From positions 1-39,748 of the forward strand of contig JABLTI010000036.1 in assembly GCA_013166835.1 (NCBI GenBank): DNA of 39,748 nt, in the 5' to 3' direction. This DNA comes from Promethearchaeati archaeon (GTDB lineage: Archaea; Asgardarchaeota; Heimdallarchaeia; JABLTI01). Below, one piece after another: positions 1 to 39,748 of the stretch. The translations under genes and the position numbers were made by a program. How positions within the stretch are numbered: the first letter of the stretch is position 1; each line of letters starts with the position of its first letter. The notes under the pieces were generated by a model that was not told the DNA's origin, made no database searches, and was given only the letters and a program-made list of their open reading frames with translations.

Positions 1-2
1 TA

Positions 3-353
3 ATGTTTGATGAAGCAGTTTTTGTTGGTTCAGGATTTGGTGGAGGTATAGTTGGGAGAGGTGAAGTATGTGGAGCGGTTTCAGGAGCTGTCATGGCTAT
101 TGGATTAGTCACTAAGACTTTTTATGAGGATTTAGCTGAACACAAAACTGCAACTCGGGAAACAGCAAAAATCTTCTATGAACGTTTTGAAGGTATTTAT
201 GGAGATTCCACTTGTAATGGATTAATTGGAATTGGCAGGAATGATCCTGACGCTAAAAAGAAAGCCTCTGATGCAGGGATTTACCGAGAAAATTGTCCTA
301 AATTTGTACAATCTGCTGTTAACATAGTACTGGATTTATTTGCAGATAAATAA
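3..353 (+). CDS. C-GCAxxG-C-C family putative redox protein (probably 5'-truncated by window edge)
   Basis: GFGGG..GEVCGAVSGA motif, later Cys in STCNGL and ENCPKFV; the N-terminal Cys is missing, consistent with truncation. Confidence 0.85.
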   Translation: MFDEAVFVGSGFGGGIVGRGEVCGAVSGAVMAIGLVTKTFYEDLAEHKTATRETAKIFYERFEGIYGDSTCNGLIGIGRNDPDAKKKASDAGIYRENCPKFVQSAVNIVLDLFADK

Positions 354-393
354 AATGAAGAAAGAATTGGATGAACCAATTCTGTAATGTTTT

Positions 394-1785
394 TTATAAT
401 ACTAATTCTGCGAGTTCTTCTAAGGAACAATCTAATAGAAATGGATTAAATTGTTTGCCTAGAACATCAGTGAGTTCTATTAGTCGTTTATGTTTTTCAG
501 TTGTTTTCTGGAATGGCCATTTGTGTTCTGGTTTTGGTGTTATTCCTTGTTTTTCACAAGTCTCAACACATCCAACGATACCATCAAAAACAACCTGAGG
601 TGTTAGGTTTTCCGGTCTTTTCTCACGAGAATGCATTATAATGCCTTTGATTTTCTTGTTGTCTTCATAATAAACAGAAGGGGCATGACCAAATTTGATG
701 AAAGGTGTAAATGTATGTTTCATTAAGGATGCATTGATAGCTGTAATTATCTCATCAAATCTTAGAAGGTTTTCACCATAGATCCCATAGCCTTCAAACA
801 AAGCCATCTGGAAGCCTTCGGGAGGATTCCTTTTCGCCATTTTAACTCGAATGTCAGCCATTCTCTCAAATTCTTCGAGGTCAATTGAGGTAAAATCCAC
901 ATTGTCGATGTCGTTACAAATAGCTTGTACTTTTTCATCGTATTCTATAGGATATTTCAAAATGAACATTGGAGGATTAGTTGGACCGGAGATATCTGGA
1001 TGTCTTGCTTCGACTATTGTTTCACCATAGGTGAGTGGGATGTCATACTCGATTAGACCATAGATAATTTTTCCAAAATTGTTCAAGTTGTGTGCATGAA
1101 TTACTGCATAGCTTTCTTTTCCTGCTTCAGGCATTGTTTCTATCATTACTTTAAGCTTAGAAACAACCCCTAATACCCCATGAGATCCAGCAACGTCGAG
1201 CAGTGAAAAGCCCTTGTCAATTAGTTGTTTTTCTAAATTCTTATCCTCACAAGTAACCTTTGATTTACTTAAATCATCGTCAATTCGTTCCACAATGATT
1301 TTGTTATTGTTGATATCAAAAAATTCCACTGAGATGACATTATCAACCATTGTACCCGCAAGCCAAGCGTCATTTCCTCCACCATCAGTACTCATCATTC
1401 CACCGAGGGTGGCAATATCTCTACTTGATGGTGAGACAAAGAACTTCCAGTTTGGTTGTTTTTTCTGAATTTCCTCATTGAACTGGTCAGGTGTTAGACC
1501 AGGATCTACAATTGCATATCCTTCTCTAAAATTAAGTTCATGAATTTGCTTTAACCTCATAGTACTGATAACAACTTTTTCTCTTACTCCACCAGTACAA
1601 GCGCCACTCATTCCTGAACCTCCACCCTTAGTGGTTATTGGAAGATTGTTCTCTCGAGCATAAGTTATTGCTTCTTTGATTTCCTCCTCATTTGTTGGAA
1701 GAAATACTTCTACATTTTTTGTAGGATCTATTTTCTGGAAGATAGAAGCATTTGAGCCTATAATGTATCGATTAAGTCTTTCCAT
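394..1785 (-). CDS. FAD-binding oxidoreductase (FAD_binding_4, GlcD/D-lactate dehydrogenase-like)
   Basis: KGGGSGMSG, PSS..ATLGGMMSTDGGG, GSHGVLGVV and C-terminal PEH motifs; directly follows the Fe-S gene. Confidence 0.85.
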   Translation of the reverse strand: MERLNRYIIGSNASIFQKIDPTKNVEVFLPTNEEEIKEAITYARENNLPITTKGGGSGMSGACTGGVREKVVISTMRLKQIHELNFREGYAIVDPGLTPDQFNEEIQKKQPNWKFFVSPSSRDIATLGGMMSTDGGGNDAWLAGTMVDNVISVEFFDINNNKIIVERIDDDLSKSKVTCEDKNLEKQLIDKGFSLLDVAGSHGVLGVVSKLKVMIETMPEAGKESYAVIHAHNLNNFGKIIYGLIEYDIPLTYGETIVEARHPDISGPTNPPMFILKYPIEYDEKVQAICNDIDNVDFTSIDLEEFERMADIRVKMAKRNPPEGFQMALFEGYGIYGENLLRFDEIITAINASLMKHTFTPFIKFGHAPSVYYEDNKKIKGIIMHSREKRPENLTPQVVFDGIVGCVETCEKQGITPKPEHKWPFQKTTEKHKRLIELTDVLGKQFNPFLLDCSLEELAELVL

Positions 1786-1786
1786 T

Positions 1787-2923
1787 TTACTTTGTCTCCT
1801 CCAAATTCAATGCTTTTACAAGATACTCAGCAATATCCCAAGTGGTTACTCCGTTTTGTTCAAATTGCTCCAAGCAAGAAGGACAGCAAGTTACTACACA
1901 AGTTCCCTCTTCTTTTAGTTCTTCTTTCTCAATTCGTTGTTTCATGATATCTTGCGCGATTGCATCATCTGTTACTCGAAGCATTCCACCACCTCCACAA
2001 CAAGATGGTTCCATTTCTATGACTTTAATTCCCATCTTCTTCATCAAGGATCTTGGAGCTTTGGTTACTTCGTTGTTTCTAAACAATTCGCAGGGATCGT
2101 GATACTTGAGGGTGATATCTAGCTTATTTGGAACTGACTCTATTTTCTCATCGAAATATTCAGTCATATGGAGTACTTTCACTGAAGGATCAAGTTTATG
2201 ATGATCAATTAACGCTTCCAAGCATCCTGGACAATCAGTTACTACTGTTTTTGCTCCTACTTTATGGATTACTTCAGTATTGTGCTCCCTCATTTTGTCT
2301 GCTTGCTCTATTTTACCTAATAGATCCAAGGGGTGCCCACAACAGTATTCTTCTCCACCTAAAATCAGAAAGTCTTCATCTAAATGCTCCATTACTTTTA
2401 GGATGGATTTCAGAACGTTTGCATGCCTACTTCTGAAAGACATCAAACATCCCACGAATAAAATAGTATCAGCTGTCATTCCTTCACTATAGACTCGATC
2501 ATCTATATCTGGGAAGTCATCGTATAATTCCATGGTCCAGGTTTCGGCTCGCATTTCATTATCTAAACCATAGACATTCATTTCGTCAGTAATGTTCTCT
2601 CCAATCTGAACCAATTTGGGAAATTGATCAACAGAAGCTAATCGTTCTTCTCTAAAAATGTCAGTAAGTTTCACTTCAGATGTACAACTCTCAACGCAAC
2701 GACTACAAACAGCACAAGTAAAAATCGTTTTAGCATATTCTGTCGCAAGCTCTTCGTCGAATTTCTCGGGAAAAGCTTCCTTTAATTTAAGGTAGTATAA
2801 TTTTCCTCTCGGAGAAAACACTTCATTCTCTGTGGCTCTATAAATGGGACAAACGACCAGACAAGATCCACATTGCACGCATTTTTTTAACAATTCGCTT
2901 AATTCTTCAGTTTTGGAAGTCAT
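1787..2923 (-). CDS. (Fe-S)-binding CCG-domain oxidoreductase subunit (GlcF/HdrD-like)
   Basis: CVQCGSCLVVCP and CAVCSRCVESC ferredoxin motifs; CCG domains (EYCCG..CPGC; HDPC..CCGGGG..CPSC); ATG 2923 preferred over the upstream TTG-type start. Confidence 0.9.
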   Translation of the reverse strand: MTSKTEELSELLKKCVQCGSCLVVCPIYRATENEVFSPRGKLYYLKLKEAFPEKFDEELATEYAKTIFTCAVCSRCVESCTSEVKLTDIFREERLASVDQFPKLVQIGENITDEMNVYGLDNEMRAETWTMELYDDFPDIDDRVYSEGMTADTILFVGCLMSFRSRHANVLKSILKVMEHLDEDFLILGGEEYCCGHPLDLLGKIEQADKMREHNTEVIHKVGAKTVVTDCPGCLEALIDHHKLDPSVKVLHMTEYFDEKIESVPNKLDITLKYHDPCELFRNNEVTKAPRSLMKKMGIKVIEMEPSCCGGGGMLRVTDDAIAQDIMKQRIEKEELKEEGTCVVTCCPSCLEQFEQNGVTTWDIAEYLVKALNLEETK

Positions 2924-3134
2924 AGTTTTAAGATCCTTCCGGTATTTACTATTCGCTCTTAATAGCAAAAGAATTCAATTAATAAAGTTAATCTTAGTTT
3001 TAATTCTTCATCTAAAAAATATGAAATACCACTTGTTGTGCTTATTTTATCTTCGTCTTGACTTATTTTTGCCGCTAAAACATTGGTTAAAAATCTAAAA
3101 ACAACTATTCTATATAGAAAAATTCTAAGTTAGG

Positions 3135-4502
3135 ATGGTCAGCCTGAATTTGCCTTCTCAAGACATTGAAGAAACTATGCTTGCAGAACAATTCTATAAC
3201 GCTATGCGCGGGTTTATTGTAATAGAGGATTCTGGATTACCCAAATATATTGAGTTTCTAACTGAGGAAGAAATTGATATTGTTTTATTGGCTGGTTTAC
3301 TTTCAGGTTTGCAATCGCTTGCTGAAGTTATCAGTGAAGAAAAAATAAAATCCATAGAAACAAGTAATTCGAAATTTATTTTTGTTACTCGAGAGAAATA
3401 TTTCTATGTTCTTTGGATTGAAAAACGAATCTCCGATATAGAATTATATGATCCGATCATTATGAAGATAATTTCTCGATTTGAAGGAGCATCCAGTTCT
3501 GATATTGAAAACACTCTAATGATTTCCAACCTCACTGAAACCCCTGATTATGAAAAGATTGGACAAAGAATAGCCAAATTTAGATCGATGGATGCTAGTT
3601 ATACTGATGCTTATAAAAAACTTGATTCTGAAAGTCTAAGCACTGATGATGCTAAAAAGATCGCTGATGAGCTTGCTGGTATTGATGGTGTTCTAATTAT
3701 AACCGAAAATGGTCAGATAGAACATTTTGAGTTTTCAAAAGGAGAACCAATATTTGATATTACTATTTTAACTAATTTCTTGACGGGTTTGCGAAAATCG
3801 ATTAGAAATCTTGATCCAGGTAGATTAATTGAAGTTACCACACAAAATTATCGATTTATTATTCATGATAGTGGCGATTACTTCTATGTGTTTGAAGTTA
3901 GTAAGGGATTATCAAATGAAAAGCACCTAAGGGCTATTATGCAAAGAATCGTTAGCAGATACGAAGGGCTTCGAAGAAAATCAGGTATACACATTGAGCT
4001 TCTGAATGATTTCGAATCTGTTCCTGAGCATGAATTATTAGGGCAACTCTCACTTGAAATGAGAGATCTACAAGACAATAATGGAGATACTTCTGCTTCT
4101 TTGGGCAGACAAACTAGTAAAGTCTCTTTTGGGGATGACGATCGTAAATGGCTTAAAGAAGAAGATCAATTGTGTTCTTTCATGGATGTTTATGATGAAG
4201 TATTCATGGCAGGAATTATTTGTCCAGGCAATAAATTTTATGTGATTAAGAAAACTCCTGATATTAATGATTGGATTAAGTCAGTGAATGATTTAGAATT
4301 AAATAAACTATTAGAACTTACAGAACATAAAGAATCAAATCAAGTTGTTCAATTATCGCAGAAAGACAAGGTTTTTCTCGTGCATCGAATAACAGATAAT
4401 ACTATTATATTTTCAGTTTTAGATAAATCGAATTCAGCTGTTGAAACATATTTAATTCGTTTATCAAAAATTATCAAAAAAATCAGTAAGAATATCACTT
4501 AG
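3135..4502 (+). CDS. Multi-domain longin/roadblock-fold protein (three tandem domains)
   Basis: GFIVIEDSGLP..LLAGLLSGLQSLA and GVLIITENGQ..ILTNFLTGLRKSI blocks; internal duplication IISRFEG/IVSRYEG. Confidence 0.65.
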   Translation: MVSLNLPSQDIEETMLAEQFYNAMRGFIVIEDSGLPKYIEFLTEEEIDIVLLAGLLSGLQSLAEVISEEKIKSIETSNSKFIFVTREKYFYVLWIEKRISDIELYDPIIMKIISRFEGASSSDIENTLMISNLTETPDYEKIGQRIAKFRSMDASYTDAYKKLDSESLSTDDAKKIADELAGIDGVLIITENGQIEHFEFSKGEPIFDITILTNFLTGLRKSIRNLDPGRLIEVTTQNYRFIIHDSGDYFYVFEVSKGLSNEKHLRAIMQRIVSRYEGLRRKSGIHIELLNDFESVPEHELLGQLSLEMRDLQDNNGDTSASLGRQTSKVSFGDDDRKWLKEEDQLCSFMDVYDEVFMAGIICPGNKFYVIKKTPDINDWIKSVNDLELNKLLELTEHKESNQVVQLSQKDKVFLVHRITDNTIIFSVLDKSNSAVETYLIRLSKIIKKISKNIT

Positions 4503-5895
4503 TGAAATCATCTAAGGTAAATTGTTGACTTTGTTTTTCTTTTCCTTTTACGATCTTAATGCCATGATATGATGATGTTTGACCTATTGTTAATGCACCA
4601 TAGCTTCCATCAAATCCGGGTGGTGAAAAGCAAAAATTACCTTTTCTAACTTCGATTATTGCTTCTGCTATTTTCTCATCGACTAGACCGGTTAAGATTT
4701 GTTCTAATGTGGATAGTTTTGTTGTCCATAATTTGCATTCAGTCCCTATAGCAGAGACAATAACATCGTATAAGAGCCGAACATTTTTAGCATTAGGATT
4801 CTTTATGCCTATCCCATTTGCAATAATTTCCGCAAGAGGAACCATTCTGTAGAAATTTCGTTTCTTACCATATAGTTTTCCGTATTCCCTATCACTGCCT
4901 TGAAATTCTGATAATTCAATAGCTCTTTGTAATACTCCAGGTTCAAGGGTTAAATCGCAAATAGGGCATATCTTATTCTTTGGAACCGTGTCGGGAGAAT
5001 AAACACAGAATTCATCTTGTCTATGATTTCTAATTCCTCCCCTGTGTCCTGTTAAGAAGTATCGCCCTTCTGAGGGGTGGAATTCCGCTGTATAGCATAC
5101 TCGATTATTTCTCAAAGCATCGATAATTTCTTTGAAAGTAATTTTGTTTAGATCTAGACTTGTTAATTCCCTTCCCAGTCTATTTAATGCTGCAGAATGA
5201 GCATCACTATTAGATATTAATGTTAAATCATCTAACTCTGGTATTAATGAGGTAACCGTTGGATCAGCACTTAAGCCTGTCTCAAAGGCATGAATTCTTT
5301 CAGCTGCTTCTCCAAAGAAATCTGACATGTAAACAATAGGTGGTTTTGGACCATAAATTCCCAAAGGAACTAAAATATGAGCTGGTATGAATTCTATAAG
5401 TGGATCGATGTCCAAAATTTTGTTAATTCGTTCACCTACTTCTTCTATACTATTGTTGGTTAAGAATGGCCTTCCCATTGAATTCTTCACACCAAATTTC
5501 TCAATGAGAGTTACAGCTTCTTCTATTGAATGATAATCAGGCCACAGAAAAATACAGTGAACAATTTTTCGATTAACTCCTATTGGAGCTGTTACTGCAA
5601 TTTCGGTCTGTAAGACAAATTTTGTTTGCGCTTCCTTCTCAGTAGCGTTTTTTAACTCGAAAACTCCATCTTCATCCTTATCAATTAATTGGTCTTTCAA
5701 TATTGTTAACCAAGGCTGATACAGGCAATCCCCGGTTCCAACAACTCGTACGCCTTTTTTTGGCATGTTATCTACGGCAGTTCTTAAATCGAGACTCCCT
5801 GTACCACCTGCATAGGAGGAATGGGAATGCAAATCGCACACAATGCCTTTTTGGAATTCATCAGACAGATCAATTTGGTCTTGTAAAGAAGTCAT
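4495..5895 (-). CDS. endoQ: Endonuclease Q family protein (PHP domain + Zn finger)
   Basis: DLHSHSSYA, GTGD, FIPAH, ETGLSAD, SNSDAHS, GRE, EGRYFLTGH, CPIC, PGFDGSYG. Confidence 0.88.
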   Translation of the reverse strand: MTSLQDQIDLSDEFQKGIVCDLHSHSSYAGGTGSLDLRTAVDNMPKKGVRVVGTGDCLYQPWLTILKDQLIDKDEDGVFELKNATEKEAQTKFVLQTEIAVTAPIGVNRKIVHCIFLWPDYHSIEEAVTLIEKFGVKNSMGRPFLTNNSIEEVGERINKILDIDPLIEFIPAHILVPLGIYGPKPPIVYMSDFFGEAAERIHAFETGLSADPTVTSLIPELDDLTLISNSDAHSAALNRLGRELTSLDLNKITFKEIIDALRNNRVCYTAEFHPSEGRYFLTGHRGGIRNHRQDEFCVYSPDTVPKNKICPICDLTLEPGVLQRAIELSEFQGSDREYGKLYGKKRNFYRMVPLAEIIANGIGIKNPNAKNVRLLYDVIVSAIGTECKLWTTKLSTLEQILTGLVDEKIAEAIIEVRKGNFCFSPPGFDGSYGALTIGQTSSYHGIKIVKGKEKQSQQFTLDDFTK

Positions 5896-6028
5896 TACCA
5901 GTCAAAAATGAATTATCACTGTAGTTTAATAATTCTTCTTGAAAATCATTAAAAAGTAAAAGAGATAGGTGTAAAAGAAGAGAATGTACAAATTTCTTAT
6001 ATTGCATTTAGTAAGAGGATAAAGCATC

Positions 6029-6874
6029 ATGAATCAGGAAGAAGCAGCTAAGAACGAATTAGTTATCTCTGAAGGAAAAAAGTCTTCCGCTGATGAAAAT
6101 GATTCATTAAATATTTTAACCTCAAAAGTTAAGGAAAATGTTCCTAGAATTACTATAAAACAAGCTATTTTAGCGAATCTAATTGCTGGACCAATAGCTT
6201 TAGCAGTGTACTTTCCTTTAGAATACGGAGGATTTCGAATATTAGGAGAGGAGTATTATTTCCATGCGCTTCTCTCATTCATTTGCTTCGCAATCATTCC
6301 TTGTATTTACCTAGTGTTTTTTAGAATAAAAACAGGAAAAGGTTTCCTCTTTTTCATGTCAACTAAGAATGGTCTGCGCCCCAAGAATATTATTAGTAGT
6401 TTACTTCAAGGATTAGCAATGCATGCGGGAATATTCTTTCCGTGGGTCGTTCTCTCACAAAAATACAAAGATAATGTGTATCCACTCTTTTATTTTCTTG
6501 GGAATTCACAAGAATGGTTTTGGTGGATATTTTTTGTTTCACTAAATGTTATTATGTTCGAGTTTTACTCAAAAGCATTTATTCAGATACAATTCTCTGA
6601 AATACAAAACGAATTTACTATCCTAGGTCGAAAAATCACATTAAAAGATGGGAGGTTCTTAGGATTCATGTTACAATTCGTTGTATGGATGTTTGGGCAC
6701 ATACAAGAACTAAAATGGTTACCAACATACATTGGACCGATAAATGCAGTGTTTTTCATAATAGTCTCAGGAGTATTAACAGGGTGGACTGTCTATAAAA
6801 CAGAAAACATCTTCGGAGTAACTCTAGGACATATCATGTTAAATGTCTTTATAGCGATAACTTTTAATTACTAA
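6029..6874 (+). CDS. CPBP-family (CAAX/Abi/Rce1-like) intramembrane protease, divergent
   Basis: Multi-TM; FEFYSKAF (EExxxR-like), MFGH, and GWTVYKTENIFGVTLGHIMLN (HxxxN) motifs. Confidence 0.7.
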   Translation: MNQEEAAKNELVISEGKKSSADENDSLNILTSKVKENVPRITIKQAILANLIAGPIALAVYFPLEYGGFRILGEEYYFHALLSFICFAIIPCIYLVFFRIKTGKGFLFFMSTKNGLRPKNIISSLLQGLAMHAGIFFPWVVLSQKYKDNVYPLFYFLGNSQEWFWWIFFVSLNVIMFEFYSKAFIQIQFSEIQNEFTILGRKITLKDGRFLGFMLQFVVWMFGHIQELKWLPTYIGPINAVFFIIVSGVLTGWTVYKTENIFGVTLGHIMLNVFIAITFNY

Positions 6875-6938
6875 AGAGAAAAATTTTCCTAATAACAAGA
6901 TTCAAAAATAGGAGTCACAAGGAAAAATAACTAAGAAA

Positions 6939-7015
6939 GGGCCGATAGATCAGCTTGGAAGATCGTCTGATTTGCATTCAGAAGGCCGCGGATTCAAATT
7001 CCGCTCGGTCCACCA
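6939..7015 (+). tRNA. tRNA-Ala(TGC), encoded CCA
   Basis: Acceptor GGGCCGA/TCGGTCC with G3:U70; anticodon arm TCTGA-TTTGCAT-TCAGA; T loop TTCAAAT; T-rich tract downstream. Confidence 0.97.
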
Positions 7016-7038
7016 ATTCTTTTCTTTTTAAAAACTCA

Positions 7039-8349
7039 CTACCCTACGTGGTCGACACTTTTTCCTCTGTTTTGCAATCTCAGTTTTAATTCTGCCATTA
7101 AATCCGATCTTTTGAATGTGTCTTCATCTGCATCTGCAGAAGTGATGCTTAACGCTTGATTTAGATATCGATTGAGGTGTAGGATATTCTTTATTGTGTC
7201 CTCTTCTAATGCCGAACAAATAACTGTGCTTAGGTGTTCTGGCGACACTTTTTCGAAGAAAATATCGAAGGTATCAATTTTTATGTGTCCTTCTCCGCCC
7301 ACTCTCACTTTTCCTAAGCGACTCATATATTCTTCTAGATTTATTTTCCTCAAAGTTAATTCAATTGAATTTAATATTTGTGGGTTCCCACCTTGTTGTA
7401 CTGCACCAACTAGTAGCTCGACGTTTTCCGAATACACTGCTATTGCTTCAAAACCGGGATTATTGTTTAGTGTTGCTTCTATTATATCTGTTAATCTTTC
7501 TGCTGTTTTTTCTCTTATTCTATCGGCTTCTGCTTTCTCCATTGGAGGTGATACGCCTACCGCTGGCGGAGTTATTACAAGTTCACTTGTTTTTGTTGGT
7601 TCTGTTAATTTTGGTGGTGTTACTGTAGGTATTGTAATTTTTTCTTTCACTGGTGATGGGGTTTTTGGTGGTGTAACTTTCGATATTCTTTCTTCAACTC
7701 TTTTTGGTTGAGTTATGTAAGATTCCTTAACAACAGGTGGTATAACTGCTGGAGTTGTAGGTGTTGTTGTTGGAGTAGATTCTATTCGTCTTGGTTCGAC
7801 TGGTACTGACATTCTTTTTGGCATCAAATCTAGGAGCATTCTTTGGAAAATTTGATTTGTTGAATCAGAATAAATACTTGTTAGTGTTTTAACCATCTCT
7901 CCTGGGAACATGCTCTCTATTGGTCCGAGTAATTGTGCAATATGTGCTAATCCTTGCTTCACTTGTCCTTCTTTTCCAGGATCTACTTTATTATACAGTA
8001 AATATCCTTTAACTCCCTTGATGGAATTTGCAATGCTTTTCAGCCAAACATTAAAGAAATTCGTCGTTTCTTGATATTTCTGTGTGTTTTGAACGTCAAC
8101 TACAAAAACTATGGCACTTAAATCTTTAATTAATTCAGTATTACCAATATATCCTTGTCGGAACTCCTTTCCACCTCCTGCATCAATGATTGTATAATCG
8201 GTTCTAAGAAAGTCATGTTCATATTTGGCAATCCCTCTTGTTGGTTGTATTTTTAGGAGTTGTGCAGGATCTTTTTTCAAAAAGAATTTTTGATATAGAG
8301 CGGTTTTCCCGACTCCATCCAAACCGATTAGTAATATTTTTTGCATCAT
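7039..8349 (-). CDS. Rag/Arf-like small GTPase fused through a Pro/Thr-rich linker to a C-terminal roadblock-like domain
   Basis: G1 GLDGVGKT, G2 PTRG, G3 DAGG, FVVD, G4 NKVD, G5 TSIY; C-terminal block PGFEAIAVYSENVELL; GGAGGT upstream. Confidence 0.8.
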   Translation of the reverse strand: MMQKILLIGLDGVGKTALYQKFFLKKDPAQLLKIQPTRGIAKYEHDFLRTDYTIIDAGGGKEFRQGYIGNTELIKDLSAIVFVVDVQNTQKYQETTNFFNVWLKSIANSIKGVKGYLLYNKVDPGKEGQVKQGLAHIAQLLGPIESMFPGEMVKTLTSIYSDSTNQIFQRMLLDLMPKRMSVPVEPRRIESTPTTTPTTPAVIPPVVKESYITQPKRVEERISKVTPPKTPSPVKEKITIPTVTPPKLTEPTKTSELVITPPAVGVSPPMEKAEADRIREKTAERLTDIIEATLNNNPGFEAIAVYSENVELLVGAVQQGGNPQILNSIELTLRKINLEEYMSRLGKVRVGGEGHIKIDTFDIFFEKVSPEHLSTVICSALEEDTIKNILHLNRYLNQALSITSADADEDTFKRSDLMAELKLRLQNRGKSVDHVG

Positions 8350-8680
8350 TGATCACTTGAGGAGGTACTTGTTCTGTTGTTTTTTCTTAAAAAGCTATTT
8401 AAGCTTTAGTTTTTTGAGTGGTTTTTGTTCTTCACTGTTCATTTTTATTTCTTTCGACTAAAAACACTTACTATGTAGGTAATTACATAGGAGGATTGAT
8501 TATATAATTCTAATCTTTGCTCGTTTTTCCTTTTCTCTGATATTATAATGAACACATACTCGGGTTTCCGTTTTAATTTTCCCATTTGGAATGATTTTTA
8601 ATGTTTATCACCCGAATTGATTATTATCTTGTCGTGAACCTACACAATATTTGAGGATATTCTATCTCGGAGGTTTTGAA

Positions 8681-9628
8681 ATGATTCAAGCTATATGGAT
8701 TATTACAGATACTGGTCAATGTATTTTCAGTCATAAATATTGTGAACTTGAAATTGATGATCAACTAATTTCTGGACTTCTTATTGCTTTTGATGCTTTT
8801 TCATCTGAAAGTGGAATAGGTGGTGTTCAACAAATAGGTGGTAAAGATAATCAATTTGTTTATGGTCCTTCTAAAAAACTCTTAGTAGCAGCTCTTGCAG
8901 ATAAAAGAGATAATGCTGCTCTGGTAGAAAAATTAATGGTAAAAATTGCTGATTTATTCCAAGAAAAATATGCCGCTCATTTACATGATGTTGCTTTTGT
9001 TGATTTGAACACATTCAAAGGATTTGAAAATGATATTGATCAAATCCTAAAACGAAAAGTCTACAACAGAGGTGTTGGATCAACGATTTTCGCCACAATT
9101 GTTTCCTTAGCGATTGCAGCAGGTGTTTTTCTACTTTTATTCAATATTCTTGATGAAGCGGTATTTTTAGTATTCTTAGCATTCATCCCTGGATTATTTC
9201 TTGGAGCACTCATTGCTGGCAAAAATACCTATGGTTTAATTTCTTCGATTATCACTGTTTCACCGATTATTGTATACTACTCCTACTCATTAATCAAGGC
9301 ATATTGGGGAACTGATGCTATACTAAATGTTGTTTTTGACATATTCCTAATGGCTGTTACATACATAACTATTGCAATGCTTTGTGGAATTGGTGGTGGA
9401 AGCATTATTGATAATCGTAGATTATTCCCACTCACTGATGAATTAGTCAAAACTGCAATAATCCCTTCTGATATTGTAGTACCCCAACCTGATTTGGGAA
9501 CTCAATTGATTCAACAACAAGAGACACATCAACAGGAACCCTATCCACAAGAACAAGTTCAGACAAAAGAACAATATTATGAGAGTTCTTCTATTGTTGA
9601 AGAGAAAAAAGATGAATGGGATAACTAA
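8681..9628 (+). CDS. Longin-domain protein with about 4 C-terminal TM helices and a Gln/Glu-rich tail
   Basis: MIQAIWIITDTGQCIFSHKY..LISGLLIAFDAF..FQEKY..FKGFENDIDQIL fits a longin pattern; GGAGGT SD before ATG 8681. Confidence 0.75.
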   Translation: MIQAIWIITDTGQCIFSHKYCELEIDDQLISGLLIAFDAFSSESGIGGVQQIGGKDNQFVYGPSKKLLVAALADKRDNAALVEKLMVKIADLFQEKYAAHLHDVAFVDLNTFKGFENDIDQILKRKVYNRGVGSTIFATIVSLAIAAGVFLLLFNILDEAVFLVFLAFIPGLFLGALIAGKNTYGLISSIITVSPIIVYYSYSLIKAYWGTDAILNVVFDIFLMAVTYITIAMLCGIGGGSIIDNRRLFPLTDELVKTAIIPSDIVVPQPDLGTQLIQQQETHQQEPYPQEQVQTKEQYYESSSIVEEKKDEWDN

Positions 9629-9662
9629 ATCCCATAACAGTTTTTTATAGATGGTATGACAA

Positions 9663-10580
9663 ATGGCTGGTAAAGAAAAATCTTCAACAGTTTCAACCCA
9701 TGAAGTCTTTGATGAAACAATAGATTCAATTGAGGAAGAAGTCGTTTACACAGCTCTTAGTAGTCAAATAAGAAGAGATATTATTAGTTTCATACAAGCT
9801 AATGAAAAAGTTGGTTTTTTGGATTTAAATAAGAAATTTGATGTAAAGGTTGGTTCCCTTTATCACCAATTAAATTCTATGAAGGAATTATGGGATCAAG
9901 ATGAGAATAAAAAATACTTCTTGACTGATTTAGGGAAAGTTGCGTATAATTTATTGATCTTAAATAGAGATTTCATTGCTTCCTCCGACGTCAAGCTTGT
10001 TTTAGAAAGTGAAGAAGTGGATTCCTCCTTTTTCAAGAAAATCCTCAGAACAATTATTTCCCTGTTTCTTCCGAGAAGAATCTTTCGATATTTGGCTTCT
10101 GAAACTGCGAGAACATTATTTGAAGGTTTAATTATTATTGGAGCAATGCTTTACTTCTCTATCGATAGCCAAACTGTCTTAGTGGGATTTTATCCTTTGG
10201 AAGTGACGGATTGGTATTATTCATTAATTGGAGTTTTTGGTTTGTGGATTTTTCTATCATTAATTACCGTGGGTTTCAAAGCAATACTATACAAGCGAAA
10301 ATTCAATCCATTGAAACTTTTCTCTGTTATTCCTTTTGTTTTAGTTCCAAGTTTACTCGTATTATTCTTTATTTGGTTGCAGTCAAAAGTAACAGCTATT
10401 TTTCTTTTCTTTGATGGACAGATAATTAGTATTCTGAGCCAAGTTTGGATCTTGCCATTAATGACTACTGCAGTTAGTCAAACCGAAGAATTAACAATGA
10501 ATAGATCAAGTTTAATCGTCTTATTCACATTCTACTTTACATATGTTATTGCTTTTGTTCTCTATGGAATTACTGGATAA
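9663..10580 (+). CDS. ArsR-like winged-helix domain fused to a Yip1-like membrane domain
   Basis: ALSSQIRRDII..GSLYHQL..YFLTDLGK wHTH; LFLPRRIFRYL, FSVIPFVLVP, WILPLMTTAVSQTEELTMNRS match the Yip1 pattern. Confidence 0.65.
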   Translation: MAGKEKSSTVSTHEVFDETIDSIEEEVVYTALSSQIRRDIISFIQANEKVGFLDLNKKFDVKVGSLYHQLNSMKELWDQDENKKYFLTDLGKVAYNLLILNRDFIASSDVKLVLESEEVDSSFFKKILRTIISLFLPRRIFRYLASETARTLFEGLIIIGAMLYFSIDSQTVLVGFYPLEVTDWYYSLIGVFGLWIFLSLITVGFKAILYKRKFNPLKLFSVIPFVLVPSLLVLFFIWLQSKVTAIFLFFDGQIISILSQVWILPLMTTAVSQTEELTMNRSSLIVLFTFYFTYVIAFVLYGITG

Positions 10581-10591
10581 GAAAAATAGCC

Positions 10592-11293
10592 CTATTTTTT
10601 AGTGGTGGTTTTTTTCTTGGGAGTTGCTTTGGTTTTCGACGCGGCTGGGGTTGATTTCTTCTTTGTTGTTGTAGTTTTCTTTGGCGTCAATTTGCTTAAT
10701 GGTTGATCTGTAATTACTTGATAATACCATTGACCGTCATCATAACCCACCCATCGTCCTGGTAGGGTTCCTATATAGATTAAATCTTGAGTTAGATAGT
10801 AAGATTCGCCTTCTGTCAAACCAATTACTTCTTGAATCTCTACCAATGAAGCATGTGGTTTTCCATCTAAGAAATTTACTACTCTTTTTACTGCTTCCGG
10901 ATCCCAGCGTTCCATGATAGAAGTTTCGACCTCTACAACTTCTTCCGCACCCTTCTTCTTACCCCTTTTTTTCTTCTTTTTCACTGGCTCAGGTTCCGGT
11001 TCAGGTTCTTTGCTTTCTCCTTTCTTAATTTCATCTAAGAAATTATTTACAATCTCAGGATTTTCTAAATGTGATACTAAGTATGTTCCGGCATATTCTT
11101 TCATATTGAAATCAGCTGTAGACTCCATGAGCGTTTCTCGTTGCTTTTTTCTTGCTTCGGGAGTTATGACCAAGCGAATCATTTCTTCCTTTTCATCTAC
11201 GATCATTCCAACAGGTTTATCTTTTAATTCATCTGGTTCGCATTCTACGAGTTTTTTGCCGACTAAGGAATAGACTTTCAAACCTTTTTCCAT
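10592..11293 (-). CDS. Hypothetical protein: degenerate gelsolin-like N-domain, basic linker, winged helix, Lys/Thr-rich tail
   Basis: ATG start, modular 233-aa ORF; domain calls by pattern only. Confidence 0.5.
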   Translation of the reverse strand: MEKGLKVYSLVGKKLVECEPDELKDKPVGMIVDEKEEMIRLVITPEARKKQRETLMESTADFNMKEYAGTYLVSHLENPEIVNNFLDEIKKGESKEPEPEPEPVKKKKKRGKKKGAEEVVEVETSIMERWDPEAVKRVVNFLDGKPHASLVEIQEVIGLTEGESYYLTQDLIYIGTLPGRWVGYDDGQWYYQVITDQPLSKLTPKKTTTTKKKSTPAASKTKATPKKKTTTKK

Positions 11294-11415
11294 CCAAGTT
11301 TTTATTATAAAATAAATTAGTATGAAGAAATATTAGTGTTATTAATAGTACATATGAAGCACTTTTAATACTTTTATGGATAAAGGTATAATAGGAAAAA
11401 AACAGTGAAAAACTC

Positions 11416-11646
11416 ATGACTCCGGAATCAACCAAAAAAGAAGAAATACCTCAATTCAAAGAGGAGGATGTTACTCTTAAGGATCTAGGTATAGAACCTA
11501 GTTGTCCCCATTGTGGTAGTGAATACGTTTTTGGTATGAGTAGAATTGTAGGATACTTTTCTGTTATTGAAAGTTGGAATAAATCAAAACAGGCTGAATT
11601 GAAGCAAAGACAGAAAGGAAATTATTGGTCCGAAGAAGAAATATAA
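11416..11646 (+). CDS. Standalone NrdD C-terminal (Zn ribbon/glycyl-radical) mini-protein
   Basis: CPHCGS..MSRIVGYF..WNKSKQAELKQR matches the class III RNR C-terminus. Confidence 0.8.
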   Translation: MTPESTKKEEIPQFKEEDVTLKDLGIEPSCPHCGSEYVFGMSRIVGYFSVIESWNKSKQAELKQRQKGNYWSEEEI

Positions 11647-11743
11647 AAAACATTTTTTCTATAAAAATAGCTTTTTTTGTCAAAATGAAAAGTCTTAAAG
11701 GCAAATTGTCACTTATTTTACATAATTGTAAGGAGATTATCAG

Positions 11744-12040
11744 ATGATTTCGCAAAAGCAATTCCAATCTACACTTAAGAAACTCGCTGGATTCGAAGGC
11801 GTTAGAGGAGTAATTATTACCACAAAAGAGGGTTTACCAATATCCAGTGATATTGAAACAGATAAAACCGAATCTGTTTCCGCTCTTGTTTCTTCATTAG
11901 TAGGAAAAGCAACTCAAGCTGTAGAGCAGTTGAAAGAAGGCGATTTGAATTTCTTCACTATCGATACAACAAAAGGCGAAATTTTGGTTGCTCCTGAAAA
12001 TGAGTATATTCTCATTGTGTTAAAAGATAAACAAAAATAG
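11744..12040 (+). CDS. Roadblock/LC7 domain protein
   Basis: [41 protein letters not shown]; AGGAG SD. Confidence 0.92.
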
Positions 12041-12120
12041 AACAAATTGAAGTTTGAGCATTCGGAAGCTTCACAGTTCTCTTCTTTTATAAAAAAAGAA
12101 AAAGGATAATTTTATGCGAT

Positions 12121-12612
12121 TTAGAATTTCTCAAGTTCTTTAAGAGCTTCTTCTAAATTGTCTTCCATTGATTCGTCTGCAGCACTGGCTGCTTCTTCAG
12201 CAGCAGATGTTGGGAATTGTATTTTCTCTGAAAGGAATTCGTTCAGAAGTTTTTCTATTTCAGAAGCCTCTCGCTTTAAAACAAGTCGAACTAATCCGAT
12301 ATTTACATCGTTATCAGTTATAACACAGAGGATTCCTTTACCACAACTCGCAGCGAAAATTTTGCCTTTACCAAATTCAGATGAGACAATATCTAGGTCC
12401 CCTAGATCCAGATTAACTCCTTGTTCTTCACTTGCTACGAAAACTGCACTGGCAATAGCACCTACTCCGTCTACGTCTATGGGAAAGTACGAGAATTTTG
12501 AGACATGAGCAATTGTCAATCCTGTCCTATCGACTAGGATAACTTTCCTGATGCCAGCTTCTGCTTTAATTATTTTACTAAGGACATTGTCAAAGGCTTT
12601 TACGTTTATCAA
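12121..12612 (-). CDS. Roadblock/LC7 (MglB-like) protein with an acidic C-terminal helix
   Basis: GIRKVILVDRTGLTIAH..GAIASAVF..VNIGLVRLVLK; TTG start after GAGGT. Confidence 0.9.
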   Translation of the reverse strand: MINVKAFDNVLSKIIKAEAGIRKVILVDRTGLTIAHVSKFSYFPIDVDGVGAIASAVFVASEEQGVNLDLGDLDIVSSEFGKGKIFAASCGKGILCVITDNDVNIGLVRLVLKREASEIEKLLNEFLSEKIQFPTSAAEEAASAADESMEDNLEEALKELEKF

Positions 12613-12832
12613 TTTCCTGACCTCGTGATCAGTTCTCTGAATTTAATTATAGACTATAAGTTCTTTCCTTACTAATATTTTTGCAATCGAGTTTAAAAAG
12701 ATTCATGTTTCTGTAATTTCTGTACAAAATATTTCCCAGTGTTTTCCACATTGGGTAGTTTTTTATTAAGATACGAAAATAGTTATCGCGTGATAACTAA
12801 AAACTATAATTTCATTTGGAGTTGCCATAATT

Positions 12833-13657
12833 TTGAGTAAAAGTAAGAAAGAGAAAGATGCTACTTCCATTATTGATGTTAGAACCATATGTAATATATG
12901 TAAAAAAGTGGATGTCTTTCAGATTCCAGTCAAAGAACTGTTACCACACATTGGTGGTTTGTACCAAGTATCTACAATTCATCACTGTAATGAGGATAAA
13001 GAAATGGTGATGACTATTGTTCTTGATCGTAATCATGCTGTTAGACAAACTACTGTATCACCTTTTGTCTCAGAAAGAGAAGTGGAAAAATGGTCTCCTG
13101 AAAAAGTTGCGGATATCAAATTTCTCGTTAAACAAATTCGAGATGCTGATAGGATTATTCATGCAGTTCTCGCAGGTAGAGTTGTTGTTATTGTTAGCTC
13201 AAATATGAGTTTCGTTAAACGTATTATTCAAACTTTGGAATTATTCTCACCGACAAAGTATCCGCAATCCATTGAGTGGACTACAAAAGTAGCTAAGGAT
13301 AAGAAAATTATAGGTACCACTCCAAAGATGGCCGAGGAGTATAAAGGCGCAGTTATCGCTAATTTAGATACGAATAAGATTTTGAATAGTAAACCATCTA
13401 ATTATGGTCGGGAATTCTTAGACGATCTTATAACGCTTGAACCAAAAGGAATGGCTTATGCTGCAAGATTAAAAATTGCTATGTTAGTAGAATTCGCTAA
13501 GATGATTATTGAATTGAGTAAGGAACCAGATATTGGTGCTAAAGCCATTGATTTAGTTAAAATGGACGTTAGCGCAGATGCTTTGGAACTTATTCTAGAT
13601 ATTGTCCATGGATTTGATCCTACAACAACGGAGATAATAAGAGAAAACTGGTTATGA
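12833..13657 (+). CDS. Hypothetical protein: N-terminal Zn-binding domain plus DENN-like domain
   Basis: CNICK..HHC; IIHAVLAGRVVVIVSSNMSFVKRIIQTLELFSP resembles the cDENN core. Confidence 0.5.
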   Translation: MSKSKKEKDATSIIDVRTICNICKKVDVFQIPVKELLPHIGGLYQVSTIHHCNEDKEMVMTIVLDRNHAVRQTTVSPFVSEREVEKWSPEKVADIKFLVKQIRDADRIIHAVLAGRVVVIVSSNMSFVKRIIQTLELFSPTKYPQSIEWTTKVAKDKKIIGTTPKMAEEYKGAVIANLDTNKILNSKPSNYGREFLDDLITLEPKGMAYAARLKIAMLVEFAKMIIELSKEPDIGAKAIDLVKMDVSADALELILDIVHGFDPTTTEIIRENWL

Positions 13658-13692
13658 TTTACTAAGCTATCCAAGTGGAATGTAATTATTAT

Positions 13693-14910
13693 TTACTTCA
13701 TTTTTTCCTTTATTATTTCCAAGATTATCTTGAGGTCTTCCGCTTCGTTATTTGTTGATGCTTGAGCTACTGTAAGCGAACCTCCTCCTTTATTTGAGGT
13801 TTTCTCACAAAATATCTTCACTACTTCATTTGCTGCTAATTGTTTTATTGATGAGACAACAACAATGATTGGTCCATTCACAACAAATATAGCCAACTGG
13901 TTTTCATCAAGCTTTCCCAATTCCTGCAGCACGAATTTCTTTTCTGCAAAATGAAAATCTTCTTTGAAAACTTTAATTCCCTCAATTCTTAGGGGGTTTT
14001 CCTTAACATTGATCATTAGTTGCTTTAGTAAAATCTTGTTTAATTGACTGTTTATCTCTTTTAATTCTTTTAAATCATTAATTACCTTAGGTATTCTATT
14101 TACAACTTCACCAGGTTTTGATGCTAATAGTTTAGAAGCTCCAATTACACCTAAACTTAAAGAAGTCATTCTTTCTAAAGCTGTGTCGCCGAATGTATAA
14201 CTTATAATATCTTCCTTAAAATCATCCAAAAACAAAATACCTATTTCTTGGGTGTTTTGACAATGGGTACCGCCACATAGGGAATTATCTAGAGTCTCTA
14301 TTGATATTATTCTAACTTTAGCATGTTCTACTTTGTCTAGCTCTCCTCTCAAACTTCTTTTTATGTTTTCAGGAATTTCGTTTTTCTTAAAAAACATCGA
14401 ATCTACTTTCATACCTGCTAGTAGATGATTATTTGCTAGAATCAATGCTCTTGAGAGTTCTATTTCTGTTATTTTTCGCTCTAAATATACTGTAATTATT
14501 TTTTCATCAATTACAGCTTTTACTGTCTTGATTCTGAAATTATCTTCAATTACAGCTGAAAGAACGTGTTGAGAAGTATGAGCTCGCATCAAATTACTTC
14601 GTCGTTCCTGATCTATTTTGCCAATAACTTTTAGGCCTTCTTTATAATTAGATGGAATTTTGCCTGAGATGTAATGAATTACTCTTCCATTAAGTTTCTC
14701 AACAAATTTTACCTTTAGCTTACTTTTCTTATCTTTTTCTAATACTAGGTGTCCAGTATCAGATAATTGCCCACCACTCTCTGGATAAAAAGAAGTCTTG
14801 TTAAGAATAATTCCCTTATCTTTTATTTCTTGAATAATTGCTTCAAATTCGAGTAAATTTTGGTTGATCCAAAACAGCAATTCAGTGTGGTTATCAGTTG
14901 AATTAGACAT
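13693..14910 (-). CDS. alaX: AlaX-family alanyl-tRNA editing protein with C-terminal DHHA1 domain
   Basis: TSFYPESGGQLSDTG, HTSQH, LCGGTHC, KGGGS..AQ. Confidence 0.88.
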   Translation of the reverse strand: MSNSTDNHTELLFWINQNLLEFEAIIQEIKDKGIILNKTSFYPESGGQLSDTGHLVLEKDKKSKLKVKFVEKLNGRVIHYISGKIPSNYKEGLKVIGKIDQERRSNLMRAHTSQHVLSAVIEDNFRIKTVKAVIDEKIITVYLERKITEIELSRALILANNHLLAGMKVDSMFFKKNEIPENIKRSLRGELDKVEHAKVRIISIETLDNSLCGGTHCQNTQEIGILFLDDFKEDIISYTFGDTALERMTSLSLGVIGASKLLASKPGEVVNRIPKVINDLKELKEINSQLNKILLKQLMINVKENPLRIEGIKVFKEDFHFAEKKFVLQELGKLDENQLAIFVVNGPIIVVVSSIKQLAANEVVKIFCEKTSNKGGGSLTVAQASTNNEAEDLKIILEIIKEKMK

Positions 14911-14967
14911 TTTCTTCAAATAAATAAGAAGCTAATCTCTACTTAACAATTACGAGTTTACATGCAA

Positions 14968-17238
14968 TTATAATGAAGCAGAGATAATTCCTATGAGAAC
15001 AACAAAATCCTTGATTGGTAATTCATCAACCTTTTTCCCTTGAGATACTTTTACACTTTGTGTTTTACAGAAAGCAGAGAAATTGTACAAATCCTTCGTT
15101 AGTTGTTGAACTTCACCCTTCAATGTATCAATAACAGCATTAAAAATCTCTGCAGATTTCTTTGAATACTTTTCAGCATCACTAAACAGTTTTTCTGCTT
15201 TTGCTCTTTCTTTTATATTCGCGAATTCCTGAGCTTGAACTATTGCTTGACATGATTTATAGAAGAGCATCGCTCCCTTTGTATGGTAAAACTTCTTTTC
15301 TATATATTGCCAATTTATTATGTCTTCAGAAGCTAATGGATGTTTTTCTTTGTGTTTAATTATTGCGTCATAATGAGAGGTTAATCTTTCCCAAATAGAT
15401 ATCATTGAATCAAACATAGCTCCATGATTTTCGATAATTAAGGATGCTATTTCTACTGGTACTTTACTGAGATCCATGGTTCCTAGAATATCCGGAAGGG
15501 TGCGTAATAAATATCTAGCAAAGAAGTACTGATTGCCAGTTTGAAGTATTGATGCTTCTTTCAAGTGGCTTTGCACGAATGTTTTACTGAACTCCTCATT
15601 TACAAAAGAGTGTAGTTCTTTTAACACATCGCCCTTTTCTAAGTTATCAAATGATTCTTTCGCCCCAATAAAACTCTTAACCAATAAACAAAGTGCTTTT
15701 GTGGAATTCTTTTCCTTAAATCCCTTAAGTCTATGAGCTTCACTATTTACAATATTTAGTAATGCCTTGCTTTTGGAAATCAGAATTTCCCTATCTTTGA
15801 CAAATGATGGCATTAGAAGAATTGAAATTAGTATGTCTTGCAGTTTTACGGTTTCAGACTCACAAAAAGCATTCTTTATCTCAAAATCCTTTTGATCATC
15901 TTCCCAAGGTAGTTGAAGAAAAGCTCTGCTAATATTATCTATTCTCCCTTTGAAGATTACACCTAGTCTTCGGAATCCTTTCTTGATTTCATCTTTAATT
16001 CGTTTTATTGATAATTTCTCGTGTTCTGCAAGTATCTTCAAGTTCTCCAGAACAAATCCAACTGTATTTAGAAATTCTGATTGATTATAGAATTCTATAT
16101 TGGCCAAGGGAGCCTCAGAAAGAGATGTTAAACTAGTTATTCTTGCTTGTAATTCCTTAGCAGGAAGTTTCTGAGAAGATATTTCGATAATAGAGCATGA
16201 TAATGCTACTAGTGTTGTGAAAACCTCTGTAAATTCAATATTTGCTTCAATTTGATCAACTAGATCATGGGATACAACCGATTCTACCGGTAGTTGATTC
16301 ATTTCTTTTAGGCTTTCATTGAATTCTTTATTTGCAATCATAAAATAGTCATAAGCTTGTTGATGATTATCTCGCATAAGAGAGTTTATTGCTAACTCAA
16401 GGTAATATGAGCCTGTAGCTAGTTTTGCTTGTCCCCTACAAAGTGCAATCTCAAAATCAATCGTCAATAATAAGCTAGGATCAAGAGGATTTTTTGTTAA
16501 TATTTCTCGTGCTTCTGTAAAGTGTCTATCTGCTCGAGTATAAATGAAGAATTTGAGAAGCTGATCATCAAACCAGAAGTTCTCTTTGGCAATTTCAAGA
16601 ACTTTCGAATAACTATCCTTGTATAAAGTACCTTTGTATCGTAAATTTTTGATTTTTCGTTCTAGAATTATTTCTTTATGTTTTTCTTTCTTTGATTTGA
16701 TAGATTCCAGACTACCATGTAAATATGATTCAAAATTAATTTTCCCAATAGAGGACATCATTTTCAGATATTCTTCATCAATAAGTAGTTCTTTTCCTAG
16801 ACTAAACAAAATAATCTCTGAAAGTTCATGTGTTTGTTGTGCATAGTCATTGAAGATAGAAGTGTCTTTCGTTGTTTTGAAAACTCCTTCTAAAACTGTT
16901 TCATAGTAGAGAAGTGAGAGAACTCGAGCAAAAAACTCTAGAAGAATGGATTGATCTCTTGAGCGAGTAACAACCTCTAATGCTTTGGGATTACTTTTTA
17001 GGGATTTAATATTGTCAGTTAAGGTTTCTTGATACTCGTATCGTTCAAGTCGAGAAGCTGTTGCTATTTGGTTTAAAGCCATAGCACAACTCTTTGCAAA
17101 ATCAGGCCATGAATCACAAATATCTTCAATTTTTGTACTATTCACTGCAGAGAAAAGTTCTTTTCGTTGCGCATCAAAATTAATTAGTCTATCAAATAAT
17201 TGTTCCTTTAGAACATCAAATAGTTCTGCTTTTGTCAT
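14968..17238 (-). CDS. Large all-helical (alpha-solenoid-like) hypothetical protein
   Basis: 756-aa ORF with amphipathic helical composition and no catalytic motif. Confidence 0.6.
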   Translation of the reverse strand: MTKAELFDVLKEQLFDRLINFDAQRKELFSAVNSTKIEDICDSWPDFAKSCAMALNQIATASRLERYEYQETLTDNIKSLKSNPKALEVVTRSRDQSILLEFFARVLSLLYYETVLEGVFKTTKDTSIFNDYAQQTHELSEIILFSLGKELLIDEEYLKMMSSIGKINFESYLHGSLESIKSKKEKHKEIILERKIKNLRYKGTLYKDSYSKVLEIAKENFWFDDQLLKFFIYTRADRHFTEAREILTKNPLDPSLLLTIDFEIALCRGQAKLATGSYYLELAINSLMRDNHQQAYDYFMIANKEFNESLKEMNQLPVESVVSHDLVDQIEANIEFTEVFTTLVALSCSIIEISSQKLPAKELQARITSLTSLSEAPLANIEFYNQSEFLNTVGFVLENLKILAEHEKLSIKRIKDEIKKGFRRLGVIFKGRIDNISRAFLQLPWEDDQKDFEIKNAFCESETVKLQDILISILLMPSFVKDREILISKSKALLNIVNSEAHRLKGFKEKNSTKALCLLVKSFIGAKESFDNLEKGDVLKELHSFVNEEFSKTFVQSHLKEASILQTGNQYFFARYLLRTLPDILGTMDLSKVPVEIASLIIENHGAMFDSMISIWERLTSHYDAIIKHKEKHPLASEDIINWQYIEKKFYHTKGAMLFYKSCQAIVQAQEFANIKERAKAEKLFSDAEKYSKKSAEIFNAVIDTLKGEVQQLTKDLYNFSAFCKTQSVKVSQGKKVDELPIKDFVVLIGIISASL

Positions 17239-17355
17239 GAATTAATCTCCGGCCAATACTAAACCCATGAATTCTACACGAGAATATTGAATAATTATCG
17301 CATACTTAAATTAAATTGTTCCTCAAGAGGCAAAACAAGGTAGAATTATTGGAAA

Positions 17356-17544
17356 TTAGTATCTGTCTTGTGGGATAATTTTCCTCTCTTTGAACAGAAT
17401 TATTTCTCCACAATTAGGGCAACTAAAATATATTCGCGGATACTGGTAAGAGTAAACCTTTAGTTTGACTAGATTTCCACAGATGTGACAAAAACGAAGT
17501 TTCTTCAGTTCCTCATCTGCGGCTCGTTTCATTTCGGTAGACAT
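17356..17544 (-). CDS. Small Zn-ribbon protein, Rpo12/RpoP-like
   Basis: CHICG..CPNCGEIILFKER resembles the RpoP CPxCGxrILxKxR motif. Confidence 0.55.
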   Translation of the reverse strand: MSTEMKRAADEELKKLRFCHICGNLVKLKVYSYQYPRIYFSCPNCGEIILFKERKIIPQDRY

Positions 17545-17694
17545 TGTACTTCACTATTCCTTGTACCTAAGGAATTACACTTTATATTTCCGAGTATTTT
17601 AAAAGACACTTGTCCCAGAGAGATAAACGAAAGTATCTAATTGATTCAATGCTGTCATACCAATAAACAGAGAAGGCAAGTTTTTGCTAAAAAA

Positions 17695-18438
17695 TTACTC
17701 AGGGGGTGTTTCTTTATGTCTGAACTCCCTCTTTCCATCAGTTGAAACTCTCCAAGTTGCTGATGCTGATTGTCTCCTCAAAGCCTGTAACGCCCGAATG
17801 AATATCATCGCAAACATTGCCAAAAATATGATTGGTAGTTTTACTTGCATAAACCAAGGTGTCCATGGAAACCTAAATTCTGGCATATGACTCCAGGGAG
17901 GATTTATTTGTATAAACATGATCAGAATGATTTCAAGAATAATTATTACTAATGTACCAATTCTAACATTTGCTTTAAAGAGTAACATCGCTGCTATTAT
18001 TCCAACAGCATAAAAAACCAAGAGTATTGGATTAAGATACCAGGAAACACCTAAAAAGACTCCAAGTCCTTGCCCTCCCTCGAATTTTAAAAATATAGAA
18101 TAATTGTGTCCAGCAATACAGCAGACAGGTCCTAGAATACTGGCAAGAGTATGCCAGATATTAGCTCCATCTGGAGCAATGAAGAAATCAAGAGCAAAGA
18201 GCTGATCAATTAATAATATTGTAGTTGTACCTTTTAGAAAATCAAGAAATATTATTGGTAAGCCAATTTTCATGCCATAGGTTACTGCAGCATTCATTCC
18301 ACCAGGATTTTTAACACCATGTTTTCTAAGGTCAACTCCTGTTGCTAATGTTCCTATCCAAACAGAAAACGGTAATGATCCCAGTAAATAACCTACTAAA
18401 CATGCGAGAATTACACACAAGATATAGATAGCAAGCAT
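17695..18438 (-). CDS. plsY: Glycerol-3-phosphate acyltransferase PlsY family (divergent)
   Basis: GYLLGSLP, DLRKHG..NPGGMN, DFLKG, GHNYSIFLKFEGGQG; alternative TTG start at 18447. Confidence 0.85.
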   Translation of the reverse strand: MLAIYILCVILACLVGYLLGSLPFSVWIGTLATGVDLRKHGVKNPGGMNAAVTYGMKIGLPIIFLDFLKGTTTILLIDQLFALDFFIAPDGANIWHTLASILGPVCCIAGHNYSIFLKFEGGQGLGVFLGVSWYLNPILLVFYAVGIIAAMLLFKANVRIGTLVIIILEIILIMFIQINPPWSHMPEFRFPWTPWFMQVKLPIIFLAMFAMIFIRALQALRRQSASATWRVSTDGKREFRHKETPPE

Positions 18439-18591
18439 TTTAATCAAATCGTTGGAAATTGATTGATAATATATAATAAAATATAATTTTCTTTGTTATA
18501 TTTTTTGTTTAATTATTAAGTGAAAATGAAAAAATCATTGAAAAAAAGAACAAAAAGGTAAGTGTGAGTTATGTTGATATTCATAAAACCA

Positions 18592-19284
18592 TTACTTCAA
18601 AGATTGGGTATGAATACCACATTCTCCTCCGCACTTGCTTGTTCCAATCCACCGACCTTCTCGTTCGAGTGCATCATCACTTATTAGTGTTGTACAAGGT
18701 TCACAACCCAAGCTTCGATAACCTCTTGCATAAAAGGGATGAACAGGAATACTGTTAATAGCCATGTAACGCCAAATATCAAGTTCAGTCCAATTAAGAA
18801 TTGGATTTACTTTAATTAATCCACCTTTCTCCTCAATTTCTTTATAGTCCTTACGAGTTCTTCCTTCTGTATTCCTTAATCCACAAATCCATGCTTGTAA
18901 ACCCTTTACTGCTTCTTTAGTGGGTTCAACTTTTAAAATACGACAGCATTCGTTTGGATCAGTCTTTGGAAGATCTGGATCTACCAACTCTTTTGACATA
19001 TATTCAACTAAATTCAGATTGTAATGTTGAATCATTTTGTCTTTGTACTCAAAAGTTTCTTTCGGTTTAAAAGGAGTCATAACGGAAAAAATTCTGATAT
19101 CGGGTTTAATCTGTAGAGCCAAATGAACTACTACCATACTGTCCTTTCCAAAGCTACAAGCTACTTCTATTTTATCACCATATTCTTTAACAGCATCAGA
19201 AATGATTTGCTTAGAATGTTCTATCTTGTTAACTATTGTATTTTCTATAGGATTTTCTGGTGATTTATTTATAGTTAGATTCAT
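18592..19284 (-). CDS. cysH: APS/PAPS reductase (CysH family, Fe-S type)
   Basis: SFGKDS, ECCRILKVEP, GYRSLGCEPCT, EREGRW, C-terminal ECGIH. Confidence 0.9.
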   Translation of the reverse strand: MNLTINKSPENPIENTIVNKIEHSKQIISDAVKEYGDKIEVACSFGKDSMVVVHLALQIKPDIRIFSVMTPFKPKETFEYKDKMIQHYNLNLVEYMSKELVDPDLPKTDPNECCRILKVEPTKEAVKGLQAWICGLRNTEGRTRKDYKEIEEKGGLIKVNPILNWTELDIWRYMAINSIPVHPFYARGYRSLGCEPCTTLISDDALEREGRWIGTSKCGGECGIHTQSLK

Positions 19285-19430
19285 TGCCTAAACCTTACCT
19301 TTATTTTTTGAATTATTGTTTTGAAAATTTCGAGAGAATTTTCAGATGAGTCGTTCTAGAAAATTCTTGTCGACTATATAACAATTACTTCCTTTTACCG
19401 AAAGTGAGTAGAACTGTAGAGAAGAAGAAT

Positions 19431-19538
19431 TGGCGGGCGTGGCGCGATTCGAATTCGCGGAACGAGGAACACATCCTAAGTTCTCACGCGGCCACCTAGT
19501 TAAAAGCCAGGTGCTCTACCTAGCTGAGCTACACGCCC
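19431..19538 (-). tRNA. tRNA-Lys(TTT) with a 31-nt non-canonical intron at position 53/54 (intron 19454-19484), encoded CCA
   Basis: GGGCGTG/CACGCCC acceptor; CCTGG-CTTTTAA-CTAGG anticodon arm; removing the intron restores GCGTG-TTCGAAT-CGCGC; junctions form a BHB-type motif. Confidence 0.92.
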
Positions 19539-19689
19539 TACAGTATTTTTTACGTTATCTTTTCCTTTTTAAATTTGCTGTTTTGTTTCTTTTGTTGAGT
19601 TTTTTGTTCGAAAAGTCATATATCGAAGTCTTTTTTAATTTCAAAAAGGAAGATAAATCCGAATTTTAACTTTATGGAGATACTACAAC

Positions 19690-21357
19690 ATGAGTGACTC
19701 TGATGAACGTGAACTTGAGCTTCTCCTTCAGCAATTGAAGGAAAATACAGATATTGATCTTCGCAGTCATGCTGCTCAACAACTTGGTTTAAAGAAACAT
19801 AAATCTGATATTGTTGTTCCAGCATTAATTGAAGCTCTTAATGATGATAATTGGTTTGTACGTATTGAAGTAGCCACTGCTCTTGGTAAAATTGGTCGTG
19901 CTGCTGCTGTAGCCATCGGACCTTTGAAAGACACTATGAATGAACCGCGTAACAGACCAAAAAGAGGTATTTTCTATGAAGTGATTCAAACTTTGGAGAT
20001 CGCTAAAAGTGCTGAACCCGAAGTTGAACCAAGTGTGGTTGTTGAAGAGAAAAAGGAAGAAATTACTTTTGAGGAGAAGGTAGAAGAAGAAGTTGCTATT
20101 GTTGAGGAAAAACCCATAGAACCCGTTATAGAAGCTTCTGAAGAAGTTATTGAGGATGTTGTAGAGGAACCTCTTGTAAAAGAGAAAGTTGAATTAATTA
20201 CTGAGGAAATTGTCGAGGAATCAAAAATAGTTGATGAAGTAGTAGTGGAAGACAAACCTGAGGAAACTGTTGCAGAAGTTGTAGAAGAAATTGCTGAAGA
20301 GATTGCAGAGGAAGTCATAGAACTCGAACCAGAGGAAGACGAAGAAACAGAAATCACTGAGGAATACACTGTCGGTGAAGACATCACTGAAATTGTTAAA
20401 GATGTTGCTGAAGACATTACTGAGGATACTACAGATGACGAGATTATAGAGGAAGCTATCGAAGAGATCGCTGAAGAAGTTTTAGAAGATGTTCTCGAAG
20501 AAGAAGTTGGCGACACAGTCGATCATAACATCATTGATGATATTGCTGAGGAAATTACCGAAGAGGTTCTTGAAACTGAAGAAGAGGAAGTAGAAGAACC
20601 TGTTGAAACCATACAAGCTCCAGTGATTGAAGCTCCCGAAATAGAACTGGAAGAAGAAAAAAAAACGACTGAAGACGTAACAGATGCTGTTCCACTTGAT
20701 GAAGTTTTAGAGTTTGAAGAAGATAAAGAAAAAGTTGAGGAACAACCATCAACATTAGAACCCCCAACAGTGGAAGACATTAAAACAGTTAGAAGGTCTA
20801 AAGCTCTAATAAAAATCGTTATTGTTGGTGATGCAGCTGTAGGTAAGACTGCTTTACGAAAGAAATACTGTGATGTTTCTTATAGCGAAGAATACAAATA
20901 TGTTCTCGGAGCAGATTTTGCTACCAAACATTTCTCAAAGAATAATGAAGATTTTTCGTTACAGGTTTGGGATATTGCCGCTAAGGAGCGGTTCGATAAA
21001 AGTAAAGAACTTTTCTTCAAAAGCATTTTTGGAGCTTTATTAGTTTTTGATGTAACAAATAGAGAATCATTCAACAACATTCGATATTGGATTGAAGAAC
21101 TACGAAAAATCGAGAGTAAAGAACTTGCATTAGTTATCGTTGGAAATAAAACCGATTTACGCACTGATAAAGAATCTACTTATATTACCCGTGAAGAAGG
21201 GCAAGAACTTGCTTCAAAGCTGTCAGAAGAAATAGGTTTTGATGTTTCTTATGTTGAAGCTAGTGCTATTAATGGCACTGGTGTAGAGGTAGCTTTCAGA
21301 ATACTTGAAGAAAGAACAACAGATCAATTCTTTGTCGATGAGAGAAAAATGGAGTAA
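19690..21357 (+). CDS. HEAT-repeat / long acidic linker / Rab-like GTPase fusion protein
   Basis: N-terminal HEAT (VVPALIEALNDDNWFVRIEVATALG); about 260-aa Glu-rich linker; KIVIVGDAAVGKT, GADF, WDIA, NKTD, EASA. Confidence 0.88.
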   Translation: MSDSDERELELLLQQLKENTDIDLRSHAAQQLGLKKHKSDIVVPALIEALNDDNWFVRIEVATALGKIGRAAAVAIGPLKDTMNEPRNRPKRGIFYEVIQTLEIAKSAEPEVEPSVVVEEKKEEITFEEKVEEEVAIVEEKPIEPVIEASEEVIEDVVEEPLVKEKVELITEEIVEESKIVDEVVVEDKPEETVAEVVEEIAEEIAEEVIELEPEEDEETEITEEYTVGEDITEIVKDVAEDITEDTTDDEIIEEAIEEIAEEVLEDVLEEEVGDTVDHNIIDDIAEEITEEVLETEEEEVEEPVETIQAPVIEAPEIELEEEKKTTEDVTDAVPLDEVLEFEEDKEKVEEQPSTLEPPTVEDIKTVRRSKALIKIVIVGDAAVGKTALRKKYCDVSYSEEYKYVLGADFATKHFSKNNEDFSLQVWDIAAKERFDKSKELFFKSIFGALLVFDVTNRESFNNIRYWIEELRKIESKELALVIVGNKTDLRTDKESTYITREEGQELASKLSEEIGFDVSYVEASAINGTGVEVAFRILEERTTDQFFVDERKME

Positions 21358-21358
21358 T

Positions 21359-21655
21359 TTAAACTAAATTATCTCCAAAGCATTTTTTTATCAATTTAAA
21401 AATCTTATTTGCTAATTCCTCTGATCCTCCAGAGTCATCCCAAACACTAGTCGGAGCAAAAATCCCCCATAATTCAAAAACATCAATTTCCTTTTCTTGT
21501 TCTAATTTTGTAACTGTTTCGTTTAAGTAGACACCCAAATTTTCACAGGTGTCATACTCAGTTATAGTATATAGAGGACCCTTCGCAATCATTTCTTGTG
21601 CTGCTTGCTTCAGTAAGTCTATTAATTGCGGTATTTCTTGCTCAGTTTCTCGCAT
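21359..21655 (-). CDS. Hypothetical protein (98 aa)
   Basis: ATG start, globular-looking sequence with LWGIFAPTSVWDD motif. Confidence 0.65.
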   Translation of the reverse strand: MRETEQEIPQLIDLLKQAAQEMIAKGPLYTITEYDTCENLGVYLNETVTKLEQEKEIDVFELWGIFAPTSVWDDSGGSEELANKIFKLIKKCFGDNLV

Positions 21656-21893
21656 AGACTAATGATTAGATTTTCTATTTTTAAAAATTCTTGACTAAAA
21701 TTAAGCGAAAATTGCTTCCTTAGTAACAACTTGTGACCTCTTCTTGAGTCTTATTTTTGAGTCTCTAAAAAGTGAATCCGCTTTATATATGATTTAGGAG
21801 GTAGTATAATCAAGAACAAAACTCGGAGAAGAAAAAAAATGAACAGAACCAAACAAAAAATCGAACAAAAAATAAGAAAGGATTACGAACAAA

Positions 21894-21926
21894 CTAGAAT
21901 TAAATTCGCGCTCATCACTGGCGCAT
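21894..21926. repeat. Copy 1 of a 33-nt dispersed repeat with an internal hairpin
   Basis: ctagaattaaattcGCGCtcatcactgGCGCat; 29/33 identical to 22067-22099. Confidence 0.85.
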
Positions 21927-22065
21927 GAATAGCTGGTCAGAAAGACCCAGTCTGCTCTTATAAAGTGACCAAACATAAAGAATAACAAGAACAAAAAAAA
22001 TTGGTGAAAAAAAATTGAACAAAAAAGAACAAATCAAAAATCAAGTAAAGAAAGATAAAGATTTA

Positions 22066-22174
22066 GCTAGAATTAGATTCGCACTCATAACTGGTGCATA
22101 ATCGCCCTGATTCCCTGACAGGTGGGTGGTGGTTCAAGAGTCAACTCTTGAACACTTACGTTCTGGCTTTTTTT
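22066..22174 (+). ncRNA. Candidate structured ncRNA (about 100 nt, multi-arm junction) containing repeat copy 2
   Basis: GCTAGAA/TTCTGGC closing stem, GCAC/GTGC arm, CCTG/CAGG arm, 9-bp GTTCAAGAG/CTCTTGAAC arm, then T7. Confidence 0.45.
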
Positions 22175-22192
22175 ATGTACCACTAATTTTTA

Positions 22193-22699
22193 TTATGGAA
22201 TTTTGTATCCTATTTTCTCTGTTGCTTCTCTTCGTTCTATCTTCTGCTCAGAAGTCTCAATTTTGTCTACTAATGTTCCATCTATTACTCCTATTACTGC
22301 TTTTCCTAATTCTGTTTCTGCTATTATTACTTCCATTATATTCGCGGAAGCCACAAAAATAGTGCAAACTGCAGGATGATTCTTAATATGAGGTAGAACA
22401 TTAATTGGAAATGCATTTTCCATCATTATTACAAATACATGACTCGCCCCTATAGCTAAAGCATTCTCTGCTGCTAATTTTTCTAGCTCCGGATCATTTG
22501 CGGTTACTCGAGTTAGTTTCGGAACAGCTTCATTCATTGCAACCGCACATTTGATTCCCGGTACTGTTGTGAGCATTGTCATGAACAAATCATCTGTTGT
22601 AAATATCGAGAAATTTCCTTGCCCTATTATTATTTGATAATTTGTTTCTGGGTTCTTTATTTTCACACTCTTTGTTTTTACTGTCATTTCTTTCTCCAC
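22193..22699 (-). CDS. Adenosine-specific kinase family protein (DUF355/PAE2307-like)
   Basis: IIGQGNF, AMNEA, AIGASHVF, AFPINVL, ASAN, G.AVIGVIDG, ERR..IGYK; GTG start. Confidence 0.85.
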   Translation of the reverse strand: MEKEMTVKTKSVKIKNPETNYQIIIGQGNFSIFTTDDLFMTMLTTVPGIKCAVAMNEAVPKLTRVTANDPELEKLAAENALAIGASHVFVIMMENAFPINVLPHIKNHPAVCTIFVASANIMEVIIAETELGKAVIGVIDGTLVDKIETSEQKIERREATEKIGYKIP

Positions 22700-22829
22700 A
22701 ATACATTACTATGATTTATTAATTAAATAAACTCTTTTCAATTTTTCAGGTTATTTTTTTGTTTTTTATTAATAGGTATTTATATCATGACCCCGATATT
22801 TTAATTAAAATAATGGAAGTCTGTTCATC

Positions 22830-23279
22830 TTGTCTGATTTAAATAAACGAGAGTTTATTGCTCTACCTCTTGATTTATGCTTCTTTGATCGCAAAAGATT
22901 TGATAAGTTACGAACTGATACCCCTTTGGAAATTATTAGTTATAGGAAATATGACAACGGACTTATTCGCACCAATTTCATAACAAAGACTTTGGAGAAA
23001 GGCAAAGAAACTGATGAAAGAGAGCATTTACTTTGGATTCAGATAATTGATATTGACGGGAAAAAACATGTGATGTATCGTTGTGATTGCAAATATTTCG
23101 AGTACAGACAGCTCCGTCCCGCAAAAAGAATGTTTGACCTAGAAGAAATAAGTAATTCTCTTTGTGTTGTTATTCCTTCAAAGTCATATACAGAGCTAGA
23201 AAAGTTGTTTAATATTGATAAGCACGCTTTTCTTGCTCTAGAAGAGCTGTTTAATCATCATGTACAAATTTCAATATAA
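22830..23279 (+). CDS. Hypothetical protein with SWIM-like Zn finger
   Basis: YRCDCKYF...DKH(AF) resembles CxC..CxH; TTG start. Confidence 0.5.
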   Translation: MSDLNKREFIALPLDLCFFDRKRFDKLRTDTPLEIISYRKYDNGLIRTNFITKTLEKGKETDEREHLLWIQIIDIDGKKHVMYRCDCKYFEYRQLRPAKRMFDLEEISNSLCVVIPSKSYTELEKLFNIDKHAFLALEELFNHHVQISI

Positions 23280-23395
23280 ATATGTAAAAATTGGATAATA
23301 TGCATAAGAAGACAGTTTTATAAAATAGAATCACTAAATTAAAATGAATTAAGATTAATATCTTGTCTTAGAAAAGATCTGGATGTGTTGCATAT

Positions 23396-24139
23396 TTGAC
23401 AGAAGATATAGAACTAGAAGTAAAGAAATTGCGCATCTTAACTGCTAATAATGTATTGAATACTTATCCTTACCTCAGTGGAAAACTTAGAGGTGTCTAC
23501 AAAGTTTGTGTTACTGGTAGCTCTGGCAGTGGTAAGACTACTATGATTAGATGTTTTGATCCAGAAGCTCATGGTCGTGAAGTCCCCAGATACTTCTATG
23601 TTGATTATGAATTATTAAAGGAAAACCCAGATCTTTTTCCTGAATCCAATACTGCAACCCAGACTTTTGATTTCACCGTTGTTGCTTTACTGATCGGTGG
23701 AGAAGATAAAGCAGATATTATCAAATTCGGTGAGTTGACTGAAGAGATAATTGATGACAAAAAAGTGAAATGGGTCACTATCTTTTACTTATTTGGTACC
23801 CCAGGTCAGTGGCGTTTTAAAGATATTCGAGCTTTTGCTGAGAGAAGATCCGACGGGGTAATTTTCATAATTGATCCAATTGACCCAAAACTCAGGGAAA
23901 ATTTTGAGGATTTCAGAGAACAAGTCATAAAGAATGTCGAGAGAAAAGTTCCAATTATTTACGCGGTTAACAAACAGGATTTACCAAACGTTTTCACCTG
24001 TAAAGACTTACAAAAGGAATTGGATCTTACTGAAAAAGAATTATTTGATATGTCTGCATTGAAATGCCAAAATATATCTCGTCCTATTATTGCATTAATT
24101 AAGAAGATGCAAGAGGAAGAATTAGGTAAGAAAAGCTAG
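23396..24139 (+). CDS. MglA/CvnD-like small GTPase
   Basis: GSSGSGKTT, T.TFDF, LFGTPGQWRF, NKQD, SAL. Confidence 0.85.
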   Translation: MTEDIELEVKKLRILTANNVLNTYPYLSGKLRGVYKVCVTGSSGSGKTTMIRCFDPEAHGREVPRYFYVDYELLKENPDLFPESNTATQTFDFTVVALLIGGEDKADIIKFGELTEEIIDDKKVKWVTIFYLFGTPGQWRFKDIRAFAERRSDGVIFIIDPIDPKLRENFEDFREQVIKNVERKVPIIYAVNKQDLPNVFTCKDLQKELDLTEKELFDMSALKCQNISRPIIALIKKMQEEELGKKS

Positions 24140-24253
24140 GAAAAGAGTTTTTCCTAATTTCTTTTCGATTTTCATTATCCTTCAATTATGAATTAAAGCT
24201 TAATATAGTATGATGATATGTTTTATTGTAATGAATTATTTCTGAGGGATATT

Positions 24254-25853
24254 ATGTCGAAATCTCAAGTTGAAGCGGATAAAAATCCAGAAAAATCTTC
24301 TCTTGAGTCTACAAATGATGAAATCTCAACCGCTCATGATCTAGCAGTTGAAACAACCACTAGTTTAGTCAGTGGCTCAGCTTTGCTATTCCTTGCAAAT
24401 ATAGTCATTGTGATTGCTGGTTTTATTCTTGCAGCTATTCTAATACATAAAATGCCTGATTATATTTATGGAGCTTCAAGAACACTTCAAAGAATAATGG
24501 TTATAACGACAGTAATTGCCTTGAAGGGGATTGGAAACTCAATCATCATACATTTCTCTGGGAAAAATATTGGGAAAGAAAAAATAAGTGATATGATTAT
24601 TACCCAGAGTTGATGTTTTAGGTAATTTATCCATAGTTAAGCTGCTTTTTGGTTTATTATTTGTATTTCCCATGACCTTTTTAGTTTCTTCTTTAAACAG
24701 CTCTTTATTGGGATTAAAGAAGATTAAACAGAGTGTTGTGGCAATTGGCATTCAAAGTATCGGTAATTTACTATTTTCTACTCTTTTCGTCTATTTGGGT
24801 TTTGGTGTTTTTTCAGTTATTTTGGGGTTAGGATTTGGGAGTCTTCTTTCTGTTGTATATAGTTTACTGGTTAACAAAGAATATATTAGCTCTTTTTTCA
24901 GGAGAAAAAAAGTATTCCGAAATATTTTGCATTCATTTAAATCACTACGATTGATATTATCTTTTTCTTCACCAATTGTTTTAGCATCTATTGCTACACA
25001 ATTAATTGAAGGAGCGATAATCCTCATTATTTTAGGATTTTTCTTTGAAAACGGTCATCTTGCTTATATTCAGATTGCCTATTTCAATTATGTCTTTATG
25101 TTAATAATGGCTACCCGTATTCCACAAGACTCAATTGGACGAATGTTGCTTCCACATCTAAGAACACTTGAGTTAAAAGATGCAAGAAAAGAGCTTCAAA
25201 GAGCTATTAGGTTTATGATGCTATCAACTATTCCGATAAATGTTATTTTTGGTATCTTTACAGAAGAGATACAGAAACTTTTAGAACTTATTATTAGCAG
25301 TAGTAGTTTGTGGCTTGGAACATCAACAATTATTCCTCTACTACGTTTATTAATTATAGGCGGGCAAATTTCATCAGCTTATTACCTCTTAATGAACAGC
25401 AGTATATCTCTTAGAAAACCAATTATTTATGCCAAAACAGAATTCTTTGGATTAATAGCTTTATGTTGTTTTAGTTTCTTCTTTGTTCCTGGGTTTGGTA
25501 TTATTGGAATTGCTTTCGCATTTATAATAGCCTATTCAATAATGCTTCTATATGCGATTTTCAATATGCTGCGTAATGAAATTATTTCACTTCGAAGTGT
25601 AGGTGAGATTTTAAGTCTAAGCTTTATCACTTCTGTTGCTATTGCTATAGTTTATGTCATTCAATTCTTTGTTGGGATTGCTATTTACTGGAAAATAATT
25701 ATAGCCATTTGTTGTTTGGCTCTTAGTTTACTAATAATTCGATTAACAAAAGATGATTTTGTATTTGCCTTTGACTTAATCAAACGACTATTTGGAATAA
25801 GAAAAAAAGATCGATTTGGAAAACAAAACAAACTAAAAATCAAGAAAATTTGA
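24254..25853 (+). pseudogene. Oligosaccharide flippase (Wzx/MOP family), frameshifted near 24600
   Basis: Two ORFs in different frames (24254-24613; second frame open from 24597 to 25853) together resemble one multi-TM flippase (FSSPIVL, PGFGIIGIAFA). Confidence 0.75.
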
Positions 25854-25949
25854 TGTTCCGAGAAAAAGCAAAGATTTAAAAAAACAATTCAATTCTTTGT
25901 TCAAATCAGAGTTCTAATATAATAAAAAGAGATAAGACAACGGAGATTA

Positions 25950-26291
25950 ATGAAAATGGAATTTTGTGACGAATGTGGTTCACTGTTGGCACCAAAGAAA
26001 ATAAATGGGAAAGTAATTATGACTTGTCCAAAGTGTGGTGAAGGGAAAGAGCTTTCAAAAGGAAATCAAATGCAAAAAGAAGAGATTAAACAATCAGATC
26101 AAGAAAGTATGGTTGTAATTGAGAATCCTGATGAATTGAATACCATGCCAACAAAGAAAATGCGTTGTCCAAAGTGTGCTATTGTTGTAGATACGCAATA
26201 CTGGGCGGTTCAAACACGCAGTGGAGATGAAGCACCAACCAGGTTTTATCGTTGTATGAAGTGTAAACACACTTGGAGAGAATACGATTAA
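25950..26291 (+). CDS. tfs: Transcription factor S (TFS/RpoM)
   Basis: FCDECGSLL..CPKCG; CPKC..QTRSGDEAPTRFYRCMKCKHTWREYD with the DE acidic hairpin. Confidence 0.95.
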   Translation: MKMEFCDECGSLLAPKKINGKVIMTCPKCGEGKELSKGNQMQKEEIKQSDQESMVVIENPDELNTMPTKKMRCPKCAIVVDTQYWAVQTRSGDEAPTRFYRCMKCKHTWREYD

Positions 26292-26292
26292 T

Positions 26293-26883
26293 TTAAACAT
26301 TCATTTTTTCCGCTATTGCAATTAATCTCGCAACCCGCAAGGGTTCAGGTGTTCTACCAACAAGAGTGAGATCTTTTAATAATTGAGAAACCTCTTCATG
26401 TTTTAGACCGATAAATTGAGCATAAATTGGTTCATTATTTTCAGCAGAAATATACTCTCGAGGTAAACCATTTCTTTTGATAATTGTTAATTTCTTTTCT
26501 CCATCAGGCAATTTTCGTAATGCTTTGGATATTTTTTCCATATTTGGCATTCTATCAACTACAGAGATTATTGGTAAATCGGTTTTTTGATGTAACAGCT
26601 CTAAATCTATGTAATTAAATCCCGCTATTGTGACCCCCCTAGTCATTATTAATTTTAATTGCTGGTGATGAGAACTCTGTAGAATCATTTCAACAATTCT
26701 ATCTGTCGCATCAAATCCATCAACTGTGACTTGGCTTTTCAGAACCCCCTCTAAAAGGAGGGAACCACGATAAATTACACCGATTATCGGTACGTTTTTG
26801 TCTTTCTCCCGGTTAAAAGATGCACATGCCAATCCAATAATTTTTATTCCCTTTTTTAGTTGCGGATTCAAGCTTGTCACCAA
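26293..26883 (-). CDS. DUF99 family protein (endonuclease V-like fold)
   Basis: VTVDGFDAT, GVTIAGFNYID, PEPLRVARLIA. Confidence 0.85.
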   Translation of the reverse strand: MVTSLNPQLKKGIKIIGLACASFNREKDKNVPIIGVIYRGSLLLEGVLKSQVTVDGFDATDRIVEMILQSSHHQQLKLIMTRGVTIAGFNYIDLELLHQKTDLPIISVVDRMPNMEKISKALRKLPDGEKKLTIIKRNGLPREYISAENNEPIYAQFIGLKHEEVSQLLKDLTLVGRTPEPLRVARLIAIAEKMNV

Positions 26884-26903
26884 TAAAGAAAATTTCTCAA
26901 ATA

Positions 26904-27338
26904 TTATCTTTCTTTTATTCGTTCAATAATTTCCAACAGTAATTTTGTAAAAGCTTCAGTTATTATTTCTCTTTCTTTACTTCTTTTTTCAAAGGCTTCG
27001 CGATCGTATTCTTGAATTGAAGATTCAAGTATAACGACTAACTCATCAATAGTATATAATCCAGTTAAATATGAATGACCAATTAATGCTTCTGCCCCAT
27101 CCCCTACATCACCTGCTGTAGAACTTGATGGCATAAGAGCTCTGAGACCGGCACCCCGTACTGCTTCTGAAAGTGCTTTGTCATAGACTCTTTCACCCAC
27201 AGGTTTACCATAGGCTTTTGTTTTTGCTAACGAATAGATGAAATTTACTAATGCATCCCCAAACTTAGCTAAATTTCGGTTTCTCATTATATCTCTTAGT
27301 TTATGTTTTTCTTTCTCTTGGAATGCTGCTTTTTTCAT
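26904..27338 (-). CDS. Archaeal ribonuclease III-like (mini-III) protein
   Basis: LAKFGDALVNFIYSLA, G.RV.DK.L, GDGAEALIG. Confidence 0.85.
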   Translation of the reverse strand: MKKAAFQEKEKHKLRDIMRNRNLAKFGDALVNFIYSLAKTKAYGKPVGERVYDKALSEAVRGAGLRALMPSSSTAGDVGDGAEALIGHSYLTGLYTIDELVVILESSIQEYDREAFEKRSKEREIITEAFTKLLLEIIERIKER

Positions 27339-27434
27339 TAGACATCAACTTGAGCTCTACAACAAACTAGGTATTACTCTCTAAAAATAGTTCCTAGGAA
27401 AATTAGAACGAAAAATAAAAAGCTGGATTAATTT

Positions 27435-27725
27435 CTATTTGGTTTTTTCCAAGAGTTTATAGAAATCATCAACACTTTTTGTTAAATCTTTACAGGCAGT
27501 TCTTACCGCTTTGTCTATTTTTCTTTTAGGAGCAGCTTTTATAACTAGTTTTGCTTTGTTAACAAAAGGATGCTCTTTATAATATCCGGCTGAATCGACA
27601 TCTCGGGCATCGCAGAGAAACTCTCTTATTATGTTTGCAAATGTATGTCCTTCACCGAGTAACTCGAGAGTTATTTCCTTATCTTCATCGTATTCTAGGA
27701 TTTTAACTTTCATTTTTTGATTCAC
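27435..27725 (-). CDS. rpoL: DNA-directed RNA polymerase subunit Rpo11 (L)
   Basis: GEGHTFANII, AGYYKEHP; lies within the csl4 cluster. Confidence 0.92.
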   Translation of the reverse strand: MNQKMKVKILEYDEDKEITLELLGEGHTFANIIREFLCDARDVDSAGYYKEHPFVNKAKLVIKAAPKRKIDKAVRTACKDLTKSVDDFYKLLEKTK

Positions 27726-27781
27726 CAGTTTTTAAAAGTGTCTTGAGTCATTGAAATTCAATGCTGTTTTATTTCTTTCGG

Positions 27782-28399
27782 TTATTTTGTTATCTTTATG
27801 CATTTTTCCAGAGCTTGTATTGGTTCAACAATTAATTTGAGTCTTTTAAGCTCGTCTTCTTCTACTATTTTTGCTTTCTTTGCAGATGCAATTGCTTGAT
27901 CAATGGTTGAATTTTTCGCAATTGCTATGACTATCATTACATCTCTCAAGCTGCTTGTTGAGACTTCATATGGAATTTCAGTCATGGTTTTATCTAATAA
28001 GGTTATGAGTTCAAGTAAGGAATTATAGTCAATCTTAGAGAAAAATACTCCTTCTTTTCTTTGACTTTCATATCCTTTATAATCTAAAATTTGTAACAGA
28101 GGTTTTATCGGGAACGTTTTCCCGGTAACTTTTGATAAGAATTCAATATCATAATTGTAAAACCCTTCATCATCAGGGTAAAGCATTCCATTTACAATCT
28201 GGTGAATTCTTTTAGTGATCTCAAGAGCGTCTTTCAATTTCTCTTTGGCACCTTCAAATCTAATAGTTACTCTCCCTGGATAATAATCTGCAAAGATATC
28301 AACTATCTTGATTTGCTTTTGAAGAGCTTCTAGGAACATAATTGCTTCATTTGTAGAGTGGATTTTCAAAACCATTTCTTTTGATGTCCAACGTGCCAA
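27782..28399 (-). CDS. DUF2067-like protein
   Basis: Lies between csl4 and rpoL as in other archaea; LYPD..G.Y.Y motif; TTG start after GAAGGTGA. Confidence 0.65.
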   Translation of the reverse strand: MARWTSKEMVLKIHSTNEAIMFLEALQKQIKIVDIFADYYPGRVTIRFEGAKEKLKDALEITKRIHQIVNGMLYPDDEGFYNYDIEFLSKVTGKTFPIKPLLQILDYKGYESQRKEGVFFSKIDYNSLLELITLLDKTMTEIPYEVSTSSLRDVMIVIAIAKNSTIDQAIASAKKAKIVEEDELKRLKLIVEPIQALEKCIKITK

Positions 28400-28435
28400 C
28401 TAAACTTTCACCTTCTAAAAAGTAATTTCGCGTTT

Positions 28436-29002
28436 TTATAATCTAGCTCTACCATAATCTTCTGCAACTTTTCTTGGTTCCACATTACTACAGTTATCAC
28501 ATTTGAGAGTTCCTCTTCTCAAATAATGGAGCTTTTCTCCACAAATACTGCAGAGACCATAAATTACACCGAATTCATTATAGGTGGTTGTAAATTGTAA
28601 CGGAATGGTGTGGGCATCTGTTATTTTCCCCCTAACAATGTCACCTTCTTTTATGGCATCAAACATGGAATCCAAATAAGCTCTTGTGCAATGAGAAATA
28701 TGCATAATTGCTGAATAAGATGGTTCAACACTTTGACCATTAATATATTTCACAGCAAGCGAGACCATGTGTTTGTTTACATGATCAGCTTGACCAATTA
28801 TTACATCATCCCTTTTTGGGATTAAGGGTTTTCTTACTTTTGGAAAAATACTTACAGTCCTTCTTCTTTTATCTAAGAATAAAGTTCCTGTAACTGTGGC
28901 ATAAATCATCCCTTCGGCTTCATATGTTCCTTCACCGGGTAATGCTTCTTCAATATTGCAAATTGTATCCCCTGGAAGAAGGAATTCGCCAGTACTTATC
29001 AT
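28436..29002 (-). CDS. csl4: Exosome complex RNA-binding protein Csl4
   Basis: LPGD..EE..PGEGTY, S1 domain, GVIYGLCSICG..CDNCSNVEPRK. Confidence 0.95.
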   Translation of the reverse strand: MISTGEFLLPGDTICNIEEALPGEGTYEAEGMIYATVTGTLFLDKRRRTVSIFPKVRKPLIPKRDDVIIGQADHVNKHMVSLAVKYINGQSVEPSYSAIMHISHCTRAYLDSMFDAIKEGDIVRGKITDAHTIPLQFTTTYNEFGVIYGLCSICGEKLHYLRRGTLKCDNCSNVEPRKVAEDYGRARL

Positions 29003-29280
29003 TTCTAATATTACCGTCCTTTCTTTTCTTCTTTAATTAAGACCAAAACTACTTACATTTAAATCTAGTTCTAAGGTTGAAATCTTCTTTGAAATGCTTC
29101 TTTTTCTTCTTCTTTTATAATTTAACCTGATGCAACTTTATTATTTTTCTTATCATTACAAAACAATTGGAAATGAATCATTTGGATTTTCAATTTTTAT
29201 GACTAAACATTATTTAAATCAGTACAAAAATAACTATTAATACATTTAACATAGTCTCACCAATAACGAAGGACCATAGA

Positions 29281-30894
29281 ATGTCGAGCTCTAAATTGAG
29301 AATTGCTGTAATTGATGCCACTGCTGCTGGAAAGGGGCGCAGAAGATTTACTCGAGATGCTATTGGTTGTGGTGTGAGAAGTGTTTGTGGCGTATTGGAG
29401 GAACATAATATTAAATCGAAAATCCTTTTGGCTGAGAACATAATTGACCAGGGGTTTCAAGAAAAATTTACTTCGTTATTCATTAGTGGTATGTCCATGG
29501 ATAAAGTTGCTATCAAAAAAATTGTTAAAATTTGGCGAAAAAATCATCAAGGCAAAATTGTTGTGGGAGGTCCTGTTACCTCAGAACTCGAGCAGTCGCT
29601 AAAAGAAATTAAAGCCGATCTAATAGTTATAGGGGAAGGAGAATTAACGTTAAAGGAATTAATTGATAGTAATTATCTTACAAGTGGTAAGATTTCAGAC
29701 ATCAAAGACATTAATGGTATTGGCTACATTAATCAACAAAATCAATTTGTTTTAACTGGTTTTCGGAAATATTCTTCCTCTGAAGAATTTAAAGCCTTTA
29801 AAGCATCAACAAAACGCATAACGGATTATCCGAATTACTTTTCTGCGAAGGTGTATGTTGAGTGTCTGAGGGGTTGTTCCAATTTTGGGGGAACAAGAAT
29901 ACAATTACCTGATGGACGGAAATGCAGTGAATGTGGTCTTTGTGATAGCGATTATCTCGAGGATAGAGCGAATTGTCCATCCGAAATTCCACCTGGATGT
30001 GGATTTTGTAGTGTTCCAAGTTTGTATGGACCATCAAGGAGTAAATCCGTTGAGCATATAGTTAATGAGATAGAAAAACTAGTGGCTTATAATGTGAAAA
30101 GAATTGTTTTGAGTGCTCCTGATTTTCTGGATTTTGGGAGAGATAAGCTGATTTCACCCAAACCATTGATAACCCCATCCTCTCCAAAAGCAAATTCCAA
30201 GAAGATCAAAGAATTGTTATCGAAAATACATTCTATTGAGAGAGTAACAAAAGGTCATGTATGGTTTGAAGTTGAGAATATTAAAGCTACACTCTTCACT
30301 GATGAATTAGCTAGAATTCTTTCCGAATATTTACCTAATTCACCATTTTCTATAGGATGTGAAACAGGTAGCGAAACACATGCAAAATTATTGGGTAGAC
30401 CGAGTGGTCCAAAAGATACTCTACGAGCGGTAAAAATTGCTCATAAATATGGCTTGAAAGCTCATGTTTACTTTATACATAGCTTACCGGGACAAACAAG
30501 AAAAACTGCGCAAGAAACAGCTGATTTCATTAACAAACTCGAACCATATATAGAAAAAGTAACGATTTATCGATTTCGTCCTCTACCTTTATCAGCCTTT
30601 GGTGATTTCCCAGAACCTCAGCCAGCCATCTATAATCTTGAAAGTAAAATCATTGTCGATGCTGCGAATCATGTTAATTTGATGAAAAAGAAGAATCTTG
30701 TGGGAGAAGTTGTTCGAGTAATCATTAGTGAACCAAATTATCGGGATGAAAAAGGAGCAATTGCTTATATTTTGGGTGGCGGACCAATGGTTGCGGTGGA
30801 AAACTCTCGAGAGAGAATAGGAGAGGTTGTTGAAGTCAAAATTTTAAGAGCTCTTTCAGAGAAATTAGTCTTAGGAACTATTTTTAATTCGTGA
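29281..30894 (+). CDS. B12-binding radical SAM protein with C-terminal TRAM-like domain
   Basis: VVGGP, IGEGE, RGCSN...GCGFC, IGCETGS, C-terminal GEVVEVKI. Confidence 0.85.
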   Translation: MSSSKLRIAVIDATAAGKGRRRFTRDAIGCGVRSVCGVLEEHNIKSKILLAENIIDQGFQEKFTSLFISGMSMDKVAIKKIVKIWRKNHQGKIVVGGPVTSELEQSLKEIKADLIVIGEGELTLKELIDSNYLTSGKISDIKDINGIGYINQQNQFVLTGFRKYSSSEEFKAFKASTKRITDYPNYFSAKVYVECLRGCSNFGGTRIQLPDGRKCSECGLCDSDYLEDRANCPSEIPPGCGFCSVPSLYGPSRSKSVEHIVNEIEKLVAYNVKRIVLSAPDFLDFGRDKLISPKPLITPSSPKANSKKIKELLSKIHSIERVTKGHVWFEVENIKATLFTDELARILSEYLPNSPFSIGCETGSETHAKLLGRPSGPKDTLRAVKIAHKYGLKAHVYFIHSLPGQTRKTAQETADFINKLEPYIEKVTIYRFRPLPLSAFGDFPEPQPAIYNLESKIIVDAANHVNLMKKKNLVGEVVRVIISEPNYRDEKGAIAYILGGGPMVAVENSRERIGEVVEVKILRALSEKLVLGTIFNS

Positions 30895-31064
30895 AACTGT
30901 GTGAAATATGCATTTAAGTACTGATTTGTATAACTAAACAGTAATACGAAATTTTTAAAATGTATACTGAAGAAATTATCGAAAGGTAATTGCCAAGAAT
31001 AAAAAGAAAATCTACTGGAAATTTAATAAAGAGGACAAACTGTTTAAGAAAGGAGGATAAAAAA

Positions 31065-31811
31065 ATGACTCTTAAAATGGTTTTAGCTGATGCAAAAATT
31101 TGGAAGAACATTATTGAATCACTTACATTATTGGATGAAGCTAACTTTATTGCCTCGGATAGAGGTATTGAATTACGTGCAATGGATCCAAGTAGGGTTG
31201 CGATGGTCGATTTCTTCTTACCTGCAAGTGCTTTTGAGGAATACGAATGCTCAGAAGTAACTCGTTTAGGTATTAATCTTGATGAAATGACCCAAATTAT
31301 GAGAAGAGCAGGAACTTCCGATACACTACAAATGGAATTAGAAGGAACTGCAAAACTTGTGATGACTTTTACGGGACAAAATGTCAGAAGCTTTGGTATT
31401 AGTTTACTCGACCTTGGTGAGAGCGAGTATCCTGCACCAACAATTGATAGTAAAGCCAAAATAAAGCTCACAGCAGATGCTTTACAACAAGCTGTGAAAG
31501 ATGCAGAAATTATTGGTGATCACATACGAATCGTTGCTGAAGATCATGGAATTACTTTATCAGCTTCAAGTGAAACAAAAGATGTCAAGATCTCTATAGA
31601 AAAAGACAGTGATGTAATTGCAGAATTCAATGTAAGAGAAGAATCAAGTGCGATGTATTCACTTAGTTATTTGAGTGAAATGACTAAAGCAATTAAGGCA
31701 AGCGAATTAGTCATGCTAGCTTTCTCAGCAAGTATGCCAATTCAATTGGAATTCCCAATAGTTGCTGGAGGAAAACTTACATATTATCTTGCTCCAAGAA
31801 TTGAAACTTAA
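31065..31811 (+). CDS. pcn: PCNA sliding clamp
   Basis: RAMDPSRVAMVD, YSLSYL, YYLAPRIE; AGGAGG SD before ATG 31065. Confidence 0.97.
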   Translation: MTLKMVLADAKIWKNIIESLTLLDEANFIASDRGIELRAMDPSRVAMVDFFLPASAFEEYECSEVTRLGINLDEMTQIMRRAGTSDTLQMELEGTAKLVMTFTGQNVRSFGISLLDLGESEYPAPTIDSKAKIKLTADALQQAVKDAEIIGDHIRIVAEDHGITLSASSETKDVKISIEKDSDVIAEFNVREESSAMYSLSYLSEMTKAIKASELVMLAFSASMPIQLEFPIVAGGKLTYYLAPRIET

Positions 31812-31990
31812 TTCAAAATTCTTGGCATTTTATTATTCACCCTCTTCCTTCTTTCATTATTGGATCTTTAATTCAAGGAGTTGGGTAATAACAATATACT
31901 TTAGTGAGGAATCAAAGAAAATTCATAATAGAAAATGAATAGAATTGTTAGCACTTTGCGCACCTAGTAAGCAAGGAAGATGTTTAATTT

Positions 31991-32593
31991 ATGGTTAAGG
32001 ATGATCATTACAAACAAATTTTTCAACTCTGGAGAAGTGAAAGAAAAACCAGCAAACTACTTGAAGTAAAAGGTAGTCTCTATTCTGCTATTCGACAAAG
32101 AATTTCCACTCTCGAGAAAGAATTAGAGAGCATTGATTCCAAAGATGTTGTTTCAACTAAAATTATATCTGAGAGGATAGAGAGATTAAAGAGAATTATT
32201 CATGATTTAACAAAGATTCGGAAGCATAAAATCATTCATGGATTAATTAATGAAGATTTAAATAAGGGAGGATTAGCAGCGGAAGAGATGGATTTAGTGA
32301 AGAATCTCGAGAAAATCTTTGAAAATCACAAGAAGAGAAGTGTATTTGGAGAAGCAAGTTTAGAGATTAGCAAAGAAATTGATTCAATTGCAAGTCAAGA
32401 AAACGATGCTGAACTAATGACAGTTCGAATTTTGAAGGATATTCCGGAAATAATAGCTACAACAGCTCAAGATAAAGTAAAACAATCAATTGGTCCTTTC
32501 AAAAAAGAGGATATAGTACAGATACCTTTAGTGTATGCAAAAACATTAATTATGAAAAATGCTGCAGATAGGGTCGATCTCCCTGATTTATGA
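31991..32593 (+). CDS. gins15: GINS complex subunit Gins15/Gins51
   Basis: Downstream of PCNA; ER...L, KIRKHKI, B-domain VRILKDIPEI..GPFKKEDIVQIP..AKTLI. Confidence 0.85.
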   Translation: MVKDDHYKQIFQLWRSERKTSKLLEVKGSLYSAIRQRISTLEKELESIDSKDVVSTKIISERIERLKRIIHDLTKIRKHKIIHGLINEDLNKGGLAAEEMDLVKNLEKIFENHKKRSVFGEASLEISKEIDSIASQENDAELMTVRILKDIPEIIATTAQDKVKQSIGPFKKEDIVQIPLVYAKTLIMKNAADRVDLPDL

Positions 32594-32627
32594 TCTTGGG
32601 CTTTTTTTCAATTTATTTTTAAAAACA

Positions 32628-32825
32628 TTATTCCTTTTTGTCAGGATCGATAACTTTGCCACGTATTTTGCATTTCCCACCAGCAGGTGTAGCTAAAATA
32701 CAATTACAAACTAAGCATCTGACTTCTGTGGAAGAATGACTAAAAACTTTCTGAACTTTATTACAATCTGGGCATTCGACTTGTAGGAATTCTGATTTTG
32801 GTCTCTGGATAAGTGGTTTAGACAA
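32628..32825 (-). CDS. rps27e: 30S ribosomal protein S27e
   Basis: PKSEFLQVECPDC..FSHSSTEVRCLVC..PAGGK; TTG start. Confidence 0.95.
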   Translation of the reverse strand: MSKPLIQRPKSEFLQVECPDCNKVQKVFSHSSTEVRCLVCNCILATPAGGKCKIRGKVIDPDKKE

Positions 32826-32955
32826 TGATTTAACATTCTCCTAAGCTTTTTCTAGTATTACTTTGACTGACAATTTGTTGTGCATTTAAAACTTACTACA
32901 AGTCACTTTTATTAGGGAAGACTTGTTCATCTAAGAAATTTTAAATCATTATGTG

Positions 32956-33597
32956 TTATTTGAGAACGTATCCACAATTAGAGCAAAATTCCCAATCAGG
33001 TTTAAGGGGAGTATCACATATTGGACAAAATCCTTTAGCCATTTTATCTTCAATTCGTTTCATTTCTTTGGTTTTTATTTCTCTTGTAGCGGGTATTTTC
33101 TTGTTTATAACATATTCATGTTCAATCATAAAATCGAGGTCTTCCAATATTATTTCAATGATTCTTTCCTTCGGAAGTGATGTTATATTACTAATATACA
33201 TTATACTGGTTTTATGCCTTTTACTTATCAAATCTATGACTTTGACTTTTTCCTTTTCTAATGACAGAGAGCCTTTTTCCGTTAAACCTTCTGTTTTTTT
33301 GGATCGCTTGGTTCTAACTTTATAATCATCCAAAGCCTTCTTTGTTTTTTCCTCATCATGCTCAAAATCAGCCTTAAACTCAATAACCTCTGGTTCTGAA
33401 GCTTCAGAACAACAACTTAAGAACGATAGAAATCCATCGAGAGCATCTGAGAGAAAAAACACTCCCGGAATACCATTATAGTTTTTCTTCAATTTTCTTA
33501 ATCGTTTAAAGAATCTTATTTGTGCAAGTAAAAATAAAGTCAATAAGAAAGTTACTGCTGCTATTATTGCTTCTTTCATCGAGACATTCTCCCTCAA
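32956..33597 (-). CDS. Membrane-anchored protein with wHTH-like domain and C-terminal Zn ribbon (paralog A)
   Basis: N-terminal TM; CPIC..CSNCGYVLK. Confidence 0.7.
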   Translation of the reverse strand: MRENVSMKEAIIAAVTFLLTLFLLAQIRFFKRLRKLKKNYNGIPGVFFLSDALDGFLSFLSCCSEASEPEVIEFKADFEHDEEKTKKALDDYKVRTKRSKKTEGLTEKGSLSLEKEKVKVIDLISKRHKTSIMYISNITSLPKERIIEIILEDLDFMIEHEYVINKKIPATREIKTKEMKRIEDKMAKGFCPICDTPLKPDWEFCSNCGYVLK

Positions 33598-33693
33598 TGA
33601 AAATAATAATCAATATTCTTTAAAAGAATTATCAAAATACAAATCACGAAAAATGGAAAACGATTCTTTGAAATTATTTTGGAAGAATTTTAC

Positions 33694-34392
33694 TTATTTG
33701 AGAACAAAACCACAATTGGAACAATATTCCCTATTTGGCTCAAAGAAATTACTGCATATTGGACAAATTCCTTGGGCTAATTTTTCTTCTCTTTCCCTCA
33801 ATTCTTGAGCACTTACCCTTCTTTCATCAGGCATCGTTGATTCGCTTTTTGCAAGCATTTTCTGGATTAACACATAATCATCTTTAATAATAAAATTCGG
33901 ATCTTCTATAAGAATTTCAATCACACTATCAATAGGGATCATAGTAATAGTACTTATCCACTCTAAGCTAGTTTTTTCCTTATTACTCAATAATTCTTTG
34001 ATTTTTCTTTTCTGTCCGTCTTTTGACTGAAAATCTATTGTTCTTAACTCATCAGCTTTTCTAATTTGCTGAATCTTTGATTCTGTTGCTTTTTCTTCGT
34101 TCAAAGTTTTCTCTCTTGTTTGTAAAATTTCTCGTTCATCTGTACGTTGTTTAGGCATAACGTATTGTGATTTTTCGTACGGATCAACACCAGCATCTTT
34201 GTATCGATAATCCCTATGAGCTCGTATTTCTATAGGTAGAGAATCTTTCTGAGTGCCTTTTTTCATCAAGAAAACATCTCCTTGCCTTTCTCTTTTAAGT
34301 CTTCGAACAAATAGGAATATAAAACCAACTAATATCAAGATACCAATAAAAATCGCTATTCCAGCCATTATCCAACTAAATAAGCTCGCCAA
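33694..34392 (-). CDS. Membrane-anchored protein with wHTH-like domain and C-terminal Zn ribbon (paralog B)
   Basis: N-terminal TM; CPIC..CSNCGFVLK; TTG start after GAGGA. Confidence 0.7.
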   Translation of the reverse strand: MASLFSWIMAGIAIFIGILILVGFIFLFVRRLKRERQGDVFLMKKGTQKDSLPIEIRAHRDYRYKDAGVDPYEKSQYVMPKQRTDEREILQTREKTLNEEKATESKIQQIRKADELRTIDFQSKDGQKRKIKELLSNKEKTSLEWISTITMIPIDSVIEILIEDPNFIIKDDYVLIQKMLAKSESTMPDERRVSAQELREREEKLAQGICPICSNFFEPNREYCSNCGFVLK

Positions 34393-34607
34393 TCAAATCC
34401 TCAATATATAATTTATTAGAACGACTATTTATAACTTTATAATCCAAATGGTTATGGTTTGTATAGAAAATATTCAAAACACAAGTCACAAAAAATATTA
34501 AATAGAGAAAGATTTCGTCCTTGAATTACGTAAAACATTTTGTCACCATAGACCTGTGCGCAGCAATTCAAGCAGAAAATTAAGGAAAGAAAAAAGAGTA
34601 AGTGATT

Positions 34608-35216
34608 CTATTTCACTTTTATAAGCAAATCGTCTATGAAATGGCTAATTTCAGTTTCCCAAACAACGGACATTCCTACAGCAATCCATAGTATACCATC
34701 TGTATCGGTTCTAACTATCAGTGTTCTATTGTATTCTTTCCATTCTAGAGCTTGTTCACCACTTCCTAATAATCCTTCAATAAGATCTGCTTCTACTTCT
34801 GGATTAGTGGTGTTACAATATCCTACTACTTGGGTGATGATGTTGAAACTTTCAGCGCCACAATAGAATTGGAATGAAATAGTAACTCTGTATTGTTTAT
34901 TTGCTTTTAATGCAAACGATTTTTCTATCCATATTACTCCATCATCTTGTCTTCCGTCTATGAAAAGTTTTAATGAATGTGTTCCAGAGGTAGCTCTACT
35001 GGCGTTTTCTACTCTTGTAACAGACCAATTAACTTCATGTCCTGGATTATTTGGATCCATGGGCACATCTCTGTCTATTACCCAATCCCCCAATCCTAAC
35101 TCAAAATCTTGGAATTCACTAAGTTCATTTGTTAGAAGAAAATAAGCAGTTAATCCCCCACTTACTCCAATAACAACTGTAACAATCACAATTGCCCCAA
35201 TAATTGTTTTTTTCAT
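34608..35216 (-). CDS. Membrane-anchored/secreted beta-sandwich protein (carbohydrate-binding-module-like)
   Basis: N-terminal signal anchor; DFE.G..DW, SGTHSL, FIDDL motifs; AAGGTG SD. Confidence 0.6.
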   Translation of the reverse strand: MKKTIIGAIVIVTVVIGVSGGLTAYFLLTNELSEFQDFELGLGDWVIDRDVPMDPNNPGHEVNWSVTRVENASRATSGTHSLKLFIDGRQDDGVIWIEKSFALKANKQYRVTISFQFYCGAESFNIITQVVGYCNTTNPEVEADLIEGLLGSGEQALEWKEYNRTLIVRTDTDGILWIAVGMSVVWETEISHFIDDLLIKVK

Positions 35217-35399
35217 ATTTTTACACCTTGATTAGTTCCCAACATATTATTATAATACGACATATTTAATGTTATAGTTTAGAACGCTTGTGGATTGAAT
35301 TACAATTGTATGTACTACTTTTTAGAACAAATTTTTCATAACACAAATTATTCAACTAATTCCCATAAAGGGGCTTGGCTTCGGTATTGAACGCAAAGT

Positions 35400-35416
35400 T
35401 AAAAAATACTATAAGC
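35400..35416 (+). promoter_or_regulatory. Probable BRE/TATA promoter of tRNA-Arg
   Basis: AAAAAA-TACTATAAG about 20-35 nt upstream of the tRNA 5' end. Confidence 0.45.
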
Positions 35417-35435
35417 AAATTTGGAGTCTAATGAT

Positions 35436-35542
35436 AGGCCTGTGGCGCAGTCTGGATAGCGCGTTCGGCTTCGGTTAGAGGTCGGACATGATCTTTAGGA
35501 GACACCGAAAGGTCGGCGGTTCGAATCCGTTCAGGCCTGCCA
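35436..35542 (+). tRNA. tRNA-Arg(TCG) with a canonical 29-nt 37/38 intron (35475-35503), encoded CCA
   Basis: AGGCCTG/CAGGCCT acceptor; TTCGG-CTTCGG|A-CCGAA anticodon arm; BHB with CTTC/GGAG central helix and TAGAGGTC/GATCTTTA intron stem. Confidence 0.95.
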
Positions 35543-35614
35543 CTTCTTTCAATACTGAAAACTTCTTATATCGTGAGTAATTACTTATTATCATTATATT
35601 TTAAGGTGAAACAA

Positions 35615-35734
35615 ATGGCTTTAGTATGGTGGGCTTGGGTACTCATTTCCTTAGCGATTCTCGTTGGAACCATAGGTATATGTGTTATTGGTTATTTCAT
35701 TTTCCTCGCAGCTACTGCTGATTCGCGGAAATGA
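35615..35734 (+). CDS. 39-aa single-pass membrane microprotein (not in the ORF track)
   Basis: AAGGTGA SD, then ATG; MALVWWAWVLISLAILVGTIGICVIGYFIFLAATADSRK*. Confidence 0.65.
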   Translation: MALVWWAWVLISLAILVGTIGICVIGYFIFLAATADSRK

Positions 35735-35781
35735 TTAATAGAATTCACTAATGTTTGAACCCCTCAAGAAAACAGTTAGTT

Positions 35782-35800
35782 GCACCACTCTTTGTGGTGC
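35782..35800. other. GC-rich hairpin between convergent genes
   Basis: GCACCAC-TCTTT-GTGGTGC perfect 7-bp stem. Confidence 0.4.
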
Positions 35801-35813
35801 TCATCTTTCTCTT

Positions 35814-37412
35814 TTATTTGGCAATTATTTTTTCAATAGTTTTGTTTACTTCTTCAGCTATTGTTTTTCTTTCTTTGCTTGTTGATTTTCCAAGACCAAT
35901 TTCTGAGAAGACTTTTGTATATCTCCCTGTTCCACTTGGTCTAATACTCACTATCAGCATGTTTTCTTTCTTATCTTTTAGAATGAGGTTTTGGCCATCC
36001 ATTGTCGAGTGGTAAACTACTTGGAATTTTTCATTGAAATACTTGTTAATTTCCTCTGTAGACTTTAACACTTTCTGAAGTCTTTGTGGATAATCTAGTT
36101 TCACCATATCTATTTGTGTTCTTACAACATCTACGGATGGATATTTCGGTAATTGGCTATTGTTTGTGAACCAGTTCATCAACCAAAGTGCTTGTTGAAA
36201 AGGTGACTTCATACAAATCGGATGCGTTTTGTTAAAGAAAATATTAGTGTAATCTGCTCCAGATATTCGGTTCATGTCTGGATCTCTTGTGAGTAATTCG
36301 GTTACACCTAAGAAGAACGCTGGTTCTCCTTGGGCTGTTGCATACACCTTTTTCGTTATCTCAGCTAATGCTGAAAGCATAATTAATGAAATTCTTTCCT
36401 GGACAAGAATATAGGCATCGGATTTTCTGCTTTTTGATTCAGCAATTAATCCTGTTGTGAATGATTCTTCCTGATTATCTACAATTGTTTCTTGACCAGT
36501 CCCAGGAATTTTTAAGAGGAATGTTCTATCAGCATCTCCGTCATGATTAAAAACAGCTTTTGATTGTTTCATATACTTCTTTGTTAGGTCTCCCCATATC
36601 TCTCTTGGATCCCTATCAGGTGCTATAGGATTTAAAACATCGTTGTGAAGAATTATATCCGCATTCATTTCGCTTTTAATTAATTCCCAAACAGGTCCTG
36701 CCATACTGTGTCTACAATCAACTATGTATTCTCCTTCAATTTTCTTTAAAGGAACTACTTTTTTTATGGAAGTGAAGAATTCTTCGCGCAAAGCAGAGGT
36801 TTCTATTTTATCGTGTTGCCCTATTTCTTTGGGGTGAACCATAGCAGTATCTTTTATTGCTTCTTCTACTACAGGAGCAAGTGTTCTAGGTAAGAATCCA
36901 TAGATCTTCTCTGATTCAAGATTTGATGGGCATGCTATTTTGGCTCCATTCTTTTCAAGTAATTGAAAGGCATTTTTCGCATTAATTACTAATTTCAAAC
37001 CAATATATTGCTGAGGACTATGACTTCTCCCAAAGAAACATCCTGGTACCTTTAGTTGATAACAAGCAAACATGAATTCGGGAACGGTTACGGGTCCATC
37101 TAGTTCTTTAATTGAGAGCCCACAGCGTCTTAAATACTCTCGAGCACTTACAGAAATGGATTGATGAACCCTACTTCCATCATAGCCGATTAAGATTTCA
37201 CTCTCAAGAGTTTTAGCGAATGCTGCTGCATACTTTTCAAAGAAATCCACATTATAGGCTGAAAATAAATCCCTTGGTCCATTTGTTCCTGTTTTCTGTG
37301 CTAGTTTTATATTAAAGTTGTATTCAGGAACAGTCATTGGATTTGATGTACTTAATTTTAGAGGTTCTAGTTTTGGGAGTGTCAAATATTTCACCAATTG
37401 TTTCTTAATCAA
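35814..37412 (-). CDS. Divergent alpha-D-phosphohexomutase family protein (PGM/PMM-like)
   Basis: IGYD, RSHSP..YIGLK, DGDADR metal loop, IRPSGT. Confidence 0.75.
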   Translation of the reverse strand: MIKKQLVKYLTLPKLEPLKLSTSNPMTVPEYNFNIKLAQKTGTNGPRDLFSAYNVDFFEKYAAAFAKTLESEILIGYDGSRVHQSISVSAREYLRRCGLSIKELDGPVTVPEFMFACYQLKVPGCFFGRSHSPQQYIGLKLVINAKNAFQLLEKNGAKIACPSNLESEKIYGFLPRTLAPVVEEAIKDTAMVHPKEIGQHDKIETSALREEFFTSIKKVVPLKKIEGEYIVDCRHSMAGPVWELIKSEMNADIILHNDVLNPIAPDRDPREIWGDLTKKYMKQSKAVFNHDGDADRTFLLKIPGTGQETIVDNQEESFTTGLIAESKSRKSDAYILVQERISLIMLSALAEITKKVYATAQGEPAFFLGVTELLTRDPDMNRISGADYTNIFFNKTHPICMKSPFQQALWLMNWFTNNSQLPKYPSVDVVRTQIDMVKLDYPQRLQKVLKSTEEINKYFNEKFQVVYHSTMDGQNLILKDKKENMLIVSIRPSGTGRYTKVFSEIGLGKSTSKERKTIAEEVNKTIEKIIAK

Positions 37413-37468
37413 ATCAGAACATTAATCAATATATTAATTTCTTCTCAATTAATTGTGTCGGTGATCCT

Positions 37469-37867
37469 TTGAAATCTTTAAGTCTTGGTGGTGTCTGTGC
37501 TGATTTTACCTGTGCGATATGTTGTAAAGATACCAAGATGATGCTTTCATTAAATGATATTGAAAAGATAGAAAAATTAGGATATAAGAAAGACGATTTT
37601 TGTTTTCAGGATGAAGATGGTTTTTTCAAACTTCGTAATGTTACCGGTAACTGCTTCTTTTTAGTGGAAAATAAGTGTCAAATTTATACCGATAGACCAC
37701 AAGGATGTAAATTTTATCCGATAATTTTTGATTTGGATTTAAACAAAACATCTCTTGATGAAGATTGTCCATTAATTCACACAATCTCAGAAAAAACTCT
37801 GCAAAATTTCACTAAGGATCTGAAGAAATTTGTTAGGAATTTACTCAGAGAAAAATCTGACAGTTAA
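37469..37867 (+). CDS. YkgJ-family cysteine cluster (CxxCxxCC) protein
   Basis: C..CAICC, CFFL..KCQIY..RPQGCKFYP, CP. Confidence 0.88.
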   Translation: MKSLSLGGVCADFTCAICCKDTKMMLSLNDIEKIEKLGYKKDDFCFQDEDGFFKLRNVTGNCFFLVENKCQIYTDRPQGCKFYPIIFDLDLNKTSLDEDCPLIHTISEKTLQNFTKDLKKFVRNLLREKSDS

Positions 37868-38631
37868 GGAATTTTTTCTTTTTTGGCTTGCAATTTCTTT
37901 GCCAATTGCATTTCATCTATAGATTCAAGGATTTCAATAGCTTTTGTGTATTCTTTTTCAGCAATTCGATTACAATCAGGATCATCCTTATCCAAGTAGG
38001 TTTGTGCTAATTTCTCATGGGAGTATGCTTTATTCTTTTTAGATAAAGCAATATTCTTTTCCATCTTTGCTTTCTCCTCGAGTAAAGAGTGCTTAGCAAG
38101 CCTATCAAGTTCCTTTTTATCAATTAGGATTTTATCGAGTATCGTAATAATTTTTTCATACAAATTGCTAACTCGATCAAACATATGTATCGCAGTTTCA
38201 AAGTCTGCATCTTTCATTGCTTCAGTACTTAAAACCTCAAAAATTCTCACAGAACTACCAAAGCAAGTTTTTGCTCGATCATAATTTTGTATTAAACTGT
38301 ATCCTGTGCCTGCTTCTTCGAAATTCAGAGCAGAATTTTTTAGCTCATTATTTGTTTCAGCTATTTTTGCTTGTTGTTCAAAACCAACTGCAGCTTTTTT
38401 TACCCCAATCAAGCCTATTGCTTGGTAAAGTCTGTTTATTCTTGTTTCTTTGTCAGGCATTTGTTTCCAGGCGCGAATTGCTGCAATGGCAAACTCAATT
38501 GCTTGTTCTAATTCATTGTTTTGTTGAGCTAAACCAACCAAGTGCTCATATGTCTTTGCTGAGTCCTCCCATCGACTGGCACTGTAATTTGCTTCTGCTT
38601 CTCCTTTTAGTTGGTCAATTTGAGATTTCAT
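37864..38631 (-). CDS. TPR/alpha-SNAP-like helical repeat protein
   Basis: Repeated A..Y/F..A helices: SAKTYEHL, SALNFEEAGTGYSLIQNYDRAKTCF, AEKEYTKAIE. Confidence 0.6.
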   Translation of the reverse strand: MKSQIDQLKGEAEANYSASRWEDSAKTYEHLVGLAQQNNELEQAIEFAIAAIRAWKQMPDKETRINRLYQAIGLIGVKKAAVGFEQQAKIAETNNELKNSALNFEEAGTGYSLIQNYDRAKTCFGSSVRIFEVLSTEAMKDADFETAIHMFDRVSNLYEKIITILDKILIDKKELDRLAKHSLLEEKAKMEKNIALSKKNKAYSHEKLAQTYLDKDDPDCNRIAEKEYTKAIEILESIDEMQLAKKLQAKKEKIP

Positions 38632-38759
38632 TCGAAAACAAGTCCGCTTTAGTTTTTACAATATTTGTTTAACTAATTAAGCTTCAAAAACTCTATGGTT
38701 ATGGTAAATTTGTTTAAAATAAAGAAAATAAGGAAAGAAGTAATATTTAGAAACCAGAA

Positions 38760-39748
38760 TTATGTTTCATCTGGTTCCGTTTCTTCTTCCGTTTCATATT
38801 CTTCTAAATCGATTTCTTCTTCTGGTTCTTCTTCCTCAATGTCTTCAACTGCATCTTCAGTTTTCGGAGTTCTTATTACTCTAATAAAGATGAATACTAG
38901 CGCTAGAACACCTATAACAATTGTAATTACAAATGTAATAATGTATGGTATTGGTACATCAAATGGAACGGCTTCTCGAGGATTGATTTCTAAAAAGATT
39001 TCCTGTGTTATATTGAAGCCATATCCTCTTTTGTGGGCTACGATATTTACGCTAGCAAATCCCCTCTTTAGATTACTCGTATTAATTACGCCTTCGTAAT
39101 GGGAGTTGTTTATTTGTGTCATGTAAAATGAATCTCTGATTCGCAAAGCACTCCAAATTCTTAATGTTACATTGATGTCATCAATTACAGAACCATTTTG
39201 AGCATAATATGATACACTACTATTAATTAACTCACCAATTTTCGCATCGTAAGCACTGACATAATAATCATCGTTACGAAGTACTGCATACATTTTCGCA
39301 ACCCATTGTAAAGCTCTTTGGAAGAATATATCATTAACCTCGTATCTTCCGATCATTGTATTATTTAGGATTTCAGCAGATCCAATACCTAAAATTCTTG
39401 AACCAAAAGATGTTTCAACGGCAGCAATTAAGGAGTTGTTCAATCCAGTTGTTTCATTTTGCCAGAAAATTGTATCACCATTTTTATCCGCAAATATTGA
39501 TTCATTCCCATAAAATAGTGAATAGCTGTCAATTATTTCATCACTATCTGTTAGATTGCTTTCTTCAGTATATCCTGTAATCCATGATGCATTTTGTTCT
39601 AGAATAGTTCCAGTGTACTTTATTTTGGTTATGATTTCATCTGTAAGTGGAACATATTGATTTTCATTGATCATTGGGTGATCTAGGAAATCAGTTGAGA
39701 AGAATGATGATAATGTATTATTCTCTCCATCAGCAGCTGGGAGAGTTG
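38760..39748 (-). CDS. Large surface protein, C-terminal part (TM anchor plus acidic tail); 5' end lies outside the window
   Basis: Frame open to the window edge; many N-x-S/T sequons, C-terminal TM and Glu-rich tail. Confidence 0.75.
   Translation of the reverse strand, partial: TLPAADGENNTLSSFFSTDFLDHPMINENQYVPLTDEIITKIKYTGTILEQNASWITGYTEESNLTDSDEIIDSYSLFYGNESIFADKNGDTIFWQNETTGLNNSLIAAVETSFGSRILGIGSAEILNNTMIGRYEVNDIFFQRALQWVAKMYAVLRNDDYYVSAYDAKIGELINSSVSYYAQNGSVIDDINVTLRIWSALRIRDSFYMTQINNSHYEGVINTSNLKRGFASVNIVAHKRGYGFNITQEIFLEINPREAVPFDVPIPYIITFVITIVIGVLALVFIFIRVIRTPKTEDAVEDIEEEEPEEEIDLEEYETEEETEPDET

Follow-up and report, generated by a model that had tools for sequence, protein, structure and literature searches.

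Two small open reading frames (sORFs) lay in tandem on the forward strand of the window, which is the whole 39,748-nucleotide stretch of DNA that was analyzed. The predicted products of both, ORF-A and ORF-B, ended in ...FALITGA, and each ORF was preceded by a Shine-Dalgarno (SD)-like sequence. A putative promoter block lay upstream of ORF-A, and a T7 tract lay downstream of ORF-B. The next gene, at positions 22193 to 22699 of the minus strand, was convergent and matched the Pfam family Adenosine_kin (E 8e-54). The features of the locus that are discussed below were as follows.

21767 to 21790, forward strand: putative promoter block, made up of AAAAAGTGAAT, four bases, and the TATA-like TTTATATAT (21782 to 21790)
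21825 to 21828, forward strand: SD-like GGAG, 10 nt before the ATG of ORF-A
21839 to 21928, forward strand: ORF-A, 29 amino acids (aa), ATG start, TGA stop; contains copy 1 of a 33-nt repeat (21894 to 21926)
21933 to 21950, forward strand: inter-ORF hairpin CTGGTC/GAC-C-CAG, -8.5 kcal/mol, z -1.17
22003 to 22007, forward strand: SD-like GGTGA, 7 nt before the start of ORF-B
22015 to 22101, forward strand: ORF-B, 28 aa, TTG start, TAA stop; contains copy 2 of the repeat (22067 to 22099)
22065 to 22073, forward strand: 5' arm of the predicted closing stem, AGCUAGAAU, on Ala-Arg-Ile codons of ORF-B
22132 to 22153, forward strand: predicted inner 9-bp hairpin, GUUCAAGAG / CUCUUGAAC, 95.6% paired in 10 orthologs
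22160 to 22168, forward strand: 3' arm of the predicted closing stem, GUUCUGGCU, abutting the U-tract
22168 to 22174, forward strand: T7 tract, presumed terminator of the ORF-A/ORF-B transcript; T7 to T8 in 8/8 orthologs

Coding evidence for ORF-A and ORF-B

The orthologous locus was taken from seven other genomes of the genus and aligned with that of the window, which gave a set of eight. Both ORFs were intact in all eight genomes (16/16 ORFs). The start columns coincided, with ATG in 15 of the 16 ORFs and TTG solely in ORF-B of the window, and the stop codons fell at one shared column while varying among TGA, TAA, and TAG. The only length changes in either ORF were 3-nt indels, found in genomes G004 and G005. 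Third codon positions varied most in both ORFs; specifically, the variable columns at codon positions 1, 2, and 3 numbered 11, 11, and 20 in ORF-A and 18, 10, and 20 in ORF-B. The four SD-like columns before ORF-A were invariant in all eight loci. The GGTGA before ORF-B was kept in six of the eight, and G004 and G005 had GGTGAAG, shifted by two columns.

Nei-Gojobori dN/dS values for ORF-A were 0.04 to 0.31 in 23 of the 26 computable pairs (28 pairs in total). The values for ORF-B were mostly 0.11 to 0.45, with five pairs at 0.66 or above, and the high values for pairs that included the window were 2.03 (with G008), 0.92 (with G010), and 0.79 (with G004); these estimates are noisy because they draw on few sites (about 15 synonymous sites in the case of ORF-B). 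ORF-B evolved faster than ORF-A. All other frames, on either strand, were open in 0 to 3 of the eight genomes. A sequence-only reading of this DNA had treated the interval as noncoding, having overlooked the forward-strand frame that alone was open in 8/8 genomes. Judged by these comparisons among orthologs, the interval is two tandem paralogous protein-coding sORFs on the forward strand, both presumably translated.

The repeated element and its apparent compensatory pair

The sequence-only reading had singled out the two 33-nt copies as a structured intergenic element and a candidate novel noncoding RNA (ncRNA). Its description of the repeat was accurate: the copies were identical at 29 of 33 positions, differed at four, and were offset by 173 nt, and an A-rich tract was found 5' of each. 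The proposed identity was not borne out, as the copies were the 3' coding ends of two paralogous forward-strand sORFs. The 33 nt encode ...(T/A)RI(K/R)FALITGA and run one base into the stop codon. The repeat was also wider than 33 nt, extending over 76 nt at 74% identity (21851 to 21926 versus 22024 to 22099), and a repeat search found further matching pieces in the upstream regions of both copies. Therefore, the whole small gene unit, and not only a 33-nt module, was duplicated. On the evidence of the aligned loci, the repeated element is the tail of two neighboring putative small-protein genes rather than a new ncRNA.

Two of the four differences between the copies had been read as a compensatory pair, with GCGC/GCGC in copy 1 (21908 to 21911 with 21921 to 21924) versus GCAC/GTGC in copy 2 (22081 to 22084 with 22094 to 22097) around a 9-nt loop. 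The base changes were present, but they did not hold up as evidence of structure. The 4-bp stem lay in the codons for ...Ala-Leu-Ile-Thr-Gly-Ala. Its two outer pairs were the GC of one Ala codon against the GC of the other, and its innermost pair was the first base of the Leu codon against the second base of the Gly codon. The "compensatory" pair, the third, was the wobble base of Ala against the wobble base of Gly, and both positions were synonymous. This pair was standard in 4/8 orthologs for copy 1 and in 3/8 for copy 2. Among 16 unique gene ends in the fetched DNA, it was complementary in 7, where random bases would give 6, and the codon-fixed pairs held in 16, 16, and 15.

Since the third pair formed at chance frequency, it provided no evidence of structure, and the two synonymous substitutions matched by accident. 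The copy hairpins folded weakly as RNA (-7.0 and -5.5 kcal/mol; z -2.2 and -1.5), their helices (helices 1 and 3) were 65.6% and 81.3% paired across orthologs, and no covariation of the duplicated 33-nt hairpin was found across homologs. The analysis removed a false ncRNA lead, and it indicated that wobble changes in an Ala...Gly-Ala motif can mimic a compensatory pair.

We give almost no credence to a reading in which the interval is a minus-strand feature (a C/D box sRNA or an ORF) or a remnant of a MITE or an operator. This reading drew on the minus strand of copy 1, which contains the box C-like GUGAUGA, and on one minus-strand frame (APVMSANLIL) in which all four differences between the copies are synonymous. 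However, copy 2 reads GUUAUGA, the box C match was absent from the orthologs (including G003 and G007), visual inspection of the 80 nt that follow on the minus strand revealed no CUGA box D, and no snoRNA or C/D family of Rfam scored. The minus-strand frame was closed by stop codons 17 codons apart, and its peptide differed between genomes. There was likewise no sign of a MITE or operator remnant. The inverted repeats were only A/T-rich ones, with arms that were 70 to 86% complementary, and the locus was syntenic in eight genomes, in the same place and with the same flanks.

Promoter block and operon layout

The promoter block was nearly invariant in 8/8 orthologs. A search with its IUPAC pattern returned 13 metagenome loci and 14 genome-contig loci (from species-representative genomes), and many of these 27 loci duplicate genomes already examined. 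Two tandem family sORFs followed the block in 20/27 loci. Among the other seven, three loci ended at a contig edge, L044 was of the single-ORF type seen on contig C123, and L037, L041, and L047 had ORFs that were missed by the motif filter used for the count. Thirteen of the 14 genome contigs were labeled Candidatus Heimdallarchaeota archaeon. Locus L050 was labeled Bathyarchaeia, and its promoter and both of its sORF peptides were the same as those of L033/L016, which belong to the Heimdall-type genus; either the label of the bin or the binning of the contig is probably wrong. In the case of L037, a metagenome contig, the same promoter block was followed by a divergent 32-aa ORF, MNGKININNIKNQIRKELQVPKNLPARIINAY, and then by a G+C-rich hairpin region. 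The L037 ORF may represent a distant offshoot of the family.

The gap between ORF-A and ORF-B was only about 30 nt in G008 and G010. The stretch before ORF-B of the window resembled the first promoter region in decayed form and was missing in these two genomes, and no separate promoter was established for ORF-B. A single bicistronic transcript is the simplest reading of this arrangement. Transcription from the one promoter (21767 to 21790) would yield an mRNA of about 360 nt that ends in the T7 tract (22168 to 22174), and each ORF would be translated from its own SD-like sequence. Three sequencing runs labeled as metatranscriptomes (X1 to X3) contained only contigs of 90 to 95% relatives that covered parts of 21575 to 22435, and these runs may include DNA. 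Such contigs do not establish that the region is transcribed, on which strand, or where an RNA would end. One of them (21619 to 21894) spanned the presumed promoter, a region that should be absent from any transcript initiated there.

A conserved fold at the 3' end

The sequence-only reading had also described a forward-strand, multi-arm fold of about 100 nt behind copy 2 that ended in T7, and this observation proved to be sound. The fold (z -2.31) was conserved and covarying. When RNAalifold was run on ten orthologous ORF-B 3' regions, the 9-bp closing stem was predicted unprompted, together with the inner 9-bp hairpin. The closing stem enclosed the last 9 codons of ORF-B, the stop codon, and the conserved inner hairpin, and the codons in its 5' arm were Ala-Arg-Ile/Met across orthologs. 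The stem was A/U-rich (3/9 pairs were G-C in the window), and its interior was 86 nt long and multi-branched. The inner hairpin was compact and lay 14 nt from the T-run.

The predicted structure had 25 pairs, 8 of which showed changes on both sides, including 2 pairs in the inner hairpin. Pairing was found in 93.6% of cells overall, in 98.9% of those of the closing stem, and in 95.6% of those of the inner hairpin, as counted on the same alignment from which the structure was derived. The covariation score was not matched by any of 500 shuffles, and pairing in slid controls was 36 to 52%. The closing stem contained GC, GU, and AU pairs at one position and CG, UA, and UG pairs at another. As the sequence-only reading had held, the G:U pairs favored the forward strand; specifically, the two conserved helices had 7 G:U cells and 2 A:C cells, and this excess argues for a forward-strand RNA. 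The covariation showed that, in the folded 3' end of the presumed RNA, the 9 nt before the U-tract pair with the Ala-Arg-Ile codons of ORF-B. We refer to this pairing as the clamp.

No conserved structure was found behind copy 1 across the eight orthologs. The hairpin CTGGTC-AGAAA-GAC-C-CAG, which had been noted there, was present in the window but poorly conserved: it was fully paired in 3/8 orthologs (the closest genomes), retained only its outer 3 pairs in 3/8, and was deleted in 2/8. This hairpin is probably not essential. Functional roles for it and for the small arm at 22106 to 22122 were both rejected on account of poor conservation.

The clamp found stronger support in paralogs. It was scored only in family loci with a T-run 30 to 90 nt after the stop codon; some other loci (of the type found on contig C253) were without such a stem. 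In all 13 unique loci of this kind, the region of the invariant Arg codon paired with the bases immediately upstream of the T-run. The stems were 9 to 17 bp long, had z values of -2.5 to -7.2 relative to shuffled arms, and ended 0 to 2 nt into a T5 to T8 run (13/13). In the nonorthologous paralogs C247 (on a contig of the same genome), L025, L057, and C143, both arms differed in concert. For example, an AGG-TTG-GCT coding arm faced a matching 3' arm in L057.

Two points speak for a structured ncRNA in which the RNA itself is the product and the ORFs are incidental: the conserved fold at 22065 to 22168 and the lack of a match between the ORFs and any known protein family. Nevertheless, we consider such an ncRNA very improbable. 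All 16 ORFs were retained, their changes were biased toward synonymous ones, the identity of the stop codon varied while its column stayed the same, and the indels were 3 nt long; the duplicated 33-nt hairpin was unconserved; and copy 1 was without conserved structure behind it. The sequence-only reading had recognized no RNA family, and a cmscan of 21300 to 22700 against Rfam at E<=10 agreed with it. The scan returned bxd_3 alone (22.6 bits versus a threshold of 70, E 3.7), a chance lncRNA match at 21461 to 21603, outside the element.

We favor the reading in which the fold belongs to the mRNA of two coding sORFs. The clamp and U-tract would together form a 3' end like that of an intrinsic terminator. 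They would halt transcription ahead of the convergent gene and would also shield the 3' end of the mRNA from exonucleases. In archaea, U-tracts and aCPSF1 are reported to determine termination (PMC8716108). A family-wide, covarying stem and U-tract at the 3' end, with a coding sequence as the 5' arm, would offer a testable case in which a hairpin assists termination or protects the 3' end, in a lineage of archaea that is close to eukaryotes.

A possible link between translation and the clamp

One alternative is compatible with coding ORFs and gives the RNA a regulatory role. The clamp would be a translation-sensing, attenuator-like terminator: a ribosome on codons 17 to 20 of ORF-B would block the stem, and termination or 3'-end protection would depend on the translation of ORF-B. 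In support of this, all 13 unique loci had the 5' arm in the reading frame, surrounding the invariant Arg codon, and the 3' arm abutting the T-run, and three loci of the same genome (C123, C138, and C95) had a co-directional gene 27 to 36 nt after the sORF, with T5 to T6 in between in C123 and C138. In contrast, the next gene at the locus in the window was convergent, so read-through would have no obvious target. In addition, the stop codon, where a ribosome would be released, lies 66 nt upstream of the T-run, and by then the ribosome has already passed the 5' arm. Weighing these points, we regard translation sensing at this locus as unlikely, though less so than an ncRNA.

The three loci with a co-directional gene were C123 3653 to 3742, C138 16922 to 17017, and C95 9606 to 9683, and the next genes encoded a bactofilin-domain protein, a 368-aa HTH protein, and a 94-aa ORF product, respectively. 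This layout would suit attenuation.

A broader version of the idea is that, throughout the family, ribosomes that occupy the final third of the ORF gate the mRNA clamps, and that the A/B pair may feed back via the ArsR-type regulators described below. This proposal is speculative, and we rate it slightly below translation sensing at the single locus. If true, it would provide an archaeal counterpart of ribosome-mediated attenuation.

Distribution and properties of the small-protein family

The genome that contains the window (G000) carried 12 copies of the family on nine contigs (C59, C253, C138, C21, C143, C37, C123, C95, and C247). A profile search found 2 to 14 copies in each of the 10 other genomes of the genus. 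No copy was found in the one genome of the sister genus, which is 75% complete, and the 71 genomes of the rest of the class yielded one weak match (E 0.009). Among 1.84 billion representative proteins, there were 40 matches at E<=1e-3, all of them 28 to 86 aa in length. The match ended at most 3 residues from the C-terminus in all 40 but one, a 58-aa sequence. The first ORF on C253 was 65% identical to ORF-A, and ORF-B was only 50% identical to ORF-A. The closer resemblance of the C253 ORF to ORF-A suggests that the A/B pair arose before the loci spread.

All 12 copies in this genome were on the forward strand of their nine contigs, and copies in the other genomes were on both strands. The assembly had no general orientation bias, as A exceeded T in 126/260 contigs and forward coding exceeded reverse coding in 125/260. 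The uniform strand of the 12 copies could be due to chance (probability about 0.004 by contig).

The family had no match in Pfam, NCBIfam, PADLOC, PHROGs, or the ESM Atlas, and a sequence-profile search of the PDB found none (best E 0.58). Full-text searches of the literature on small proteins and sORFs of Asgard or Heimdall archaea returned no listing that concerned the family. Gene callers mostly miss genes of 28 to 29 codons. We document here a previously unannotated family of Heimdall-type Asgard archaea that is multi-copy, confined to one genus, and associated with a shared promoter block.

The products of ORF-A and ORF-B had a pI of 10.3, a net charge of +5, and GRAVY values of -1.08 and -0.81, respectively. 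The longest apolar run in either peptide was 4 residues. An alignment of 33 family sequences had one invariant Gly and one Arg and one Leu that were nearly so, and an AlphaFold2 model of a 31-aa paralog, built with these sequences, consisted of one helix at residues 2 to 30 (pLDDT 91). The two products are thus predicted to be basic, hydrophilic, single-helix micro-proteins, with the helix modeled for the paralog.

These properties bear on another explanation, namely, that the locus is a type I toxin-antitoxin-like module of small, multi-copy, toxic peptides whose folded mRNA is under the control of an antisense RNA. The genes were indeed multi-copy, lineage-restricted, tandem, and shorter than 35 aa, and their mRNAs were predicted to have long-range pairing. 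However, hydrophilic peptides with apolar runs of at most 4 residues leave no room for a membrane helix, and there was no PADLOC match. We find a toxin module very unlikely, if marginally less so than an ncRNA product.

Genomic neighborhood and a possible regulatory connection

In six of the nine loci of the genome, an ArsR-type winged-helix gene was the immediate neighbor of the family sORFs. The three loci with the shared promoter block, including that of the window, had no ArsR-type neighbor. All five close paralogs of one winged-helix-turn-helix (wHTH) family of 208 to 214 aa adjoined family sORFs. The genome had 21 HTH_5 matches, and 5 of these adjoined family sORFs. By a rough estimate, about 1% of random loci would have such a neighbor by chance (given ~3,600 ORFs of at least 100 aa), and the family was statistically linked to ArsR-type regulators in this sense. 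The adjacency in 6/9 loci points to a role in transcription regulation or to control by it. The two micro-proteins would function in the cytoplasm, bound to a larger partner that is either a nucleic acid or a regulator. A complex prediction for a 208-aa wHTH neighbor and the 31-aa paralog gave a score of 0.02, which we counted neither for nor against binding.

Other ORFs near the family genes were also recorded. A conserved 38-aa sORF (LGEKK...MFYSDGLI) lay between the wHTH gene and the family sORF on C21 (about 25357 to 25473) and C143 (about 8213 to 8329), 214 and 225 nt, respectively, beyond the end of the wHTH gene. It may be another unannotated micro-protein. In the window, positions 19690 to 21357 of the forward strand encoded a 555-aa protein with N-terminal HEAT repeats, a long acidic linker rich in E, V, and I, and a C-terminal Ras/Roc-type small GTPase domain (Pfam Ras, E 2.6e-39), an Asgard-style GTPase fusion. 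The region of the sORF operon was flanked by a 98-aa ORF (21359 to 21655, minus strand) and a 149-aa ORF (22830 to 23279, forward strand). Neither ORF had a Pfam or PHROGs match, and the 98-aa ORF had two weak PADLOC matches only (E 0.003 and 0.011).

Taken as a whole, the best explanation of the locus is that two coding sORFs are carried on a bicistronic mRNA that ends in a 3' clamp and U-tract, and that their micro-protein products bind a partner. We consider this explanation highly probable.

Comparison with known systems

One known class comprises prokaryotic micro-proteins of less than 50 aa that act by binding larger proteins or nucleic acids. The products of ORF-A and ORF-B resemble them in size, in the possession of their own SD sequences, in their narrow lineage, in their absence from curated families, and in the prediction that a single helix makes up the whole fold. 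They differ in forming a 12-copy family, mostly of A/B tandem pairs behind a nearly invariant promoter block.

The 3' end is similar to a bacterial intrinsic (Rho-independent) terminator in that a stem of 9 to 17 bp has a 3' arm that abuts or overlaps a T5 to T8 run by 0 to 2 nt, and in that the arms covary. In contrast to the bacterial element, whose loop has 3 to 8 nt, the A/U-rich stem described here encloses a multi-branched interior of 86 nt. Moreover, its 5' arm belongs to a coding sequence, and it occurs in an archaeon; the terminator role is putative.

A second parallel is with the leader-peptide attenuators of the pyrBI type, in which the ribosome interferes directly with the formation of the terminator. 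The common ground is a short ORF that shares sequence with one arm of a terminator-like stem, behind which a U-tract lies. The locus in the window differs because it has no downstream co-directional gene and because the protein encoded by the ORF is under purifying selection. Leader peptides are usually not conserved in this way.

Finally, hok/sok and AapA/IsoA are type I toxin mRNAs with long-range fold-back pairing. The likeness lies in multi-copy genes for peptides of about 30 aa whose coding sequence pairs with the 3' end of the mRNA. The family described here differs from these toxins in that its peptides have no hydrophobic helix and the predicted pairing does not sequester a ribosome-binding site.
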